NCBI GenBank assembly: GCA_947629445.1
Contig: CANRDU010000003.1
Span: forward strand, 582 to 64,581
Source: an uncultured Bacilli bacterium
GTDB taxonomy: Bacteria > Bacillota_I > Bacilli_A > RF39 > UBA660
DNA length: 64,000 bases
Reading direction: 5' to 3'
Each line of letters starts with the position of its first letter. Position 1 is the first letter of the stretch. The notes under the pieces are model-generated. The model saw only the letters and a list, made by a program, of their open reading frames with translations. It did no database searches and had not been told where the DNA came from. Both the position numbers and the translations under genes were made by a program. Below are positions 1 to 64,000 of this stretch, in pieces.

Positions 1-137
1 CACAATTATGAATCTTTTTCGTTTGGATTTTTTTTGTTTATGATATAATGAAAAAGAAATCATAATAACCATATGCTAGCTAGAAGAATAAAAAAAGTAG
101 TTTAACTTCAAAGCATAAAGAAGAAAGAGGTGATGGT

Positions 138-1121
138 ATGAATGTGATTGAAGTAAAAAATTTATGTAAGACTTTTAAAGTTAAAAAGAAAGAAAAAGGT
201 CTAAAGGGAAGTTTTCGTTCTTTATGGCATCCTAAATACCAAAAGATAGAGGCTGTTAAAAATATTGAGTTTACGGTAGAAAAAGGGGAAATGATTGCTT
301 TTATTGGTCCTAATGGGGCAGGTAAGTCTACTACTATTAAGATGCTTACGGGTATTTTATACCCAGATAAGGGTGATATTTCTATTTTAGGGTTGGACCC
401 TAGAAAGGCTAGAAAGAAATTAGCGTATGAAATTGGTACCGTTTTTGGTCAAAAAGAACAATTATGGACACATTTAACTCCTTATGATAATTTTAAGTTT
501 TTTGGAGCCATTTATGATATTCCTGAGGAAGCAGTAGAGCGAAAGATTCAAGAGTTAAGCACTTTATTTGAATTGGAAGAATTTATCAATACTCCAGTTC
601 GAAATCTTTCATTAGGACAGAGAATCCGTTGTGAAATTGTGGCATCTTTAATTCATGATCCAAAGATTTTATTTTTGGATGAACCGACGATTGGGCTAGA
701 TCCTGTTGTCAAAGAAAATATTAGAGCGCTCATTAAACGAATGAATAAAGAGTATAAGACGACTATCTTTTTGACGAGCCATGATACATCTGACATTGAG
801 AAGTTATGTAAGAGGGTTGTCATTATTAATCATGGTGAATTAGTATTAGATGATTCTATGGAAAATTTGAAGTATCACTATTTAAATAAAAAAATAGTAG
901 AAGCTAAAATGAAGGAAAAAGTGAATTTAGAAGACGAAGATGGTATCACGATTTTAAAAGATAAAGGATATAATTTAAAAATTGAGGTAGATACTAGTAA
1001 AAAAAGTGTTGCAGATGCCTTAAAACTTTTAAATCCTGACAATATTATTGATATTAATATTTCTAATATTCCACTAGAAAATATTATTACGGAAATTTAT
1101 AAAAAGGAAGAAGACAAATGA
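138..1121 (+). CDS. ABC transporter ATP-binding protein (ABC-2/DrrA-like exporter)
   Basis: Walker A GPNGAGKST, signature LSLGQR, Walker B ILFLDEPT; followed by two permeases. Confidence 0.92.
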   Translation: MNVIEVKNLCKTFKVKKKEKGLKGSFRSLWHPKYQKIEAVKNIEFTVEKGEMIAFIGPNGAGKSTTIKMLTGILYPDKGDISILGLDPRKARKKLAYEIGTVFGQKEQLWTHLTPYDNFKFFGAIYDIPEEAVERKIQELSTLFELEEFINTPVRNLSLGQRIRCEIVASLIHDPKILFLDEPTIGLDPVVKENIRALIKRMNKEYKTTIFLTSHDTSDIEKLCKRVVIINHGELVLDDSMENLKYHYLNKKIVEAKMKEKVNLEDEDGITILKDKGYNLKIEVDTSKKSVADALKLLNPDNIIDINISNIPLENIITEIYKKEEDK

Positions 1122-1909
1122 GAAAGTATGTATTTATTTTTAAATCAGAAGTCATGAGTAGTCTTCAATATATTTGGAATATTTTGTTTGGTTTTTTGGG
1201 ATACTTAGTTATTTTATTTATTTTCTTTCAATTGTGGCAATATTTATATAGTGATCCTAGCCAAGTAATTCATGGTTATACAATGGAGGAAATGGTTTGG
1301 TATGTTATTGTTACCGAAGTTTTATGGAGTAGTCTTGGTGGCAGAAAATTATGTATGAAAATTAGTAATGATGTGAAAAGTGGAAATATCGCTTATAATT
1401 TATGTAAACCATATAGTTATATTGGATATGCTTTATCTAGTCATTTAGGAAGTATCTTATTAAAGTTTATTATTTATGTGATTTTGGGAATGAGTTTGGG
1501 ATTACTTTTTTTAGGAAGTTTTCCAAGTATTAGCATTCTTTCTATTTTGGTTGTTCTATTATCTTCTATTTTAGCTACCATAATCAGTACACTTCTTATT
1601 ACCTTTATTGGACTATTTGCTTTTAAGATAGAGGATGCGAATCCCTTCTACTGGTTATATAGTAAATTTATTCTCGTGTTAGGAACTATTTTTCCCGTAG
1701 AATTTTTTCCACAGGTTATCAGACCTATTTTGCAATATAGTCCTATTTTTGCAGTTACTTATGGACCGGCTAAGCTGTTTGTTCATTTTACTTTAGAAAA
1801 TGCAATCGAAGTGTTATGTATTCAAGGAATTTATTTAGTAATTTCTTATCTACTATGTTTATGGTTATATAAGAAAGGGGTGAAGAATTTAAATGTTAAC
1901 GGCGGTTAA
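1118..1909 (+). CDS. ABC-2 family permease (DUF990-like)
   Basis: About 6 TM segments, DVKSGNIAYNLCKP motif, ATGA overlap with the ATPase. Confidence 0.85.
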   Translation: MRKYVFIFKSEVMSSLQYIWNILFGFLGYLVILFIFFQLWQYLYSDPSQVIHGYTMEEMVWYVIVTEVLWSSLGGRKLCMKISNDVKSGNIAYNLCKPYSYIGYALSSHLGSILLKFIIYVILGMSLGLLFLGSFPSISILSILVVLLSSILATIISTLLITFIGLFAFKIEDANPFYWLYSKFILVLGTIFPVEFFPQVIRPILQYSPIFAVTYGPAKLFVHFTLENAIEVLCIQGIYLVISYLLCLWLYKKGVKNLNVNGG

Positions 1910-2687
1910 AAATCAAGGAAAAATCAGTATTCTCTCTATAAAATATGCCCTTATGAAAGAAATGCTTAATAAGACGACTTTTCTTACGAATGTTATTTTT
2001 ATGATTTTAAATAATGCTAGTTTTATTATTCAATGGATTGTCCTTTATTCTATTCAGGATAATATAGGTGGATATACGTTTCAGCAAGTACTCTTGCTTT
2101 GGGGAGTAGCAGCAGGTAGTTATGGGGTTTCTCACTTTTTCTTTGAAAATGCCTATGAATTAGCAGAAACGATTACTGATGGTAAATTGGATGCTTATAT
2201 TGTTCAACCGAAAAATATACTTCTTTCTGCGATTACGTCAAAGGTGAAAACCTCTGCTTTAGGAGATTTACTTTATGCTTATATTATGTGTGTGGTAGTC
2301 GCTAGGTCTTTTTCTAGTATCCTTTTATTTACCTTTTTAATTATTTGTGGAGGTATTATTTTAACGGGAATTGCGGTTATACTAGGAAGTTTAAGTTTTT
2401 GGTTTAAAAGAGCAGATATGGTAGCAGAAGCTGGAAATGGATGGATGACCAATTTTGCCAATTATCCAGATGGCATTTTCAAGGGAGTTGTTAAAGTACT
2501 TCTTTATACGCTTATTCCAGTTGGCATTGTAAATTATATTCCCGTTCAACTTTTAACCCATTTTCGTTTGTCTAATTTAGGAATTGTAGTGGGGTTTGCA
2601 AGTGTGATTATTCTTCTTGCTTTCATCGTCTTTTACCGAGGATTAAAAAGATATTCTTCTAGCAATCTCATGAGTATGAGAATTTAA
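1893..2687 (+). CDS. ABC-2 family permease (DUF990-like)
   Basis: About 6 TM segments, ITDGKLDAYIVQP and C-terminal GLKRYSS motifs. Confidence 0.85.
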   Translation: MLTAVKNQGKISILSIKYALMKEMLNKTTFLTNVIFMILNNASFIIQWIVLYSIQDNIGGYTFQQVLLLWGVAAGSYGVSHFFFENAYELAETITDGKLDAYIVQPKNILLSAITSKVKTSALGDLLYAYIMCVVVARSFSSILLFTFLIICGGIILTGIAVILGSLSFWFKRADMVAEAGNGWMTNFANYPDGIFKGVVKVLLYTLIPVGIVNYIPVQLLTHFRLSNLGIVVGFASVIILLAFIVFYRGLKRYSSSNLMSMRI

Positions 2688-2715
2688 AAAGAGATAGATT
2701 TATTCTATCTCTTTT
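2687..2715 (+). terminator. Intrinsic terminator
   Basis: AAAAGAGATAGA / TCTATCTCTTTT inverted repeat directly after the stop codon. Confidence 0.8.
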
Positions 2716-2740
2716 GTTATAATGTAGGAAGAGGTGGATT

Positions 2741-4306
2741 ATGAATTTAGAAGTTTCAACAACTAGCAAAAATATATTTAAAAATATGGATAAGAAGAAA
2801 GTATTCCTAATTGGTGGTATTATTGTCGTATTAGGTATTGTTATTTTCTTCTTGGTAAGAAATATAATGAAGGGAAAAAATCAATATCCATATGAAAACA
2901 TTAGTGATACTAGTGCATTCTTCTTACAAAATAGGGAAGGATATTATGCACTTTTTAATGAAGATGGAAAACAATTATCGAATTTTATATTTGATAGTAA
3001 AAGCTCTTTTTATGGCGGTGTTGCGAAGGTTTCGACGAAAGATGGTATGTATGGAATTGTTAGAGAAGATGGTAAATATTTAGTGGAGTTAAGCAACCAT
3101 TATATTTCCAATTATCAATCTATTTTCTCTATTACAACGGAATCTCCAAAGAAATCTTATGTAGTCAATTATAAAGGGGATAAAGTTTTAGAGGGAGCCG
3201 AAGTATCTATTCATAGTTTCTATGATGCTGCTATTTACTATGTGGAAGTGAAGGCAAATGAAAAAGCGGAAGTAAAATCCGTTCAAGTATTAAATCATAG
3301 AGGAGATATTATAGATACGATTCCGAATAAGGACTATTTTACGACGTCTACTCCTTCAGAGGGGTATACGACTCTATCAGATGGTGAGAAAACGTATGTC
3401 TACAATATTGATAAAGGAAAGAAAGTAGCTGAAGTAGAAGGTGGCTATTGCGTTTCCCAAGCTTATGGAAATGTTGTCATTCTGTCTAGTTGCAGTAGTT
3501 GGTATAGCCAAGATACGGCTAATAATTATGTCGTACTCGATAATGGAAGAAAAAAGTATACGATGGATAAATCAGAATGTAATCTTTCTATTTTAGAGGA
3601 TGGTACGGTTGTCTGTTATCAGCCTAGTGGGGAAAATGCTTTTGTAAAGCCAAATGGAGAACTTTCTAGTGAAAGATTTAAAAAAGCATTTAGTAGTAAA
3701 AATTATGTGGTGGAAGAAAATGGAAAGTATACTTTTTATGCGAATGGCAAGAAAGAAAAAACAGTAGGATGTGCTTCTATTTCCTTCTATTTAGAAGATG
3801 GTTATATTCTTCGCAATCGTACTTATGGGGAGTGTGCGAGTGAAGAATCTGGTTATGCTTATTATAATGTTAAGGGAGAAAAAGTATCTGATACCTTTTA
3901 TTCCGCTACTATCTTTGATGATAATGGTTTAGCAATTGTTTCAACGGATAGTAATAATTATTATTTAATGAATTCTAAATATAAAAAGATAACAGATGCC
4001 TATACGAAAATTCGGGGTGTTGGAAATCTATATGTCGTTACGAAAAATCAAAATAACATGTTAATGGACAAAGAAGGAAAGATTATTGCTGAAGGATTCC
4101 ATGATTTCAATTCAGTTTCTCGTCATCAGAATCAAGAAAAGTTTGTAAGTGTTACCTATGATGATAAAACGCTTATCTATGATGGTATTACTGGAAAAGA
4201 GATTGGGGAAGTATCTGGTACTTCTGTATCTTTAGAAGAACACTATTATGTTTATGGAGATCATTATTACAGTTATAATACAGGTAAAGAATTTTATACG
4301 AATTAA
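2741..4306 (+). CDS. Membrane-anchored WG-repeat-like beta-rich surface protein
   Basis: N-terminal TM anchor; repeated Y-x-hydrophobic-N/D-x-x-G-K units (YALFNEDGK, YVVNYKGDK, YYNVKGEK, LMDKEGK). Confidence 0.6.
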   Translation: MNLEVSTTSKNIFKNMDKKKVFLIGGIIVVLGIVIFFLVRNIMKGKNQYPYENISDTSAFFLQNREGYYALFNEDGKQLSNFIFDSKSSFYGGVAKVSTKDGMYGIVREDGKYLVELSNHYISNYQSIFSITTESPKKSYVVNYKGDKVLEGAEVSIHSFYDAAIYYVEVKANEKAEVKSVQVLNHRGDIIDTIPNKDYFTTSTPSEGYTTLSDGEKTYVYNIDKGKKVAEVEGGYCVSQAYGNVVILSSCSSWYSQDTANNYVVLDNGRKKYTMDKSECNLSILEDGTVVCYQPSGENAFVKPNGELSSERFKKAFSSKNYVVEENGKYTFYANGKKEKTVGCASISFYLEDGYILRNRTYGECASEESGYAYYNVKGEKVSDTFYSATIFDDNGLAIVSTDSNNYYLMNSKYKKITDAYTKIRGVGNLYVVTKNQNNMLMDKEGKIIAEGFHDFNSVSRHQNQEKFVSVTYDDKTLIYDGITGKEIGEVSGTSVSLEEHYYVYGDHYYSYNTGKEFYTN

Positions 4307-4327
4307 AGATACGAAAGGAGGGGTTCT

Positions 4328-5602
4328 ATGTTTATAGATGAAGTAAAAATCGAGGTTATAGCCGGAAATGGTGGTAATGGCTGTCTTGCTTTCCGTAGAG
4401 AGAAATATGTAGAAATGGGTGGACCTTACGGTGGCAACGGTGGACGAGGCGGAAATATTGTCTTTGCGGTTGATGAAGGATTAAATACGCTTATTGATTT
4501 ACGTTATAGTAAAAAATATAGAGCCAAAAATGGTGCTCACGGAGAAGGAAAAGGCATGAATGGTAAAAATGCCCCTGACCTTGTGATTAAAGTACCTCTC
4601 GGAACAGTTATTACGGATTTAGAGACGAATTTTATTTTGGGTGATTTAACCAAAAAAGATAGCCGGGTTATTGTTGCTTACGGTGGTAGAGGTGGCAGGG
4701 GTAATATGGCCTTTGTGACAAGAACGAATCCTGCTCCTGATTTTGCTGAAAACGGGGAACCTGGTGAAGAAAAAAAGTTAAAGGTAGAATTAAAACTACT
4801 TGCCGATGTCGGTTTAGTAGGAATGCCAAGTGTTGGAAAATCTACGATTATTTCGAAGATTTCAGCGGCAAAGCCAAAGATTGCTGCTTATCATTTTACG
4901 ACGTTACATCCAAATTTAGGCGTTGTGAAGACAAAAGATGATCGTTCTTTTGTCGTAGCCGATTTACCAGGACTTATTGAAGGTGCTTCTCTTGGCGAAG
5001 GACTAGGGGATAAGTTTTTAAAGCACATTGAAAGAACTCGTGTGATTGCCCATGTGATCGATATGAGTGGCTTTGAGGGAAGAGATCCTTATGAGGATTA
5101 TCAAATTATCAATAAAGAGTTAGAATCTTTCAACGAGAATTTAATGAAAAAACCACAAATTGTATTGGCGAATAAAATGGATCTAGCGGATGCGAAAAGG
5201 CGTTTAGAGGAATTTAAGAAAAAAGTGAGTGTTCCTGTTTATGAGATTAGTGCTTTAGAAAATCAAGGCTTAGATGATGCTTTAATCGCGCTTGCCGATG
5301 CTTTAGATAAAATTGAAAAGGTTCCTCTTTATGAAGAAGATCGTTTTGAAAGTCATGTTTTATATAAATTTAGGGAGGAACAACCATTTAAAGTATGGAA
5401 GGAATCTGATCATGTCTATGTGGTAAAGGGTGAAGAAATTGAAAAAATTTATCAGATGACTTGGTTTGTTACCGATGAAGCATTCCTTCGCTTTTCGAAT
5501 AAGTTGCGAAAACTGGGGATTGATGACAAATTAAAAGAGATGGGTATTCAAAATGGGGATACGGTTAAAATTTTAGATTACGAATTTGAATATCGAGAGT
5601 AA
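4328..5602 (+). CDS. obgE: GTPase ObgE/CgtA
   Basis: MFIDEVKI...GGNGGRGG Obg fold, GMPSVGKST, YHFTTL, DLPG, NKMD, C-terminal OCT domain. Confidence 0.98.
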   Translation: MFIDEVKIEVIAGNGGNGCLAFRREKYVEMGGPYGGNGGRGGNIVFAVDEGLNTLIDLRYSKKYRAKNGAHGEGKGMNGKNAPDLVIKVPLGTVITDLETNFILGDLTKKDSRVIVAYGGRGGRGNMAFVTRTNPAPDFAENGEPGEEKKLKVELKLLADVGLVGMPSVGKSTIISKISAAKPKIAAYHFTTLHPNLGVVKTKDDRSFVVADLPGLIEGASLGEGLGDKFLKHIERTRVIAHVIDMSGFEGRDPYEDYQIINKELESFNENLMKKPQIVLANKMDLADAKRRLEEFKKKVSVPVYEISALENQGLDDALIALADALDKIEKVPLYEEDRFESHVLYKFREEQPFKVWKESDHVYVVKGEEIEKIYQMTWFVTDEAFLRFSNKLRKLGIDDKLKEMGIQNGDTVKILDYEFEYRE

Positions 5603-5691
5603 TCTCTTTTTTTTTGTCTATAATGTGTATTTTTCACATTCTTTAACTTGAATAATAGGGTGGTTGTGTTATAATGGTATTAGGTGAGAAT

Positions 5692-6063
5692 ATGAAGGAA
5701 AGAGGATTTACTTTGGTAGAGTTATTGGCGGTTATTGTGATTTTATCATTAATTGCTTTAATTGCTGTTCCGGCTATTACAGGAATTATTAAGGAGAGCA
5801 AAGATACACTTTCTGATGCTCAGCTAAATAATGTTATATTAGCTGCTAAAAACTGGGCAAGTGATGTTAAAAATGTGAGTAAATTACCTGCAGAAGATGG
5901 CGATAGTGTATGTATTCATTTAAGTGAACTCCAAGCTGGTGGATATGCGGATTTAGAGATTAAAAATCCAAAAACGGGAAAAGATATGGAAGTGTCTGTG
6001 AAAGTTATTAGAACGGGTAAAAATTTAGACTTTCAAGCAGTTGCTGGACCTGCTTGCCCATGA
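5692..6063 (+). CDS. Type IV pilin / prepilin-type protein
   Basis: MKERG/FTLVELLAVIVIL class III signal; start taken as ATG 5692 after AGGTGA; two Cys. Confidence 0.88.
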   Translation: MKERGFTLVELLAVIVILSLIALIAVPAITGIIKESKDTLSDAQLNNVILAAKNWASDVKNVSKLPAEDGDSVCIHLSELQAGGYADLEIKNPKTGKDMEVSVKVIRTGKNLDFQAVAGPACP

Positions 6064-6788
6064 TTTATACTTCTTTAGAAAATCCTAGAGTTAAAGATTT
6101 AAGAAGACTTCATACAAAAAAATATCGTGATGAAGCTGGCCTTTTTTTAGTGGAAGGGGAACATTTAGTAGAGGAAGCTTACAAGGCAGGTTTCTTAGAA
6201 ACTTTAATTTGCGAGGAAGGTTGTAGTTTTTCTTTAAACGGGGTAGATATGATGGTAGTGTCTCATCCTGTTTTTATGTCCTTAACAGAATTGGAAACTC
6301 CAAAACCCGTTATGGGAGTTTGCAGGAAAAAAGAAAATGTGGATTTAACAGGTAACATTTTAGTACTTGAGAATATTCAAGACCCAGGTAATCTAGGAAC
6401 AATAATTCGAAGTGCGGTAGCTTTTCGAATGGGTGGTATTCTCATAAGTGAGGATACAGTAGACCCTTATAATTCTAAAGTTGTAAGAGCGAGCCAAGGA
6501 CTTCTTTTTCAAATTCCTTTTCGTATTGGAAATTTGTATAATGAACTTTCTTCCTTGAAAACAAAGGGATATACGATTTTAGGAACGAAAGTTACTAATG
6601 GAAAAAACATCAAAACTATTGAAAAAAAATCTCAGTTTGCTATAATAATGGGAAATGAAGGTCAAGGCATGAGTGAGATGTCGGGAAGGTTTTGTGATGA
6701 ATTTGTCTATATAGACATGTCGGATAAATGTGAGAGTTTGAATGTGGGAGTAGCAGCAAGTATTCTCATGTATGAGTTAGATAAGTAG
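6060..6788 (+). CDS. TrmH/SpoU family RNA methyltransferase
   Basis: QDPGNLGTIIRSA, MGNEGQG, ESLNVGVA motifs; ATG 6060 overlaps the pilin stop (ATGA). Confidence 0.93.
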   Translation: MIYTSLENPRVKDLRRLHTKKYRDEAGLFLVEGEHLVEEAYKAGFLETLICEEGCSFSLNGVDMMVVSHPVFMSLTELETPKPVMGVCRKKENVDLTGNILVLENIQDPGNLGTIIRSAVAFRMGGILISEDTVDPYNSKVVRASQGLLFQIPFRIGNLYNELSSLKTKGYTILGTKVTNGKNIKTIEKKSQFAIIMGNEGQGMSEMSGRFCDEFVYIDMSDKCESLNVGVAASILMYELDK

Positions 6789-6795
6789 GTGCAGT

Positions 6796-7287
6796 ATGGA
6801 TTATATTTTTATAGGGGACATTGTAAATACTCATGGCTTAAAAGGAGAAATTCGTATTATAAGCGATTTTAAGTTTAAAGATACTGTGTTTCGTAAAGAT
6901 CAAAAGTGTTATATAGGAAAAGATCACAAAGAGGAAGTTATTGATACTTATCGCACTCATAAAAATTATGATATGGTTACTTTTCAAGATAAGAAACATA
7001 TCGATGATGTTATTATTTATAAGAATGAACCAATGTATGTGAATCGTGCGGATATTGAGTATGATGGATATTTAGACGAGGATTTAATTGGTTTAGAGGT
7101 ATATTGCCAAGATCGACATATTGGGCATGTAGATAGTATTTTAAAGACGAGTGCTCATGAGATTTTAGTAGTGAAAAATGGTAGTAAGCATATGATTCCC
7201 AATGTAGATGAGTTTATTGAAAAAGTAGATTTAACGAATAAACGATTAGACATTCATTATATGAAAGGATTACTCAATGAAGATTGA
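6796..7287 (+). CDS. rimM: Ribosome maturation factor RimM
   Basis: IGDIVNTHGLKGEI, DLIGLEV PRC barrel; upstream of trmD. Confidence 0.96.
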   Translation: MDYIFIGDIVNTHGLKGEIRIISDFKFKDTVFRKDQKCYIGKDHKEEVIDTYRTHKNYDMVTFQDKKHIDDVIIYKNEPMYVNRADIEYDGYLDEDLIGLEVYCQDRHIGHVDSILKTSAHEILVVKNGSKHMIPNVDEFIEKVDLTNKRLDIHYMKGLLNED

Positions 7288-7945
7288 TGTACTTACTCTT
7301 TTTCCAGAAATGTTTAAGGGCTTTTTAGAAGAGTCTATTATGAAAAGAGCGATAGAATCTCACAAGGTCGAAATTTGTTTTCACAATATTAGAGATTATT
7401 CGAAAGATCCTCATCGAAAGGTGGATGATTATGGTTTTGGTGGCGGAGCTGGAATGGTTCTCATGCCACAACCTATTTATGATGCCATAGAGTCTGTTAG
7501 AAGAGAAGATTCTCATGTCATTCTTCTAACACCACAGGGAACTCCTTACAAGCAAGAACATGCTTACCAGTTATCTCATTATTCCCATTTGATTTTGGTT
7601 TGCGGACATTATGAAGGATTTGACGAGAGAATTCGTTCCTTTGTCGATGAAGAAATTAGTATTGGGGATTATGTTTTAACAGGTGGAGAAATTCCGAGTA
7701 TGGTACTTATGGATAGTGTTACTAGGTTATTAGATGGGGTAATTGAAGAAGAATCTCATATTCAGGATTCTTTTCATGAAAATTTGCTAGATTACCCTGT
7801 ATATACCAAACCGGTAGATTTTAAAGGGATGAAGGTTCCTGAAGTACTACTTTCAGGACACCATGAAAATATTCGTAAGTGGAGATATAATCAACAACTA
7901 GAGAAGACTAAGGAAAGACGGCCCGATTTATTAGAAGAGAGATGA
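7277..7945 (+). CDS. trmD: tRNA (guanine37-N1)-methyltransferase
   Basis: TLFPEMF, GGGAGMV, CGHYEGFDER, SIGDYVLTGGE. Confidence 0.98.
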   Translation: MKIDVLTLFPEMFKGFLEESIMKRAIESHKVEICFHNIRDYSKDPHRKVDDYGFGGGAGMVLMPQPIYDAIESVRREDSHVILLTPQGTPYKQEHAYQLSHYSHLILVCGHYEGFDERIRSFVDEEISIGDYVLTGGEIPSMVLMDSVTRLLDGVIEEESHIQDSFHENLLDYPVYTKPVDFKGMKVPEVLLSGHHENIRKWRYNQQLEKTKERRPDLLEER

Positions 7946-7949
7946 TTTT

Positions 7950-8417
7950 ATGGTTCAAGGACAATGTTACTTTATTACAAAGCAAGGATATGAGGGAGAC
8001 GTTGTCTATTTTGATTTTCATCAGTTAGAGGATGGATTCAATGTTACACCCAAAAATCAACTTCAGTACGATGGTATTATCGTTAGTAAGTTAATTATCA
8101 TTAAAGATAGTTTAATTCAAAAAGTTTTAAGGAGAAAAATTCAAAAAAAGTTTGAATTGTATTTAAATTATATTGTTGATCTTTTAGAGGATGATAGTGA
8201 TTCTGCTCCTTCGGGGTTAAATGAAATTTTAGGAGAACTCAGTCGATATAAGGATGTTTTGCGCTATCGCTATCAAAAGTATTTAGGAGATAAATACGTA
8301 GAGTTGATGAATAAGAAGATTGACGTATTAGAGTATGAATTAAAATTAAAGGCAATGGATTATGCACCAAAGCAAAATATCTATGATGACGAAGAAGTGA
8401 TAGAACGAAGTCGATAA
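7950..8417 (+). CDS. Hypothetical helical protein
   Basis: 155-aa ORF in operon position after trmD, followed by a terminator; family not recognised. Confidence 0.7.
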   Translation: MVQGQCYFITKQGYEGDVVYFDFHQLEDGFNVTPKNQLQYDGIIVSKLIIIKDSLIQKVLRRKIQKKFELYLNYIVDLLEDDSDSAPSGLNEILGELSRYKDVLRYRYQKYLGDKYVELMNKKIDVLEYELKLKAMDYAPKQNIYDDEEVIERSR

Positions 8418-8508
8418 CTAGGTAACCCTAGTTTTTTTCTTTCTTTTTTAGGAAAACTCTTGAAAAATGGGAATATTATGATATAATGATAGTGGCTTTT
8501 TTAAAAAA

Positions 8509-8572
8509 ACACATTTATGGATTATATTGCCTAGTGCCGTATGGTGGTGATATAAGAAGAGATAAATGGAAG
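8509..8572 (+). promoter_or_regulatory. Probable rpsB (S2) autoregulatory leader
   Basis: Unusually long 5' UTR between the TTGAAA/TGATATAAT promoter (8461-8487) and rpsB; ACACA start and CATTTAT...ATAAATG pairing resemble Bacillota rpsB leaders. Confidence 0.5.
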
Positions 8573-8595
8573 AAGAAACGAAAGGATGTGTATGT

Positions 8596-9618
8596 ATGAC
8601 AGTAGTGTCAATGAATTTATTGCTAGAAGCAGGCGTTCATTTTGGACATCAAACAAAAAGATGGAATCCAAAAATGAAAGAATACATTTTTACTTCAAGA
8701 GATGATATTTATATAATCGATTTACAGAAAACAGCTAAGAAGATTGAAGAGGCTTATGCCGCTTTAAACGAAATTGCTAAAAATGGTGGAAAAGTTATCT
8801 TTGTAGGAACAAGAAAACAAGCTCAAGAGGCTACAAAAGAAGAAGCTATTAAGAGTGAATCTTACTATGTAACTGAAAGATGGCTAGGTGGAACTCTTAC
8901 TAATTTTAAGACAATCAGAAAGAGAATTAAAAGATTAGAAGAGATTGAAAAGATGGAAGAAGACGGAACATTCGATGTTTTACCAAAGAAGGAAGTAGTT
9001 GGACTTAGAAAAGAATACGCTAAGTTAGACAAATTATTATGTGGTATTCGTGGAATGGAAAAACTTCCACAAGCTATGTTTATCGTAGATCCATCTAAGG
9101 AAGAGATTGCGATTCGTGAAGCTAGAAAGTTAAATATCCCAGTATTTGGTATTGTCGATACGAACTGTGATCCAGATATGGTAGATTACGTAATTCCAGC
9201 TAATGATGATGCTATTCGTGCTGTTAAGTTAATTATTGGTGTTATGAATAATGCCATCTTAGAAGCTAACGGTGGAGTAATTACTGACTATGTTAGTGGT
9301 AAGACAGAGGAAAATGGAACGGATATTATGAAACGTGCTGTTGAATCTGTTAAGAGAAAAGAAGAAAAGAAACCATTTGAGAAAAAACCATTTGATCGTA
9401 ATAAAAAATCATTTAATAAAGTAGAAAAAGAAGTCAAAGAAGAGCCAAAAGCAGAACCAACAGAAAAAGAAGAAGAGACTGCTCCAGTTAAAAAAGCCGA
9501 CGTTAAAGAAGATTTAACGGAAATGACAGTTTCTGAACTTCGTGAACTTGCTAAGGCAAAGGAAGTTAAAGGATATTCTACAATGAAAAAAGCAGAACTA
9601 TTAGATGCTTTAAAATAA
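8596..9618 (+). CDS. rpsB: 30S ribosomal protein S2 with C-terminal K/E linker and Rho_N-like domain
   Basis: [38 protein letters not shown]; start taken as ATG 8596 after AAAGGA. Confidence 0.97.
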
Positions 9619-9671
9619 ATTATTAAAGATGATTTTTTAATCATCTTTATTTTGGTTAAGAGGAGGATATT

Positions 9672-10550
9672 ATGATAAGTGCAAGTTTAGTTAAAGAACT
9701 AAGAGAAAAGACAGGCGCTGGTATGCTTGATTGCAAAAAAGCGTTAGAGGCAACTGATGGATCTATGGATGCCGCTATTGATTGGTTAAGAGAAAAAGGA
9801 ATTTCTAAGGCTGCTAAGAAAGCTGATAGAATTGCTGCAGAAGGATTAGCTGCTATTAAGATTGATGGAAATGTAGCTGCCATTGTGGAAGTAAACTCAG
9901 AAACAGATTTTGTTGCTAAGAATGAGGAATTTACTTCTATGGTAGATATGATTTTGGATGCTATTATTAAGAATCCTGTTTCTACTAATGAAGAGGTTTT
10001 AGCGCTTAATACCGAAGAAGGAACGGTAGAGGAATTAATTGTTGCCAAAACTGCTAAAATTGGCGAGAAGTTAAGTTTCAGAAGATTTGCAAGAGTAACC
10101 AAAAGTGATTCTGAAAACTTTGGTGATTATATCCATATGGGTGGTAAAATTGCCGTACTAGTAGTATTAAATGGTGCGGATAGTGAAGTTGCTAAGGATG
10201 TTGCTATGCATGCTGCTGCTATGAGACCAAGTTATGTAAAATCTAGTGAAGTTCCAGAAGATGTGTTAGAAAAAGAAAAGAATATCATGAAGGAACAACT
10301 TATCAATGAAGGAAAACCAGCTGATAAATTAGATAAAATTTTAGTTGGAAAAGTAAACAAATACTATGAAGAAGTATGCTTAGAAAATCAAATTTTTGTC
10401 AAAGCAGAGAATAAAGAGACTGTTGCTAAATTCGTAGAGAATCATCATGGTAGTATTGAAAAAATGGTTCGTTATGAAGTTGGCGAAGGAATGGAAAAAA
10501 GAGAAGAAAATTTTGCAGAAGAAGTTGCAAAACAAATGGAAGGAAAATAG
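9672..10550 (+). CDS. tsf: Elongation factor Ts
   Basis: VKELREKTGAGMLDCKKAL, EVNSETDFVAKN. Confidence 0.98.
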   Translation: MISASLVKELREKTGAGMLDCKKALEATDGSMDAAIDWLREKGISKAAKKADRIAAEGLAAIKIDGNVAAIVEVNSETDFVAKNEEFTSMVDMILDAIIKNPVSTNEEVLALNTEEGTVEELIVAKTAKIGEKLSFRRFARVTKSDSENFGDYIHMGGKIAVLVVLNGADSEVAKDVAMHAAAMRPSYVKSSEVPEDVLEKEKNIMKEQLINEGKPADKLDKILVGKVNKYYEEVCLENQIFVKAENKETVAKFVENHHGSIEKMVRYEVGEGMEKREENFAEEVAKQMEGK

Positions 10551-10613
10551 AAATATTTTCCTTTCTTTTTATGCCAAAAAGTGATAAAATGAAAGAAGAA
10601 TAGGGATGATGTT

Positions 10614-10958
10614 ATGGGAAGAAAAAAATTACGTTGCCCAAATTGTGGGACACTTATCAAAGATGATGAAAAATCTTGTTCCGTTTGTCATCAATTGATT
10701 CAACGGGAAGAAAAAGAGGATGATGATTTTGAATTAACTGAACAGTTTCCAATTGCGAAGGTTGTTTTCTTAGTTCTAATTTTTATCGGTATTGTACTCA
10801 CGGTAAAAGGGTTTGTAGAGTTTCAGAATGTAGAATATTGTACAGCTGATGATTGTGGGTTAAGGTCTCTTTTTATGGCGGGGGTTGGTCTTATTCTCAT
10901 TATTTCTGCTTCTATTGCTCTTGCCCGTGAAGGAACAAAATATAAAGTAAAAGCTTAG
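10614..10958 (+). CDS. Zinc-ribbon-containing membrane protein
   Basis: CPNCG...CSVCH ribbon then two TM helices with a CTADDC loop. Confidence 0.7.
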   Translation: MGRKKLRCPNCGTLIKDDEKSCSVCHQLIQREEKEDDDFELTEQFPIAKVVFLVLIFIGIVLTVKGFVEFQNVEYCTADDCGLRSLFMAGVGLILIISASIALAREGTKYKVKA

Positions 10959-11536
10959 GTTAATTCAATACCTAAGCTTTTTTCTTCTATGATATGGTAA
11001 GAAAATTCTTCTATATTTGGTAAATAGGATAATGGTAAAAATAATTGATAAGTAACTTCTTCTTGATATTCTTTGGAAAAAACGGGATAGGGTTCTATTC
11101 TATTTTGGACAATTTTTTCTTGTTGATAGGGAAATGTCATTTCTAGAATTACTCCTTCTATTAGATTTATTTTTTTCGCTTGATCAAGTGCCGCAACGAC
11201 ACTATTCGTATAGGCTCTAATTAATCCTCCCGCACCTAATTTTGTTCCTCCAAAGTAACGGATAACGCAAGCAAGAATGTGATCTAAGTTTTGATGCTCT
11301 AATACCTTTAAAATAGGCATACCAGCAGTTCCACTAGGCTCTCCGTCATCCGAGAATCTTTTTTTATTATCGAATATATAGCCGTAACAAATATGAGTAG
11401 CATCCGGATATTCTTTTTGTAGTTGCGAAAGTATTTGATCTACTTCTTCTATATTAGAAAGAGGAAATACTTTGGCTAAAAATTTAGATTTTTGAATTTC
11501 CATCATGGATGATGCTTTTTCTTCGATTGATTTCAT
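10955..11536 (-). CDS. YigZ/IMPACT family protein
   Basis: KSKFLA, ATHICYGY, SDDGEPSGTAG, RYFGGTKLGAGGLIRAY. Confidence 0.95.
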   Translation of the reverse strand: MKSIEEKASSMMEIQKSKFLAKVFPLSNIEEVDQILSQLQKEYPDATHICYGYIFDNKKRFSDDGEPSGTAGMPILKVLEHQNLDHILACVIRYFGGTKLGAGGLIRAYTNSVVAALDQAKKINLIEGVILEMTFPYQQEKIVQNRIEPYPVFSKEYQEEVTYQLFLPLSYLPNIEEFSYHIIEEKSLGIELT

Positions 11537-11636
11537 AAAATCACCAACTTTATTATAACAAGATTTGTCTAAAGTGACAATTATGTCTTTTCAAGAAAAT
11601 GGGAGTCTGCTATAATAATGCACTGTAGGTGGTAGT

Positions 11637-13298
11637 ATGCTTAAAGAAGTAAAAATAGAATTGACTGAACAATGTAAGAGAGAGTGCATTCATTGTTCTA
11701 GTAAGGCGAAGATGGAGCATCCCATCATTATGCCCTATGATGTAGTAAGAAGAGTAATCGAAGAATCGAAAGCATTAGGAGCGCGTTCCATTGTATTTAC
11801 CGGGGGAGAGGCAACTTTATATCCTTCCTTAGAAAAAGTGGTTGGTTTTGCTAAAGAACAGGGACTTCAGACAAAATTATATACGATGGTAGATCCAACC
11901 GAAGAAGGAATTCGTACGATTCAAAAATTAACTTTTTATGGATTAGATGAGATGATATATTCAACGACTTATCGTCTTACGCGGGATGGTGTTGTAAGCC
12001 TTCCTGCCTTAAAAAAATTCTTTCCTAAGTTGTTAGATGAAACACCCATTCATTTAGGAGTTCACCATGCTGTTACAGAGGAAACAAAAGATGATATTGA
12101 AGATGCCCTACAATTATTTTTCTCCTTACCAGAAAATCGTATCAAGCATTTTTCTCTTCTTCGATATGTTCCTCATGGAAGAGGAGATACTACTCTTATG
12201 CTTACCAAGGAAGAAACTTTAGAACTTAGAAAAAATATTCTTCGCTGGAAGGAACAATATGGCGATAAATTCCGCCTTGGTAGTCCTTGGAATTATTTAG
12301 GAATTACACATACTCCTTGTACTGCTGGTGATGATACGATGATTGTTGGATTTGATGGCAATGTCTATCCTTGTGATGCGATGAAATATTTTGATTATTT
12401 AGGAATTGGAGGCAATATCTATCAAAAGTCTCTAGCCGAAATTTATGATTCCTCTTATTTTCAAAGTATTCGAGCCCATAAAGATCAATTGGGAGAAAAC
12501 TGCCAACATTGCAAGCAATTTGTGAATTGTCATGGTGGATGTTTAGGACAAAAGATGGTTCATTATGTAGAAACAGGCGATTTAACTTTTCAGCAGTATG
12601 GATTACTTGCCCTTAGAACCATGAAAAACTTTTCTACTTCTTCAGAGCAAAAAATGAATGGGGAAATGGGTATCATAGGGGAATTAGGAGAATTTATCGA
12701 TTCTTTTAAAAAATATAAAACGCATGGTGTAGAGGAATCGGTAAAAGAAAAACTGAGAAAAAATTTAATGATAGAAGCTGGTGACATTTTATGGTATATT
12801 CCAGCCTCTTTAGGAAATTTTTATGACATGTCTTTTGAAGAAATTGGAAATTACATTTTTCACCAGGAAAGGGGCTATCGAAGAAAAATTACCGCTAATG
12901 CGATTGCGGAGTGTGCTTTGAGTAAGGATCCAGAATGCTTCCTATCGGATGATAGGAAGGACCTCTTTATAAAATCATTAGATAGTTTACCATTAGATGG
13001 TTATTCCTTCGATACCGCATGGAAACGTTTAGTATCTCTTGCCTGTCAAATAATATATGCGAAAGAGAAAAGTGAGGTACTAGAATTAAGTAGTGAAATG
13101 GTAGTTATTTTATCTGCCATTGTGCGAATGGAATTATCTTCTAGTATGGAAGAAGTAGCTTCTCTTAACATAGAAAAATTAAAAAAGCGTTATGAGAGTG
13201 GATTTGATGAAGCAATTGCTAGTTCTAGAGTTACTTTGCTATCGGATTATAAGCAGGAAGAACCAGTCCGAGAATATCCTTATCAAAAACATATATAA
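11637..13298 (+). CDS. Radical SAM/SPASM protein fused to a MazG-like nucleotide pyrophosphohydrolase
   Basis: CKRECIHC, FTGGE, SPASM CTAG...DGNVYPC...CQHC-x5-CHGGC; C-terminal GELGEFID..KK...EAGDILWY and NIEKLKKRY.SGF. Confidence 0.85.
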   Translation: MLKEVKIELTEQCKRECIHCSSKAKMEHPIIMPYDVVRRVIEESKALGARSIVFTGGEATLYPSLEKVVGFAKEQGLQTKLYTMVDPTEEGIRTIQKLTFYGLDEMIYSTTYRLTRDGVVSLPALKKFFPKLLDETPIHLGVHHAVTEETKDDIEDALQLFFSLPENRIKHFSLLRYVPHGRGDTTLMLTKEETLELRKNILRWKEQYGDKFRLGSPWNYLGITHTPCTAGDDTMIVGFDGNVYPCDAMKYFDYLGIGGNIYQKSLAEIYDSSYFQSIRAHKDQLGENCQHCKQFVNCHGGCLGQKMVHYVETGDLTFQQYGLLALRTMKNFSTSSEQKMNGEMGIIGELGEFIDSFKKYKTHGVEESVKEKLRKNLMIEAGDILWYIPASLGNFYDMSFEEIGNYIFHQERGYRRKITANAIAECALSKDPECFLSDDRKDLFIKSLDSLPLDGYSFDTAWKRLVSLACQIIYAKEKSEVLELSSEMVVILSAIVRMELSSSMEEVASLNIEKLKKRYESGFDEAIASSRVTLLSDYKQEEPVREYPYQKHI

Positions 13299-13354
13299 AA
13301 GGGATTTCCCTTTTTTTCGTGCAAAAAGTATGTTACAATAAAACCGGGATGTTT

Positions 13355-14371
13355 ATGAAAGAAAAAATAAAAGAATATATGGAAGCGCTTGTAGAGGATG
13401 GTGTTTTTCCAGGCGCTAATTATGCGATATACTATCATGGTATCACCGTCATGGATAGTGTTGGGAAAAGGTCTTTATTTCCTTATCCAGAAGAAAACAA
13501 TTTAGATACTATCTATGATATTGCTTCTCTAACAAAAGTATTGGTGACGAATGTGTTATTAGCCTATTTAGAAGAAGAAGGAAAAATTGATTTTCAAGAT
13601 TCCTATCAAAAATATTTTCCTTATTTTCGTTATCCTAATGTCACTTTAGAACATCTCCTCACGCATTCTTCTGGATTAGTTCCTAAGTATGATAAAAATA
13701 ATCTTGTAAGGAAAGATGAGTTTTTTGAGAAAATAGAAGCTAAAAATCAACCAGGAGAGGATGTCATTTATTCCGATTTAAATTATATTTTACTAGGATT
13801 TTTAATTGAGAAACTAGAGGGAAAATCACTAGATATTTTAGCGCAAGAAAAAATTTTTAAACCCCTTCATATGAAAGATACTACTTTCCTTCCTACCGAT
13901 AAGATGCGGTGTGCTCCTACGGAAGAGATGGAAAATAGGGGGATTGTTCGTGGTGAAGTTCATGACGAGAAGGCCTATTTTTTAAATGGAGTAGCAGGTC
14001 ATGCCGGTGTCTTTGCAACGGTTCAAGATTTTTTCTTATTTATGCGTGCTATTTTAGAAGGAAAGATACCAAATTTGTCAAAGAAAGCAATTGATCGTTG
14101 GTTTCAAGTTCTTGCTACTTCTAAAACAGGGGTATCCCGCAGTCATAGTTGGATGTTAGCAAGTACTTATAAGGATACTAAGTCTTTTGTTTCTTCTAAT
14201 GCGATTTTGCACACAGGTTTTACAGGCAATGAATGTATTATTGATAGAGATAATGAGTACTTATTTTTACTTCTTTCCAATCGTGTTCACCCGACAAGGG
14301 AAAATACCAAACTAATCGATAGAAGAAAAGAAATGAATGAGACAATTTATCACATAGTAAAAGAGGGATAA
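13355..14371 (+). CDS. Serine hydrolase, beta-lactamase class C / AmiE(YbbE)-like
   Basis: SLTK (SxxK), LLTHSSG, YSD, GEVHDEKA...GVAGHAGVF, HTGFTG; no signal peptide; start taken as ATG 13355. Confidence 0.88.
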   Translation: MKEKIKEYMEALVEDGVFPGANYAIYYHGITVMDSVGKRSLFPYPEENNLDTIYDIASLTKVLVTNVLLAYLEEEGKIDFQDSYQKYFPYFRYPNVTLEHLLTHSSGLVPKYDKNNLVRKDEFFEKIEAKNQPGEDVIYSDLNYILLGFLIEKLEGKSLDILAQEKIFKPLHMKDTTFLPTDKMRCAPTEEMENRGIVRGEVHDEKAYFLNGVAGHAGVFATVQDFFLFMRAILEGKIPNLSKKAIDRWFQVLATSKTGVSRSHSWMLASTYKDTKSFVSSNAILHTGFTGNECIIDRDNEYLFLLLSNRVHPTRENTKLIDRRKEMNETIYHIVKEG

Positions 14372-14372
14372 T

Positions 14373-16142
14373 ATGGATTATATTAAACAAAAACTATCAT
14401 TATTAACAACTAGTCCAGGATGTTATTTGATGAAGAATAAAGATGGCGTTATTATCTATGTTGGAAAAGCGAAAAATCTAAAGAATCGCGTTAGTTCTTA
14501 TTTTCGAGGAACTCATACGGGAAAAACAGCCAAACTCGTTAGTGAAATTGTCGATTTTGAATACATTACCGTAAATAGTGAGGTAGAATCTTTTATATTA
14601 GAGATTAATCTCATCAAAAAATATAATCCAAAGTATAATATTCTATTAAAAGATGATAAAAGTTATCCATATATTGAACTTACAGATGAACCTATTTTTC
14701 GTTTGAAGGTCGTACGTTCTTTAACGCGTAAAAAGAATCAAAAACATCTATATGGACCTTATCCTAATGTTACTGCTGCTAGAGGTGTTGTCAATCTATT
14801 AAATAGAATGTATCCTATTCGTAAGTGTAACACGTATCCTCCCAAAGCTTGTCTTTATTATCACATTCATCAATGCTTGGGATATTGTGTTGAGAAAATA
14901 CCTTCCGAAGAAATAGAAAAAATGAAAGAAGAAATTATTCGTTTCTTGCGAGGAGATCACTCTTTTATTACCAAACGAATTGAAGAAGAGATGCGTACTT
15001 ATAGTGAAGAAATGAAATATGAAAAAGCTCTAGAAATGAAACAACTTTTGAATTATATTACGGTTACGTTAACTCATCAACAGGTAGAAGTAAAGGATAA
15101 TGTCGATAGAGATATTTTTGGTTATTATGTCCATAAAGGATATTTAAGTATTCAAGTATTTTTTATCAGGGGTGCGAAAATCGTAGGGCGACATTCTAAG
15201 ATTCTGCCAATGATTGAATCTGCTTCTGAAGAATTGAATCGCTATATCGCTGATTTTTATCATAATATTTTAAAACCAAAAGAAATTTTAGTGCCGGAAA
15301 TTTGTGAGGAAGGTCTTCTTTCTGAATATTTAGAATTAACAGTTCGTAAACCACAGAAAGGTGAAAAGTTAAAGTTAATTGATATGGCTTCTGAGAATGC
15401 CAAAATTGCTTTAGAAGAACAGTTTGAATTAATTGAAAAAGATGAGAAGAGAACTTATCAGGCGAATGAAGAATTAAGACAAATTTTAGGGTTAGAAAAA
15501 TTAGACCGGATTGAGATTTTTGATAATGCCCATTTATTTGGAACTTATAATGTATCGGGAATGGTTGTTTTTCGAAATGGAAAACCGGCGAAAAATGAAT
15601 ATCGTAAATTTAAAATATCCGTTGATCAAAATGATGATTATGGTACGATGAGAGAAGTGATTTATCGTAGATATTTTAGAGTATTAAAAGATGGACTGGA
15701 AAGACCTGACTTAATTATTGTAGATGGTGGGTTAGGACAAATTCATGTTGCTTTAGAAATTATTGATTCCTTAGGACTTTCTATTCCGGTTGTAGGATTA
15801 AAAAAAGATGATAAACATAGTACTAGTGAATTATTAACGCCTTATCAAGCATTCAACATTGATAAAAAAAGTAACGTTTTTTATTTGTTAGAAAGAATGC
15901 AGGATGAAGTCCATGAGTTTACTATTCATTATCACAAACAAATTCGTAGTAAAGGTTCTTTGAAAAGTGTATTAGATCCTGTTGAAGGAATCGGGGAGAA
16001 AAGAAAAAAACAATTGTTAAAAAAATATAAAACAGTTACGCAATTAAAAAAATTAACGGAAGAAGAATTGAGAACGTTATTGCCCGAAAAAGTAGCTCAT
16101 GAACTTTATGAATATCTTCAAGCCTATGAGACAGAAATATAA
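14373..16142 (+). CDS. uvrC: Excinuclease ABC subunit C
   Basis: GIY-YIG PGCYLM..IIYVGKAKNLKNRVSSYF, RIEIFDN, DLIIVDGG, HhH. Confidence 0.98.
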   Translation: MDYIKQKLSLLTTSPGCYLMKNKDGVIIYVGKAKNLKNRVSSYFRGTHTGKTAKLVSEIVDFEYITVNSEVESFILEINLIKKYNPKYNILLKDDKSYPYIELTDEPIFRLKVVRSLTRKKNQKHLYGPYPNVTAARGVVNLLNRMYPIRKCNTYPPKACLYYHIHQCLGYCVEKIPSEEIEKMKEEIIRFLRGDHSFITKRIEEEMRTYSEEMKYEKALEMKQLLNYITVTLTHQQVEVKDNVDRDIFGYYVHKGYLSIQVFFIRGAKIVGRHSKILPMIESASEELNRYIADFYHNILKPKEILVPEICEEGLLSEYLELTVRKPQKGEKLKLIDMASENAKIALEEQFELIEKDEKRTYQANEELRQILGLEKLDRIEIFDNAHLFGTYNVSGMVVFRNGKPAKNEYRKFKISVDQNDDYGTMREVIYRRYFRVLKDGLERPDLIIVDGGLGQIHVALEIIDSLGLSIPVVGLKKDDKHSTSELLTPYQAFNIDKKSNVFYLLERMQDEVHEFTIHYHKQIRSKGSLKSVLDPVEGIGEKRKKQLLKKYKTVTQLKKLTEEELRTLLPEKVAHELYEYLQAYETEI

Positions 16143-16199
16143 ATTGGCATATTGAGGAAAATGTGATATAATAGCGAATATTTGTGAAGGAGATTAGAA

Positions 16200-17021
16200 A
16201 TGGCAAAAGGTATAAGAGAAAACGCCATTAGTGCGTTATTGATTTGTTCAGAGAAAGAAGGCATTCCTCCAAAAGTGAAATCTATGCTTTTGAATGTACT
16301 ATCATTAAAAGTATTAGAGATAACGAAAGATTTAGAACAAGTCAAATGTTTATTAGCAAGTGAGAAAGGAAAAATAGAGAGTCGGGGAACCGATCTTAGT
16401 GCCTATATGCTAGATAATGGATTATCTGTCAGTGACATTTTGAAATCATATTATCGGCATCGTTTGATAGACACGGAAGGAAATGCTCAGTTAGATTCTA
16501 ATTTAATGGTTTCTGAATATATGTTGATGCTTGGTGTATTTAGCTGGTTAAAAGAAGAAAGAAATCGTCAAGCGAAAGCTGATGAAAAAGAGATTCATAA
16601 AGTCCAAAAGAAAATAAATTCGACAGGATGGCCTGCTATCAAACCATTATCTGATGCAGAAGTAAAAGAATTAGAGAGTTATATCCAGGATAAGAGTTTA
16701 CAATACGAAAAGGAAAGAAGAATGATTTCTTACATCAATCAAGAAAGTAGAATTATTCTAACAGAAATTTTAAATAGTCTCGGTACTTCTTTTGCGCAAG
16801 AACCAAGAGAACACGTTACGCAAATTGTCAAGGCTGCCTATTCTTTGACGTATACATCGAAAAGTGTAGATTGCTTTATGACCAACCGTTCTAGAAGAAA
16901 ACCAGCGGTAGAAAATGATGTGGCATTTTTTGAGAGAATGGGAGAATCTTCCTCTCGCTTAGAAGAAATTATGATGCCTAAAGAACCTGATGCGAAAAGT
17001 AAAATTTATATTCATTCTTAA
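16200..17021 (+). CDS. Hypothetical protein (monocistronic orphan)
   Basis: AAGGAG RBS, own TGATATAAT promoter and terminator; family not recognised. Confidence 0.75.
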   Translation: MAKGIRENAISALLICSEKEGIPPKVKSMLLNVLSLKVLEITKDLEQVKCLLASEKGKIESRGTDLSAYMLDNGLSVSDILKSYYRHRLIDTEGNAQLDSNLMVSEYMLMLGVFSWLKEERNRQAKADEKEIHKVQKKINSTGWPAIKPLSDAEVKELESYIQDKSLQYEKERRMISYINQESRIILTEILNSLGTSFAQEPREHVTQIVKAAYSLTYTSKSVDCFMTNRSRRKPAVENDVAFFERMGESSSRLEEIMMPKEPDAKSKIYIHS

Positions 17022-17046
17022 AAGGACAAAAAATGTCCTTTTTTTC
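17020..17046 (+). terminator. Intrinsic terminator
   Basis: AAAAGGACA / TGTCCTTTT stem plus T tract. Confidence 0.8.
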
Positions 17047-17108
17047 ATGGATATTTTACCTAGGATTTTGCATACAATTATGATATAATAGCAATAAGGA
17101 AGTGGAAC

Positions 17109-18194
17109 ATGAGAGTAGTTATTAGTGCTGGTGGAACTGGCGGACACATCTATCCTGCTTTAGCGATTGTTCGTAAAATCAAGGAAAAAGAACCTAATAG
17201 TGAATTTTTATATATTGGTACGCACAATCGGATGGAGAAGGATATTGTTCCCAAAGAAGGAATTCCTTTTCGGACGATTGAGGTTTATGGATTTAATCGT
17301 AAACAGTTATGGAAAAATGGCAAAGTATTGTACTGCTTATTAAAGTCTAAAAGAATTTGTAAAAAATGGTTGAAAGAATTTAAACCCGATATCGTTATTG
17401 GTGTTGGAGGATATGTAACGGTTCCTGTTTTATCGGCTGCTCATTCTTTACACATGAAAACTTTTTTACATGAGCAAAATAGTGTTCCAGGAAAAGCCAA
17501 CTTAATGCTCGCTCGAAAAACGGATAAAATTGGAGTTTCCTTTGCCTCTTCTATTTCTAGTTTTCCAAAAGAGAAAACAGTTTTTACAGGAAATCCTTGT
17601 AGTGAGGATGCTCTTTTGAAAAAGCCGATGAAAAAATCGGAAATGGGATTAGATGATCATAAAAAATTAGTATTAATTGTTATGGGATCTTTAGGGGCTA
17701 GTAGTGTCAATGAAGTACTAAAAGAAATGTTAAAGACAGTAGATAAGACACCATATCAATTCTTATTCGTAACAGGAAAAGCAGATTATGACGAAATTGC
17801 CAAAATTGCCTTTCCAGCAAATGTAAAAGTAGTACCTTATATCGATAATATGACTTGTATTATGAAAAATGTAGATTTAATGGTAACGCGAGCAGGAGCT
17901 TCTACTTTAAGTGAAATTATGGCTCTTCAAATACCATCTATTTTAATACCGAGTCCTTATGTTCCGAATAATCATCAATATAAAAATGCTCTAGATTTGG
18001 TACGGGAAAATGCGGCTATGTTAATCGAAGAAAAAGATTTAGATGCGAAAAAATTAATGGCCAGTATGGAAGAAATTTTGCTTTCTACTAGCAAGCAATT
18101 GGAAATGAAAAAGAATCTTTCTCATATGGGGGTAAGCAATAGTGCCACTAAGATTTATGAAGAGATTCAAAAATTAATAGAAGGAAAACGATAA
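17109..18194 (+). CDS. murG: MurG glycosyltransferase
   Basis: GGTGGHIYPA, GGYV, HEQN, GSLGA, RAGASTLSE. Confidence 0.98.
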   Translation: MRVVISAGGTGGHIYPALAIVRKIKEKEPNSEFLYIGTHNRMEKDIVPKEGIPFRTIEVYGFNRKQLWKNGKVLYCLLKSKRICKKWLKEFKPDIVIGVGGYVTVPVLSAAHSLHMKTFLHEQNSVPGKANLMLARKTDKIGVSFASSISSFPKEKTVFTGNPCSEDALLKKPMKKSEMGLDDHKKLVLIVMGSLGASSVNEVLKEMLKTVDKTPYQFLFVTGKADYDEIAKIAFPANVKVVPYIDNMTCIMKNVDLMVTRAGASTLSEIMALQIPSILIPSPYVPNNHQYKNALDLVRENAAMLIEEKDLDAKKLMASMEEILLSTSKQLEMKKNLSHMGVSNSATKIYEEIQKLIEGKR

Positions 18195-18195
18195 T

Positions 18196-19092
18196 ATGGA
18201 GATAATCAACGATATTCGTGCGTTAGAAGTAGGAGAAGTTCTAACGAATGTAGATATAAAAGAATATACAACATATAAAGTAGGTGGAAAAGCTTTAGGA
18301 CTTGTCTATCCTAAAGATGTGGAAGGTCTTATTATCTTACTAAAATATCTTAGAGAAAATAATATTAAACATAAAATATTAGGAAAAGGGTCAAACCTCA
18401 TTTTTTCTGATGAACCTTATGAAGGAATTTTGATTAAGTTAGATTCTTTAGATACTTTAGAGATTAAGGGAAAAGAAATTACGGTAGGAGCAGGTTATCC
18501 ATTAATTAAATTAGCGATCCGTCTTTCCCGGTTAGGATATACCGGTATGGAGTTTGCTGCGGGAATCCCTGGTACTGTTGGTGGCGCTATTTACATGAAT
18601 GCCGGAGCTTATAAAAGTGATATGGGATATATTGTCAAAAGTGTGAAAGTTTTAACCCCTAGATATAGTGTCGTGGAAATGACTAATTATGATATGCAAT
18701 TTCACTATCGTTCTTCTTTTTTACAGCACCATAGAGATTATGTCTGTCTAGAAGCAACTCTTATTTTGGAACAGGGAAATCCTGAAGAGATTATGCAGTT
18801 AATTGAAGATCGTAAAAAGAGAAGATTAGAATCTCAACCACTAGAGTATCCTTCTGCTGGATCTGTTTTTCGTAATCCTGAGGGAGATTTTGCTGGTAGA
18901 ATTATAGAGGAAATTGGCTATAAAGGATATTCTATCGGTGATGCTGAGGTAAGTACAAAACATGCAAACTTCATTATCAATAAAGGAAATGCCAAAGGGA
19001 ATGATATTAAGAAACTAATATTAGAAATTAAGCAAAAAGTAAAAGAAAAATACGATATTGATTTAAAGGTGGAACAAGAATTCGTAGAATAG
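18196..19092 (+). CDS. murB: UDP-N-acetylenolpyruvoylglucosamine reductase
   Basis: GKGSN, GIPGTVGGAIYMNAGAY, PSAGSVFRNP, KHANFIIN. Confidence 0.98.
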   Translation: MEIINDIRALEVGEVLTNVDIKEYTTYKVGGKALGLVYPKDVEGLIILLKYLRENNIKHKILGKGSNLIFSDEPYEGILIKLDSLDTLEIKGKEITVGAGYPLIKLAIRLSRLGYTGMEFAAGIPGTVGGAIYMNAGAYKSDMGYIVKSVKVLTPRYSVVEMTNYDMQFHYRSSFLQHHRDYVCLEATLILEQGNPEEIMQLIEDRKKRRLESQPLEYPSAGSVFRNPEGDFAGRIIEEIGYKGYSIGDAEVSTKHANFIINKGNAKGNDIKKLILEIKQKVKEKYDIDLKVEQEFVE

Positions 19093-19101
19093 GAGAATAA
19101 A

Positions 19102-19848
19102 ATGAAGAATACGTTAAAAAAGGGTTCAAAGAAAACAGTCAATTCTAGAATTGCTAGACAGGCTCAAGAAGTAAAAAAGAAAAAAAAGCAAAAGCGCAAG
19201 TTAAAATTACAAAAAATTTTTCTAGGACTCCTTGGTATTCTTGTTCTAATGGTAGTTGGTTGGTGCTTATTACAAGTGAAAATTCGCTCTATCGTTATTG
19301 TCGGGAATGAATGGTTATCGGATCAAGAAATTATTGATTTAGCAGGTATTCGGGACTATCCTAGTACTTTCAAAAATCCTTTTTGGAGGATAGAGAAAAA
19401 ATTAGAGGAAAATGATATGATTGCATCAGCTACTGTTCGTAAGAAAAATTTTTTCACAGGGGTAGTGATTACGGTAGATGAGAATTTACCACTATTCTAC
19501 TATGCTCCGTATGAAAAAACGGTGTTAGAAGACGGTTCACAAATTGATGGTACCTATTTTGTTCCTACCCTATTAAATAAAATACCAGAAGATGTCTACC
19601 AGGACTTTTTAAAGGATATGGCGGGAGTTCCTAAAGATGTCTTACGGAAAATGTCAGAGATAGAGTATAAGGCGAATGATGGCGAAAATTTATTTTTTAT
19701 TTCGATGAATGACGGGATTTATGTTCATATATCCAGTGGTACTTTTTCAGAGATTTATGATTATTTAGATATTGTTTCTAGAATTGGAAATAATAAGGGT
19801 GTTTTACATTTAGAAAGAGGAAAATATTTAGAACCAATAGAGGAATAA
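19102..19848 (+). CDS. divIB: Cell division protein DivIB/FtsQ
   Basis: Basic N-tail, TM, POTRA (IVIVGNEWLS); lies between murB and ftsA. Confidence 0.85.
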   Translation: MKNTLKKGSKKTVNSRIARQAQEVKKKKKQKRKLKLQKIFLGLLGILVLMVVGWCLLQVKIRSIVIVGNEWLSDQEIIDLAGIRDYPSTFKNPFWRIEKKLEENDMIASATVRKKNFFTGVVITVDENLPLFYYAPYEKTVLEDGSQIDGTYFVPTLLNKIPEDVYQDFLKDMAGVPKDVLRKMSEIEYKANDGENLFFISMNDGIYVHISSGTFSEIYDYLDIVSRIGNNKGVLHLERGKYLEPIEE

Positions 19849-19937
19849 TGGTTCCTCTTTTTTTTGAATTCCCCTAATTTCTTTTACTTTTTTGGATTTT
19901 TATAGTATAATGGTACTAGATTGTAGGAGATGATGAT

Positions 19938-21188
19938 ATGAAGCACATTTATACTAGCGTGGATATTGGTTCAGATAGTATAAAGGTTGTTGTTTGTGAA
20001 CTTTATCAAAACAAACTCAATTTGCTTGCTGCATCTTCTAAAGAAGCAAAAGGAATTAAAAAAGGTTTGATTACGAATGGGGAAGAAGCGGTATCTTCTA
20101 TTCGAAGTGCTTTAGCAGAGGTAGAGGGTATTTTAGGAATTCCTATTCATAGGGTAATCGTTTCTGTACCTGCCTATTTTGCAGAATATTCTATCGTAAA
20201 AGGGGCTATTGCTATTGATCCTAATCGCGGGGTTGTAACCGCTAATGATATTGAGCAAGTATGTACGCAGGCGATTACTTCGAAACCACTAGAAAATAGA
20301 GAGTTTGTAACGATGCTCCCTGTCGATTTTAAGGTAGATGATAAAGTTGGTATTAAAGATCCTACCAATATAGAAGGTTCTTCTTTAAGTGTAAGAGGAG
20401 TTTTAGTTTCTACCCCTAAAAAGAATGTTTACTCTGTATTAAGTGTATTTGATAGTTTAGGAGTAGAAGTAGTAGATATTACCACCAATAGTATTGGTGA
20501 TATGTATGCATTCCGTAGTCGCGATACTGATACCAAAATTGGTACTATTATCAATATTGGAAGTGAAACTACGACGGTATCTTTGTACAATAAGGGAATT
20601 ATTGTGAAGAGTTCTATTATTCCTATGGGTGGAAAGAACATTGATAATGATATTTGCTATATGTACAAAACAGATGCTAAAACTTCTAAAAAATTGAAAC
20701 ATCATTTCGCTTTAGCTCATAAAAGAAATGCGAATACAGGGGACACTTATGAGATTTCAACGTCGCTTGATAAATCCTTAAAAATTAACCAGTTCGAGGT
20801 TTCTGAGATTGTTTCTTCAAGGTTAGAAGAGATTTTAAATCTCGTAAAAAAAGAGTTGAATATATTGACAAGCAAGCAAATTGATTATATGATAATAACA
20901 GGTGGAACTAGTAATATGGTAGATATTGAGTATATTGCTGCTGAGGTTTTAGGAAGAAATGTCAGCATAGGCAGTATTCGATTACTAGGTATAAGAGATA
21001 ATAAATATTCATCATGTGTAGGAAATATTGTTCACTTTATTAGTCAATTAAAACTAAAGGGGCAAAACTATTCGATGATTGAAAATGAGGAAGCTTCGAA
21101 ACTCGCAACCGTTAGAAAAACTTCCGTAGAATCATCACATGAAAGCATGTTAGGAAAACTTTATGGATATTTTTTTAGCGAACAATAG
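19938..21188 (+). CDS. ftsA: Cell division protein FtsA
   Basis: VDIGSDSIK, GIKKGLI, ITGGTS, C-terminal amphipathic helix; upstream of ftsZ. Confidence 0.95.
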   Translation: MKHIYTSVDIGSDSIKVVVCELYQNKLNLLAASSKEAKGIKKGLITNGEEAVSSIRSALAEVEGILGIPIHRVIVSVPAYFAEYSIVKGAIAIDPNRGVVTANDIEQVCTQAITSKPLENREFVTMLPVDFKVDDKVGIKDPTNIEGSSLSVRGVLVSTPKKNVYSVLSVFDSLGVEVVDITTNSIGDMYAFRSRDTDTKIGTIINIGSETTTVSLYNKGIIVKSSIIPMGGKNIDNDICYMYKTDAKTSKKLKHHFALAHKRNANTGDTYEISTSLDKSLKINQFEVSEIVSSRLEEILNLVKKELNILTSKQIDYMIITGGTSNMVDIEYIAAEVLGRNVSIGSIRLLGIRDNKYSSCVGNIVHFISQLKLKGQNYSMIENEEASKLATVRKTSVESSHESMLGKLYGYFFSEQ

Positions 21189-21201
21189 GAGGTTATAAGT
21201 T

Positions 21202-22293
21202 ATGTTTGGATTAGAAATGGATCAGATAGCAAAAATAAAGGTAATAGGTATCGGTGGTGGCGGAAATAACGCTGTTAACCGTATGATAGATTCTGGTGTT
21301 AAGGGAGTAGAATTCATTGTTGCTAATACAGACTTGCAAGTGTTGAATTGCTCTAAGGCTCCTGTTAAAATTCAAATTGGAGAAAGTCTAACTGGCGGAA
21401 GAGGTGCTGGTGCAAAACCAGATATCGGAAGAGAAGCTGCCCTAGAAAGTAAAAAAGAAATTGAAGAGGCTCTACGTGGTGCGGATATGGTTTTCGTTAC
21501 TTGCGGTATGGGAGGAGGAACTGGTACGGGAGCTGCTCCTGTTGTTGCTCAAATTGCTCAAGAACTAGGTGCTCTTACTGTAGGTATTGTTACAAAACCA
21601 TTCTCATTTGAGGGTAAAAAAAGAATGGAACAAGCAATTGCTGGGTTGGAGGAACTTAAAAAGAATGTAGATACTCTTATCGTTATTCCAAATGATCGTT
21701 TAAGAGAGATTATTGATAAACAAACACCATTACTTGATTCTTTCAAAGAAGTAGATAATGTTCTTCGTAGAGGAGTTCAATCTATTTCTGACTTAATTGC
21801 AGTTGCAGGACTTATTAACCTTGATTTTGCCGATGTTAAGACAGTTATGGAAAAACGTGGAAGTGCTCTTATCGGTATTGGAATTGGTGTTGGCGAAAAT
21901 CGTGCGACAGAAGCTGCTCGTCAAGCAGTATCTAGTCCACTTCTTGAAACTAGTATTAGTGGAGCTACCGATGCTATTATCAATGTAACAGGTGGTAACA
22001 ATTTAACATTATTCGAAGTAGAAGAGGCTAACGAAGTAATTCGTACGAGTGCTAATACCGATATGAATACTATCTTCGGTGCGGTTATTAATGAAAATTT
22101 ATCAGATGAAATTATCGTAACGGTTATTGCTACAGGATTTGATCAAGAAACAGAACCTTTATATCACTCTTATGCAAAACCGGAAACGCAACAGACGTCA
22201 TCTCGTCGTATTGATTTAACAGATAACGATGATGATGACGATGATGACGATGATATTATTCCATCATTCTTAAAGAAAAGAGGAGGCTTTTAG
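21202..22293 (+). CDS. ftsZ: Cell division protein FtsZ
   Basis: [26 protein letters not shown]-terminal IPSFL. Confidence 0.99.
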
Positions 22294-22314
22294 TCTCTTT
22301 TTTTTGAATTTAAA

Positions 22315-22348
22315 ATCGACATATTTTCTCTACTAATTATTCTATAAT
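22315..22348 (+). promoter_or_regulatory. spoIIG-type promoter with candidate Spo0A box
   Basis: ATCGACA (6/7 match to reverse 0A box TTCGACA), 21-bp spacer, TATAAT; resembles the long-spacer Spo0A-activated spoIIG/spoIIE promoters of B. subtilis. Confidence 0.55.
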
Positions 22349-22363
22349 GATAGTGGTGATGCC

Positions 22364-23143
22364 ATGAAAATATATTTAGATCTTCTTCTTCTTTTTAATT
22401 TTTTAATTGATTTATTATTACTTCTTAGTGTTGCATCCATTCTAAAGCGAAGAGTTAGTTTTTATCGGTTGGTAGGTAGCGCTTTTCTTGGAAGTTTTAG
22501 TGTTTTTTTTCTCTTTTTGCCACTTTCTAATTTTGTTTTACTTTTTCTAAAATTTGGGATGAGTATGATGATGATTTTGGTAGCATATTCCTACCGTGAT
22601 ATACGAACCTTTCTTAAAAATCTAGGATATTTTTATTTTGCTAGTATTCTATTAGGTGGTTCTATTTATTTATGGAATTCCACTTTTTCATTCGGGGGTA
22701 TTCAAAATTCGTTTGTTTCTAATTCTTATCAATTAAATTTTTTTGGCTTACTATTTTTATCGCCCATTATCATTGCTTACTATGTACGAAAGATGAAAGG
22801 GGTGAAAGAACAGTATGCTTTCTATCAAAAAGTGAGGATGTTAGTGGATCATCATGCCATTAGTGGTGTTGGATATGCCGATAGTGGAAATACCTTAACC
22901 TATAAAAAGAAACCGGTAATTTTAGCTCGTAAAAATTTGTTAGAAAATAAAAATGCTTCTATCTATCTTCCTTATCAAACGGCTTTAGGAATAGGAATGT
23001 TAGCGTGTTTTCCGGTTGAGGAAGTATATCTTGATAATAAAGTCTATAAAAATATTTATGTAGGTATTATGCAAGAAGATATTTTAATGGATGGAGTCGA
23101 TTTTCTTCTTCATCAAACTATGATAGGAGGACTATATGATTAA
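22364..23143 (+). CDS. spoIIGA: Pro-sigmaE processing peptidase SpoIIGA
   Basis: IYLDL..LFNFLID, about 5 TM, catalytic DSGN; between ftsZ and sigE. Confidence 0.9.
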   Translation: MKIYLDLLLLFNFLIDLLLLLSVASILKRRVSFYRLVGSAFLGSFSVFFLFLPLSNFVLLFLKFGMSMMMILVAYSYRDIRTFLKNLGYFYFASILLGGSIYLWNSTFSFGGIQNSFVSNSYQLNFFGLLFLSPIIIAYYVRKMKGVKEQYAFYQKVRMLVDHHAISGVGYADSGNTLTYKKKPVILARKNLLENKNASIYLPYQTALGIGMLACFPVEEVYLDNKVYKNIYVGIMQEDILMDGVDFLLHQTMIGGLYD

Positions 23144-23810
23144 AAAAATTTGGCAGTATTTAAAAAAATTATTTTTAAAACCAATTTATTTTGTCGGTAG
23201 TTTGGATAAGTTACCAGAACCTCTTTCTAAAGAACAGGAACTTTATTACATTCAAAAAGGGGATGAGGAAGCCAAAGCGAAATTAATTGAACATAATCTA
23301 AGATTAGTGGTCTTTCTAGCTAAAAAATATGAAAATACAGGCATTGATTTAGAAGATTTAGTAAGCATTGGGACGATTGGTCTTATTAAAGGAATTAATA
23401 CGTATAATTTAGATAAAAATATTAAACTCGCAACCTATGCCTCTCGTTGTATTGATAATGAAATTTTAATGTTTTTACGAAAAAATAAAAAAAGGAGAAG
23501 TGAGATTAGTTTTGAAGATAGTTTAAGTTTTGATTCCGAGGGGAATGAACTACATTTAGAAGATATTTTAGGAACGGATGATGATATTGTCACAAGAGGA
23601 ATCGAAAGAGAAACAGAGAAAAAATTGATGTATGCAGAGATAGAAAAATTAAGTGAGCGAGATAAAGAAATTATGATGTTACGGTATGGCTTAAATCATC
23701 ATGAAGAGATGACTCAAAAAGAAGTAGCGGCTACTTTAGGTATTAGCCAATCTTATATCTCACGAATCGAAAAGAAAGTTATCAATCGACTAAAATATTT
23801 ATATAAATAG
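23136..23810 (+). CDS. sigE: Sporulation sigma factor SigE
   Basis: LIEHNLRLVV, DLVSIGTIGLIKG, IKLATYASRCIDNEILM, LGISQSYISRIEK; directly after spoIIGA. Confidence 0.9.
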   Translation: MIKKIWQYLKKLFLKPIYFVGSLDKLPEPLSKEQELYYIQKGDEEAKAKLIEHNLRLVVFLAKKYENTGIDLEDLVSIGTIGLIKGINTYNLDKNIKLATYASRCIDNEILMFLRKNKKRRSEISFEDSLSFDSEGNELHLEDILGTDDDIVTRGIERETEKKLMYAEIEKLSERDKEIMMLRYGLNHHEEMTQKEVAATLGISQSYISRIEKKVINRLKYLYK

Positions 23811-23828
23811 TAATTTTCCATTTTTTTC

Positions 23829-23858
23829 TTGACACTATTTTTTAATATTTTGTATAAT
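23829..23858 (+). promoter_or_regulatory. SigA-type promoter
   Basis: TTGACA-N18-TATAAT. Confidence 0.7.
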
Positions 23859-23892
23859 GAAATTAGGATGAGTGTTCATCATGGGAGGTTTT

Positions 23893-24399
23893 ATGAAAAA
23901 CAGAAATTGGAAATGGATTTTGCTAATAACGATTGGTGTTTTATTGATTAGTGGGGCTTATTCTCTATTCATTGGAAATGAATATGCGGTTACTTTTGAT
24001 ACAAAAGGTGGAACTTTCGTGGAAACTCAGTATGTGAAAACAGGAGAAAAAGTCGTTCTCCCAGAACCGCCAACGAAAGAAGGATATCGATTCATTGAAT
24101 GGCAACAGGATGGCAAGACTTTTGATTTTTCTACGGAAGTGAGAGATGAAATTACTCTTACCGCCCTTTGGCAAAAGATTGGGGAATCAGACAGTTTATA
24201 TTACGAGGTTACTTTTATGGATGGGGAAGAGATGATAACCACGCAATATATATTCCCAGGAGGGCTAGTAACAGAGCCAGAATCACCAACAAAAGAAGGA
24301 TATACTTTTAAAGGATGGTATTATCATGATAAACTCTTTGATTTTACAAAATATGTTTCACAAGATATCGTGTTGGAAGCAAAATGGGATAAGATTTAA
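23893..24399 (+). CDS. InlB B-repeat (Flg_new) surface protein
   Basis: TM anchor plus two VTF...P..PTKEGY.F..W...FDF...I.L.A.W repeats; start taken as ATG 23893 after GGAGG. Confidence 0.88.
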   Translation: MKNRNWKWILLITIGVLLISGAYSLFIGNEYAVTFDTKGGTFVETQYVKTGEKVVLPEPPTKEGYRFIEWQQDGKTFDFSTEVRDEITLTALWQKIGESDSLYYEVTFMDGEEMITTQYIFPGGLVTEPESPTKEGYTFKGWYYHDKLFDFTKYVSQDIVLEAKWDKI

Positions 24400-24569
24400 G
24401 AGAAAGAGAAATAAGAAACTACTTATTTCTTTTTTTGATGACTAAATTTCCTAAAAAATAACAAAATTTGCTTGATTTCGTTAAAAAAAAAGAAAAATGT
24501 GATATAATGAAACCAGAAATGCTATCAGGCAAGATGTTCCACGATAGTGTTTTGGAAAGGAGTAAGAAC

Positions 24570-26237
24570 ATGGCAAACAAAACAACAAAGAATAAGAAGG
24601 TTTCTAATGCGTCAAAAGATACTGCCCCTAAGAAAGTATCTGCTAACGCAAAATCTTCTCGTGAGGAAAGCAACGTAAAAGAACAGAAGATTTCTCAAGA
24701 AGAAAAAATTGTCAAAGAGGAAAAAGTAGAAAAAGTAGTAAATGACAAAAAGTCTTCTTCTGAGAAAAAAGTAGAATCCGTAAAAGAACATCCTCACGAA
24801 GCAAAAAGTGTAAGAGAAAGTAACACTTCTAAGTATGAAGAAGAAAGTCAAGATTCTTCTATTATTTGGAAAGTCATTGCTGGCATTGCTATTTTAGCAG
24901 TTGTCCTATTCTTAATTGTTAAGGGATGTGGACGTAGCAAAGAATTTGAAGTTACTTTTGATACACAGGGTGGTTCTGAAGTGACATCTATTACAGTTAA
25001 GAAAGATGACACTATTAAAGAACCAGAAATCCCTACAAAAGAAGGATACATATTTGAGGGTTGGTATTATGAAAATCAAAAATTTGACTTTGATACAAAA
25101 ATAAAAGAGGATATCACACTAGTAGCAAAATGGTCTCTAGCGGATAATCTCGAATTAAAGGTAAAGGAAATGTCTCTTCAAATTGGTGATAAAACGAATT
25201 TGACAGTTACGAATTTACCATCAGGAGTATCAAGCAAAGATTTGGTTTGGACGTCTAGTGATGAAAGTGTTGTTACTGTCGATCAAAACGGTAATGTGAA
25301 AGCTCTTAAAGCAGGTACTGCTAATATTACTTTAAAGACTAGTGATGGTAAGTATAGTGTAACTTGTAAGGTTACTGTAGTATCTGAAAAGATTTCTCCA
25401 AGTAGTGTTTCTATTAGTGGAAATAGTGTTGTCGCACCAGGAGATAGTTTAAAACTTAGAGCAGTCATTAAACCAAGTAATGCGACAAACCAAAATGTTA
25501 CATGGTCAAGTAGTGATGCTAGTATTGCCACTGTCGATGAAGATGGTAATGTGAAGGCTCTTAAAGAGGGTACTGTAACAATTACGGTTACGACAGAAGA
25601 TGGTAAGAAAACAGCTTCTAAGAAAATTACTGTTAGTGCTCAAAAAGGAACATCTTCTAACAATAATTCTGGAAGTAACAATAACAAGAAAGTATCTGTA
25701 ACAGATGTCACTATTAATAGTAGTGATAAAACTATGACGGTAGGCGATAAAGCTACGTTAAAAGTTACCATTAAACCAAGTAATGCTACTAACAAGAAAG
25801 TAACATGGAAGAGTAGTAATCCATCTGTAGTATCTGTAGATGCTAATGGAAATATTAAAGCTCTAAGAAAAGGTACTGTTCGTATTACCGTTACGACAGA
25901 AGATGGTAAAAAAGTAGATAGTATTGTTGTTACTGTTAAAGAAAAAACAGCTAGTTACGAAATGACATTAAGTGCTTTGGTAGGGGCAAATGGAGACGTT
26001 GCTCAATATGAAGTTGCTATTACCAAAGATGGAAAACCGCTTGCAGATTCAGATTATACAAAAGTTGTTTTCAAAGCTGGTAGTGAAGAAGTAGTGTTTA
26101 GAACTAAAAATCCTACTCTTCAACACGGAAGATTCAGTAATACTAGTTCTATTACAAAGGGAACCATTACCCTTGCTGATGGAAAAACTAGTACTATAAC
26201 CATTAGATGGGGAAAAGATAAAAACCGTGAATTATAA
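24570..26237 (+). CDS. Membrane-anchored adhesin-like protein: InlB B-repeat plus 3 Big_2 Ig-like domains
   Basis: K/E-rich N-tail, TM, PTKEGYIFEGW repeat, three W.SS..S...VD..GN.KAL..GT..IT..T.DG repeats; start taken as ATG 24570 after AAAGGAG. Confidence 0.88.
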   Translation: MANKTTKNKKVSNASKDTAPKKVSANAKSSREESNVKEQKISQEEKIVKEEKVEKVVNDKKSSSEKKVESVKEHPHEAKSVRESNTSKYEEESQDSSIIWKVIAGIAILAVVLFLIVKGCGRSKEFEVTFDTQGGSEVTSITVKKDDTIKEPEIPTKEGYIFEGWYYENQKFDFDTKIKEDITLVAKWSLADNLELKVKEMSLQIGDKTNLTVTNLPSGVSSKDLVWTSSDESVVTVDQNGNVKALKAGTANITLKTSDGKYSVTCKVTVVSEKISPSSVSISGNSVVAPGDSLKLRAVIKPSNATNQNVTWSSSDASIATVDEDGNVKALKEGTVTITVTTEDGKKTASKKITVSAQKGTSSNNNSGSNNNKKVSVTDVTINSSDKTMTVGDKATLKVTIKPSNATNKKVTWKSSNPSVVSVDANGNIKALRKGTVRITVTTEDGKKVDSIVVTVKEKTASYEMTLSALVGANGDVAQYEVAITKDGKPLADSDYTKVVFKAGSEEVVFRTKNPTLQHGRFSNTSSITKGTITLADGKTSTITIRWGKDKNREL

Positions 26238-26273
26238 AATATTCAAAATAAAATGATAGAAAGGAAGAAAAAA

Positions 26274-29200
26274 ATGAAAAATAAGATTGGCAAATGGTTT
26301 GTTTTCGCAATCTTAGGATTTCTTGCATCAACCATATCTGTTCATGCGTTAAGTTATGATATAACAGATCCAAATTCATTTAGTGCAATGATGGATAAAT
26401 ATGACAGTACTACACAAAGTATTTATGTCATTGGATCTTATGTTTTTACAACGAAACATACATTGACGACTCAAGATATGATGTTAGCTGCTTTGAGCAT
26501 CGATTTAACAGATGCGGAAGGCGATAGAATCAAAGATTCAGAGGCTTATAACAAAATGACTATCTTCAAGTTGGAACGTGATTATGATGAAGAAACTGAT
26601 GAGCCAACTGGAACATGGACAGTCGTAAACAATTATGTTGGATCTGACAGTCTCAAAGAAAACAAATTAGTCGATGTCACATATGTTGATTATGAAAAAG
26701 TTCAAGGAGAATCTTCATTATCTGTAACTTTTGATGCTTCTCAAGATATGATAGATGATTTAACACCATGGGGTTATCATGTAGTTTTAGAGAATCAAAA
26801 AAATATTACAGTAACTCCAAGTGAAGAAGATCCTACTGTAGTTAAGTTAGGTGGAAAAGTTTATTATCTTCCAGAAATAGATAACTGGGAAGAAGATAAA
26901 CAAACTGGATACTATCTAGCTTTTGAAGTAAAAATTCCAGAGGAATATAAAGGAAAAGCACAGTGGTGGCTTAGTGAGGATAACAAATTAACTCATGATG
27001 GCAGAAACTATGCTGTTTATAGCCTTTCAAAAGATGCTTCAGAAAAATCATTTGAAGTTTGGGTAGATTTTGATGGTGACGGAGAAGAATATGAAGCTAC
27101 TTCTTATGTATTTGATTATTCAGATATAGAGTTTGTAGCACAAGCATCTAAAGCAAAAATATCTGCAAGTACGACAGATTCAGAAGTATTAAACGTATAT
27201 AAAGATGCTTTACATATCTTCCCAGAAGATTTTGTAACGATTACAAATGATAATAAAATTACAGGAGATATTCATTATAATCCAGATGTAGCAGTTGATC
27301 CTACAAAGGATAGTAAAACAAATTATTATATTCCTGTAATTGTTGAAATTGATAAAGAATATGCGGGAAAGGCAACCATTACTACAACAAATAATGGTGA
27401 ACCAAAATCAACTACTTTCCAAGCTAGTGCTGATAATGCTGATAAAAACATGATGGCACTTTTATTCACAGTATCAAAAACTGATACAGATAAAACATTT
27501 ACAATTACAATTGATTTAGATGGTGCAGAGGGAAACTTTGAACCAGTTGATTACGTATTTGATTATACGGATGCTAATTTCTTAGAAGTACCAACAGCTA
27601 GTGTTAGTGCAGAAGGTGCTACAGAGAATCAAGCAAAATATGCAAGTATAATTGAAGAACAATTTAATTTTGAAGGAAACCAAAAAACATTAACAGTTGA
27701 TGTTAAAGATAACAAAGTTACTTTAACAGGAGAATTAGTTAATAAATCTTATCCATTTAATGGAAAATCAAACGAAGATGTTGATGGATATTATTTCCAA
27801 TATGTAATTGAAATTAGTGGGGATGCTAAAGACAGTTCTATTACTATTCCAGCAGAACCAGGTGAAGCAAAAGTTATTAAATATGCTGATTATGATTTCA
27901 AAGATGAAAATGGTAAGAGTGGTATTGTAGTTCTTCATAAATTAAACGAGACAAAAGAAGACAAGACATTTACAGTTACCGTTGATTTAGATGGGGATGG
28001 AGATGCTGATGAAACTTATACATTTGATTATAGTCAGGTAGTACTTGGCGAAGAGTCAAAAGTAACGGTAGTATCAGAATCTAGCAAAATACCTGCTGGT
28101 GATAAAACATCATATGAAGAATGGGGATTCCCTGGTACTGGTTATGATTTAATAACTATTAAAGACAATGTTATTTCAGGTACAATTCCATATGTTGAAC
28201 ATATTTCAACGGATGCCTTCACAGGTGTAGATGTTACAGGAAACTATATGGTTTATGCTATTGAATTACCAGAAGGAAGTAATACAGATGGAAAAGCAGA
28301 AATTAAATTAAGCTGTACAACTGGTACTAATTGTCAAGGTGGTTGGAAAATAGAACCAATTACCGGTGAAACCGTTTCAGTTCTTCATTCTGTTAAAAGA
28401 GATGAAGATGGTAATCTTAAAGATATCGTCGCTTATGTTGACTTAGATGGTTTTGAAAATAATGAAATTTCATCTATGGCTGCTGATGTTGATGCTATCT
28501 ATTTACCTTATGAAATTAGATTAACTTTTGCTGAAGATGTTGTTGTACAAGAAAAATCTTCTGTTGAAGTTTCAACTGACTTAACAGAAGCTCAAGTAAA
28601 AGAATTAACAGATGCATATGGTTATACTGAGAATAAAGAGAAACTAACTGTAACTGAAGAAACACATGCAACTGACAATCTTCCAGTATTTAAGTATTCT
28701 GGAACAATTGATGAACAAGTAGTAAATGCTAATTCTGGTTATGCAGATTTAGAAGCTGGATTCTTTGGATTAGTAATTACACCTAAGACAATTATTCCTA
28801 ATAAGACAACAGTAACTATTGATAAAGCTTCTAATAAAGGTGAAGGTTCAAAGATGATTACTTTCAAGGATAATGAACCATTAGTACTACTTCGTCAAGT
28901 AACTGAAGATGAAGAAATTAAAATTACTGTTGATATCGATGGTAATGAGGATGCTTATTTACCTTATTCATTCTATATTAATTATGAAGGAGTAACGGTT
29001 AATAAAGTTTCTCATGTATCTGTTCCAAATACAATGGATGCTGAAGTATCTAAAAATTTGAAAAGTGTCTTTAATTTTGAAACACCAGCATCTCAAGATG
29101 TAACAGTTACTTACGATGCTGATACGAAGACTATTAAAGTTACTGGTAAAGTTGCTAGAAATACAGAAGTTAAAAATATGGGTGAAAATCCATCTGGATA

Positions 29201-31037
29201 TTATGTTCCATTCTCATTAAAATTTGATAAGAAATATGAGAATATTACTATTCAAATGCCAGGTAACAATACTGTATCTACATACCAAAATTTTGATACA
29301 GAAACAGAAATTGGAGCATTCCTTGCTGTTCATCCAGAAAAAACAGATAAAACAGCCAAAATTACTGTTGATTTAGATGGCAATGGAAATGTATATGAAC
29401 CATTTGAGATTACATTTGATTATAGTGGGGTTCAATTTGTTGCTGAATTGGATGCTAAATTAGATGATGCAACATTAGAAAGTTTAAAATCATTTGTAGA
29501 TGGATTTAAAGGTAATAATGAGGACTTTGCTATAGAAGGGACTAAACTTACCGGTTCCGTTACAAAAAGTGAAACTTATTTTAACGGAAAGGATAACGAA
29601 CAAGTACAAGGATATTTCATTGGCTTTGTTCTTCACATTCCAGGACTTACTCAAGAGAGTAAGGTAACAGTTGGAAATACAACAATGGAACCTTACGATA
29701 CAACAGATGATAAAGATCCTGGATATGCTATTGTATTCCAATTAAAAGAGGAAGGTCCTAAGACTTTTACAATTACTATTGATTTAGATGGTGATGGAAA
29801 AGAACCTACTGTTTATACGTACGATTATAGCGATTTACAGTTTAAAACAGAACAAACAGTAGCTAATTTTGCTTCTACTTCAACTACTACTCCTAATGCT
29901 TCTTATTCTATTAGTGAAACTGGCCAAATTAGTGGGGTAGTACGAGAAGCTGCTGATGATAATAAGTATCATTTTAATGTAACGATTGCCCCACAAAATG
30001 TTTCTGAAAAAACAGTTGTAGAAGTAACTGATCCTAAGAATAATGTAACTACTTATTCTTATCAAGATGGAGTTTTTGTTGCTAATTCTGCTATGAATGT
30101 TAGAAAAGTTTCTAGACGCCGTTCTCAACTATTAACGATTTCAAATCCTACGTTAACATTAGATTTAGAAGCTTTAGTAGATGTAGAGAATCGTGTATAT
30201 AAGATTACTATTGATGCAGATGGTGATGGAGAGTTATACGATCCAATTACTTATGATATTGATTATTCTGAATTGAAATTAGGAGATATCGAGAATGTCA
30301 CGAAAGCTTTTGAAAAGACAGCAGAATTAAAAAAAGTAAAACTAGAAAGTAAGAGTTCAACAAATGCTTATGATCGTTATACAAGATATTATGATAAGGA
30401 TGCTAATAAAAGATGGTCAATTGGAGATAATGGTGAAGAATCTTATACTTATAGTTTAGTTGGCGCACCATATATACCATATAAAGAATATAATGCTTTA
30501 GATCGTCATGATCAACCAAAGTATTATGTAGATAATTTCCACAAAGTAAGTCAAGATGCTGAGTGGCAATATCATGCGACATTGTATTCTGGTATGGGTA
30601 TTCCAGGGTTATCTCTTTTAAATAATGTTACAACAGTAGTATCTGTAGAAGAGAAACCGGTTGATGCTCCTGAAGGGTATGTTTACTATGATGTTATCCT
30701 TGATAAAGATACTGTTAATGAATGGTTAAAGAATAATTATGGTTCTACGCCAGAAAATGTAAGAACAGTAGATAGTAATCAGACGGTTCATATTGCTGTT
30801 GATGAAGATGGCATTATTCGTTCTATTAAGGCACATTGGAAAGAGGATAACGGTCAAGAGAGAGATATCAATGTTGAAATTACAGATATGGCAGAGCAAG
30901 AAATAGAGTGGCCAGATACAGGACGTGATAATGACTACTGGTTAAACGTTTGGGCTGAAAAGCATTTAGGACTTAATGGTTTTAAAACCGTAGAAGAAGC
31001 TGTTGCCTATCGTAAAGCTTACTGGAGTCAAGATTAG
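26274..31037 (+). CDS. Large secreted acidic repeat protein (8 DxDG repeats plus C-terminal LolA/LppX-like domain)
   Basis: Signal peptide ending VHA; eight (I/V)D(L/F/I/A)DG motifs spaced 137-164 aa apart; start taken as ATG 26274. Confidence 0.8.
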   Translation: MKNKIGKWFVFAILGFLASTISVHALSYDITDPNSFSAMMDKYDSTTQSIYVIGSYVFTTKHTLTTQDMMLAALSIDLTDAEGDRIKDSEAYNKMTIFKLERDYDEETDEPTGTWTVVNNYVGSDSLKENKLVDVTYVDYEKVQGESSLSVTFDASQDMIDDLTPWGYHVVLENQKNITVTPSEEDPTVVKLGGKVYYLPEIDNWEEDKQTGYYLAFEVKIPEEYKGKAQWWLSEDNKLTHDGRNYAVYSLSKDASEKSFEVWVDFDGDGEEYEATSYVFDYSDIEFVAQASKAKISASTTDSEVLNVYKDALHIFPEDFVTITNDNKITGDIHYNPDVAVDPTKDSKTNYYIPVIVEIDKEYAGKATITTTNNGEPKSTTFQASADNADKNMMALLFTVSKTDTDKTFTITIDLDGAEGNFEPVDYVFDYTDANFLEVPTASVSAEGATENQAKYASIIEEQFNFEGNQKTLTVDVKDNKVTLTGELVNKSYPFNGKSNEDVDGYYFQYVIEISGDAKDSSITIPAEPGEAKVIKYADYDFKDENGKSGIVVLHKLNETKEDKTFTVTVDLDGDGDADETYTFDYSQVVLGEESKVTVVSESSKIPAGDKTSYEEWGFPGTGYDLITIKDNVISGTIPYVEHISTDAFTGVDVTGNYMVYAIELPEGSNTDGKAEIKLSCTTGTNCQGGWKIEPITGETVSVLHSVKRDEDGNLKDIVAYVDLDGFENNEISSMAADVDAIYLPYEIRLTFAEDVVVQEKSSVEVSTDLTEAQVKELTDAYGYTENKEKLTVTEETHATDNLPVFKYSGTIDEQVVNANSGYADLEAGFFGLVITPKTIIPNKTTVTIDKASNKGEGSKMITFKDNEPLVLLRQVTEDEEIKITVDIDGNEDAYLPYSFYINYEGVTVNKVSHVSVPNTMDAEVSKNLKSVFNFETPASQDVTVTYDADTKTIKVTGKVARNTEVKNMGENPSGYYVPFSLKFDKKYENITIQMPGNNTVSTYQNFDTETEIGAFLAVHPEKTDKTAKITVDLDGNGNVYEPFEITFDYSGVQFVAELDAKLDDATLESLKSFVDGFKGNNEDFAIEGTKLTGSVTKSETYFNGKDNEQVQGYFIGFVLHIPGLTQESKVTVGNTTMEPYDTTDDKDPGYAIVFQLKEEGPKTFTITIDLDGDGKEPTVYTYDYSDLQFKTEQTVANFASTSTTTPNASYSISETGQISGVVREAADDNKYHFNVTIAPQNVSEKTVVEVTDPKNNVTTYSYQDGVFVANSAMNVRKVSRRRSQLLTISNPTLTLDLEALVDVENRVYKITIDADGDGELYDPITYDIDYSELKLGDIENVTKAFEKTAELKKVKLESKSSTNAYDRYTRYYDKDANKRWSIGDNGEESYTYSLVGAPYIPYKEYNALDRHDQPKYYVDNFHKVSQDAEWQYHATLYSGMGIPGLSLLNNVTTVVSVEEKPVDAPEGYVYYDVILDKDTVNEWLKNNYGSTPENVRTVDSNQTVHIAVDEDGIIRSIKAHWKEDNGQERDINVEITDMAEQEIEWPDTGRDNDYWLNVWAEKHLGLNGFKTVEEAVAYRKAYWSQD

Positions 31038-31112
31038 AAAGAGGATTTATTCCTCTTTTTCTTTGCTTTTTTAAGGTTTTATGATATTATGAAATAGTCA
31101 GGACGTGAGATT

Positions 31113-32702
31113 ATGTTAATGGTTGAAAATTTGGGATTACGTTACGGAAAAAGAATTTTATTTGAAAATGTTAATTTAAAATTTGAAAATAATAATTGTT
31201 ATGGTCTTATCGGAGCTAATGGGGCAGGTAAGACAACTTTCCTTAAAATTCTTAGTGGTGAAGTAGAATCAACTAGCGGAAAAGTTATGATAGGTAAAGG
31301 GGAGCGAATGTCTGTTTTAGTACAAAACCATAATGCTTATGATGACTATAATGTGCTTGATACGGTTATCATGGGGGATCAAGAACTTTATGATATTAAA
31401 ACAGAAAAAGAAGAACTTTATATGAAAGAGGATTTTACGAATGAAGATGGAATTCGTGCTGGTATTTTAGAGGATTTATTTTTAAAGAAAAATGGTTGGC
31501 AAGCAGAAGCAGATGCGGCTATTTTACTGGATGGATTAGGAATTCCTACTGCTCTTCAAACGAAAATGATGAGAGATTTGAAGGAATCTGATAAGGTTAA
31601 AGTTATGCTTGCACGGGCTTTATTTGGAGAACCGGATATTTTGCTATTGGATGAACCTACAAATGGACTGGATTTAGAGAGTAAAAGTTGGTTAGAAGAA
31701 TTTTTAATTGATTTTAAAAATACGGTAATTGTGATTTCCCATGATCGTTATTTTTTAAATAAAGTATGTACCCATATGGTGGATATTGATTACGAAAAAA
31801 TGACGTTATTTGCAGGAAATTATGATTTTTGGTATCAATCTAGTCAGTTAATTCAAAAACAAATGCGTGAATCTAATAAGAAAAAAGAAGAAAAAATTGC
31901 GGAACTTCAAGATTTCATTCGAAGATTTAGTGCGAATGCATCTAAGTCAAAACAGGCTACTTCTCGTAAGAAATCCCTTGAAAAGATTGTACTGGAGGAT
32001 ATTAAACCATCCAGTAGAAGGTATCCTTTTATCCAATTTGAACCAGAAAGATATTTAGGAAAAGAGGTTATTCATCTAGAGAAAGTATCAAAAGTAATCG
32101 ATGGTGTCGAAGTGTTAAAGAATGTGAGAATTACGTTAAAGCCTGGAGATAAGATTGCTTTGTTAGGGACAAATGAAGCAGGAAAAACTGCACTTTTAGA
32201 GATAATAGGGGGAATAATGGAACCAGATACTGGTACTGTGAAATTTGGAACGACCGTCATTTGTTCTTATTATCCAAAAAAGAATGATGAATACTTTAAT
32301 CAAGATAAAAATATGGTAGAGTGGTTGCGAGAATATTCTAGTGTTAAAGAGGATGCATTTGTAAGAGGATTCTTAGGAAGAATGTTATTTAGTGGTGAAG
32401 AAGCTTTAAAAAAGGTCAATGTTTTATCGGGAGGAGAAAAGGTACGTTGCATGTTATCGAAAATGATGTTAGAACATGGTAACGTTCTATTATTAGATGA
32501 ACCTACTAATCACCTAGATATGGAGGCAATTACGGCTTTAGATGAAGGGTTAATGAATTTTAAAGGTTGTATTGTTTTTGCAACCTATGACCAGCATATT
32601 ATTGAAAATATTGCAACCAGAATTATTGATATTCACGAAGATGGAACTATTACGGATAAAGAAATGACTTATGAGGAATATATAAAGCGCTATGGAGAAT
32701 AA
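31113..32702 (+). CDS. ABC-F family ATPase (YbiT/YkpA-like)
   Basis: Two ABC domains, GANGAGKTT, LLLDEPTN twice, RRFSANASKSKQATSRKK linker, no TM. Confidence 0.92.
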   Translation: MLMVENLGLRYGKRILFENVNLKFENNNCYGLIGANGAGKTTFLKILSGEVESTSGKVMIGKGERMSVLVQNHNAYDDYNVLDTVIMGDQELYDIKTEKEELYMKEDFTNEDGIRAGILEDLFLKKNGWQAEADAAILLDGLGIPTALQTKMMRDLKESDKVKVMLARALFGEPDILLLDEPTNGLDLESKSWLEEFLIDFKNTVIVISHDRYFLNKVCTHMVDIDYEKMTLFAGNYDFWYQSSQLIQKQMRESNKKKEEKIAELQDFIRRFSANASKSKQATSRKKSLEKIVLEDIKPSSRRYPFIQFEPERYLGKEVIHLEKVSKVIDGVEVLKNVRITLKPGDKIALLGTNEAGKTALLEIIGGIMEPDTGTVKFGTTVICSYYPKKNDEYFNQDKNMVEWLREYSSVKEDAFVRGFLGRMLFSGEEALKKVNVLSGGEKVRCMLSKMMLEHGNVLLLDEPTNHLDMEAITALDEGLMNFKGCIVFATYDQHIIENIATRIIDIHEDGTITDKEMTYEEYIKRYGE

Positions 32703-33384
32703 ATTTTTTCTAGAGAATATGGTGGAAAAGTTGGAGAAGGGGAAAAATAGTTTTTTTCTAGATCCAAAAGAACAAAAACAAGTAGCTAGTCTTTTAAAAA
32801 AGAAAGGAATTTCTTATTCTATTTATGAGCCATATCCTGGAGCAGAAAAGGTACTCTTCTATGAGGGCAAGTTTCCTGATATTGAGTTATTAGAAATTGT
32901 TTCTAAAATACCTTTAGAACATCGCTCTATTTTAGGGGTTTTGTTTGCTCACCATATTCTCCCTTATTTTTATAGTGATATTATGATTACAGATACTTGT
33001 TACTTGGTAGTTTTAAAACCTATTGCCATTTATTTACAAGATCACGTTCATGAAATTGGAAAAAATCCTGTACAAATTGTAAAAAGAAATTTGAAGTTAT
33101 TAACACGTTTTGAACCTCAGTTTGATACTCTGATTCTCCATGTTTCAAGTCTTCGAATAGATACGATTATGGCGAAAATTATGTCGGTGAGTAGAACGAA
33201 AGTAGAAGAAAAACTAAAGGATAAAGAGGTCATGGTGAATTATCAAAATGTTACTAAAAAAGATATGCTGCTAAATTTGCAAGATGTTTTTTCTATTCGA
33301 GGATATGGTAAATATATCTTGAAGGATATCGTTTACCAAAATAAAAAAGGTCATATGGACCTTGAAATATTAAAATATAAATAA
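32692..33384 (+). CDS. YlmH/Sll1252-like S4-domain RNA-binding protein
   Basis: FLDP.EQ, HRSILG, SSLRID...SR, FSIRGYGK. Confidence 0.85.
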   Translation: MENKFFLENMVEKLEKGKNSFFLDPKEQKQVASLLKKKGISYSIYEPYPGAEKVLFYEGKFPDIELLEIVSKIPLEHRSILGVLFAHHILPYFYSDIMITDTCYLVVLKPIAIYLQDHVHEIGKNPVQIVKRNLKLLTRFEPQFDTLILHVSSLRIDTIMAKIMSVSRTKVEEKLKDKEVMVNYQNVTKKDMLLNLQDVFSIRGYGKYILKDIVYQNKKGHMDLEILKYK

Positions 33385-33386
33385 AA

Positions 33387-33416
33387 AGCCATATAGAATT
33401 TCTATATGGCTATTTT
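33387..33416. terminator. Bidirectional intrinsic terminator
   Basis: AGCCATATAGA / TCTATATGGCT stem flanked by A and T tracts between convergent genes. Confidence 0.85.
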
Positions 33417-33418
33417 TA

Positions 33419-33550
33419 TTAAGATGTTACTTCTTCTGTTTGTTCGATACCGATATGATGTTCTTCTTCAGGACCAAAAATATCATAGATGAAGAAAGAA
33501 CAAATGCAAGCTACTACGAATAATAAGATATATTTTAAAGCACCTTTCAT
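33419..33550 (-). CDS. Small 43-aa single-TM protein (not in ORF track)
   Basis: GGAGG-N5-ATG; MKGALKYILLFVVACICSFFIYDIFGPEEEHHIGIEQTEEVTS; fills the gap between def and the terminator. Confidence 0.75.
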   Translation of the reverse strand: MKGALKYILLFVVACICSFFIYDIFGPEEEHHIGIEQTEEVTS

Positions 33551-33559
33551 AAGTACCTC

Positions 33560-34108
33560 CTATATTAAGCGAATTTCTTGTTCCGTGTAAAAAGGATGAT
33601 TAGGATCAATTCTATCATAGAATAAAATGCCATCTAAATGATCAATTTCATGTTGGAAGGCAATGGATAATTCTTCACGTGCTCTGATACGAATTTTGTT
33701 ACCTTCTGTATCATATCCTTCTACAGTTACTCTTGCGTATCTTTTGATATGACCTTCTACTTCGCGGTTGACACTAAGACAGCCTTCACCTTCTTCAGCC
33801 GCAATCATTTCATCGGAATAACTAATGATTTTAGGATTTACAACGACATAATTATTAAATTTTCCTTCGGTATATTCATGAACGATAATAATGATTCTTT
33901 TTGCAATACCAATTTGTGGGAAAGCTAGTCCCATTCCTGGTCGTAAATCATATTTTTTTTCGTATTCTTCAATTTGACTGTAGGTTAATTCTTGGATGGC
34001 TCTTTCGATATAATCTTTATATTCCTGTGGAAGGGGAAATGTTGCCTCTTCACTTTTTTGATGTAGAATTTTTTCTTTTTCATCTAATATATTTAATTTT
34101 TTAAACAT
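33560..34108 (-). CDS. def: Peptide deformylase
   Basis: GMGLAFPQIG, EGCLSV, QHEIDHLDG; start taken as ATG 34108. Confidence 0.97.
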   Translation of the reverse strand: MFKKLNILDEKEKILHQKSEEATFPLPQEYKDYIERAIQELTYSQIEEYEKKYDLRPGMGLAFPQIGIAKRIIIIVHEYTEGKFNNYVVVNPKIISYSDEMIAAEEGEGCLSVNREVEGHIKRYARVTVEGYDTEGNKIRIRAREELSIAFQHEIDHLDGILFYDRIDPNHPFYTEQEIRLI

Positions 34109-34180
34109 AATTTCACTTCCAAGCAACACCATTATAACAGATAACTATCTAAAAATCAAAAGAAAAAGAAGGAAGTCCTT

Positions 34181-34381
34181 CTATCTTCTTGAACCAGAAT
34201 TATTATTATATCCACCATCAAAAGCACGAGCGCCTATGATGATTACTAAAAGAATAAATAATACTAAAAGAATCGCTGCACCATATCCAGCTCCGTAGTA
34301 ACCATTGTTGTTATTGTTGCAGCATCCACCTTGAGCACCAGGATATCCACCATATCCTTGGTATCCACCATAGTAATACAT
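34181..34381 (-). CDS. YjcZ/SscA-like tiny sporulation membrane protein
   Basis: G/Y-rich N-terminus then AILLVLFILLVIIIGA; GGAGG RBS. Confidence 0.82.
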   Translation of the reverse strand: MYYYGGYQGYGGYPGAQGGCCNNNNNGYYGAGYGAAILLVLFILLVIIIGARAFDGGYNNNSGSRR

Positions 34382-34528
34382 ATAAACCTCCTAACTATTC
34401 AATATATCATATTGCAAAAAAATATGTTTGTTCATGACAATTAACTAGGAAAAAGTGATATAAAACGTTTGTCAAACATGGGATAATATGATATTATAGT
34501 ATATGTAGTACAGTAGAGAAGGTGACTT

Positions 34529-35692
34529 ATGTTAAAAGCAATTAAACAGAGATTCTCTGACATGGATAAAGTATTGTTACTCATTGTTTTAGGCTTTTGT
34601 ATTTTTGGCCTTTTCAATATTGTAACTGCTTCTTCTAGAGAAGCAGTAGTGGGTGTTGACAAATCTGTTTACTTTTATTTTTATCGTCAACTCATTGTAT
34701 TAATTGCAGGATTGGTTGCCTTTTTAGTGTTAATTAATATTGATACGAAATATTATCATGGGTGGATTTTGTTACCGTTTGCAGCCCTGATTATTTTAAA
34801 TATTGTCGCCATTATTCATGGTAGGGTTACAAGAGGTGCTTTAAACTGGATTAGTATTGGTTCTTTCAGTTTACAGCCCAGTGAGTTTTCAAAACCAGTA
34901 ATAGTGGCTATTTTAGCCCTGTATATTGAGGATTTTGGGAAAAGATTACATAATCCTAGAGTAAAGCATCAAAATATGATTTGGGCATTCTTTATTTTAG
35001 CGTTAATTATTCCAGCAATCGTATTTTTCCAGAAGGATTTAGGAACGATGTTGATTCAGCTTTCCATCTTTGGTGTTATTTATTTATTGAGTCCGATTCT
35101 CTGGAAAGAAAAATTTAAATATATTGGCATATTAGGTATTATTGTCGTCTTTTTTGGGTTATTAGTTTATGCGAAGCAAGGATCTATTTTATCAGAAGAA
35201 CAGATAGAACGTTTTAATTATTTAAATCCTTGTTCTCCAGAAAAGTTTGCAGGGAAAGGATATCAAGTTTGTAATGCTTATATCGCTATTAATCTAGGTG
35301 GAGTGAATGGAGTAGGAATTGGCAAGAGTACTCAAAAGTATTCTTATATTCCAGAAGCCCATACGGATATGGTATTTGCTATTTTTGCAGAAGAATATGG
35401 TTTAATAGCGGGACTATTTGTTTTATTTCTCTATGGCATTATTTTGTACCGCGTGTTGATGCTTTCTAGTAAAGCAAATACTATACGAGGAAAATATATG
35501 TGTTTAGGGATTGCTACTTATTTCTTTGCTCATATTTTTATTAATTTAGGAGGAATGTTTGGACTTATTCCGTTAACGGGTGTTCCTCTTCCATTTTTAT
35601 CGTATGCCGGTAGTTTTACGATTTCGCTATTAGCTGCTTTTGGAATTGTAGAAAGAATTCATATTGAAACGAAACAAAGGACAAGTAGCTAG
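34529..35692 (+). CDS. FtsW/RodA/SpoVE family SEDS protein
   Basis: QPSEFSK, QKDLGT, PEAHTDMVFAIFAEEYG, PLTGVPLPFLSY. Confidence 0.95.
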   Translation: MLKAIKQRFSDMDKVLLLIVLGFCIFGLFNIVTASSREAVVGVDKSVYFYFYRQLIVLIAGLVAFLVLINIDTKYYHGWILLPFAALIILNIVAIIHGRVTRGALNWISIGSFSLQPSEFSKPVIVAILALYIEDFGKRLHNPRVKHQNMIWAFFILALIIPAIVFFQKDLGTMLIQLSIFGVIYLLSPILWKEKFKYIGILGIIVVFFGLLVYAKQGSILSEEQIERFNYLNPCSPEKFAGKGYQVCNAYIAINLGGVNGVGIGKSTQKYSYIPEAHTDMVFAIFAEEYGLIAGLFVLFLYGIILYRVLMLSSKANTIRGKYMCLGIATYFFAHIFINLGGMFGLIPLTGVPLPFLSYAGSFTISLLAAFGIVERIHIETKQRTSS

Positions 35693-35703
35693 GGGGATTT
35701 TAT

Positions 35704-36495
35704 ATGCAAGAACAACTAAAAATATTGGAACAGGCTATTATCGATTCACAGGATATGGATGTGAAAGCAGAATGTAAATATTTAGAACCTTTATTTGCAG
35801 AGGTTTATGAGGAAACTAGAAAAGAAAATTTTGATGATCTTTCTGCTTTATTAAAATTATCACAATTAGAAAATAAATTATCACGAAGAATTTTACCAGT
35901 ATGGCCCAAATTAGAGCCTCCCATCGAACGAGATTCCGATGAGGCTTTGTTACAAATGCTTGTGTATTATACAAGGAAGAAAGCAGAAGATTTGTACCAC
36001 TGTAATATCAAAGAGGATAGTTTACGGACAAGAAGTAAGGATTTTTCTCAGTTGCTTTCAAGTATTGCAAAGGGGTTAGAGGTTCCTGCTTGTATTTTAG
36101 ATATGGCTTCTATTTTTCACTTACCAGTTCCTCATTATGTCGTTCTTGCTTATGTAAATGGTTTCTATTTACTAGATATTACTTACCAAGAATTCTTTTT
36201 AATGGGGTATAATTTTCCTACTCGTTATTATGAGTTTTCTCCTTATAATCGTATTTGTGAGGTAGGGGGAAGAATGTTAGGAGAAAGAGTGAAAAGCGCT
36301 ACTCTCATGATTGAGGATGGCTATTTACCAGTTTCTAGTACACATTTTAAAAATTACTGTGATGCGTATGCAGAGTTTGGATCAATGGATAAATGCCAGG
36401 ATGAAAAAGAGTATTTTCAAAAATTGTTAGAACCTATTCAAGGTAGTAGTGATAAAACGGATAGAATATTACTTTCTAAGGTAGATAAGAAATAG
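35704..36495 (+). CDS. Hypothetical protein, possible transglutaminase/papain-like fold
   Basis: HYVVLAYVNGFYLLDITYQEF resembles the His/Asp strands of transglutaminase-like enzymes. Confidence 0.55.
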   Translation: MQEQLKILEQAIIDSQDMDVKAECKYLEPLFAEVYEETRKENFDDLSALLKLSQLENKLSRRILPVWPKLEPPIERDSDEALLQMLVYYTRKKAEDLYHCNIKEDSLRTRSKDFSQLLSSIAKGLEVPACILDMASIFHLPVPHYVVLAYVNGFYLLDITYQEFFLMGYNFPTRYYEFSPYNRICEVGGRMLGERVKSATLMIEDGYLPVSSTHFKNYCDAYAEFGSMDKCQDEKEYFQKLLEPIQGSSDKTDRILLSKVDKK

Positions 36496-36563
36496 AAATG
36501 TGTAAATTGAAAGGGTATGTACAATTTTACTTGCACTTTCTTTCAAAATGTTGTATATTATAT

Positions 36564-36612
36564 TCGTACTTGTTCTTGGATGCGAGAGTCTCCGACTCCA
36601 CCTAGGAAGAAG
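36564..36612 (+). promoter_or_regulatory. Probable S15 (rpsO) leader RNA
   Basis: After TTGCAC-N17-TATATT promoter; TTCTTGG...GAGAGTCTCCGAC...CTAGGAA stem resembles Bacillota S15 leaders. Confidence 0.6.
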
Positions 36613-36637
36613 CGAATATTTGAAAGGAGAATAGATT

Positions 36638-36907
36638 ATGGCTTTAACAAAAGAAAAGAAAGCTGAGTTAGTTGCAAAATATGGTAAAGATGCAAATGAT
36701 ACTGGTTCTATTGAAGTACAAATTGCTATCCTTACAGAAGAAATTAATGCACTCACGGAGCACTTTAAAGAACATAAAGGTGACCATCATTCTAAAAGAG
36801 GACTTCTTAGAAAAGTTGGTCAAAGAAGAAGCTTACTTAACTATTTAATTAAGAACGATGTTACAAGATATCGTGCGATTGTTAAAGAGTTAGGATTAAG
36901 AAAGTAA
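36638..36907 (+). CDS. rpsO: 30S ribosomal protein S15
   Basis: [25 protein letters not shown]. Confidence 0.99.
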
Positions 36908-36924
36908 CAATTTAAGGAAAAAAC

Positions 36925-36950
36925 AAAGACACTCTTTTTTGAGTGTCTTT
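36925..36950 (+). terminator. rpsO-pnp intergenic hairpin (terminator or processing site)
   Basis: AAAGACACTC / GAGTGTCTTT perfect 10-bp stem. Confidence 0.65.
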
Positions 36951-36968
36951 CTAATAGATGGAGGAAGT

Positions 36969-39101
36969 ATGAAAAAAATATATGAATTAGATTTTAGAGG
37001 TAGAAAATTAGTAGTAGAACATGGGGAACTTGCTAAACAAGCACATGGATCTATTTTAGTAAGATATGGGGATACCGTTATTTTAAGTACAGTAGTAGTT
37101 AGTAAAACCGCTAATGTTCTTTCTGATTTCTTCCCACTTATGGTTTTATATCAAGAAAAATTATATTCTGTTGGAAAAATACCAGGAGGATTTATTAAAA
37201 GGGAAGGACGTCCTACAGAAGCGGCTACGCTCGCTGCTCGTATGATTGATAGACCAATGCGTCCTTTATTCCCAGAAAACTTTAGAAATGAAGTACAAAT
37301 TGTCAATACTGTACTCAGTGTCGATCCAGATAATTCTCCAGAAATGGCGGCAATGTTTGGTTCTTCTTTAGCAACCTGTATTTCTAAAGTACCATTTGAT
37401 GGACCAATTGCCGGTGTAAAAGTAGGAAGAGTAGATGGTAAATTCATCATTAATCCTACCGTAGAAGAAGCTGAGAAGTCAGATATCGAACTTACGGTTG
37501 CGGGAACGAAAGATGCTATTAATATGGTAGAGGCAGGAGCTAAAGAGGTATCTGAAGAAGATATGTTAGAAGCTTTAATGTTTGGTCACGAAGCAATCAA
37601 AGAATTAGTAGCTTTTGAAGAGAAAATCATTGCGGAAATCGGCGTAGAGAAAATGGAATATGAAGTTCTTGAAATTACGGATGAACTTCGTAATGAAGTT
37701 TCTAGTTTATGTGCAACGGATTTGGATCAAGCCCTTCGTATTAAAGACAAATTAGAAAAATATAATGCTATTGATGAGATTAAGGAAAAAGTAGTAGCAA
37801 AATATGAAGAAGAAAATCAAGAATTAGAAGAAGATGCTTTGAAAGAATTGCTTACGAAAGTAAAATTGGTATTAGAAGAGATTGAATACGATTTATTCCG
37901 TTCTATCGTTGTAAAAGAAAAAGTACGTGCAGATGGAAGAGCTATGACTGAAATTCGTCCTCTTTCTACAGATATCGATTTGCTTCCACGTACTCATGGT
38001 TCTGCTTTGTTTACTCGTGGGGAAACACAAAGTTTAAGTGTTACAACATTAGGTGCTTTAGGGGAACATCAAATCTTAGATGGTTTGGATTTAGAAACAG
38101 AAAAGAGATTTATGTTACATTATAACTTTCCTCAATTTAGCGTAGGAGAAACAGGAAGATATGGATCTCCTGGTCGAAGAGAAATTGGACATGGTGCTTT
38201 AGGAGAGCGAGCTTTAGCGCAAGTTATTCCAGATGAAGATGTATTTCCATATACAATTCGGGTCGTAAGTGAAATTTTAGAGAGTAATGGTTCTTCTTCG
38301 CAAGCAAGTATTTGTGCAGGTTGTATGAGTTTGATGGCTGCAGGTGTTCCGATTAAGGCTCCAGTTGCTGGTATTGCGATGGGACTTATTACTTATGGCG
38401 ATGACTATACGATTCTTACAGATATCCAAGGAATGGAAGATCACTTAGGAGATATGGACTTTAAAGTAGCAGGGACCAGAAATGGTATTTGTGCTCTACA
38501 AATGGATATTAAAATTAAGGGTATCACGAGAGAAATTTTAGAGAAAGCTTTAGCCCAAGCTAAAGTAGCGCGTATGCAAGTACTAGATGTTATGGCTGCT
38601 CAAATTGCTGAACCAAGACCAGAAGTTTCTGAATATGCACCAAAGACGATGACTTTCATGATTAATCCAGATAAAATTAAGGAAGTTATTGGAAAAGGTG
38701 GAGAAACCATCACAAAAATTATTCTTGAATGTAGCAATGTAAAGGCTGTTAATGACGTTAATGCGGTTAAAGTAGATTTAGAAGATGATGGTAGAGTTAT
38801 TATTTATCACACCAATAAAGAAATTATTGAAGCAACGGCTAATCGTATTAAAGACATCGTAAGAGAACCAGAAGTTGATAAAATCTATACAGGTAAAGTC
38901 GTTAAAATTTTGAGTGATAAAGGATGCTTCGTAGAGTTATGGCCAGGATGTGAAGGAATGGTTCATATCGGTCAACTTGCTATGGAACGAGTTGCAAAAG
39001 TAGAGGATGTTGTCAAAGAAGGCGATGAGATTATCGTAAAATGTTTAGGCTATGATAATAGAGGTCGTTTAAATTTATCTAGAAAAGAAGCTATTAAATA
39101 G
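36969..39101 (+). CDS. pnp: Polyribonucleotide nucleotidyltransferase
   Basis: [34 protein letters not shown] and S1 domains; start taken as ATG 36969. Confidence 0.99.
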
Positions 39102-39154
39102 TTTCTTTTTTTAAATTTTTATGATATAGTAAAAGAGTAGGAAGGTAGGAATTT

Positions 39155-39865
39155 ATGTATAATAATGATCCAAATTACAATAATATGAATGGAACCCCTA
39201 ATATGGGAGGAAATCCACAACCAATGCAACCAGGAATGCCACAACAAGGGATGCAACCACAACAACCAATGATGCAACAACCGATGATGCAGCAACCAAC
39301 AATGTCACAACCAGGAGTAAATCCACAATATAATGGAAATATGCAACCAACGGGCATGGCTCCAAATTATAATATGGGAGTTGCATCTACTCCAGCGAAA
39401 AAGCCAAATACAGGTCTTATTGTCGGAATTGTCGTTGCTGTTATTGCTGTTATTGTCATCGTACTTGTATTTGTACTAGGAGGAGGAAAATCATTAACTT
39501 GTACACAAGAGCAATCCCTAGAAGGTACTTATAAGTTGAACCAGACGATTAATCTTTCATTTGATAAGGCTGGTAAGAAATTAAAGACTGCTAAATTAGA
39601 GGTTAAGATGGAAGTAGAAAGTGCAGAACTTCTAGAATATGCGGCTCCAAATGCGGAAGATGAATGTAAAGATTTTGAGGACATTAATGGTGTAGGCTGT
39701 AAGGTATCTAAAGAAGATAAAACCATTACAGAGACAATCACTATTGATTTAGATAAGATTTCTAAGGAAGATGCTGAAAAACTAGGTCTGGATATTACGG
39801 ATACTGCTCAAACAATAGATGATGCAAAGAAGTATTATACAGATGAGGGATATACTTGTAAGTAA
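39155..39865 (+). CDS. Membrane protein with Q/P/M-rich N-tail and DUF1307/YehR-like extracellular domain
   Basis: PMMQQ repeats, TM, LTCT...GYTCK domain resembling the neighbouring lipoprotein. Confidence 0.65.
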   Translation: MYNNDPNYNNMNGTPNMGGNPQPMQPGMPQQGMQPQQPMMQQPMMQQPTMSQPGVNPQYNGNMQPTGMAPNYNMGVASTPAKKPNTGLIVGIVVAVIAVIVIVLVFVLGGGKSLTCTQEQSLEGTYKLNQTINLSFDKAGKKLKTAKLEVKMEVESAELLEYAAPNAEDECKDFEDINGVGCKVSKEDKTITETITIDLDKISKEDAEKLGLDITDTAQTIDDAKKYYTDEGYTCK

Positions 39866-39931
39866 AAAAGAAACGAAATATAGTTTCTTTTTTTATTTTA
39901 TGATATAATAGAGTTGGAAAGGTAAGATGAT

Positions 39932-40426
39932 ATGAGAAAGTATTTTACATTAGTGCTACTTCTTTTAGTATGCGTTGTTGCAGTAGGATGTGGTAAAGAA
40001 AAAGAAGAAAGTGATAAAAGTGATAGTAATTCTAATGATAAGGTAGTAACAACTTGTACATTAAATAATACTTATGATAATGGTTCTATCATTGATGCTA
40101 CTTATAAAGTAACATCTAAAGATGATGTTGTTTTATTGGTAGAATCTACAGAGAAAATTACTTCTGATGATTCTAGTTATTTATCTGCTGTACAATTACA
40201 AACACAAACTCTTTATAGTAGATTCGATAATTTAGATCATTATGATTATGATGTTTCTGTAAACGGAAATACATTGATTAGTAGCACTAAAATTGATTAT
40301 GAGCATATGGACATTGATAAGTTCTTAGAAGTCAATCCAGATGGTGCATCATTATTTACAGATGGTAAGATTAAACTTGCTACTGTTAAATCTATGTATG
40401 TATTGATGGGTGCAACTTGTAATTAA
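39932..40426 (+). CDS. DUF1307/YehR-like lipoprotein
   Basis: Lipobox AVGC; TKIDYEHMD and terminal GATC. Confidence 0.7.
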   Translation: MRKYFTLVLLLLVCVVAVGCGKEKEESDKSDSNSNDKVVTTCTLNNTYDNGSIIDATYKVTSKDDVVLLVESTEKITSDDSSYLSAVQLQTQTLYSRFDNLDHYDYDVSVNGNTLISSTKIDYEHMDIDKFLEVNPDGASLFTDGKIKLATVKSMYVLMGATCN

Positions 40427-40444
40427 AAAAATAGTTCGTTGGAA

Positions 40445-40810
40445 CTATTTTTTTATGATTTCATATATCTCTTCTACTGTTTTTTCTTCTTTTTCTTGAT
40501 AGACAGGAATAATGTGAAGATGAAAATGTTTTACTTCTTGAACAATACCGTTATTTTGAACAAGTCGAAAACCATCTGGATGAAGTTTTTCTTCTAAACG
40601 GTTCATCATTACTTTCGCACTTTTCATAATATTAGTAAGTTCATTTTCAGGAATCAGAAACATATCTTTATGATGTTCTTTTGGTATAATTAATGTGTGT
40701 CCTGGTGATTCTGGATGAATATCCAAAAAGGCAAGAACATGCTCATCTTCATAAAGTTTTTTAGAAGGAATTTCTCCTTTTATAATTTTACAGAATATAC
40801 ATTCTTCCAT
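40445..40810 (-). CDS. HIT family nucleotide hydrolase
   Basis: CIFCKII, GHTLIIPK, HFHLH triad. Confidence 0.96.
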   Translation of the reverse strand: MEECIFCKIIKGEIPSKKLYEDEHVLAFLDIHPESPGHTLIIPKEHHKDMFLIPENELTNIMKSAKVMMNRLEEKLHPDGFRLVQNNGIVQEVKHFHLHIIPVYQEKEEKTVEEIYEIIKK

Positions 40811-40973
40811 ATTATCACGCTCCTATTTTATTATATCATGAAAAAGATGAGAAATCTCATCTTTCGTGAATACTTGCGGATATTCATTACTATAATGAAC
40901 CTTTCTATAAAAATCTATACATCCTCTTTTTTATTTTGTAATTTTCTAGTATAATACTTTTGGAGATGATTAT

Positions 40974-41762
40974 ATGCATACATTAGAAATTAAGGATTTG
41001 ACAGTTACTATAGATGGTAAAGAGATATTATCGCATTTCTCACTTACTATCAAAAGTGGAGAGATTCATGCTATTATGGGACCAAATGGAACTGGTAAAA
41101 GTACTCTCACAAAAGTGATAATGGGTAATGATAGTTATCACATCGAATCGGGAGAAATACGATATGATGGAGAAGATATTCGAAAACTATCCGTAAGTGA
41201 AAGAGCGAATCTCGGTATATTTTTAGGTATGCAGTCACCTATCGCAATCGAAGGGGTAAGCAATGCTGATTTCTTACGTACGATTGTTTCTACGAAAGAG
41301 AAAGAAAACTTTAAACTATTTCCATTTATTAAAGAATTAGATAAGACGATTGAACAATTAAATATGGATCCAGATATGATACATCGGGATGTCAATCAAG
41401 GATTTAGTGGTGGAGAGAGGAAGAAAAGTGAAATTCTTCAAATGTATTTGTTAAAACCAGATATGGTATTATTAGACGAAATTGATTCCGGATTAGATGT
41501 CGATAGTCTAAAAATTGTTGGTGAGAATGTAACAGCCTATCAAAAACAGAGTAAATGTGGGGTTCTTTTAATTACGCATTATCGTCGTTTATTAGAATAT
41601 ATAAAACCAAAGTTTGTCCATATTATGATGAATGGTCGGATTGTGCAAAGTGGTGGGATGGAACTAGTAGACTATATTGAAAAGAATGGTTATGAAAAAA
41701 TAGAAAAAAAACAAGTAGGGATTGGTACTTGTATCGTGAAGGAAATCGCACGTCATGAATAA
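40974..41762 (+). CDS. sufC: Fe-S assembly ATPase SufC
   Basis: HAIMGPNGTGKST, GFSGGERKK, LDEIDSGLDVD, ITHY. Confidence 0.97.
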   Translation: MHTLEIKDLTVTIDGKEILSHFSLTIKSGEIHAIMGPNGTGKSTLTKVIMGNDSYHIESGEIRYDGEDIRKLSVSERANLGIFLGMQSPIAIEGVSNADFLRTIVSTKEKENFKLFPFIKELDKTIEQLNMDPDMIHRDVNQGFSGGERKKSEILQMYLLKPDMVLLDEIDSGLDVDSLKIVGENVTAYQKQSKCGVLLITHYRRLLEYIKPKFVHIMMNGRIVQSGGMELVDYIEKNGYEKIEKKQVGIGTCIVKEIARHE

Positions 41763-42546
41763 AATAAAAGTAGTAGAGGAAACAGTTGAATCAAAACTTT
41801 CTAAAAAAATTTCCTTTACCGTCAAAGAAGCGAAAAGTGAATTAGAAATATCAGAATTAACCATTCAAATTGTAAAAGATAGTGATTTGGAATTAGATTT
41901 TTCTTGTACTTCCAAAAAATGGAAAATAAATGTGGAAGTTTTATCAGATGTTCATAGCCAATTTTATGTTTATCAAAAAGCGGAAAATTCGAAAATACAA
42001 TATAATCTTAAAATACATTCTAATGCCTCTCTTCAACTTTTTAAATTCCAAATGAATGCTAATAAAGAGATGATGGAAGTGCGTTTATTAGGGGAAGGCG
42101 CAAGTATAGATTACTTCTTGAAGGATATTGCTTTTGATAAAGAAACGATGGATTACTATATTTTCCATGATGCCCCAAGGACTAGTAGTAATATAAAAAA
42201 TAATGTTGTAACTACCCAAAAAGGAAGAGCAGTGTTACAAGTTTCCACTTTTATTCCTAAAGGAATGAAAGAATGTATTGCAAATCAAACAAATCGTATT
42301 ATTAATAATAATGAAATGAAGAACGAAATTCGTCCTAATCTCTATATTGAGGAATATGATGTTACCGCGAATCATTCCGCTTTAATTGGAAGATTTCGTG
42401 AGGAAGAACTATTCTATCTAGAAAGTAGAGGAATTGATGAACAACAAGCTTCTCGTCTTCTTTTAGAAGGTTTTTTATTAAGTGATGTTACGAATAAAAA
42501 GATGAGAAAGGAAATTTTAAAATCTACAAAAAAAGAGTGGAGGTGA
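41755..42546 (+). CDS. sufD: SufD-like Fe-S assembly protein (short)
   Basis: PNLYIEEYDVTANHSA, ELFYLESRGI, LLEGF. Confidence 0.85.
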   Translation: MNKIKVVEETVESKLSKKISFTVKEAKSELEISELTIQIVKDSDLELDFSCTSKKWKINVEVLSDVHSQFYVYQKAENSKIQYNLKIHSNASLQLFKFQMNANKEMMEVRLLGEGASIDYFLKDIAFDKETMDYYIFHDAPRTSSNIKNNVVTTQKGRAVLQVSTFIPKGMKECIANQTNRIINNNEMKNEIRPNLYIEEYDVTANHSALIGRFREEELFYLESRGIDEQQASRLLLEGFLLSDVTNKKMRKEILKSTKKEWR

Positions 42547-42549
42547 TTT

Positions 42550-43740
42550 ATGAATCGGGAAGATTTTTTGATGTATAATCAAGATATTATTTATTTGGAT
42601 AGTGGGGCGACCACTTTAAAACCTAAAATTTTAGCGGATACTTTGAGCGATTATTATAATCATTATAGTGCGAATGCCCATAGAGGAGATTATGATATTA
42701 GCTTGAAAGTCGATACTCTTTTTGAGAAGACCAGATATCTCGTTAGTAATTTTATCAATGCCAATACCAATGAGGTAGCTTTTACGAATAATGCAACAGA
42801 CTCTCTATCTAAGATTGTCTGGGGATTCTTTGAAGATTATTTACAAGAAGGAGATGAAGTTCTTCTTACCAAAGCAGAACATGCTTCCAATGTACTTCCT
42901 TGGTTTGAGTTAGCGAAAAGAAAAGGAATTGTAGTTCATTATATACCTCTAGATGAACATTTAAAAGTAACGATTGAAAATGTAGAAAAAGCTATTACTA
43001 GCCGTACCAAAGTCATTTCTCTTGCCCACGTTACCAATGTGGTGGGAGATGAAAGACCTATGAAAGAAATTACGAAAATAGCTCATGAAAGGGATATATT
43101 AGTTGTCTGTGATGGAGCACAAAGTGTTCCTCATATGAAGATAGATGTAAAAGATTTAGATGTTGATTTTATGGCTTTCTCTGCTCATAAAATGTGTGGG
43201 CCAACTGGTTTAGGAGTCCTTTATGGAAAAGAAAAATATTTAAAACAGTTTAGACCTCTCATTGTTGGAGGAGGAATGAATTCATCTTTCGAATTTGATG
43301 GAACCGTTATCTATAATGATATTCCTCATTATTTTGAAGCAGGAACACCAAACATTGCAGGTGTAATTGGTTTTGGTGCGGTATTAGAATATTTAGAGCA
43401 TTTAGGAATGGAACGGATTCATCAGTATGAGAAAGAATTGCGAAAATATGCTATTACAAAATTAAAGGATGTTCCGAATATTATTCTTTATAACGAAGAA
43501 AGTGAAGCGGGTATTATTACTTTTAACATTCGCGATATTTTTTCGCAAGATCTAGCCATCTATTTGAATAAGTATCATATTTGTGTTCGAGCTGGAAATC
43601 ATTGCGCTAAAATACTAAAAGATGAATTAGGAATAAAAAATACCTGTCGGGTAAGTCTTTATTTTTATAATACGAAAGAGGAAATTGATGCTCTCGTAGA
43701 AGCTTTACAAAACCCGAAGATTAAAGATGAAATTATTTAG
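42550..43740 (+). CDS. sufS: Cysteine desulfurase SufS
   Basis: YLDSGATT, EHASN, SAHKMCGPTG, EAGTP, RAGNHCA. Confidence 0.96.
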   Translation: MNREDFLMYNQDIIYLDSGATTLKPKILADTLSDYYNHYSANAHRGDYDISLKVDTLFEKTRYLVSNFINANTNEVAFTNNATDSLSKIVWGFFEDYLQEGDEVLLTKAEHASNVLPWFELAKRKGIVVHYIPLDEHLKVTIENVEKAITSRTKVISLAHVTNVVGDERPMKEITKIAHERDILVVCDGAQSVPHMKIDVKDLDVDFMAFSAHKMCGPTGLGVLYGKEKYLKQFRPLIVGGGMNSSFEFDGTVIYNDIPHYFEAGTPNIAGVIGFGAVLEYLEHLGMERIHQYEKELRKYAITKLKDVPNIILYNEESEAGIITFNIRDIFSQDLAIYLNKYHICVRAGNHCAKILKDELGIKNTCRVSLYFYNTKEEIDALVEALQNPKIKDEII

Positions 43741-43743
43741 TTA

Positions 43744-43774
43744 AAAAAGAGTTGACAAAATGTTTACTCTTTTT
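43744..43774 (+). terminator. Intrinsic terminator after sufS
   Basis: AAAAAGAGT...ACTCTTTTT. Confidence 0.7.
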
Positions 43775-43956
43775 CTATGCAAACATGTAAAATGGTTGTT
43801 ACTCACTGGAAAAACTGCTATACTTAGAGTAAATAGTGGTAGTGAAAATACAATTCTATTTACTGCTTGGATAGAAAGAAGGATTCTTAACTATGAATAT
43901 TGTTTATCGTATGATGTCTGTTATGGTTGAAATATTTAGAAAGTATAGGTTAAAGT

Positions 43957-44418
43957 ATGAGTAAATACGAGTATAGTTTTAAAGTAGAAAATATCGAGCC
44001 TTATGCCAATTATTGTATTCACAACCATTATAAAAAAATAAAGGATACGAAAGAAATAAGAAAATTATATAAAAATAAAACGAATATTGTAGCCACTATT
44101 ACTATCGATATAGAAGCAAATGCAACCGTATTAGATTTTAGAGAAGATTCTGGGGTTACAAAATTAAAAAAAGAAGTTCTAGAGTCTAAACCTCTTAAAG
44201 TATTAAAGAATAATCAAGAATCTATCTTTTCTATTTTATCGATTTTTCAATATAAATTAGCCAAGACATTCGTGCGTAATCGCGTGATTTATGAAAAAGA
44301 GAATATACGCTTTGAGATTGATAAATATCTAGAACCAGCACTTTGTTATGTAGTTGCTCTGGAAGGAGAAAAAGAGGAAGTTGAAGAAATTTATCGGGAA
44401 ATAAAAAATTTAGAATAA
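43957..44418 (+). CDS. CYTH-domain (triphosphate tunnel) protein, divergent
   Basis: KYEYSFKV, RNRVIY...FEIDKY...VVALEG. Confidence 0.65.
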   Translation: MSKYEYSFKVENIEPYANYCIHNHYKKIKDTKEIRKLYKNKTNIVATITIDIEANATVLDFREDSGVTKLKKEVLESKPLKVLKNNQESIFSILSIFQYKLAKTFVRNRVIYEKENIRFEIDKYLEPALCYVVALEGEKEEVEEIYREIKNLE

Positions 44419-44465
44419 GCACTTCGTTGCTTATTTTTTTATGATATAATGGATATGGTGGTAGT

Positions 44466-46199
44466 ATGTCAGTTATTCATGTATTAGATGAAGTTTTAGC
44501 AAACAAGATAGCAGCAGGAGAAGTCGTAGAAAGATGTTCTTCCGTCGTTAAAGAACTAGTTGAAAATAGTATTGATGCTGGAAGTACTGAAATTAAAGTA
44601 GAACTATTAGAATCTGGTACCAAAGAAATTAAAGTAATTGATAATGGCAAAGGAATGGAAAGAGAAGATGCCATTTTATGTTTCTCTAGGCATGCTACTA
44701 GTAAAATTTATAGAGAAGAAGATTTATACCGTATTGGTACTCTTGGTTTTCGGGGGGAAGCTTTAGCGTCTATTGCGGCAGTTTCTAAAGTAACACTTTC
44801 TACATCAACAGGAAATGTAGGTACCGTTGTTGTCATAGAAGGTGGAAAACTAATAGAAGAAAAAAGGGGAGATAGTCGTAAAGGTACCATTATGACGGTC
44901 AATGATTTATTTTATAATACACCAGCTCGTTTAAAACATTTAAAAAGTTTATATGCAGAACTTGCCAGTATTACTGAATATCTCCATAAATTAGCGCTTT
45001 CTCATCCAGAAATTCGTTTTGTTTTATCGAATGATGGTAAAGAACTATTTAAAACGGATGGTAGCAATAATCTTTTAAAAGTAATCCACTTTATTTACGG
45101 GGCAACGGTAGCACGCAAGATGCTTGCGGTAAAAGATGAAAATGAGGATTATGAGGTAGAAGGATATATTTCCTTACCAGAACTGCATCGTTCTAATCGG
45201 AATGGGATTGTTACCATTGTAAATGGTAGAATTGTTAGAAATGCCGAATTAAATCGTTTTATTCAAGAAGGATATCACTCTTATCAGCCAGAGAATCGCT
45301 ACCCGATAGCAATCCTTAATATCAAAGTAGATACGAGCATTGTAGATGTGAATATTCATCCTACAAAAATGGATATTAAATTTGGAAAACAAGAAGAATT
45401 AAATAATCTTGTTTATGAGATGATTCGAAATGCTTTAAAGCCAAAGACATTAATTCCCCATATTGATGCTAAAGTGGAAGAACACCCTCAAAAAGTTCAT
45501 TATGAAGAAGTAAAATTATCTTTTGATGAGGTAAAAGAACCAGAAACCAGTTATCCTATTAATGAAGATTTTACTAAAGAGGAAGTAGAGATTCATGAGG
45601 ATGTGAAGGAACATCTTCCTATCCTTTATCCCGTTGGTTTGGTCCATGGTACCTATATTATTGCCCAAAATGAAACGGGAATGTATTTAATTGATCAACA
45701 TGCTGCCAAAGAAAGAATCAACTATGAAAAGGTAAAAGAAAAATTAAATCACCCTGTTAAAGAATCTATCGCTTTATTAGTACCGATTACCTTAGAATAT
45801 CCTGCGAATGAATTTTTCGTTTTAAAAGAAAATTTCGAACTACTTCGCAATATGAATTTTGATATTGATGAATTTGGAGTGAATTCTGTCATTATTAAGG
45901 CTCATCCCGTATGGATTCCAACGGATTATGAAGAAGATAACATTCGCAAAATCTTAGAGACAGTTATCTATCGAGAGAAGAATTTTGATTTAGAGAGATT
46001 TTACGATCATGTATCGGCAACAGCGGCTTGTAAGATGAGTATTAAGGCAAATACCAATATTACCATGGAAGAAATGGAACATTTACTAGAGGATTTAAGG
46101 AATTGTGAAAACCCTTTTAATTGCCCACATGGTAGACCAACGGTTATCTATTATTCCAAACAGGATTTAGAAAAACTATTTAAACGTAGTGGTTTTTAA
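44466..46199 (+). CDS. mutL: DNA mismatch repair protein MutL
   Basis: IAAGEVVER, ELVENSIDAG, GFRGEALAS, DQHAAKER, CPHGRP. Confidence 0.98.
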   Translation: MSVIHVLDEVLANKIAAGEVVERCSSVVKELVENSIDAGSTEIKVELLESGTKEIKVIDNGKGMEREDAILCFSRHATSKIYREEDLYRIGTLGFRGEALASIAAVSKVTLSTSTGNVGTVVVIEGGKLIEEKRGDSRKGTIMTVNDLFYNTPARLKHLKSLYAELASITEYLHKLALSHPEIRFVLSNDGKELFKTDGSNNLLKVIHFIYGATVARKMLAVKDENEDYEVEGYISLPELHRSNRNGIVTIVNGRIVRNAELNRFIQEGYHSYQPENRYPIAILNIKVDTSIVDVNIHPTKMDIKFGKQEELNNLVYEMIRNALKPKTLIPHIDAKVEEHPQKVHYEEVKLSFDEVKEPETSYPINEDFTKEEVEIHEDVKEHLPILYPVGLVHGTYIIAQNETGMYLIDQHAAKERINYEKVKEKLNHPVKESIALLVPITLEYPANEFFVLKENFELLRNMNFDIDEFGVNSVIIKAHPVWIPTDYEEDNIRKILETVIYREKNFDLERFYDHVSATAACKMSIKANTNITMEEMEHLLEDLRNCENPFNCPHGRPTVIYYSKQDLEKLFKRSGF

Positions 46200-46310
46200 A
46201 AAAGAGACAAAATAGGAATTTTGCTGGTGCTGAAAAAGATATGCAAATATCTTTTTTATCTATTCTAAAAGAAAACTTTATGATATAATTTGAATATGGA
46301 GGGAATAAAA

Positions 46311-47726
46311 ATGAACGATAAAAAAAATGAAAAGATTACATCGAGAGATGTCGATTTTGCTAAGTGGTATACAGATGTTTGTAAAGCTGCTGACTTAGTC
46401 GACTATTCTTCTGTCAAAGGAAGTATGATTATTCGTCCTTATGGCTATGCTATTTGGGAGAATATAGTATCTGTTTTAGATAAAATGTTTAAAGCAACGG
46501 GGCATGTGAATGTACAGATGCCGATGTTTATTCCCGAAAGTTTATTTAATATTGAAAAAGATCATGTAGAAGGTTTTGCGCCAGAAGTAGCATGGGTAAC
46601 GCAAGGTGGAAATGAAAAGTTAGAAGAACGTATGATTGTAAGACCAACGAGTGAAGTGCTTTTCTGTGAACACTTTAAAAAGATTATTAAGTCTTACCGT
46701 GACCTACCACTATTATATAATCAGTGGTGTACGATAGTGAGATGGGAAAAAGAGACGAGACCATTTTTACGGAGTCGTGAAATTTTATGGCAAGAAGGGC
46801 ATACCATGCATGCTACGAAAGAAGAAGCAATGGAAGAGACTCTTCGCATGTTAAATGTTTACCGTGATTTACAGGAAAACTATTTAGCGCTCCCTGTCAT
46901 TGTGGGAAAGAAAACAGAAAAGGAAAAGTTTGCTGGAGCGGAAGCTTCTTATACCGTAGAAGCCATGATGTGGGATGGCATTGCTCTTCAAAATGGAACT
47001 AGTCATTACTTTGGAGATGGTTTTGCCAAAGCTTTCAATATTCAGTTTTTAAATAAAAATAACGAATTAGAAACCCCATATCAAACTTCTTGGGGAGTAA
47101 CCACTAGAATGATTGGTTCCATTATTATGGTTCATGGAGATGATCATGGTCTAGTGTTACCACCAAAAATTGCTCCCGTTAAAGTAGCGATTATTCCGAT
47201 TGGGGAAGTAGACGAAGTATTAGATAAAATTATAGAAGAATTAAAGACCAAAGATATTTCTTTCACGGTGGATAAGACGGATAAGTCTCCAGGATATAAA
47301 TTTGCAGAAGCAGAAGTAAAGGGCTATCCAATTCGCTTAGAAGTAGGAAAAAGGGATTTAGAGCATGAGGAAGTAACTATTGTTAGAAGAGATACTTTAG
47401 AAAAAAGCAAAATCCGTTGGGAGGACGCTGTAAGTCGTATTGAAGAATTATTAGAGGAAATCCAAAAGGATATGTTAGAAAAAGCAAGGAAAAGAAGAGA
47501 CTCTATGATTTATGATGCGAAGGATTATGATGAATTCTTAGAGATTGCCAAAAATAAAAATGGATTTATTAAGACTGCTTGGTGTGGTAATGAAGCTTGC
47601 GAAAATAAGATTAAAGAGGATACTACTTACAAATCTAGATGTATTATTGAAGAATGTCATGATGAAAATTGTGTATGTTGTGGAAAGAAAGCACAATATA
47701 AGATTTATTGGGGAAAACAATATTAG
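46311..47726 (+). CDS. proS: Proline--tRNA ligase (archaeal/eukaryote-like type)
   Basis: IIRPYGYAIWE, HVEGFAPE, RPTSE, QEGHT, SWGVTTR, Cys-rich C-terminus; start taken as ATG 46311. Confidence 0.97.
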   Translation: MNDKKNEKITSRDVDFAKWYTDVCKAADLVDYSSVKGSMIIRPYGYAIWENIVSVLDKMFKATGHVNVQMPMFIPESLFNIEKDHVEGFAPEVAWVTQGGNEKLEERMIVRPTSEVLFCEHFKKIIKSYRDLPLLYNQWCTIVRWEKETRPFLRSREILWQEGHTMHATKEEAMEETLRMLNVYRDLQENYLALPVIVGKKTEKEKFAGAEASYTVEAMMWDGIALQNGTSHYFGDGFAKAFNIQFLNKNNELETPYQTSWGVTTRMIGSIIMVHGDDHGLVLPPKIAPVKVAIIPIGEVDEVLDKIIEELKTKDISFTVDKTDKSPGYKFAEAEVKGYPIRLEVGKRDLEHEEVTIVRRDTLEKSKIRWEDAVSRIEELLEEIQKDMLEKARKRRDSMIYDAKDYDEFLEIAKNKNGFIKTAWCGNEACENKIKEDTTYKSRCIIEECHDENCVCCGKKAQYKIYWGKQY

Positions 47727-47734
47727 GAGGAAAT

Positions 47735-48280
47735 ATGATAGAAGAGATACTAGAAAATACCGAGATGGAAATGGTAGAAGCCATCGAAAATATGGAGAAA
47801 AGATTTACGAATATTCGGGCAGGAAGAGCCAATCCTGCTATGTTAGATGGTGTTATGGTAAATTATTATGGAGCGGATACCCCGTTAAAGCAGTTAGCGA
47901 CGATTTCCATTCCAGAAGCTAGACAGTTATCTATTAAACCATTTGATAGAAGTTCTATTGGCGCTATTGAGAAGGCTATTTTTGAAGCTAATATTGGAAT
48001 TACTCCTAATAATAATGGCGAAGTTATTATCTTAAATATTCCTGCTTTAACGGAGGATACGAGAAGAGAATATGTAAAACAAGCAAAAGGATATGCAGAA
48101 GACTGCCGTATTGTCTTAAGAAATATTCGTCAAGAAGCTAATAAAGCGATTGCAAAGACAGAATCAACAGAAGATGAAAAAAAATTAGGGGAGGAAAATG
48201 TCCAAGACCTAATTAATCAATACAATAAAGAAGTAGATGAAAAATTTAAAGTAAAAGAAACGGAATTGATGAGTGTTTAA
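47735..48280 (+). CDS. frr: Ribosome recycling factor
   Basis: IRAGRANP, YYG..TPL.QLA, IPALTE; start taken as ATG 47735 after AGGAGG. Confidence 0.98.
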   Translation: MIEEILENTEMEMVEAIENMEKRFTNIRAGRANPAMLDGVMVNYYGADTPLKQLATISIPEARQLSIKPFDRSSIGAIEKAIFEANIGITPNNNGEVIILNIPALTEDTRREYVKQAKGYAEDCRIVLRNIRQEANKAIAKTESTEDEKKLGEENVQDLINQYNKEVDEKFKVKETELMSV

Positions 48281-48327
48281 CTTATCTTTTTTTGACAAAG
48301 TATGCTATAATGAAGATGGTGAATCAT

Positions 48328-49236
48328 ATGAATCTATTTTTAAAGAAATATTTTGGAATTATAGTGACTTCGATAATCCTTCTGATGTTTTTAGGATCTA
48401 CCTTTTATTCCCTTTTAAAATATGATCAAGATTATGAAGAAATTCAAAAGGAACAAATTCTAGAACAAATTCGTATTTATTGTGATCCTATTCCTTCTGA
48501 ATACGAAGAACTTTGTGCTTCCTTCGAAGAAACTTTAAAAGATGTTTCTGGTGCTCATTTTCTAGATAATTATGATGGAGGAAAACTATATCAATTATTA
48601 GCAGGAGAAGAAGGCGTGATAGATGAGGAGTATGAAACAGAACGTTTTTATGACGAGTTTAGTATTGTTCTCACACTCTTGATTGCAGTATCATCGATTT
48701 ATTTATGGCATATGAAAAAGAAAAAAGGGAGACTCAAAAATGAATTCGTTCGTATCTCTTATCAAAAATGGTTTCGAAATAATTATTTCGTAGGGGCTTT
48801 GATAGCGATAATTCCAATTCTTTTTTTGGTAATTGCTTATATTTTATGCTATGTAGTTACCAAAACACTTCCATCTTCTGAATTAGTGCCTTATGGGATT
48901 CATTTTCTGACGCTTTTCTTATTTGCTTTAGGCATCTACCATTTAGCGCTAATAGCCGATCGAAAGAGTAAAAACTTTTTTCTTACGATGATTATCTTTT
49001 TCACTTTATTGGTATTATGCTATATTGGAAATTCCCTCATCGGGCGTTTGGTTTTCCATATTGGCTGGACAAATTATCCAGAATTAGGCGATATCTTTAC
49101 TTTTAGTTATTTTCAAACGGCTGACTTCTATTTTCCTCTTTTCATGGTTATTTTCTTTTCCTTGATAACGTTTGGAATCGTTTGTTTATGTTATAAAAAT
49201 AAAGAGAGGTTGTTGATAGATAGTGAAAGAAATTAG
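48328..49236 (+). CDS. Multi-pass membrane protein, probable ABC permease
   Basis: TM, extracellular loop with Cys pair, then about 5 TM; upstream of an ABC ATPase. Confidence 0.65.
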   Translation: MNLFLKKYFGIIVTSIILLMFLGSTFYSLLKYDQDYEEIQKEQILEQIRIYCDPIPSEYEELCASFEETLKDVSGAHFLDNYDGGKLYQLLAGEEGVIDEEYETERFYDEFSIVLTLLIAVSSIYLWHMKKKKGRLKNEFVRISYQKWFRNNYFVGALIAIIPILFLVIAYILCYVVTKTLPSSELVPYGIHFLTLFLFALGIYHLALIADRKSKNFFLTMIIFFTLLVLCYIGNSLIGRLVFHIGWTNYPELGDIFTFSYFQTADFYFPLFMVIFFSLITFGIVCLCYKNKERLLIDSERN

Positions 49237-49963
49237 ACTTTATACCAAAAATGACATAGGATTTCTTTTAACATTGCTTTCTATTGTCGCTTTAGAGATT
49301 ATGAATCTTTTAGATATTGTCCATAGTATTGCTCATTTTGATTATACCAGTTATTTTTCTTCTCATTTCAATATGATTATGTTTCCCGTTTTTTTAATTA
49401 TGATTTATATGACGATTCAAGTGTGTAGATATCATGACTTAGATACGGTATGGATTTTACGGTACAAAGATCGCTCTTATTATGTGAAGAGACTTCTCAA
49501 AAAAGTTTGGATTCATAATGGCATTGTTTACTTTTTTATCATCCTGATTACTTGTCTTATTTCTTATATTACTTTTCTAGTCGCTGGGACAAATGCCTCT
49601 ATTTGGGAAAAAACTTATTTAGAAGGATTAGGAGTTCCATATTGTATATTTGAAACGATAAAATATTATTTTTTAGTGCAATTACTCCTTAGTATGTTTG
49701 TTATTTTCTTAAAATACTTGCCGAAGATACTTTCTTATTTCTCACTACTTCTCATTTTATTCTTTAGTTTTACGCCAATTGAAAATGTACCGATTCATGG
49801 CATGAAAGATATGATTTTAACTCCTAATGGATATATTTATAGTCAACGTTTTCAAAGTTTCTTTTTACAAATAGGAATAAGCAGTTTCTACTTGGTTCTT
49901 TTAAGTGTTATCGTTATCGTATTCTATAAACTTTTACATCACCGCAAGTTTGATATTGGATAG
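49223..49963 (+). CDS. Multi-pass membrane protein, probable ABC permease
   Basis: About 6 TM; overlaps the previous gene. Confidence 0.65.
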   Translation: MKEIRLYTKNDIGFLLTLLSIVALEIMNLLDIVHSIAHFDYTSYFSSHFNMIMFPVFLIMIYMTIQVCRYHDLDTVWILRYKDRSYYVKRLLKKVWIHNGIVYFFIILITCLISYITFLVAGTNASIWEKTYLEGLGVPYCIFETIKYYFLVQLLLSMFVIFLKYLPKILSYFSLLLILFFSFTPIENVPIHGMKDMILTPNGYIYSQRFQSFFLQIGISSFYLVLLSVIVIVFYKLLHHRKFDIG

Positions 49964-49971
49964 GAGGATTT

Positions 49972-50607
49972 ATGAAAATTGAAGTGAAAAAGGTATCGAA
50001 AAAGTTTCAAAAAAATGAAGTGTTAAAAGAGACTAATATGGTTTTTGAAAGTGGAAAAATATATAGTTTAATTGGTCGAAATGGTAGTGGCAAAACGGTT
50101 CTTTTAAAAATTTTATGTGGTCTTTATTATCCTACGAGTGGAGAGGTTTTATTTGATGGCATCGATTATTTAAAAAGGAATAGTTTTCCCAAAAATCTAG
50201 GAGCTTTAATTGAAAATCCTGCTTTTATCGATTCTATGACTGGTTTAGAAAATTTAGAAATGCTTGCGAAAATTAATAAAAAGATTGATAGAGAGAAAAT
50301 TATAGAGACATTAAAATTAGTAGGACTTTATGAAGAGCGTAATAAGCTTTATTATAAATATTCTTTGGGAACGAAACAAAAACTAGGATTAGCCCAAGCA
50401 TTTATGGAAGATCCAGACATTCTTATCTTAGATGAACCCTTTAATGGGATTGAAGAGGAGACTGTAGAACGATTAAGAAATTACTTGCTAAAACTGAAAG
50501 AAGAAGGAAAGTTGATTATTTTATCAACGCATATCAAAGAAGATATTGAAAAAGTAACAGATGTTATTTATCGGGTCGATAACGGAGTGATTAGGGAGGT
50601 ACACTAA
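49972..50607 (+). CDS. ABC transporter ATP-binding protein
   Basis: GRNGSGKT, YSLGTKQKL, LILDEPFNG. Confidence 0.93.
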   Translation: MKIEVKKVSKKFQKNEVLKETNMVFESGKIYSLIGRNGSGKTVLLKILCGLYYPTSGEVLFDGIDYLKRNSFPKNLGALIENPAFIDSMTGLENLEMLAKINKKIDREKIIETLKLVGLYEERNKLYYKYSLGTKQKLGLAQAFMEDPDILILDEPFNGIEEETVERLRNYLLKLKEEGKLIILSTHIKEDIEKVTDVIYRVDNGVIREVH

Positions 50608-50701
50608 TCACTCTTTTTTAGTTTACTTTCTTTTGATGAATTCCGATAAAATCCGTTTTTTTATTTGCACTCATTCACTATATTTGATATAATGTTGAAA
50701 G

Positions 50702-51859
50702 GTGAGAAAAGTGTTTAGAGATGATAAAAAGCAATTAGACCATCAATCCCTCAATGAGGTTATCGGTCTTTCTAAAAATATTTTAAGAGTTTTATTTGTT
50801 TTACTAATTATTTTAATATCTTGGGTGGGAATTGTCATTTTACGAGAATTAAAAATTCCTACTATTCTTCGAACGGTTTTGGAAATATTAAGTCCTCTAT
50901 TTATCGGGATGATTGTTGCTTGGCTTTTAAATCCTTTTGTAAAATGGTTAAAGAAGAAAAAAGTGAAAAGATTATTTGGTGTTATTATTTCTTATATATT
51001 GTTAATTGGGGGATTAACGCTTTTTTTAGGAACATTGATTCCAATACTCTATGAACAAATTATTGATTTCGTAGGAACACTACCAGGTCTATTTAGTGGT
51101 ATTGAGAAATGGTTAGATCAGTTTTTATCTAAGTTTAATACCATTGAGGCTTTTGATATTAATAGTGCGAAAGAAAATTTGTTTTTGCAATTAGAGGCAT
51201 TTGGACAGAACCTTTATCAATCTCTTCCTGATTATATTGTTAGTGTAGGAAGTTCATTGGTATCTGGCTTTAGTACTTTCTTAGTAGGGTTAGTAATTGG
51301 CTTCTTTCTATTACTCAGTTTTGATGATGTGGAAGAGACATTTATCTATTTATTTCCTAAAAAATTTAGAAAAGATGCGGATGAATTATTTGGTCAAATT
51401 AACAGTTCTCTTAAAAACTATGTTTTGGGAGTATTGTTAGATGCTTTTGTAATCTTTATTATTTGTAGTATTACTTTTTCACTCGTTGGATTACGAGCTC
51501 CACTTTTATTTGCTATTTTCTGTGCGATTACGAATGTTATTCCTTATGTTGGACCTTATATTGGCGCAGTACCAGCCGTTATTGTTGGTTTTTCCATGAA
51601 TCCGACGATTGGACTTTTGACCGTTGGTTCTATTGTGATTATTCAGTTTATTGAAGGAAATTTCTTACAAGAATATATCTTGAGTAAGACAACGAAATTA
51701 CATCCAGTAACGATTATTATTGGACTTTTGATTTTCCAACATTTCTGGGGAATTATTGGTATGGTTATTTCAACACCAGTAATTGCGATTGGAAAAATTA
51801 TTTTCCAATTCTTCAGTAAAAAATGGAAATGGTTAGATTATATGGATGAGGTGGATTAA
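50702..51859 (+). CDS. AI-2E family transporter
   Basis: AWLLNPFV, NVIPYVGP, QFIEGN, LHPVTII. Confidence 0.92.
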   Translation: MRKVFRDDKKQLDHQSLNEVIGLSKNILRVLFVLLIILISWVGIVILRELKIPTILRTVLEILSPLFIGMIVAWLLNPFVKWLKKKKVKRLFGVIISYILLIGGLTLFLGTLIPILYEQIIDFVGTLPGLFSGIEKWLDQFLSKFNTIEAFDINSAKENLFLQLEAFGQNLYQSLPDYIVSVGSSLVSGFSTFLVGLVIGFFLLLSFDDVEETFIYLFPKKFRKDADELFGQINSSLKNYVLGVLLDAFVIFIICSITFSLVGLRAPLLFAIFCAITNVIPYVGPYIGAVPAVIVGFSMNPTIGLLTVGSIVIIQFIEGNFLQEYILSKTTKLHPVTIIIGLLIFQHFWGIIGMVISTPVIAIGKIIFQFFSKKWKWLDYMDEVD

Positions 51860-52512
51860 TGAATAAAATAGTAGCGATTGATGGACCAGCCGGTAGTGGG
51901 AAAGGAACAGTAACTCCTATTATTGCGAAAAGGTGTCACTTGGTAAATATTGATACGGGGGCGACTTACCGCTGTGTTGCTTTAGCTGCCTTAAGAAATC
52001 ATTTAACGGTAGAAGATGAAGAGGAGATTATAGAATTATCTTCTAAAATTACCATTGCGTTTGATGAAGAAGGAAAAGTATATCTAAATGGGGAAGATGT
52101 ATCTTCCGAAATTCGTGGTAAAGAAGTAACCCAAATTGTTTCTCCTATTTCGAGTATTGTAGCGGTACGTAAAAATATGGTGGATTTGCAAAGAAAAATG
52201 GCAGAGGGAAAAGACGTCATTATGGAAGGTAGAGATATTACAACCGTCGTTTTTCCAAATGCTCCTTATAAATTTTATTTAGATGCTTCCTTAGAAGAGA
52301 GAGCAAGAAGACGCTATAAGCAAAATCAGGAAAAAGGTATTGATATGTCCTATGAAGAGGTATTAGAGAATATTCAGAAGCGAGATTATAACGACATGCA
52401 TAAAGAAGTTGGGTCTCTCAAGCGGACAGAAGATGCTATTTATATAGATACTACTCATATGACGATTGAAGAAGTAGTAGAGAAAATGATGAAAATTATT
52501 GAAGGTGATTAG
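51859..52512 (+). CDS. cmk: Cytidylate kinase
   Basis: AIDGPAGSGKGT, DTGATYR, MEGRDI. Confidence 0.97.
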   Translation: MNKIVAIDGPAGSGKGTVTPIIAKRCHLVNIDTGATYRCVALAALRNHLTVEDEEEIIELSSKITIAFDEEGKVYLNGEDVSSEIRGKEVTQIVSPISSIVAVRKNMVDLQRKMAEGKDVIMEGRDITTVVFPNAPYKFYLDASLEERARRRYKQNQEKGIDMSYEEVLENIQKRDYNDMHKEVGSLKRTEDAIYIDTTHMTIEEVVEKMMKIIEGD

Positions 52513-52513
52513 A

Positions 52514-54259
52514 ATGAACCTAAAAGACTTATATATTGATTTTTTTATTAGACATGGACATAAACAAATTCCTAGTGCCCCAGTAGTACCGGAAAATGAT
52601 CCTAGTGTTTTATTTAATACAGCAGGTATGCAACCATTAATTCCTTATTTAATGGGGCAACCGCATCCTTACGGAACGAGACTTTGTGATTATCAAAAAT
52701 GTGTCCGCACCAATGATTTGGATTCGGTAGGGGATGTTACTCATCATACTTTCTTTGAGATGCTAGGTAATTGGAGTTTAGGAGATTATTTTAAACAGGA
52801 AAGTATTTCATGGAGTTTTGAGTTTTTAACAGTAGATTTAAAGATTCCAAAGGAACGTTTAGCGGTTACTGTTTTTGCTGGTAATGATACTATTCCTTTT
52901 GATCAAGAATCTTACGATAAATGGTTAAGTTTAGGAATTCCAAGTTCTCGCATTGCGAAAACGGTAGAAGATAATTTTTGGATTGCTGGAGAGTCTGGTC
53001 CATGTGGTCCAGATACAGAGATATTCTATTTCCGTAGTGAAGAGGATATTCCAGATACTTTTGATCCAGAAGATAGTCGTTGGGTAGAGATTTGGAATAA
53101 TGTATTTATGCAATATCATAAGGATGCAAATGGTGTGGTAACAGAGCTTCCTAAGAAAAATGTAGATACTGGAATGGGCGTAGAGAGAACGACCGCTATT
53201 TTAGAAGGTGTGAACGATAATTATCTATCTAGTATCTGGAAAGATGTTATTGAACGGATTCGTTCTATTTCTGGACTTCCTTATGAAGGGGAAAATAAAA
53301 AAAGTATGCGTATTATTGCGGATCATATGCGTACGGCTGTTTTTATTAGTGCTGATCCTGCAGGAATTAAACCAAGTAATACTGATCAAGGATATATTTT
53401 GAGAAGATTAATCCGTAGAGCTATTCGTCATGCCAAAAAATTAAATATCGATATGAATAGCGATTGGGAACAACAGTTAGCTATGATAATCTTGGATAAG
53501 TATAAAGATTATTACAAAGAATTAGAAGATAATTATCAGTTAGTTTTAGATGTTTTAAAGAACGAAAAAGAAAAATTTAATAAGACTCTTGAAAAGGGCT
53601 TAAGAGAATTTGAAAAAGCAACTAGAAATACGGATAAAGTAGATGATGTTACGGCCTTTCATTTATATGATACTTATGGCTTTCCAATTGAGCTTACCAT
53701 GGAACTTGCCAGTGAACGAGGAATCGAAGTAGATGAGGCTGGATTCGAAAGAAAATTTAAAGAACATCAAGAATTGTCTCGAACGGCTTCCGCAGGTAAA
53801 TTTAAAGGAGGCCTTGCTGGAAATGGGGAAATTGAAACCCGTTATCATACTGCTACTCACTTATTAAATGCTGCTTTAAAAATAGTAGTAGGACCAGATG
53901 TTCATCAAAAAGGAAGTAATATTACATCTGAAAGAATGAGATTTGATTTTAGTTGTGATCATAAATTATCAGAGGAAGAAAAAAGCAAAGCAGAATCTCT
54001 AGTAAATGAATGGATTCAAGAAGGATTAGAGGTAACGGTTACCGAAATGAATAAAGAAGATGCCATTAAAAGTGGTGCTGAATGTATGTTTATTGAAAAA
54101 TATCCAGATGTGGTAACAGTCTATACAATCGGTAATGTATCCAAAGAGTTATGTGGTGGTCCTCATGTAAAAAACACAAAGGAACTAGGGACATTCCATA
54201 TTAAAAAAGAAGAGGCAAGTAGTGCGGGAGTAAGACGTATTAAAGCCGTCTTAGAGTAG
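52514..54259 (+). CDS. alaS: Alanine--tRNA ligase (short form lacking C-Ala)
   Basis: FNTAGMQP, HHTFFEMLGNWS, DTGMGVER, HTATHLL, ELCGGPH; ends at AGVRRIKA. Confidence 0.96.
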   Translation: MNLKDLYIDFFIRHGHKQIPSAPVVPENDPSVLFNTAGMQPLIPYLMGQPHPYGTRLCDYQKCVRTNDLDSVGDVTHHTFFEMLGNWSLGDYFKQESISWSFEFLTVDLKIPKERLAVTVFAGNDTIPFDQESYDKWLSLGIPSSRIAKTVEDNFWIAGESGPCGPDTEIFYFRSEEDIPDTFDPEDSRWVEIWNNVFMQYHKDANGVVTELPKKNVDTGMGVERTTAILEGVNDNYLSSIWKDVIERIRSISGLPYEGENKKSMRIIADHMRTAVFISADPAGIKPSNTDQGYILRRLIRRAIRHAKKLNIDMNSDWEQQLAMIILDKYKDYYKELEDNYQLVLDVLKNEKEKFNKTLEKGLREFEKATRNTDKVDDVTAFHLYDTYGFPIELTMELASERGIEVDEAGFERKFKEHQELSRTASAGKFKGGLAGNGEIETRYHTATHLLNAALKIVVGPDVHQKGSNITSERMRFDFSCDHKLSEEEKSKAESLVNEWIQEGLEVTVTEMNKEDAIKSGAECMFIEKYPDVVTVYTIGNVSKELCGGPHVKNTKELGTFHIKKEEASSAGVRRIKAVLE

Positions 54260-54267
54260 GAGGAAGT

Positions 54268-55035
54268 ATGAAAAAAGGAAGAACTGGAAAAATGTCTTTG
54301 TTAGCAGTGGCATTTTTAGTTGCTCTTATTGGGATTTCTTTTACTTTAGAAAAAGATCAAAAAAATAAGAAAGATAATAGTAATACCAATAGCAATCAAA
54401 ATCCTGAAGAAGTAACAGATGCGATAAGATTTAAAAATGAATATGAAGAATTAAATGGTCAAAAGGCAAATGGGGATAAAACTTTCTTAGAAATTTCTAT
54501 TCCAGAAGATAATCCTATGAAATATGCTGAGTTAGAAGAAATCATGACGCTACTAAAAAGTGGCACAGGTGTCATTTATTTTGGACGTCCAAATTGTCCT
54601 TGGTGTCGGAATGCGGTTCCTGTTTTAATAGAGGCAGCGAAGGAATTAGAGATTAGTGATATTTATTATTACAATGTCAATGCTATTAAAAACGAGTGGG
54701 CTGTTAAAGATGGCGAGGTTGTGAAGACATCTCCTGAAAAAGAAGGATATTATGATTTGTTAAAGATTCTCGATAAGGAATTAGATGAATATACGGTTAC
54801 GGATGAAAATGGTAAAGCATACGAAGTAGGCGAAAAAAGAATTTATGTTCCAATGGTTGTCGTTGTAAAAGATGGAACGATTATGGCTAGTCATGTAAGT
54901 ACAGTCGATTTACTAGATGGACAAACTTCTTATGATCGATTAAATGATAGTCAACGAGAGGAACTATTAAATCTCTATGTAGAAGATTTAGCAGAATCTA
55001 TCGATCCAGGATACTGTGATGAGGCATGTGAATAA
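54268..55035 (+). CDS. Membrane-anchored thioredoxin-fold protein
   Basis: N-terminal TM, YFGRPNCPWC, YVP cis-Pro loop, C-terminal CDEAC. Confidence 0.8.
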   Translation: MKKGRTGKMSLLAVAFLVALIGISFTLEKDQKNKKDNSNTNSNQNPEEVTDAIRFKNEYEELNGQKANGDKTFLEISIPEDNPMKYAELEEIMTLLKSGTGVIYFGRPNCPWCRNAVPVLIEAAKELEISDIYYYNVNAIKNEWAVKDGEVVKTSPEKEGYYDLLKILDKELDEYTVTDENGKAYEVGEKRIYVPMVVVVKDGTIMASHVSTVDLLDGQTSYDRLNDSQREELLNLYVEDLAESIDPGYCDEACE

Positions 55036-55655
55036 TGAATTTTCAAGTTCGTTGTGAAGAAATATTAAATCAAATAAAAGAAAGAAGAGATACACCATCT
55101 CTTCTTCTTCATGCTTGTTGTGCACCGTGTAGTAGTTATGTTTTAGAATATTTAAGCAAGTATTTTAATATTACTATTCTCTATTATAATCCAAATATTT
55201 ATCCAGAATTAGAGTATCAGCGTAGATTGCAAGAATTAAAAGATTATTTAAAAAAGATATCTTTTTTGCATTCTGTTACATTAGTGGAAGATTCCTATAA
55301 TCCTGATGAATATTATCAGGTAGTAAAAGGAAAAGAGGAATTAGGAGAACGAAGCGAGAGGTGTTATTCTTGTTATCAACTTCGGATGTCTCGTGCTTGC
55401 AAGTATGCTAAGAGTCACCATATGGATTATTTTACGACTACATTATCGATTAGTCCCTACAAGAAAAGCGATTGGATTAATGAAATAGGAAAATCCCTAC
55501 AAGACCAATATGGGATTTCTTATTTGTATGCTGATTTTAAAAAGAAAAACGGTTATAAAAGATCGATTGAATTATCCAAAGAATATGGACTTTATCGTCA
55601 AGATTATTGTGGGTGTGTCTATTCTAAAATAGAGCGTGAAAAAAAAGAGCAATAA
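55035..55655 (+). CDS. queH: Epoxyqueuosine reductase QueH (DUF208)
   Basis: LLHACCAPCS, YNPNIYP, RC..CY..R, TTLSISP, YRQDYCGCVYS. Confidence 0.95.
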   Translation: MNFQVRCEEILNQIKERRDTPSLLLHACCAPCSSYVLEYLSKYFNITILYYNPNIYPELEYQRRLQELKDYLKKISFLHSVTLVEDSYNPDEYYQVVKGKEELGERSERCYSCYQLRMSRACKYAKSHHMDYFTTTLSISPYKKSDWINEIGKSLQDQYGISYLYADFKKKNGYKRSIELSKEYGLYRQDYCGCVYSKIEREKKEQ

Positions 55656-55663
55656 CTCTTTTT

Positions 55664-56215
55664 TTATAAATCCTTACATTGTGCGCCTTTTTCTAAATAC
55701 ATGGATTTAATGTTAGATAAAGTAAACCGATAGTCATCTGTTAAGTATGACTTTAATGTCTCAGCATTATCTCCTTGAGATAGTTCTTCCAGATTAAATT
55801 TTGTATAATCAATCGTAGTATCGACAGTTAGGATATTACCATCAACCGAAACCTTATAGTCATATCCACCATCTGGTCCGTATTCTTTGGTTGCACTAGA
55901 GTCTCTTTCCACACTTTGTTGAAAATCGATAATAGTAGGACGATTATTAGATTTTAATAGTTGTCTACTTACTAATTTGGTTACATAGCCATCTTTATCT
56001 GCATAAATAATAAATTTAGCACCCATGACATATCCTTCTGTTTCTGCATAATCATAATCAACGGTACATACAGAACTAGCATTCTTTTGATCTAACTCTA
56101 TTTGACTGGATAAATCGGCAACGAGTTCTTCTTTTTTGTTATTGTTATTTTCCCCACATCCGGATAGGGTAACCATAACTCCTAGCGCTACTAACCATAA
56201 ACTTATTTTTTTCAT
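55664..56215 (-). CDS. DUF1307/YehR-like lipoprotein
   Basis: Lipobox LSGC; YDYKVSVDGN.L...TTIDY and GAQC, paralogous to 39932-40426. Confidence 0.7.
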   Translation of the reverse strand: MKKISLWLVALGVMVTLSGCGENNNNKKEELVADLSSQIELDQKNASSVCTVDYDYAETEGYVMGAKFIIYADKDGYVTKLVSRQLLKSNNRPTIIDFQQSVERDSSATKEYGPDGGYDYKVSVDGNILTVDTTIDYTKFNLEELSQGDNAETLKSYLTDDYRFTLSNIKSMYLEKGAQCKDL

Positions 56216-56317
56216 ATTATCACCATAGTCATTATAACATAAAAAAACTTTACGGAAAAGAATTTTCCTATAATTGCTTAATTTTCTTTTTCTTGTTATA
56301 ATGAGTTAGGAGGAAGT

Positions 56318-56842
56318 ATGAAAATATTAATCGCAACCGAAAATATTGTAAAAGTAGAAGCTTGTCAAGCTGCTTTTGAAACTTATTTTGAAAATGTGAA
56401 AGTAGAGGCTGTCCATGTACCATCAGAAGTAGGCGAAATGCCTCTCAATGATGAAATCGGAGAAGGCACTAAAAATCGTATTAAAAATTTAAAAAAATAT
56501 GCACAAGAAAATCATTTACAAGTGGATTACTATGTCGCTGTTGAATCTGGCATCAATAATTATTTTAAATCATGGATGATTACTAGTGTTGCAGGAATAG
56601 AAAATGATTCTGGTCTTGCAAGTTATTCTACCTCCCCAAGTTATCCTATCCCAGGAGAATATGTAGAGGAAATCATTCGAGATGGCTTAGGAGTTGTAAT
56701 GGACCGTATTTTTGCAGATGATGATTCAGGACACCATAAAGGAGGAATTGGCTTTTTAACACATGGTAAAATCACTAGACGCTCTTTAATCCAAGAATCT
56801 TTTATGATGGCACTCATTCGAGTAATTAATGATAATTGGTAA
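56318..56842 (+). CDS. Inosine/xanthosine triphosphatase (YjjX/DUF84)
   Basis: ATEN.VK, VPSEVGEMP, AVESG, GGIGFLTHGKITR. Confidence 0.88.
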   Translation: MKILIATENIVKVEACQAAFETYFENVKVEAVHVPSEVGEMPLNDEIGEGTKNRIKNLKKYAQENHLQVDYYVAVESGINNYFKSWMITSVAGIENDSGLASYSTSPSYPIPGEYVEEIIRDGLGVVMDRIFADDDSGHHKGGIGFLTHGKITRRSLIQESFMMALIRVINDNW

Positions 56843-56848
56843 AAAAAT

Positions 56849-56891
56849 TTAACAAAATTTTCACATGATTAACACAAATAAAGGTTATAAT
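56849..56891 (+). promoter_or_regulatory. Promoter with three 11-bp-period direct repeats (OmpR/PhoB-type boxes)
   Basis: TTAACA (56849), TTCACA (56860), AACACA (56871), then TATAAT at 56886. Confidence 0.6.
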
Positions 56892-56896
56892 GAATT

Positions 56897-57022
56897 TGTC
56901 AGCTGGAAAACATAAGTGTGAAATACTCCTCTCACTTATTACTTTTCTACTACAAACCTTATTAACAAAAATTTTGTTAATAGCATCCAGCTAACGAAAA
57001 AAGAATAGAAATATTCTTTTTT
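56897..57022 (+). ncRNA. Candidate small regulatory RNA
   Basis: Own promoter and terminator; closing stem GTCAGCTGGA/TCCAGCTAAC, two internal hairpins, anti-SD loop; no RBS-linked ORF. Confidence 0.6.
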
Positions 57023-57024
57023 TT
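56997..57024 (+). terminator. Intrinsic terminator of the candidate sRNA
   Basis: AAAAAAGAATA-GAAA-TATTCTTTTTT. Confidence 0.75.
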
Positions 57025-57070
57025 CACGAAATAACCACATTTATTGTATAATATGAGAATGAGGTGTCTT

Positions 57071-57730
57071 ATGAAAATATTAGTAGTAGATGATGAAGAA
57101 TTAATCCGTAAGGTCATTCGAGAATATCTAGAAAATTCTTCCTATGAAGTAGAAGAAGCTTGTGATGGAGAAGAGGCTATTGAATGTATTAAAAAGAAAA
57201 ACATTGATTTGATGATTCTAGATATTATGATGCCTAAAAAAGATGGATATGAAACGTTAAAAGAATTAAAAAATATTCGTTCCCTTCCTGTCATTGCGTT
57301 ATCGGCTCGAAAAGAAGAGTACGATAAATTATTAGGATTTGAACTAGGGGTAGACGATTATTTAACAAAACCTTTCTCTCCTCGTGAATTAATGGCAAGA
57401 GTAAAGGCTGTATTACGTAGAAATAAAGAAATGAATTATTATATTCGTAAGGATTTTGTCCTCGATTTTAAAGGCCATTCTTTAAAAATTGAGGAAGAAG
57501 AAGTCAAACTCACCCCAAAAGAGTATGAATTACTCGTCTATTTTATTCAAAATGAACATATCGCGCTCTCTCGGGAACAACTTCTCAATAAAGTATGGGG
57601 TTATGACTTTTACGGAGATGATAGAACTATCGATACCCATATTAAGATGTTACGAAATAACTTAGGAAAGTATCGAGATTGGATTATTACCGTACGAGGA
57701 ATGGGGTATAAATTTGAAAGCGAAGAATAG
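57071..57730 (+). CDS. OmpR-family response regulator
   Basis: ILVVDDE, LDIMMP, DDYLTKPFSPREL, LTPKEYELL, RTIDTHIK, TVRGMGY; start taken as ATG 57071. Confidence 0.96.
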   Translation: MKILVVDDEELIRKVIREYLENSSYEVEEACDGEEAIECIKKKNIDLMILDIMMPKKDGYETLKELKNIRSLPVIALSARKEEYDKLLGFELGVDDYLTKPFSPRELMARVKAVLRRNKEMNYYIRKDFVLDFKGHSLKIEEEEVKLTPKEYELLVYFIQNEHIALSREQLLNKVWGYDFYGDDRTIDTHIKMLRNNLGKYRDWIITVRGMGYKFESEE

Positions 57731-59099
57731 AAGTATCCATACCCAGATTTGGTTCTTTTTCCTCTTATTTTCCATTTTCTTATTATTCTTTATTTGGGTA
57801 ATACAGGTATTATTTTTTGACTCTTATTATGAAATTCACAAGACGAAAGAACTGAAGGATATGGCAGCGAAAGTCAAGGATGGTTATGGGAATGCTGATT
57901 TTTATGACTTTTTAGACGATCTTTCGTACGAGGAAGGCATTTGTATTGATATTGAAAAAAATGGCTATAATGCGTATCGCTCTTTTAGTTTTAATCGTGG
58001 TTGTATGATACCTGGAAAAGTATTTTATAAGAATGATTTTCCAGAGAGTAACGAGGAAGTGAAAGCCTACAAGATTGATAATCCTAAATTTAATAATGAA
58101 ATTTTAGTTTATGGTGTTAAGTTAGATACTAAGACATTTGCTTATGTAAGTGCTTCTATTGAACCATTAGATTCCGCAACTGTTTTGCTCCGTAAACAAT
58201 TTATTATTATTTCTCTTTTTGCTTTAGGTTTAGCGGTTTTAGTAAGTTATGTACTATCCAAACAAATATCGAAGCCCATTGAAGAATTAAGCAAAAAAGC
58301 AAGTAATATTTCACAAGGAGATCATCAAGTTGCTTTCTCTTCTGATACGAATATTCGGGAAATTCAACAGTTAGAAACGAGTTTAAATGAGATGCATGGA
58401 GAATTTGAAAAGACTGAAGAACTCCGTAGAGATTTAATGGCAAATGTCAGTCATGATTTAAAGACTCCATTAACGATGATTCGTGCTTATGCGGAGATGG
58501 TGCGTGACTTAACGTATAAAAATAAAAAGAAAAGAGAAGAAAATTTAAATGTTATCGTAGAAGAAACAGAACGTTTAAGCAATCTTGTGGATGATATTTT
58601 AACACTTTCTAGTTTACAATCAGAGTCCGTTGAATTAGAAGATACTACTTTTTCTATTCATGATATGATTGTCTCTACGATTCAAAAATATGAAGTATTA
58701 TTAGAAAAAGAAGGATATCATTTCCATTATGAAGGAAAAGAAGTACTTGTGTTTGCAGATAAAAAGCGAACAGAACAAGTCATTTATAATATCATTAACA
58801 ACGCAATTAATTATACTGGGGATGATAAGAATATATATATTCGACTACTAGAAAATAAAGATACTGTGCGAATTGAAATAGAAGATACTGGAAAAGGAAT
58901 CTCAGAAGAGGAAAAAAAGCATATTTGGACGAAGTATTATCACTCCTCTAAGCAGCACAAACGAAATAGGGTAGGAACGGGTTTAGGACTTGCGATTGTA
59001 AAGAATATTTTAGACAATTATCATCTTCCATATGGCATAGAATCTAAAGATAAAAACGGAACTATTTTCTATTTCGAACTAAAAAAAGGAAACAAGTAA
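57714..59099 (+). CDS. Sensor histidine kinase (HAMP-HisKA-HATPase)
   Basis: 2 TM, ANVSHDLKTPL, NAINY, DTGKGI, GTGLGLAIV. Confidence 0.96.
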   Translation: MKAKNRSIHTQIWFFFLLFSIFLLFFIWVIQVLFFDSYYEIHKTKELKDMAAKVKDGYGNADFYDFLDDLSYEEGICIDIEKNGYNAYRSFSFNRGCMIPGKVFYKNDFPESNEEVKAYKIDNPKFNNEILVYGVKLDTKTFAYVSASIEPLDSATVLLRKQFIIISLFALGLAVLVSYVLSKQISKPIEELSKKASNISQGDHQVAFSSDTNIREIQQLETSLNEMHGEFEKTEELRRDLMANVSHDLKTPLTMIRAYAEMVRDLTYKNKKKREENLNVIVEETERLSNLVDDILTLSSLQSESVELEDTTFSIHDMIVSTIQKYEVLLEKEGYHFHYEGKEVLVFADKKRTEQVIYNIINNAINYTGDDKNIYIRLLENKDTVRIEIEDTGKGISEEEKKHIWTKYYHSSKQHKRNRVGTGLGLAIVKNILDNYHLPYGIESKDKNGTIFYFELKKGNK

Positions 59100-59160
59100 T
59101 TCTACTTGTTTTTTTGTCTTTAGTTGTGATACAATAAGTATGTTGAATAGGAGAGTTCTT

Positions 59161-59517
59161 ATGTCAGAAAAAGGTTTTTCATTAGTAGAATTAATCGGTG
59201 TTCTCGTACTTCTTTCTGTAATTGTCTTGGTAGCCTTTCCTAATATTTTAACAGCTATTCAAGGAACAAATCAAAAAATAGAAGAAGCAACGGAACAATT
59301 ATTGATTGCGAATGCAAAAAGTTATATTAATGATACGCTACCAGGTAGGAGTGGTTGCGTGAATGTTTCTACCCTCGTCGAAGAAGGATATACGGAAACA
59401 CCAATTGCAAATTCTGATAGTACAAAATCTCAAGAAATACAGAATTCTTGGAGTGTTCATTACGATTGGGATAATGGTAAATATGTAAATTTCACTTTGA
59501 GGGATTCTTCATGTTAG
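59161..59517 (+). CDS. Type IV pilin / prepilin-type protein
   Basis: MSEKG/FSLVELIGVLVLL; two Cys, one terminal; start taken as ATG 59161 after AGGAG. Confidence 0.87.
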   Translation: MSEKGFSLVELIGVLVLLSVIVLVAFPNILTAIQGTNQKIEEATEQLLIANAKSYINDTLPGRSGCVNVSTLVEEGYTETPIANSDSTKSQEIQNSWSVHYDWDNGKYVNFTLRDSSC

Positions 59518-60185
59518 AACGTTTGGAATTACTGATAGGAAAAGAAAATTTAGTCAAACTGCGCAATGTGAGAGTCTTAGTAATTGGTGTTGGTGGAGTT
59601 GGCGGATATGCAGTCGAAGCTTTAGCTCGTTCTGGGATAGGATCTTTGGTATTAGTAGATCCAGATGTCGTAGAAGAATCCAATGTGAATAGGCAGTTAG
59701 TCGCTCTTTCTAGTACCATTGGTCAAAAGAAAGTGGATGTATTAAAAAGTCGTGTTCAAGATATAGGATTAGATACGAATGTAGATGTATTTTACGATTA
59801 TGTTACTGAAGAGAATATTGACTTTTATCTAAATGATGTTGATTTTATTGTAGATGCTTGCGATTCTGCCATGACGAAATTAGCTATCATGAAAAAGAGT
59901 TTAGAAGGTAGCATTCCTTTAATTTCTTGTATGGGTACAGGTAACAAGATGGATCCATCTAGACTTACCATTACAGAACTTTCCAAAACCAATTATGATC
60001 CGCTTGCTAAAAAATTGCGAAAATTGGTACGTGACTTTCATTTAAAAGGAAAAATAATGGTAGTATCTAGCAAGGAAGAAAAGAGAAAAAAAGGAGAACG
60101 AATCATCCCTTCTAATGCATTTGTTCCCGGAAGTGCCGGACTTTTATGTGCCAGCTATGTTATTAATCAAATCATAAGTAGGTGA
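59511..60185 (+). CDS. tcdA: tRNA threonylcarbamoyladenosine dehydratase (ThiF family)
   Basis: GVGGVGG, SNVNRQ, DACD, MGTGNKMDP, DPLAKKLRK. Confidence 0.9.
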   Translation: MLERLELLIGKENLVKLRNVRVLVIGVGGVGGYAVEALARSGIGSLVLVDPDVVEESNVNRQLVALSSTIGQKKVDVLKSRVQDIGLDTNVDVFYDYVTEENIDFYLNDVDFIVDACDSAMTKLAIMKKSLEGSIPLISCMGTGNKMDPSRLTITELSKTNYDPLAKKLRKLVRDFHLKGKIMVVSSKEEKRKKGERIIPSNAFVPGSAGLLCASYVINQIISR

Positions 60186-60188
60186 TGT

Positions 60189-60725
60189 ATGCAAAAGTTA
60201 GCGGAAATTGTCAAAACATTTAAAGGAGAAGTATTGTGCATTGGTGTTGAAGATACCAGTATCTTAAAAGCATTATCGCATAATAATCAAGTAAATGTTT
60301 TTACATTAGACCGAAAAATATCGACAGGACTTTTTTTTAAAAAGAAAAAAGTCAAAACCAAAAGTGGTAAAAAAGTAAACATGACAAAAATGCGAAAATC
60401 TTTCAAAAAGAAATCTATTGATTATATGGTTTGCGATATCAATTCTATCTATGATTATTTTAAATATTTTATTTACGATAGTGTAGTAATTAATAAGAAA
60501 AAATTGTATTTATATGGGTATTCAAAATATTTAGACCCTAATACCTTAGCAAAAAGATTTGAAAGATATCATGCGAAAGTAGAAGTATCCTCTCAGGGAA
60601 ATCAATTTCTCCTTATTATTGATAATGAAAATAGTAAGGGCAATTGGTTAAAAGCAAAATGGTATATTTTAGTGGATAGTTTCCACAATTTAGGAGATTT
60701 AATATCAACAGCATTAACTAGTTAG
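60189..60725 (+). CDS. Hypothetical protein, possibly degenerate class I methyltransferase fold
   Basis: VLCIG, FTLD, SIDYMVCD strand pattern; weak. Confidence 0.5.
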   Translation: MQKLAEIVKTFKGEVLCIGVEDTSILKALSHNNQVNVFTLDRKISTGLFFKKKKVKTKSGKKVNMTKMRKSFKKKSIDYMVCDINSIYDYFKYFIYDSVVINKKKLYLYGYSKYLDPNTLAKRFERYHAKVEVSSQGNQFLLIIDNENSKGNWLKAKWYILVDSFHNLGDLISTALTS

Positions 60726-60735
60726 AAGGTGGAAT

Positions 60736-61458
60736 ATGAAAATTATTGTGAGTGATTTTGATGGAACTTTATTTGGTGATCAATTTGAGGAAAACAGAAA
60801 AGCCATTAATGATTTTGTTCATCGCGGCAATATGTTTGTTATTGCAACTGGAAGAGCTATGAATTACCTTGCTGAAGATTTAAGCATGGTAGATTTAGAA
60901 TGTGATTATTATATATGTAATGACGGTGGTGTTATTTTTGACAAATATTTTAACGTTTTATTTCGAAAAGATATCCGTCAAGAACTTGTTCGACCTATTT
61001 ATTATTCTCTAAAAGATAATGATAATATGTTAGAAGTTTTTATCGATACCAGTCATGGATATGTAACGGATGCTAGTAAATGTGCAAATGGTATTATAGC
61101 GCGCCCTTATAATAAGGAAGAGGCTATGATTACTTTGGAAACTATTTTAAGAAAGTATCCAGATGTCAATGGCTATATGAGTACGAATTGGATTAATTTA
61201 TTTGATAAATCGGTTTCTAAGAAAAATGCGATTGATTATCTAGTAAGTACGTATCATTATAACCCGAAAGATATCTATACGATTGGCGATGGACTTAACG
61301 ATTTCGACATGATTGAGGCTTATCAAGGCTATACCGTTGCGGATAGTAAAGATGATCTTCTTAGTGTTTCTAGAGGAACTGTCCATAGCATCAAAGAATT
61401 AATCGATTTAATAGAAGAAGAAAATGAAGAAGAAGTAGAATTGGAAGAAGAATGGTAA
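60736..61458 (+). CDS. HAD-IIB (Cof-like) hydrolase
   Basis: SDFDGTL, ATGR, IGDGLNDFDM. Confidence 0.92.
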   Translation: MKIIVSDFDGTLFGDQFEENRKAINDFVHRGNMFVIATGRAMNYLAEDLSMVDLECDYYICNDGGVIFDKYFNVLFRKDIRQELVRPIYYSLKDNDNMLEVFIDTSHGYVTDASKCANGIIARPYNKEEAMITLETILRKYPDVNGYMSTNWINLFDKSVSKKNAIDYLVSTYHYNPKDIYTIGDGLNDFDMIEAYQGYTVADSKDDLLSVSRGTVHSIKELIDLIEEENEEEVELEEEW

Positions 61459-61520
61459 TCATTCTTTTTTTTGACATATTTTTTCCTTCCTTTGTATTAT
61501 AAATAATAAGGAGGTATCTT

Positions 61521-62387
61521 ATGGCAAAACATTTTCATTCTAAACGTAAACTGCGAAAAAAGTGGCTAATAGAATACATCTGTTTATTCTTATTTGCTTA
61601 TTTTACCATTAAATTATGTATCTATTTATTGGTAGATATCAATCCTGCTTCTTTATTAGAAATTGAAAATGTAGGAGGAGAAATTTATCAAAAATTTCAA
61701 AAGTATACCGTGAATAATCCCATCTATCTGTTAAATTATGAAGGGAGTCCCAAAAAATTACTTCCCGTAAGTATCGAAACGCCATCTTCAGAGGGAGGAA
61801 AAAGAATTTATCTTTATAGTACCCATGATGATGAGGCTTATGCATCCAAAGAATCGATATTAGATGCATCCGAGTATTTAAAGGAGGGATTAGAGAAAGA
61901 AAATATTACAGTTATCAAAGAAAATGGTAGTATTTCTGAATTTTTAAAAATGCATAACTATAATTATCAAGCTAGTTATGTTGCGAGTCGCTATTTTATT
62001 GAATCAGAGCTTTCAAAAGCATCCTACGATTTAATTATTGATCTTCATAGAGATGCGATTAATAAAGAATCATCTACTACGGTGATTAACGGAAAGAATT
62101 GTGCTCGGATTTTATTTGTAGTAGGAAAAGAGCATGACCACTATCAAGCCAATTATGATTTAGCATACACTCTTCATAACATTGTACAAGAAAAATATGA
62201 AAAGTTAAGTAGGGGAGTACTACTACAAAGTGGACCAAAAGTAAATGGTATCTATAATCAAGATTTATCCCCTAATATGATTTTATTGGAACTTGGTGGA
62301 AATAAAAATACTTATGAAGAAGTAAAAAATACAATTGATTTGATTGTACCGTTAATAGGAGAATATTTAAATGGAAAGAAAATATAA
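61521..62387 (+). CDS. spoIIP: Stage II sporulation protein P (shortened)
   Basis: TM, YLYSTHDDEAY, IDLHRDA, SRGV, YNQDLSPN..LLELGG..NT. Confidence 0.9.
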   Translation: MAKHFHSKRKLRKKWLIEYICLFLFAYFTIKLCIYLLVDINPASLLEIENVGGEIYQKFQKYTVNNPIYLLNYEGSPKKLLPVSIETPSSEGGKRIYLYSTHDDEAYASKESILDASEYLKEGLEKENITVIKENGSISEFLKMHNYNYQASYVASRYFIESELSKASYDLIIDLHRDAINKESSTTVINGKNCARILFVVGKEHDHYQANYDLAYTLHNIVQEKYEKLSRGVLLQSGPKVNGIYNQDLSPNMILLELGGNKNTYEEVKNTIDLIVPLIGEYLNGKKI

Positions 62388-62697
62388 AATATTTCGTTGG
62401 ACGTTTTTTCTACTTTTTATTACGTTTTTAACCCTTTATTTTTCACAGTTAACAGGCTATTATGAATTTCAGAATTATCAGAAGATGACTATGACACAAG
62501 AACAAATTAAACAATTTGAACAAGATGTTCGTGAAGGAAAAGAAGTCGATATTAAAGATTATGTTGTCAATCGGGAAAGAAACTATAAAAATCGTTTTTC
62601 TAACTTAGGCCTTAAAATCTCTACGGGTGTTAGTACCATTATTAAAAAGAGCGTTATTAAGGTATTTGGTACAATATCTGGTTTCGTCTCTGGTTAA
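62371..62697 (+). CDS. Membrane protein, YqxA-like
   Basis: Follows spoIIP as yqxA does in Bacillus; N-terminal TM and NRFSNLG..IS C-terminal helix. Confidence 0.5.
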   Translation: MERKYKIFRWTFFLLFITFLTLYFSQLTGYYEFQNYQKMTMTQEQIKQFEQDVREGKEVDIKDYVVNRERNYKNRFSNLGLKISTGVSTIIKKSVIKVFGTISGFVSG

Positions 62698-62725
62698 AAT
62701 GTGATATAATGAACATGGTGATAGT

Positions 62726-63124
62726 ATGTTATTAAAACGTTCTAAATGGTGGTTGTGGCTTATTTTGTGTTTCGCAACGTCTGGGCTTTGTCTTTTCTTT
62801 TTAGCAGATATCTTAGGAGAAGTAGAAGAAGATGCTTGGTATATGCAAGGACGATATTGGCTTTTAGGACTCCTTTGTTTTGTTTTCCCTTTTATTATTA
62901 TGTTAGTGGTCTTTGCTATTCAAATGGCATGTCTTGTGGCAGCAAAGCTAGAAGTTCCCTTAAAGGAAGTTTATTTATCTCCCTTTATATGGATTCTATT
63001 CCTTATTGTCCCTATTATTGGTTGGATTTTATTCCCACTCTTCATTCTTTATTTATATATTGCTATTTTTGTCTCCCTTGCTCATGGTGAGGCTGAAAAT
63101 TTCATAGAGGAAAAAGAAGAGTAA
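62726..63124 (+). CDS. Hypothetical membrane protein
   Basis: Hydrophobic 132-aa ORF with GGTGAT RBS and own TGATATAAT promoter. Confidence 0.7.
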   Translation: MLLKRSKWWLWLILCFATSGLCLFFLADILGEVEEDAWYMQGRYWLLGLLCFVFPFIIMLVVFAIQMACLVAAKLEVPLKEVYLSPFIWILFLIVPIIGWILFPLFILYLYIAIFVSLAHGEAENFIEEKEE

Positions 63125-63208
63125 AAGCATAGGTTTTCTATAAAAATAGAGTATCTTCATATTCTATTTTTTTTGGTTCTATGTTAAAATATTACTAGGT
63201 GATTTGAG

Positions 63209-63628
63209 ATGGAATCTTTAACCAGAAGTGAACTTAGAAAAAAGATTATGACAATTCTCTATCAAATAGGAGTTTATAAGAGCAATAAAATTGAATATGA
63301 TGTAGATAAAGTAATTGCTAGTTCTATAGAAATAGATAATGAGTTTGTGAAAAACTGTGTTTATGGGGTAATTACAAATGAAAAAGATATTGATGCCCTT
63401 GCCAATAAATATTTAAATAAATGGACGATTAATCGTTTGGGATTTACTGATCAAGCTATCTTAAGATTAGGAATCTATGAACTCATGTATACGGATACAC
63501 CAGAGGTAGTCGCTATCAATGAAGCGATTGAGTTAGCAAAAGACTATAGTGATGATGATGTACGTAAGATGATTAATGGCGTTTTAGACAAGGTATATCA
63601 CGAAAAGGTGGATCATGAATCAAAATAG
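63209..63628 (+). CDS. nusB: Transcription antitermination factor NusB
   Basis: W...RL...[27 protein letters not shown]. Confidence 0.97.
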
Positions 63629-64000
63629 TGCGAGATATTTAACCGTAACCGCTATTAATCGATATTTAAAAGACCAATTTGATCGTAATGAACATTTACG
63701 CTCTGTTTTTTTAAAGGGTGAGATTTCTAATTTTAAAGGACATACGACAGGTCATTTATATTTTTCTTTAAAGGATGAAAATAGCAAGATTAACGCTATT
63801 ATGTTTAGTAGAAATGCGGCTAAATTAAATTTTAAGCCAGTAGATGGTACCAAGGTATTAGTATCTGGGCGTATTGGCATTTATGAAGCAACTGGAAGTT
63901 ATCAAATTTATGTAGAGGATATGCAAGAAGATGGTTTAGGAAACTTGTATATAGCCTTTGAAAAATTGAAAGAACAACTTTCTAAAGAAGGATTGTTTGA
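63615..64000 (+). CDS. xseA: Exodeoxyribonuclease VII large subunit (partial, runs off the window)
   Basis: Translated by hand: [12 protein letters not shown]...[25 protein letters not shown]...GSYQIYV; follows nusB. Confidence 0.95.

Follow-up and report, generated by a model that had tools for sequence, protein, structure and literature searches.

We identified, in a 64-kb stretch of DNA from an uncultured Bacilli bacterium (hereafter the window), a compact unit directly upstream of a two-component operon that appears to be the gene of a small regulatory RNA. We regard it as a real, previously undescribed and genus-restricted small RNA candidate, which by its sequence features would be an independent unit with a conserved fold. 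In our main reading, to which we assign a probability of roughly 0.6, positions 56898–57024 (+ strand) encode a trans-acting small RNA that is activated by the neighboring response regulator (RR) and directs CU-rich segments against ribosome-binding regions. The RNA probably belongs to the circuit of that regulator. The source genome (G000) comprises 1.32 Mb and is 79% complete.

The RNA unit and its predicted fold

The features of the locus are collected in Table 1. The product of the upstream gene, yjjX, has a best NCBIfam match of 107 bits against a cut-off of 175. Downstream, the kinase gene overlaps the RR gene by 17 nt. Neither the RR nor the kinase matched an NCBIfam equivalog at its curated cut-off among the best 25 models listed per protein. 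Their highest scores were 215 of 296 bits for PhoB (TIGR02154) and 210 of 725 bits for WalK, respectively, and the kinase reached 187 bits against PhoR (cut-off 334) and 194 bits against PnpS (cut-off 400). Relatives of the kinase come from records of uncultured Bacilli and Tenericutes and of Candidatus Coprovivens. The related organisms are uncultured Bacilli with genomes of ~0.8–1.8 Mb, mostly from gut and faecal samples, a lineage that we take to be the order RF39.

Table 1. Features of the RNA unit and its neighboring genes, in window positions
Feature	Position	Strand	Evidence
NTPase_I-T / YjjX-type inosine-xanthosine triphosphatase	56318..56842	+	Pfam PF01931, 1.3e-37
Half-sites TTAACA (56849), TTCACA (56860) and AACACA (56871); presumed RR site	56849..56876	+	sequence, weight matrix
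-10 hexamer TATAAT of the RNA promoter	56886..56891	+	sequence
Predicted small RNA, ~127 nt	56898..57024	+	fold, covariance model, 3′ end in T-run
P1, closing stem, 5′ arm (partner of 56986–56995)	56898..56907	+	RNAfold and alignment
P2, hairpin 1, CU-rich loop	56912..56939	+	RNAfold and alignment
Single-stranded linker TACTTTTCTACTACAAACC, 19 nt	56940..56958	+	unpaired in MFE and centroid structures
P3, hairpin 2, 11 bp, 3-nt loop, near-palindrome	56959..56983	+	RNAfold and alignment
P1, closing stem, 3′ arm	56986..56995	+	RNAfold and alignment
Intrinsic terminator: 12-bp AU-rich stem, 4-nt loop, 8-T run	56997..57024	+	RNAfold
RR promoter TTCACG-N5-ACCACA (57023, 57034), TATAAT 7 nt on (57047), TG at -15/-14	57023..57052	+	10/12 consensus matches
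OmpR/PhoB-family response regulator (RR), 219 aa	57071..57730	+	Pfam Response_reg 7.4e-33, Trans_reg_C 8.3e-27
Sensor histidine kinase, 461 aa; HAMP, HisKA, HATPase_c	57714..59099	+	Pfam domains

An earlier note on this DNA had proposed a complete transcription unit between yjjX and the RR gene, and on direct reading all of its coordinates for promoters, stems, hairpins and terminator were correct. The unit has its own -10 hexamer and its own terminator, is present in a single copy and contains no conserved open reading frame. The 5′ end of the RNA would lie 7 nt past the -10 hexamer. The closing stem P1 spans 10 positions with a single C-A mismatch at 56900/56993. Hairpin P2 has its arms at 56912–56918 and 56933–56939 and presents the loop AATACTCC at 56922–56929, followed by a paired TC; the ACTCCTC of this hairpin is complementary to purine-rich ribosome-binding sites. 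The single-stranded linker that follows P2 is a candidate seed.

Folding of positions 56893–57025 with RNAfold reproduced the proposed three-way junction and terminator, with a minimum free energy (MFE) of -34.0 kcal/mol. The MFE of 200 dinucleotide shuffles was -13.1 ± 2.7 kcal/mol (z -7.86), and none of them was equally stable. The opposite strand folds strongly too (-36.4 kcal/mol, z -5.32), and therefore the fold alone does not assign the strand. The alignment of related sequences described below contains 12 G-U pair cells, at which the opposite strand would show A-C mismatches; taken together with the promoter and the T-run, these favor the + strand. A consensus terminator scan picked up no terminator at the 3′ end of the RNA because the scan requires three G-C pairs and the AU-rich stem has one.

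The RNA had been described as unannotated, and no Rfam 15 model matched at its gathering score anywhere in the 64 kb. Up to an E value of 10, the search returned three snoRNA models only (E 2.4–7.4), all far under their thresholds, which we regard as noise. G000 carries one full copy of the unit, and the remaining matches in this genome are terminator-like fragments of at most 30 nt. A repeat element (REP or MITE), which the earlier note had named as an alternative identity, was rejected on the basis of this single copy and of one match per genus genome. A 35-codon frame that starts in the -10 hexamer is not conserved, being shifted in one relative (L015) and stopped in another (L018).

Short and long forms of the unit within the genus

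A DNA search of 60 relatives and the genome itself gave ten further species of this genus, nine with full-length matches and one with a partial match. This short form of the unit was always located between yjjX and the RR gene, both in the 10 other species of the genus and on one metagenome contig (L127). Identity in the best matches is 83–89% for the RNA core, compared to 70–78% across the whole 1.4-kb stretch from yjjX to the RR gene. We built a covariance model (R1; 106 positions, 26 pairs) from the RNA core. R1 gave a single match per genome in 11 of the 20 genus species, at 69–116 bits, and none in 150 other genera of the family, where one genome each was searched with stricter filters. 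It also matched 1 of 80 metagenome loci (L127), these being 80 of the 118 stretches obtained with a permissive two-motif pattern.

The 11 genus species and L127 were combined into a covariation alignment of 12 sequences, in all of which the fold is kept. In this alignment, 97.4% of the pair cells are paired, versus 26–60% when the 3′ partners are slid by 1–3 columns. Both sides have changed in four pairs, of which three belong to hairpin 2 and one to the closing stem. Covariation scored 0.132, versus 0.088 for shuffled alignments, and 2 of 500 shuffles reached the real value; as all relatives belong to one genus, this covariation is shallow. P1 has 97.9% of the cells of its eight modelled pairs paired and includes one G-C to C-G swap. 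P3 varies in sequence and retains its pairing, with three of nine modelled pairs altered on both sides. P2 (hairpin 1) is nearly unchanged in 11 of the 12 sequences and the linker hardly varies, so neither is informative on pairing. In L019, the most divergent sequence, visual inspection shows another stem (GCGAG/CTTGC) that encloses TCTCCT; the model misaligns this sequence.

The linker sequence CTTTTCTACTA is invariant in all 11 short-form species and in L127. Among these aligned sequences, the linker is the best-conserved part of the predicted RNA, and more strictly so than the CU-rich loop. The -10 hexamer of the short forms is TATAAT in 9 of 11 species, with TAAAAT and TATGAT in the other two. 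A terminator hairpin of 8–13 pairs followed by at least six T residues is present in all 18 units of the genus (-7.0 to -12.2 kcal/mol), and its stem sequences differ. Where the closing stem, hairpin 2 and the terminator vary, the changes are compensatory.

Seven further species of the genus have an RNA of 150–190 nt, terminator included, in front of the RR gene. We refer to this as the long form. Kinase orthologs are 56–66% identical in the ten other species with the short form and 42–46% identical in these seven; the two remaining genomes (G014 and G016) have only distant kinase paralogs. The upstream neighbor of the unit is yjjX in short-form species only, with the order kept in 10 genus genomes, and a yjjX match was not found at any of the seven long-form loci. 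No gene is kept 3′ of the kinase among the relatives, and the genes flanking the operon vary.

The long-form promoter consists of TTCATA-N5-TTCACA boxes followed by a -10 hexamer. In six of the seven long forms the RNA is closed by a clamp, AGAAGAAAG / CTTTCTTCT, and in L057 by a longer purine/pyrimidine stem. The interior contains hairpins of differing sequence and conserved single-stranded CU-rich runs, with the terminator at the end. Two long-form RNAs folded against shuffles gave z scores of -5.5 and -5.1. A hairpin-1-like element with AACTCCTC in the loop and 3′ arm is found in four of the seven (AACTCTTC in L054). In the other three, the CU-rich hairpin is either lacking (L055 and L056) or exchanged for a different one (L057). 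With respect to conservation, the linker, which the earlier note had not stressed, outranks the CU-rich hairpin.

R1 found nothing significant at the long-form loci, with 12–13 bits at the correct place in two of the seven, and the sequence common to both forms is limited to a short TACAA(A/G)CC motif. RNAalifold, applied to a MAFFT alignment of the long forms, recovered the terminator only, as the internal hairpins are misaligned. We treat the short and long forms as the same kind of unit in the same place, and homology between them is likely. In one form or the other, the unit is carried by all 18 genus genomes with a kinase ortholog. The two genus genomes without the system (G014 and G016) gave no match with R1 or with a BLAST query that missed 1 of 3 known positives. 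A long-form BLAST search of the 150 other genera, with a query that missed 1 of 3 known genus positives, returned short purine-rich chance matches only.

That the unit is confined to one genus (0 of 150 other genera) would also be expected if there were no functional RNA at all, merely a duplicated autoregulated promoter with a spacer and a terminator, kept by close kinship only. However, conservation is higher in the RNA core than in the flanking coding DNA, compensatory changes preserve three helices as well as the terminator, and the folds of both forms lie at z -5 to -8. We consider a functionless duplication highly improbable.

Promoters and the proposed regulatory circuit

The earlier note had described the RNA promoter as having no clear -35 element and three boxes at an 11-bp period, and we recovered all three at the positions given in Table 1. 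Their period is exactly 11 bp, and the last one ends 9 nt 5′ of the -10 hexamer. A properly spaced -35 is lacking, as TTCACA is located 20 nt upstream of the -10.

Kinase orthologs (E 1e-60 or better) were found in 43 of 81 genera sampled, G000 included. In 27 of the best 29 loci from other genera, the pattern TT(T/C)A(C/T)-N6-N(A/T/C)CA... followed by TATAAT precedes the RR start, and visual inspection of the two remaining loci (L201 and L206) shows variants of the motif. The consensus is TTTCACA-N4-TACACA, with the -10 after 8–9 nt and often a TG just 5′ of it. The second hexamer follows 11 nt after the first, and the distance from the first hexamer to the -10 is 18–19 nt in the RR promoters of other genera versus 20 nt in the RNA promoter. 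This spacing and the 11-nt repeat indicate that the boxes are not a plain -35. By analogy with the CiaR arrangement (PMC3091779) and the PhoB arrangement (PMC11870197), the promoters would belong to a class in which an OmpR/PhoB-type activator sits beside the -10.

We next describe the boxes by a weight matrix built from 27 RR-promoter sites of other genera, none of them from this genus. Within the window, the matrix scores the RR promoter at 15.9 and the RNA promoter at 15.9 and 15.7, the two registers resulting from its three half-sites. Only seven positions in the 1.32-Mb genome score at least 15.5. For the RNA promoters, the score is at least 13.8 in eight of the 11 short-form species, with L012, L015 and L019 below 10, and at least 11.6 in all seven long-form species. 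At the RR promoters, the matrix finds sites in all 11 short-form species and in six of the seven long-form species, with none in L057. Box sites are not enriched genome-wide, with 11 at a score of at least 14 versus 11 in a shuffled genome, so the case for the boxes rests on position and conservation. Matrix hits before ribokinase-like and ParB-like genes look like chance matches after T-rich terminators and were set aside. A similar-looking site on contig C1, upstream of two tiny membrane peptides, proved to be a conventional TTCACA-N17-TAAAAT promoter, which all 20 of 20 genomes share, the two that lack the two-component system among them.

The footprint before the RR gene in 27 of 29 loci from other genera gives good grounds to think that this gene is autoregulated via 11-bp-period TTCACA-type repeats. 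Control of the RNA gene by the RR appears similarly well founded, since the RNA promoter has the same motif and geometry as the RR promoters. The earlier proposal of an autoregulated two-component system plus small RNA module thus gains the footprint in other genera and the matching geometry at the RNA, and control by the RR is what we infer from these sequences.

All 11 short-form species and six of the seven long-form species have separate boxes and a -10 hexamer between the terminator and the RR gene, and this RR-proximal promoter is the ancestral one, as it is present in other genera without the RNA. Both points argue against a cis-acting leader, in which the upstream promoter would be the real or a second promoter of the RR and kinase genes, and the RNA with its terminator would work in the manner of a riboswitch or attenuator that sets the amount of read-through transcription into the RR gene. 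Many riboswitches indeed have such a layout, with a closing stem, internal hairpins and a terminator right before a gene, and the unit always accompanies the RR gene while its upstream neighbor varies; the terminator stem is also weak and AU-rich, with one G-C pair in the window. However, we saw by eye no alternative pairing of the P1 3′ arm or the linker with the terminator arms, the terminator sequences differ between species, and there was no match to an Rfam riboswitch. A leader therefore seems quite improbable to us, and we retain the reading of an independent, trans-acting RNA.

In the mechanism we propose for this trans-acting RNA, the RR, once phosphorylated by the kinase, would activate the RNA gene as well as its own operon. 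Base pairing between the exposed CU-rich segments of the RNA and the purine-rich ribosome-binding regions of mRNAs would then lower the translation of these mRNAs, probably in an Hfq-independent manner. Transcription of the RNA, binding of the RR and the pairing mechanism with its targets are thus steps that we infer. Hfq was not found in the 79%-complete G000.

Target duplexes were searched with RNAduplex, using positions 56919–56968 against 1246 crude start regions. The best duplex had -30.3 kcal/mol, a value that 18 of 30 shuffled seeds matched or surpassed, and the top predicted targets have no common theme. A perfect 15-nt match to the loop on contig C11 was rejected as a target, as it has the same sense and lies inside a coding gene. 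The earlier claim of an anti-Shine-Dalgarno loop stands in that the CU-rich loop is complementary to purine-rich sites; it gains nothing from targets that are no better than those of shuffled seeds, or from a hairpin that is missing or replaced in three of seven long forms.

The linker offers a second possible contact. Its invariant segment UCUACUAC is complementary to GUAGUAGA, Val-Val-Asp codons at the start of receiver domains. In the RR gene, GTAGTAGA at codons 5–7 is complementary to the linker; seven of the 11 short-form RR genes have this sequence unchanged, and three more match with one G-U pair. Receiver domains simply prefer these codons for their Val-Val-Asp. The RNA might damp the mRNAs of the regulators themselves, but the duplex test against its own operon gave no support for this, with a best value of -20.2 kcal/mol that 31 of 40 shuffles at least equalled.

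An RNA that is real and acts in another way than on Shine-Dalgarno regions has to be weighed here. Its invariant linker would bind a protein or one partner RNA, as a sponge or scaffold, while the CU-rich loop would have no part in this. That the 19-nt linker is conserved more strictly than the loop agrees with such a role, as do the loop hairpin being dispensable in three of seven long forms and the target enrichment not found by RNAduplex against shuffled seeds. Yet all forms expose several CU-rich runs (short form, ACTCCTC and CTTTTCTAC; long form, TTCTCTA and ACTTCTTCT) of the kind typical of RNAs that pair with ribosome-binding sites, and the locus has no linked gene for a candidate protein partner, as the genes around the operon vary. 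We consider such a role unlikely and continue to favor an RNA that pairs with ribosome-binding regions.

Origin of the unit and comparison with known systems

In other genera, the boxes directly follow the terminator of the upstream gene, and the -10 and the RR gene come next with no RNA between. The arrangement in this genus looks like a cassette of boxes, -10, RNA and terminator that was inserted or duplicated before the ancestral promoter. We can only tentatively suggest, and hold as rather doubtful, that the RNA was born recently in one genus through duplication of the autoregulated promoter and later split into the short form (core ~105 nt without the terminator) and the long form (~110–150 nt), with the anti-Shine-Dalgarno hairpin gained or lost as a module. 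If true, this would be a rare datable case of the birth and remodeling of a small RNA, and the locus is a compact example for the study of a new small RNA gene arising from promoter duplication. The locus also offers testable autoregulation together with a genus-specific RNA arm of the same circuit, and the boxes provide a putative binding motif of a two-component system that 43 of 81 sampled genera have, or about half. A full-text literature search, judged by title and abstract, found no regulatory RNA for the RF39 lineage.

The csRNAs of the Streptococcus CiaRH system have a TTTAAG-N5-TTTAAG repeat 10 nt before the -10, with essential G positions. They are intergenic, have a terminator within 250 nt, and combine stem-loops with an unpaired stretch complementary to the Shine-Dalgarno sequence (PMC3091779). 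Our unit shares an OmpR-type direct repeat of hexamers with a 5-nt spacer, here 9 nt from the -10, and is likewise an intergenic unit that ends in a terminator (-10 at 56886, terminator at 56997–57024). It differs in that the repeat is of the TTCACA/TACACA type (TTAACA/TTCACA/AACACA) with no TTTAAG, in having one copy beside the regulator gene rather than 2–6 dispersed copies, and in forming a clamped three-way junction instead of two stem-loops. There is also no sequence or Rfam similarity to csRNAs, at gathering score or at E up to 10, and the host is an uncultured small-genome Bacilli lineage and not Streptococcus. Identity with the csRNAs was rejected, as there is no CiaR repeat and no csRNA Rfam match. 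No Cia model is present among the best 25 NCBIfam models listed for the RR or the kinase.

RoxS/RsaE is a ResD/SrrA-dependent small RNA of Firmicutes that directs pyrimidine-rich unpaired motifs, with a run-of-C motif, against ribosome-binding sites. The unit described here is similar in its design as a two-component-linked small RNA with pyrimidine-rich unpaired motifs. Its motifs, however, are CU-rich (CTCCTC and CTTTTCTAC) and not runs of C, and the RR is not a ResD/SrrA equivalog among the NCBIfam models listed. Identity with RsaE/RoxS was rejected, as there is no Rfam match and no run of four C in 56898–57024. The parallel to csRNAs and RoxS/RsaE drawn in the earlier note therefore holds for the design and does not extend to membership in either group.

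The boxes also resemble the PHO boxes of Bacillus subtilis PhoP, which take the place of the -35 and consist of TT(A/T/C)ACA-like hexamers repeated every 11 bp (PMC11870197, citing Eder et al. 1999). The hexamers here are TTAACA and TTCACA, with TACACA in relatives, and both promoters have the 11-bp period; they number two to three versus four in the PHO boxes. A Pho regulon was rejected, as the RR and kinase score below the PhoB, PhoR and PnpS cut-offs, PstB was not found in G000 or five more genus genomes, and PhoU was not found in G000. No PstB above cut-off is present in the 79%-complete G000 (best 145.7 vs 343.2) or in five genus genomes that are 93–97% complete, and PhoU was not found in G000 at the same completeness.

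FasX (fasBCAX), Qrr1 (next to luxO) and NrsZ (after ntrBC) are encoded by small RNA genes beside the two-component genes that control them. The unit in the window is like these in being next to two-component genes. It is unlike them in that the RNA gene precedes the two-component genes in tandem and has a copy of the autoregulated promoter in front, and there is no sequence relation. The locus does not change the known working of such circuits. It is a known design, a small RNA linked to a two-component system, in an unstudied lineage, and the RNA itself is without an Rfam family.

Half-sites in the two promoters and departures within the long form

The TTCACA-type half-sites, presumed regulator sites, are often three in number in the promoter of the predicted small RNA (window 56849-56876 and its relatives), versus two in the promoters of the response regulator gene. 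The third half-site may confer higher occupancy or cooperativity on the RNA promoter. Among the species with the longer RNA form, two have wholly lost the CU-rich hairpin (L055 in genome G019 and L056 in G005), and a third locus (L057, G018) carries an unrelated hairpin. The response regulator gene of G018 has no box promoter upstream; two plain TATAAT hexamers stand in its place.

Features in and outside the window
Feature	Location	Position or sense
Membrane-anchored thioredoxin-like protein, CPWC motif	window 54268-55035	
QueH epoxyqueuosine reductase	window 55035-55655	next after thioredoxin-like gene
125-aa protein, N-terminal prepilin methylation motif (PF07963)	window 59140-59517	immediately after kinase gene
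Match to hairpin-1 loop region, 15 nt (GAAATACTCCTCTCA)	G000:C11:5033-5057 (L006)	outside window; same sense
Operon of two tiny hydrophobic peptides	G000:C1:132600-133005 (L240)	outside window

Neighboring genes and a loop match elsewhere

Among the 10 other short-form loci, 4 (L042, L044, L046, and L048) also have a protein like the PF07963 protein after the kinase. The stop codon of the thioredoxin-like gene and the start codon of QueH overlap by one base.

The 15-nt match falls within a 325-aa gene, in its 3' end; this gene is part of a cluster encoding small secreted and membrane proteins. The match is identical in sense to the RNA, with no complementarity to it, and the identity is probably due to chance.

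A conserved tiny-peptide operon

The operon on contig C1 encodes peptides of 28 and 47 aa, each preceded by AAGGAGG, from a TTCACA-N17-TAAAAT promoter. It is present in all 19 other species of the genus at 72-84% identity; this conservation is unusually high by the standard of the genus. The peptides are similar to tiny membrane proteins of the YjcZ type that occur in Bacillus.
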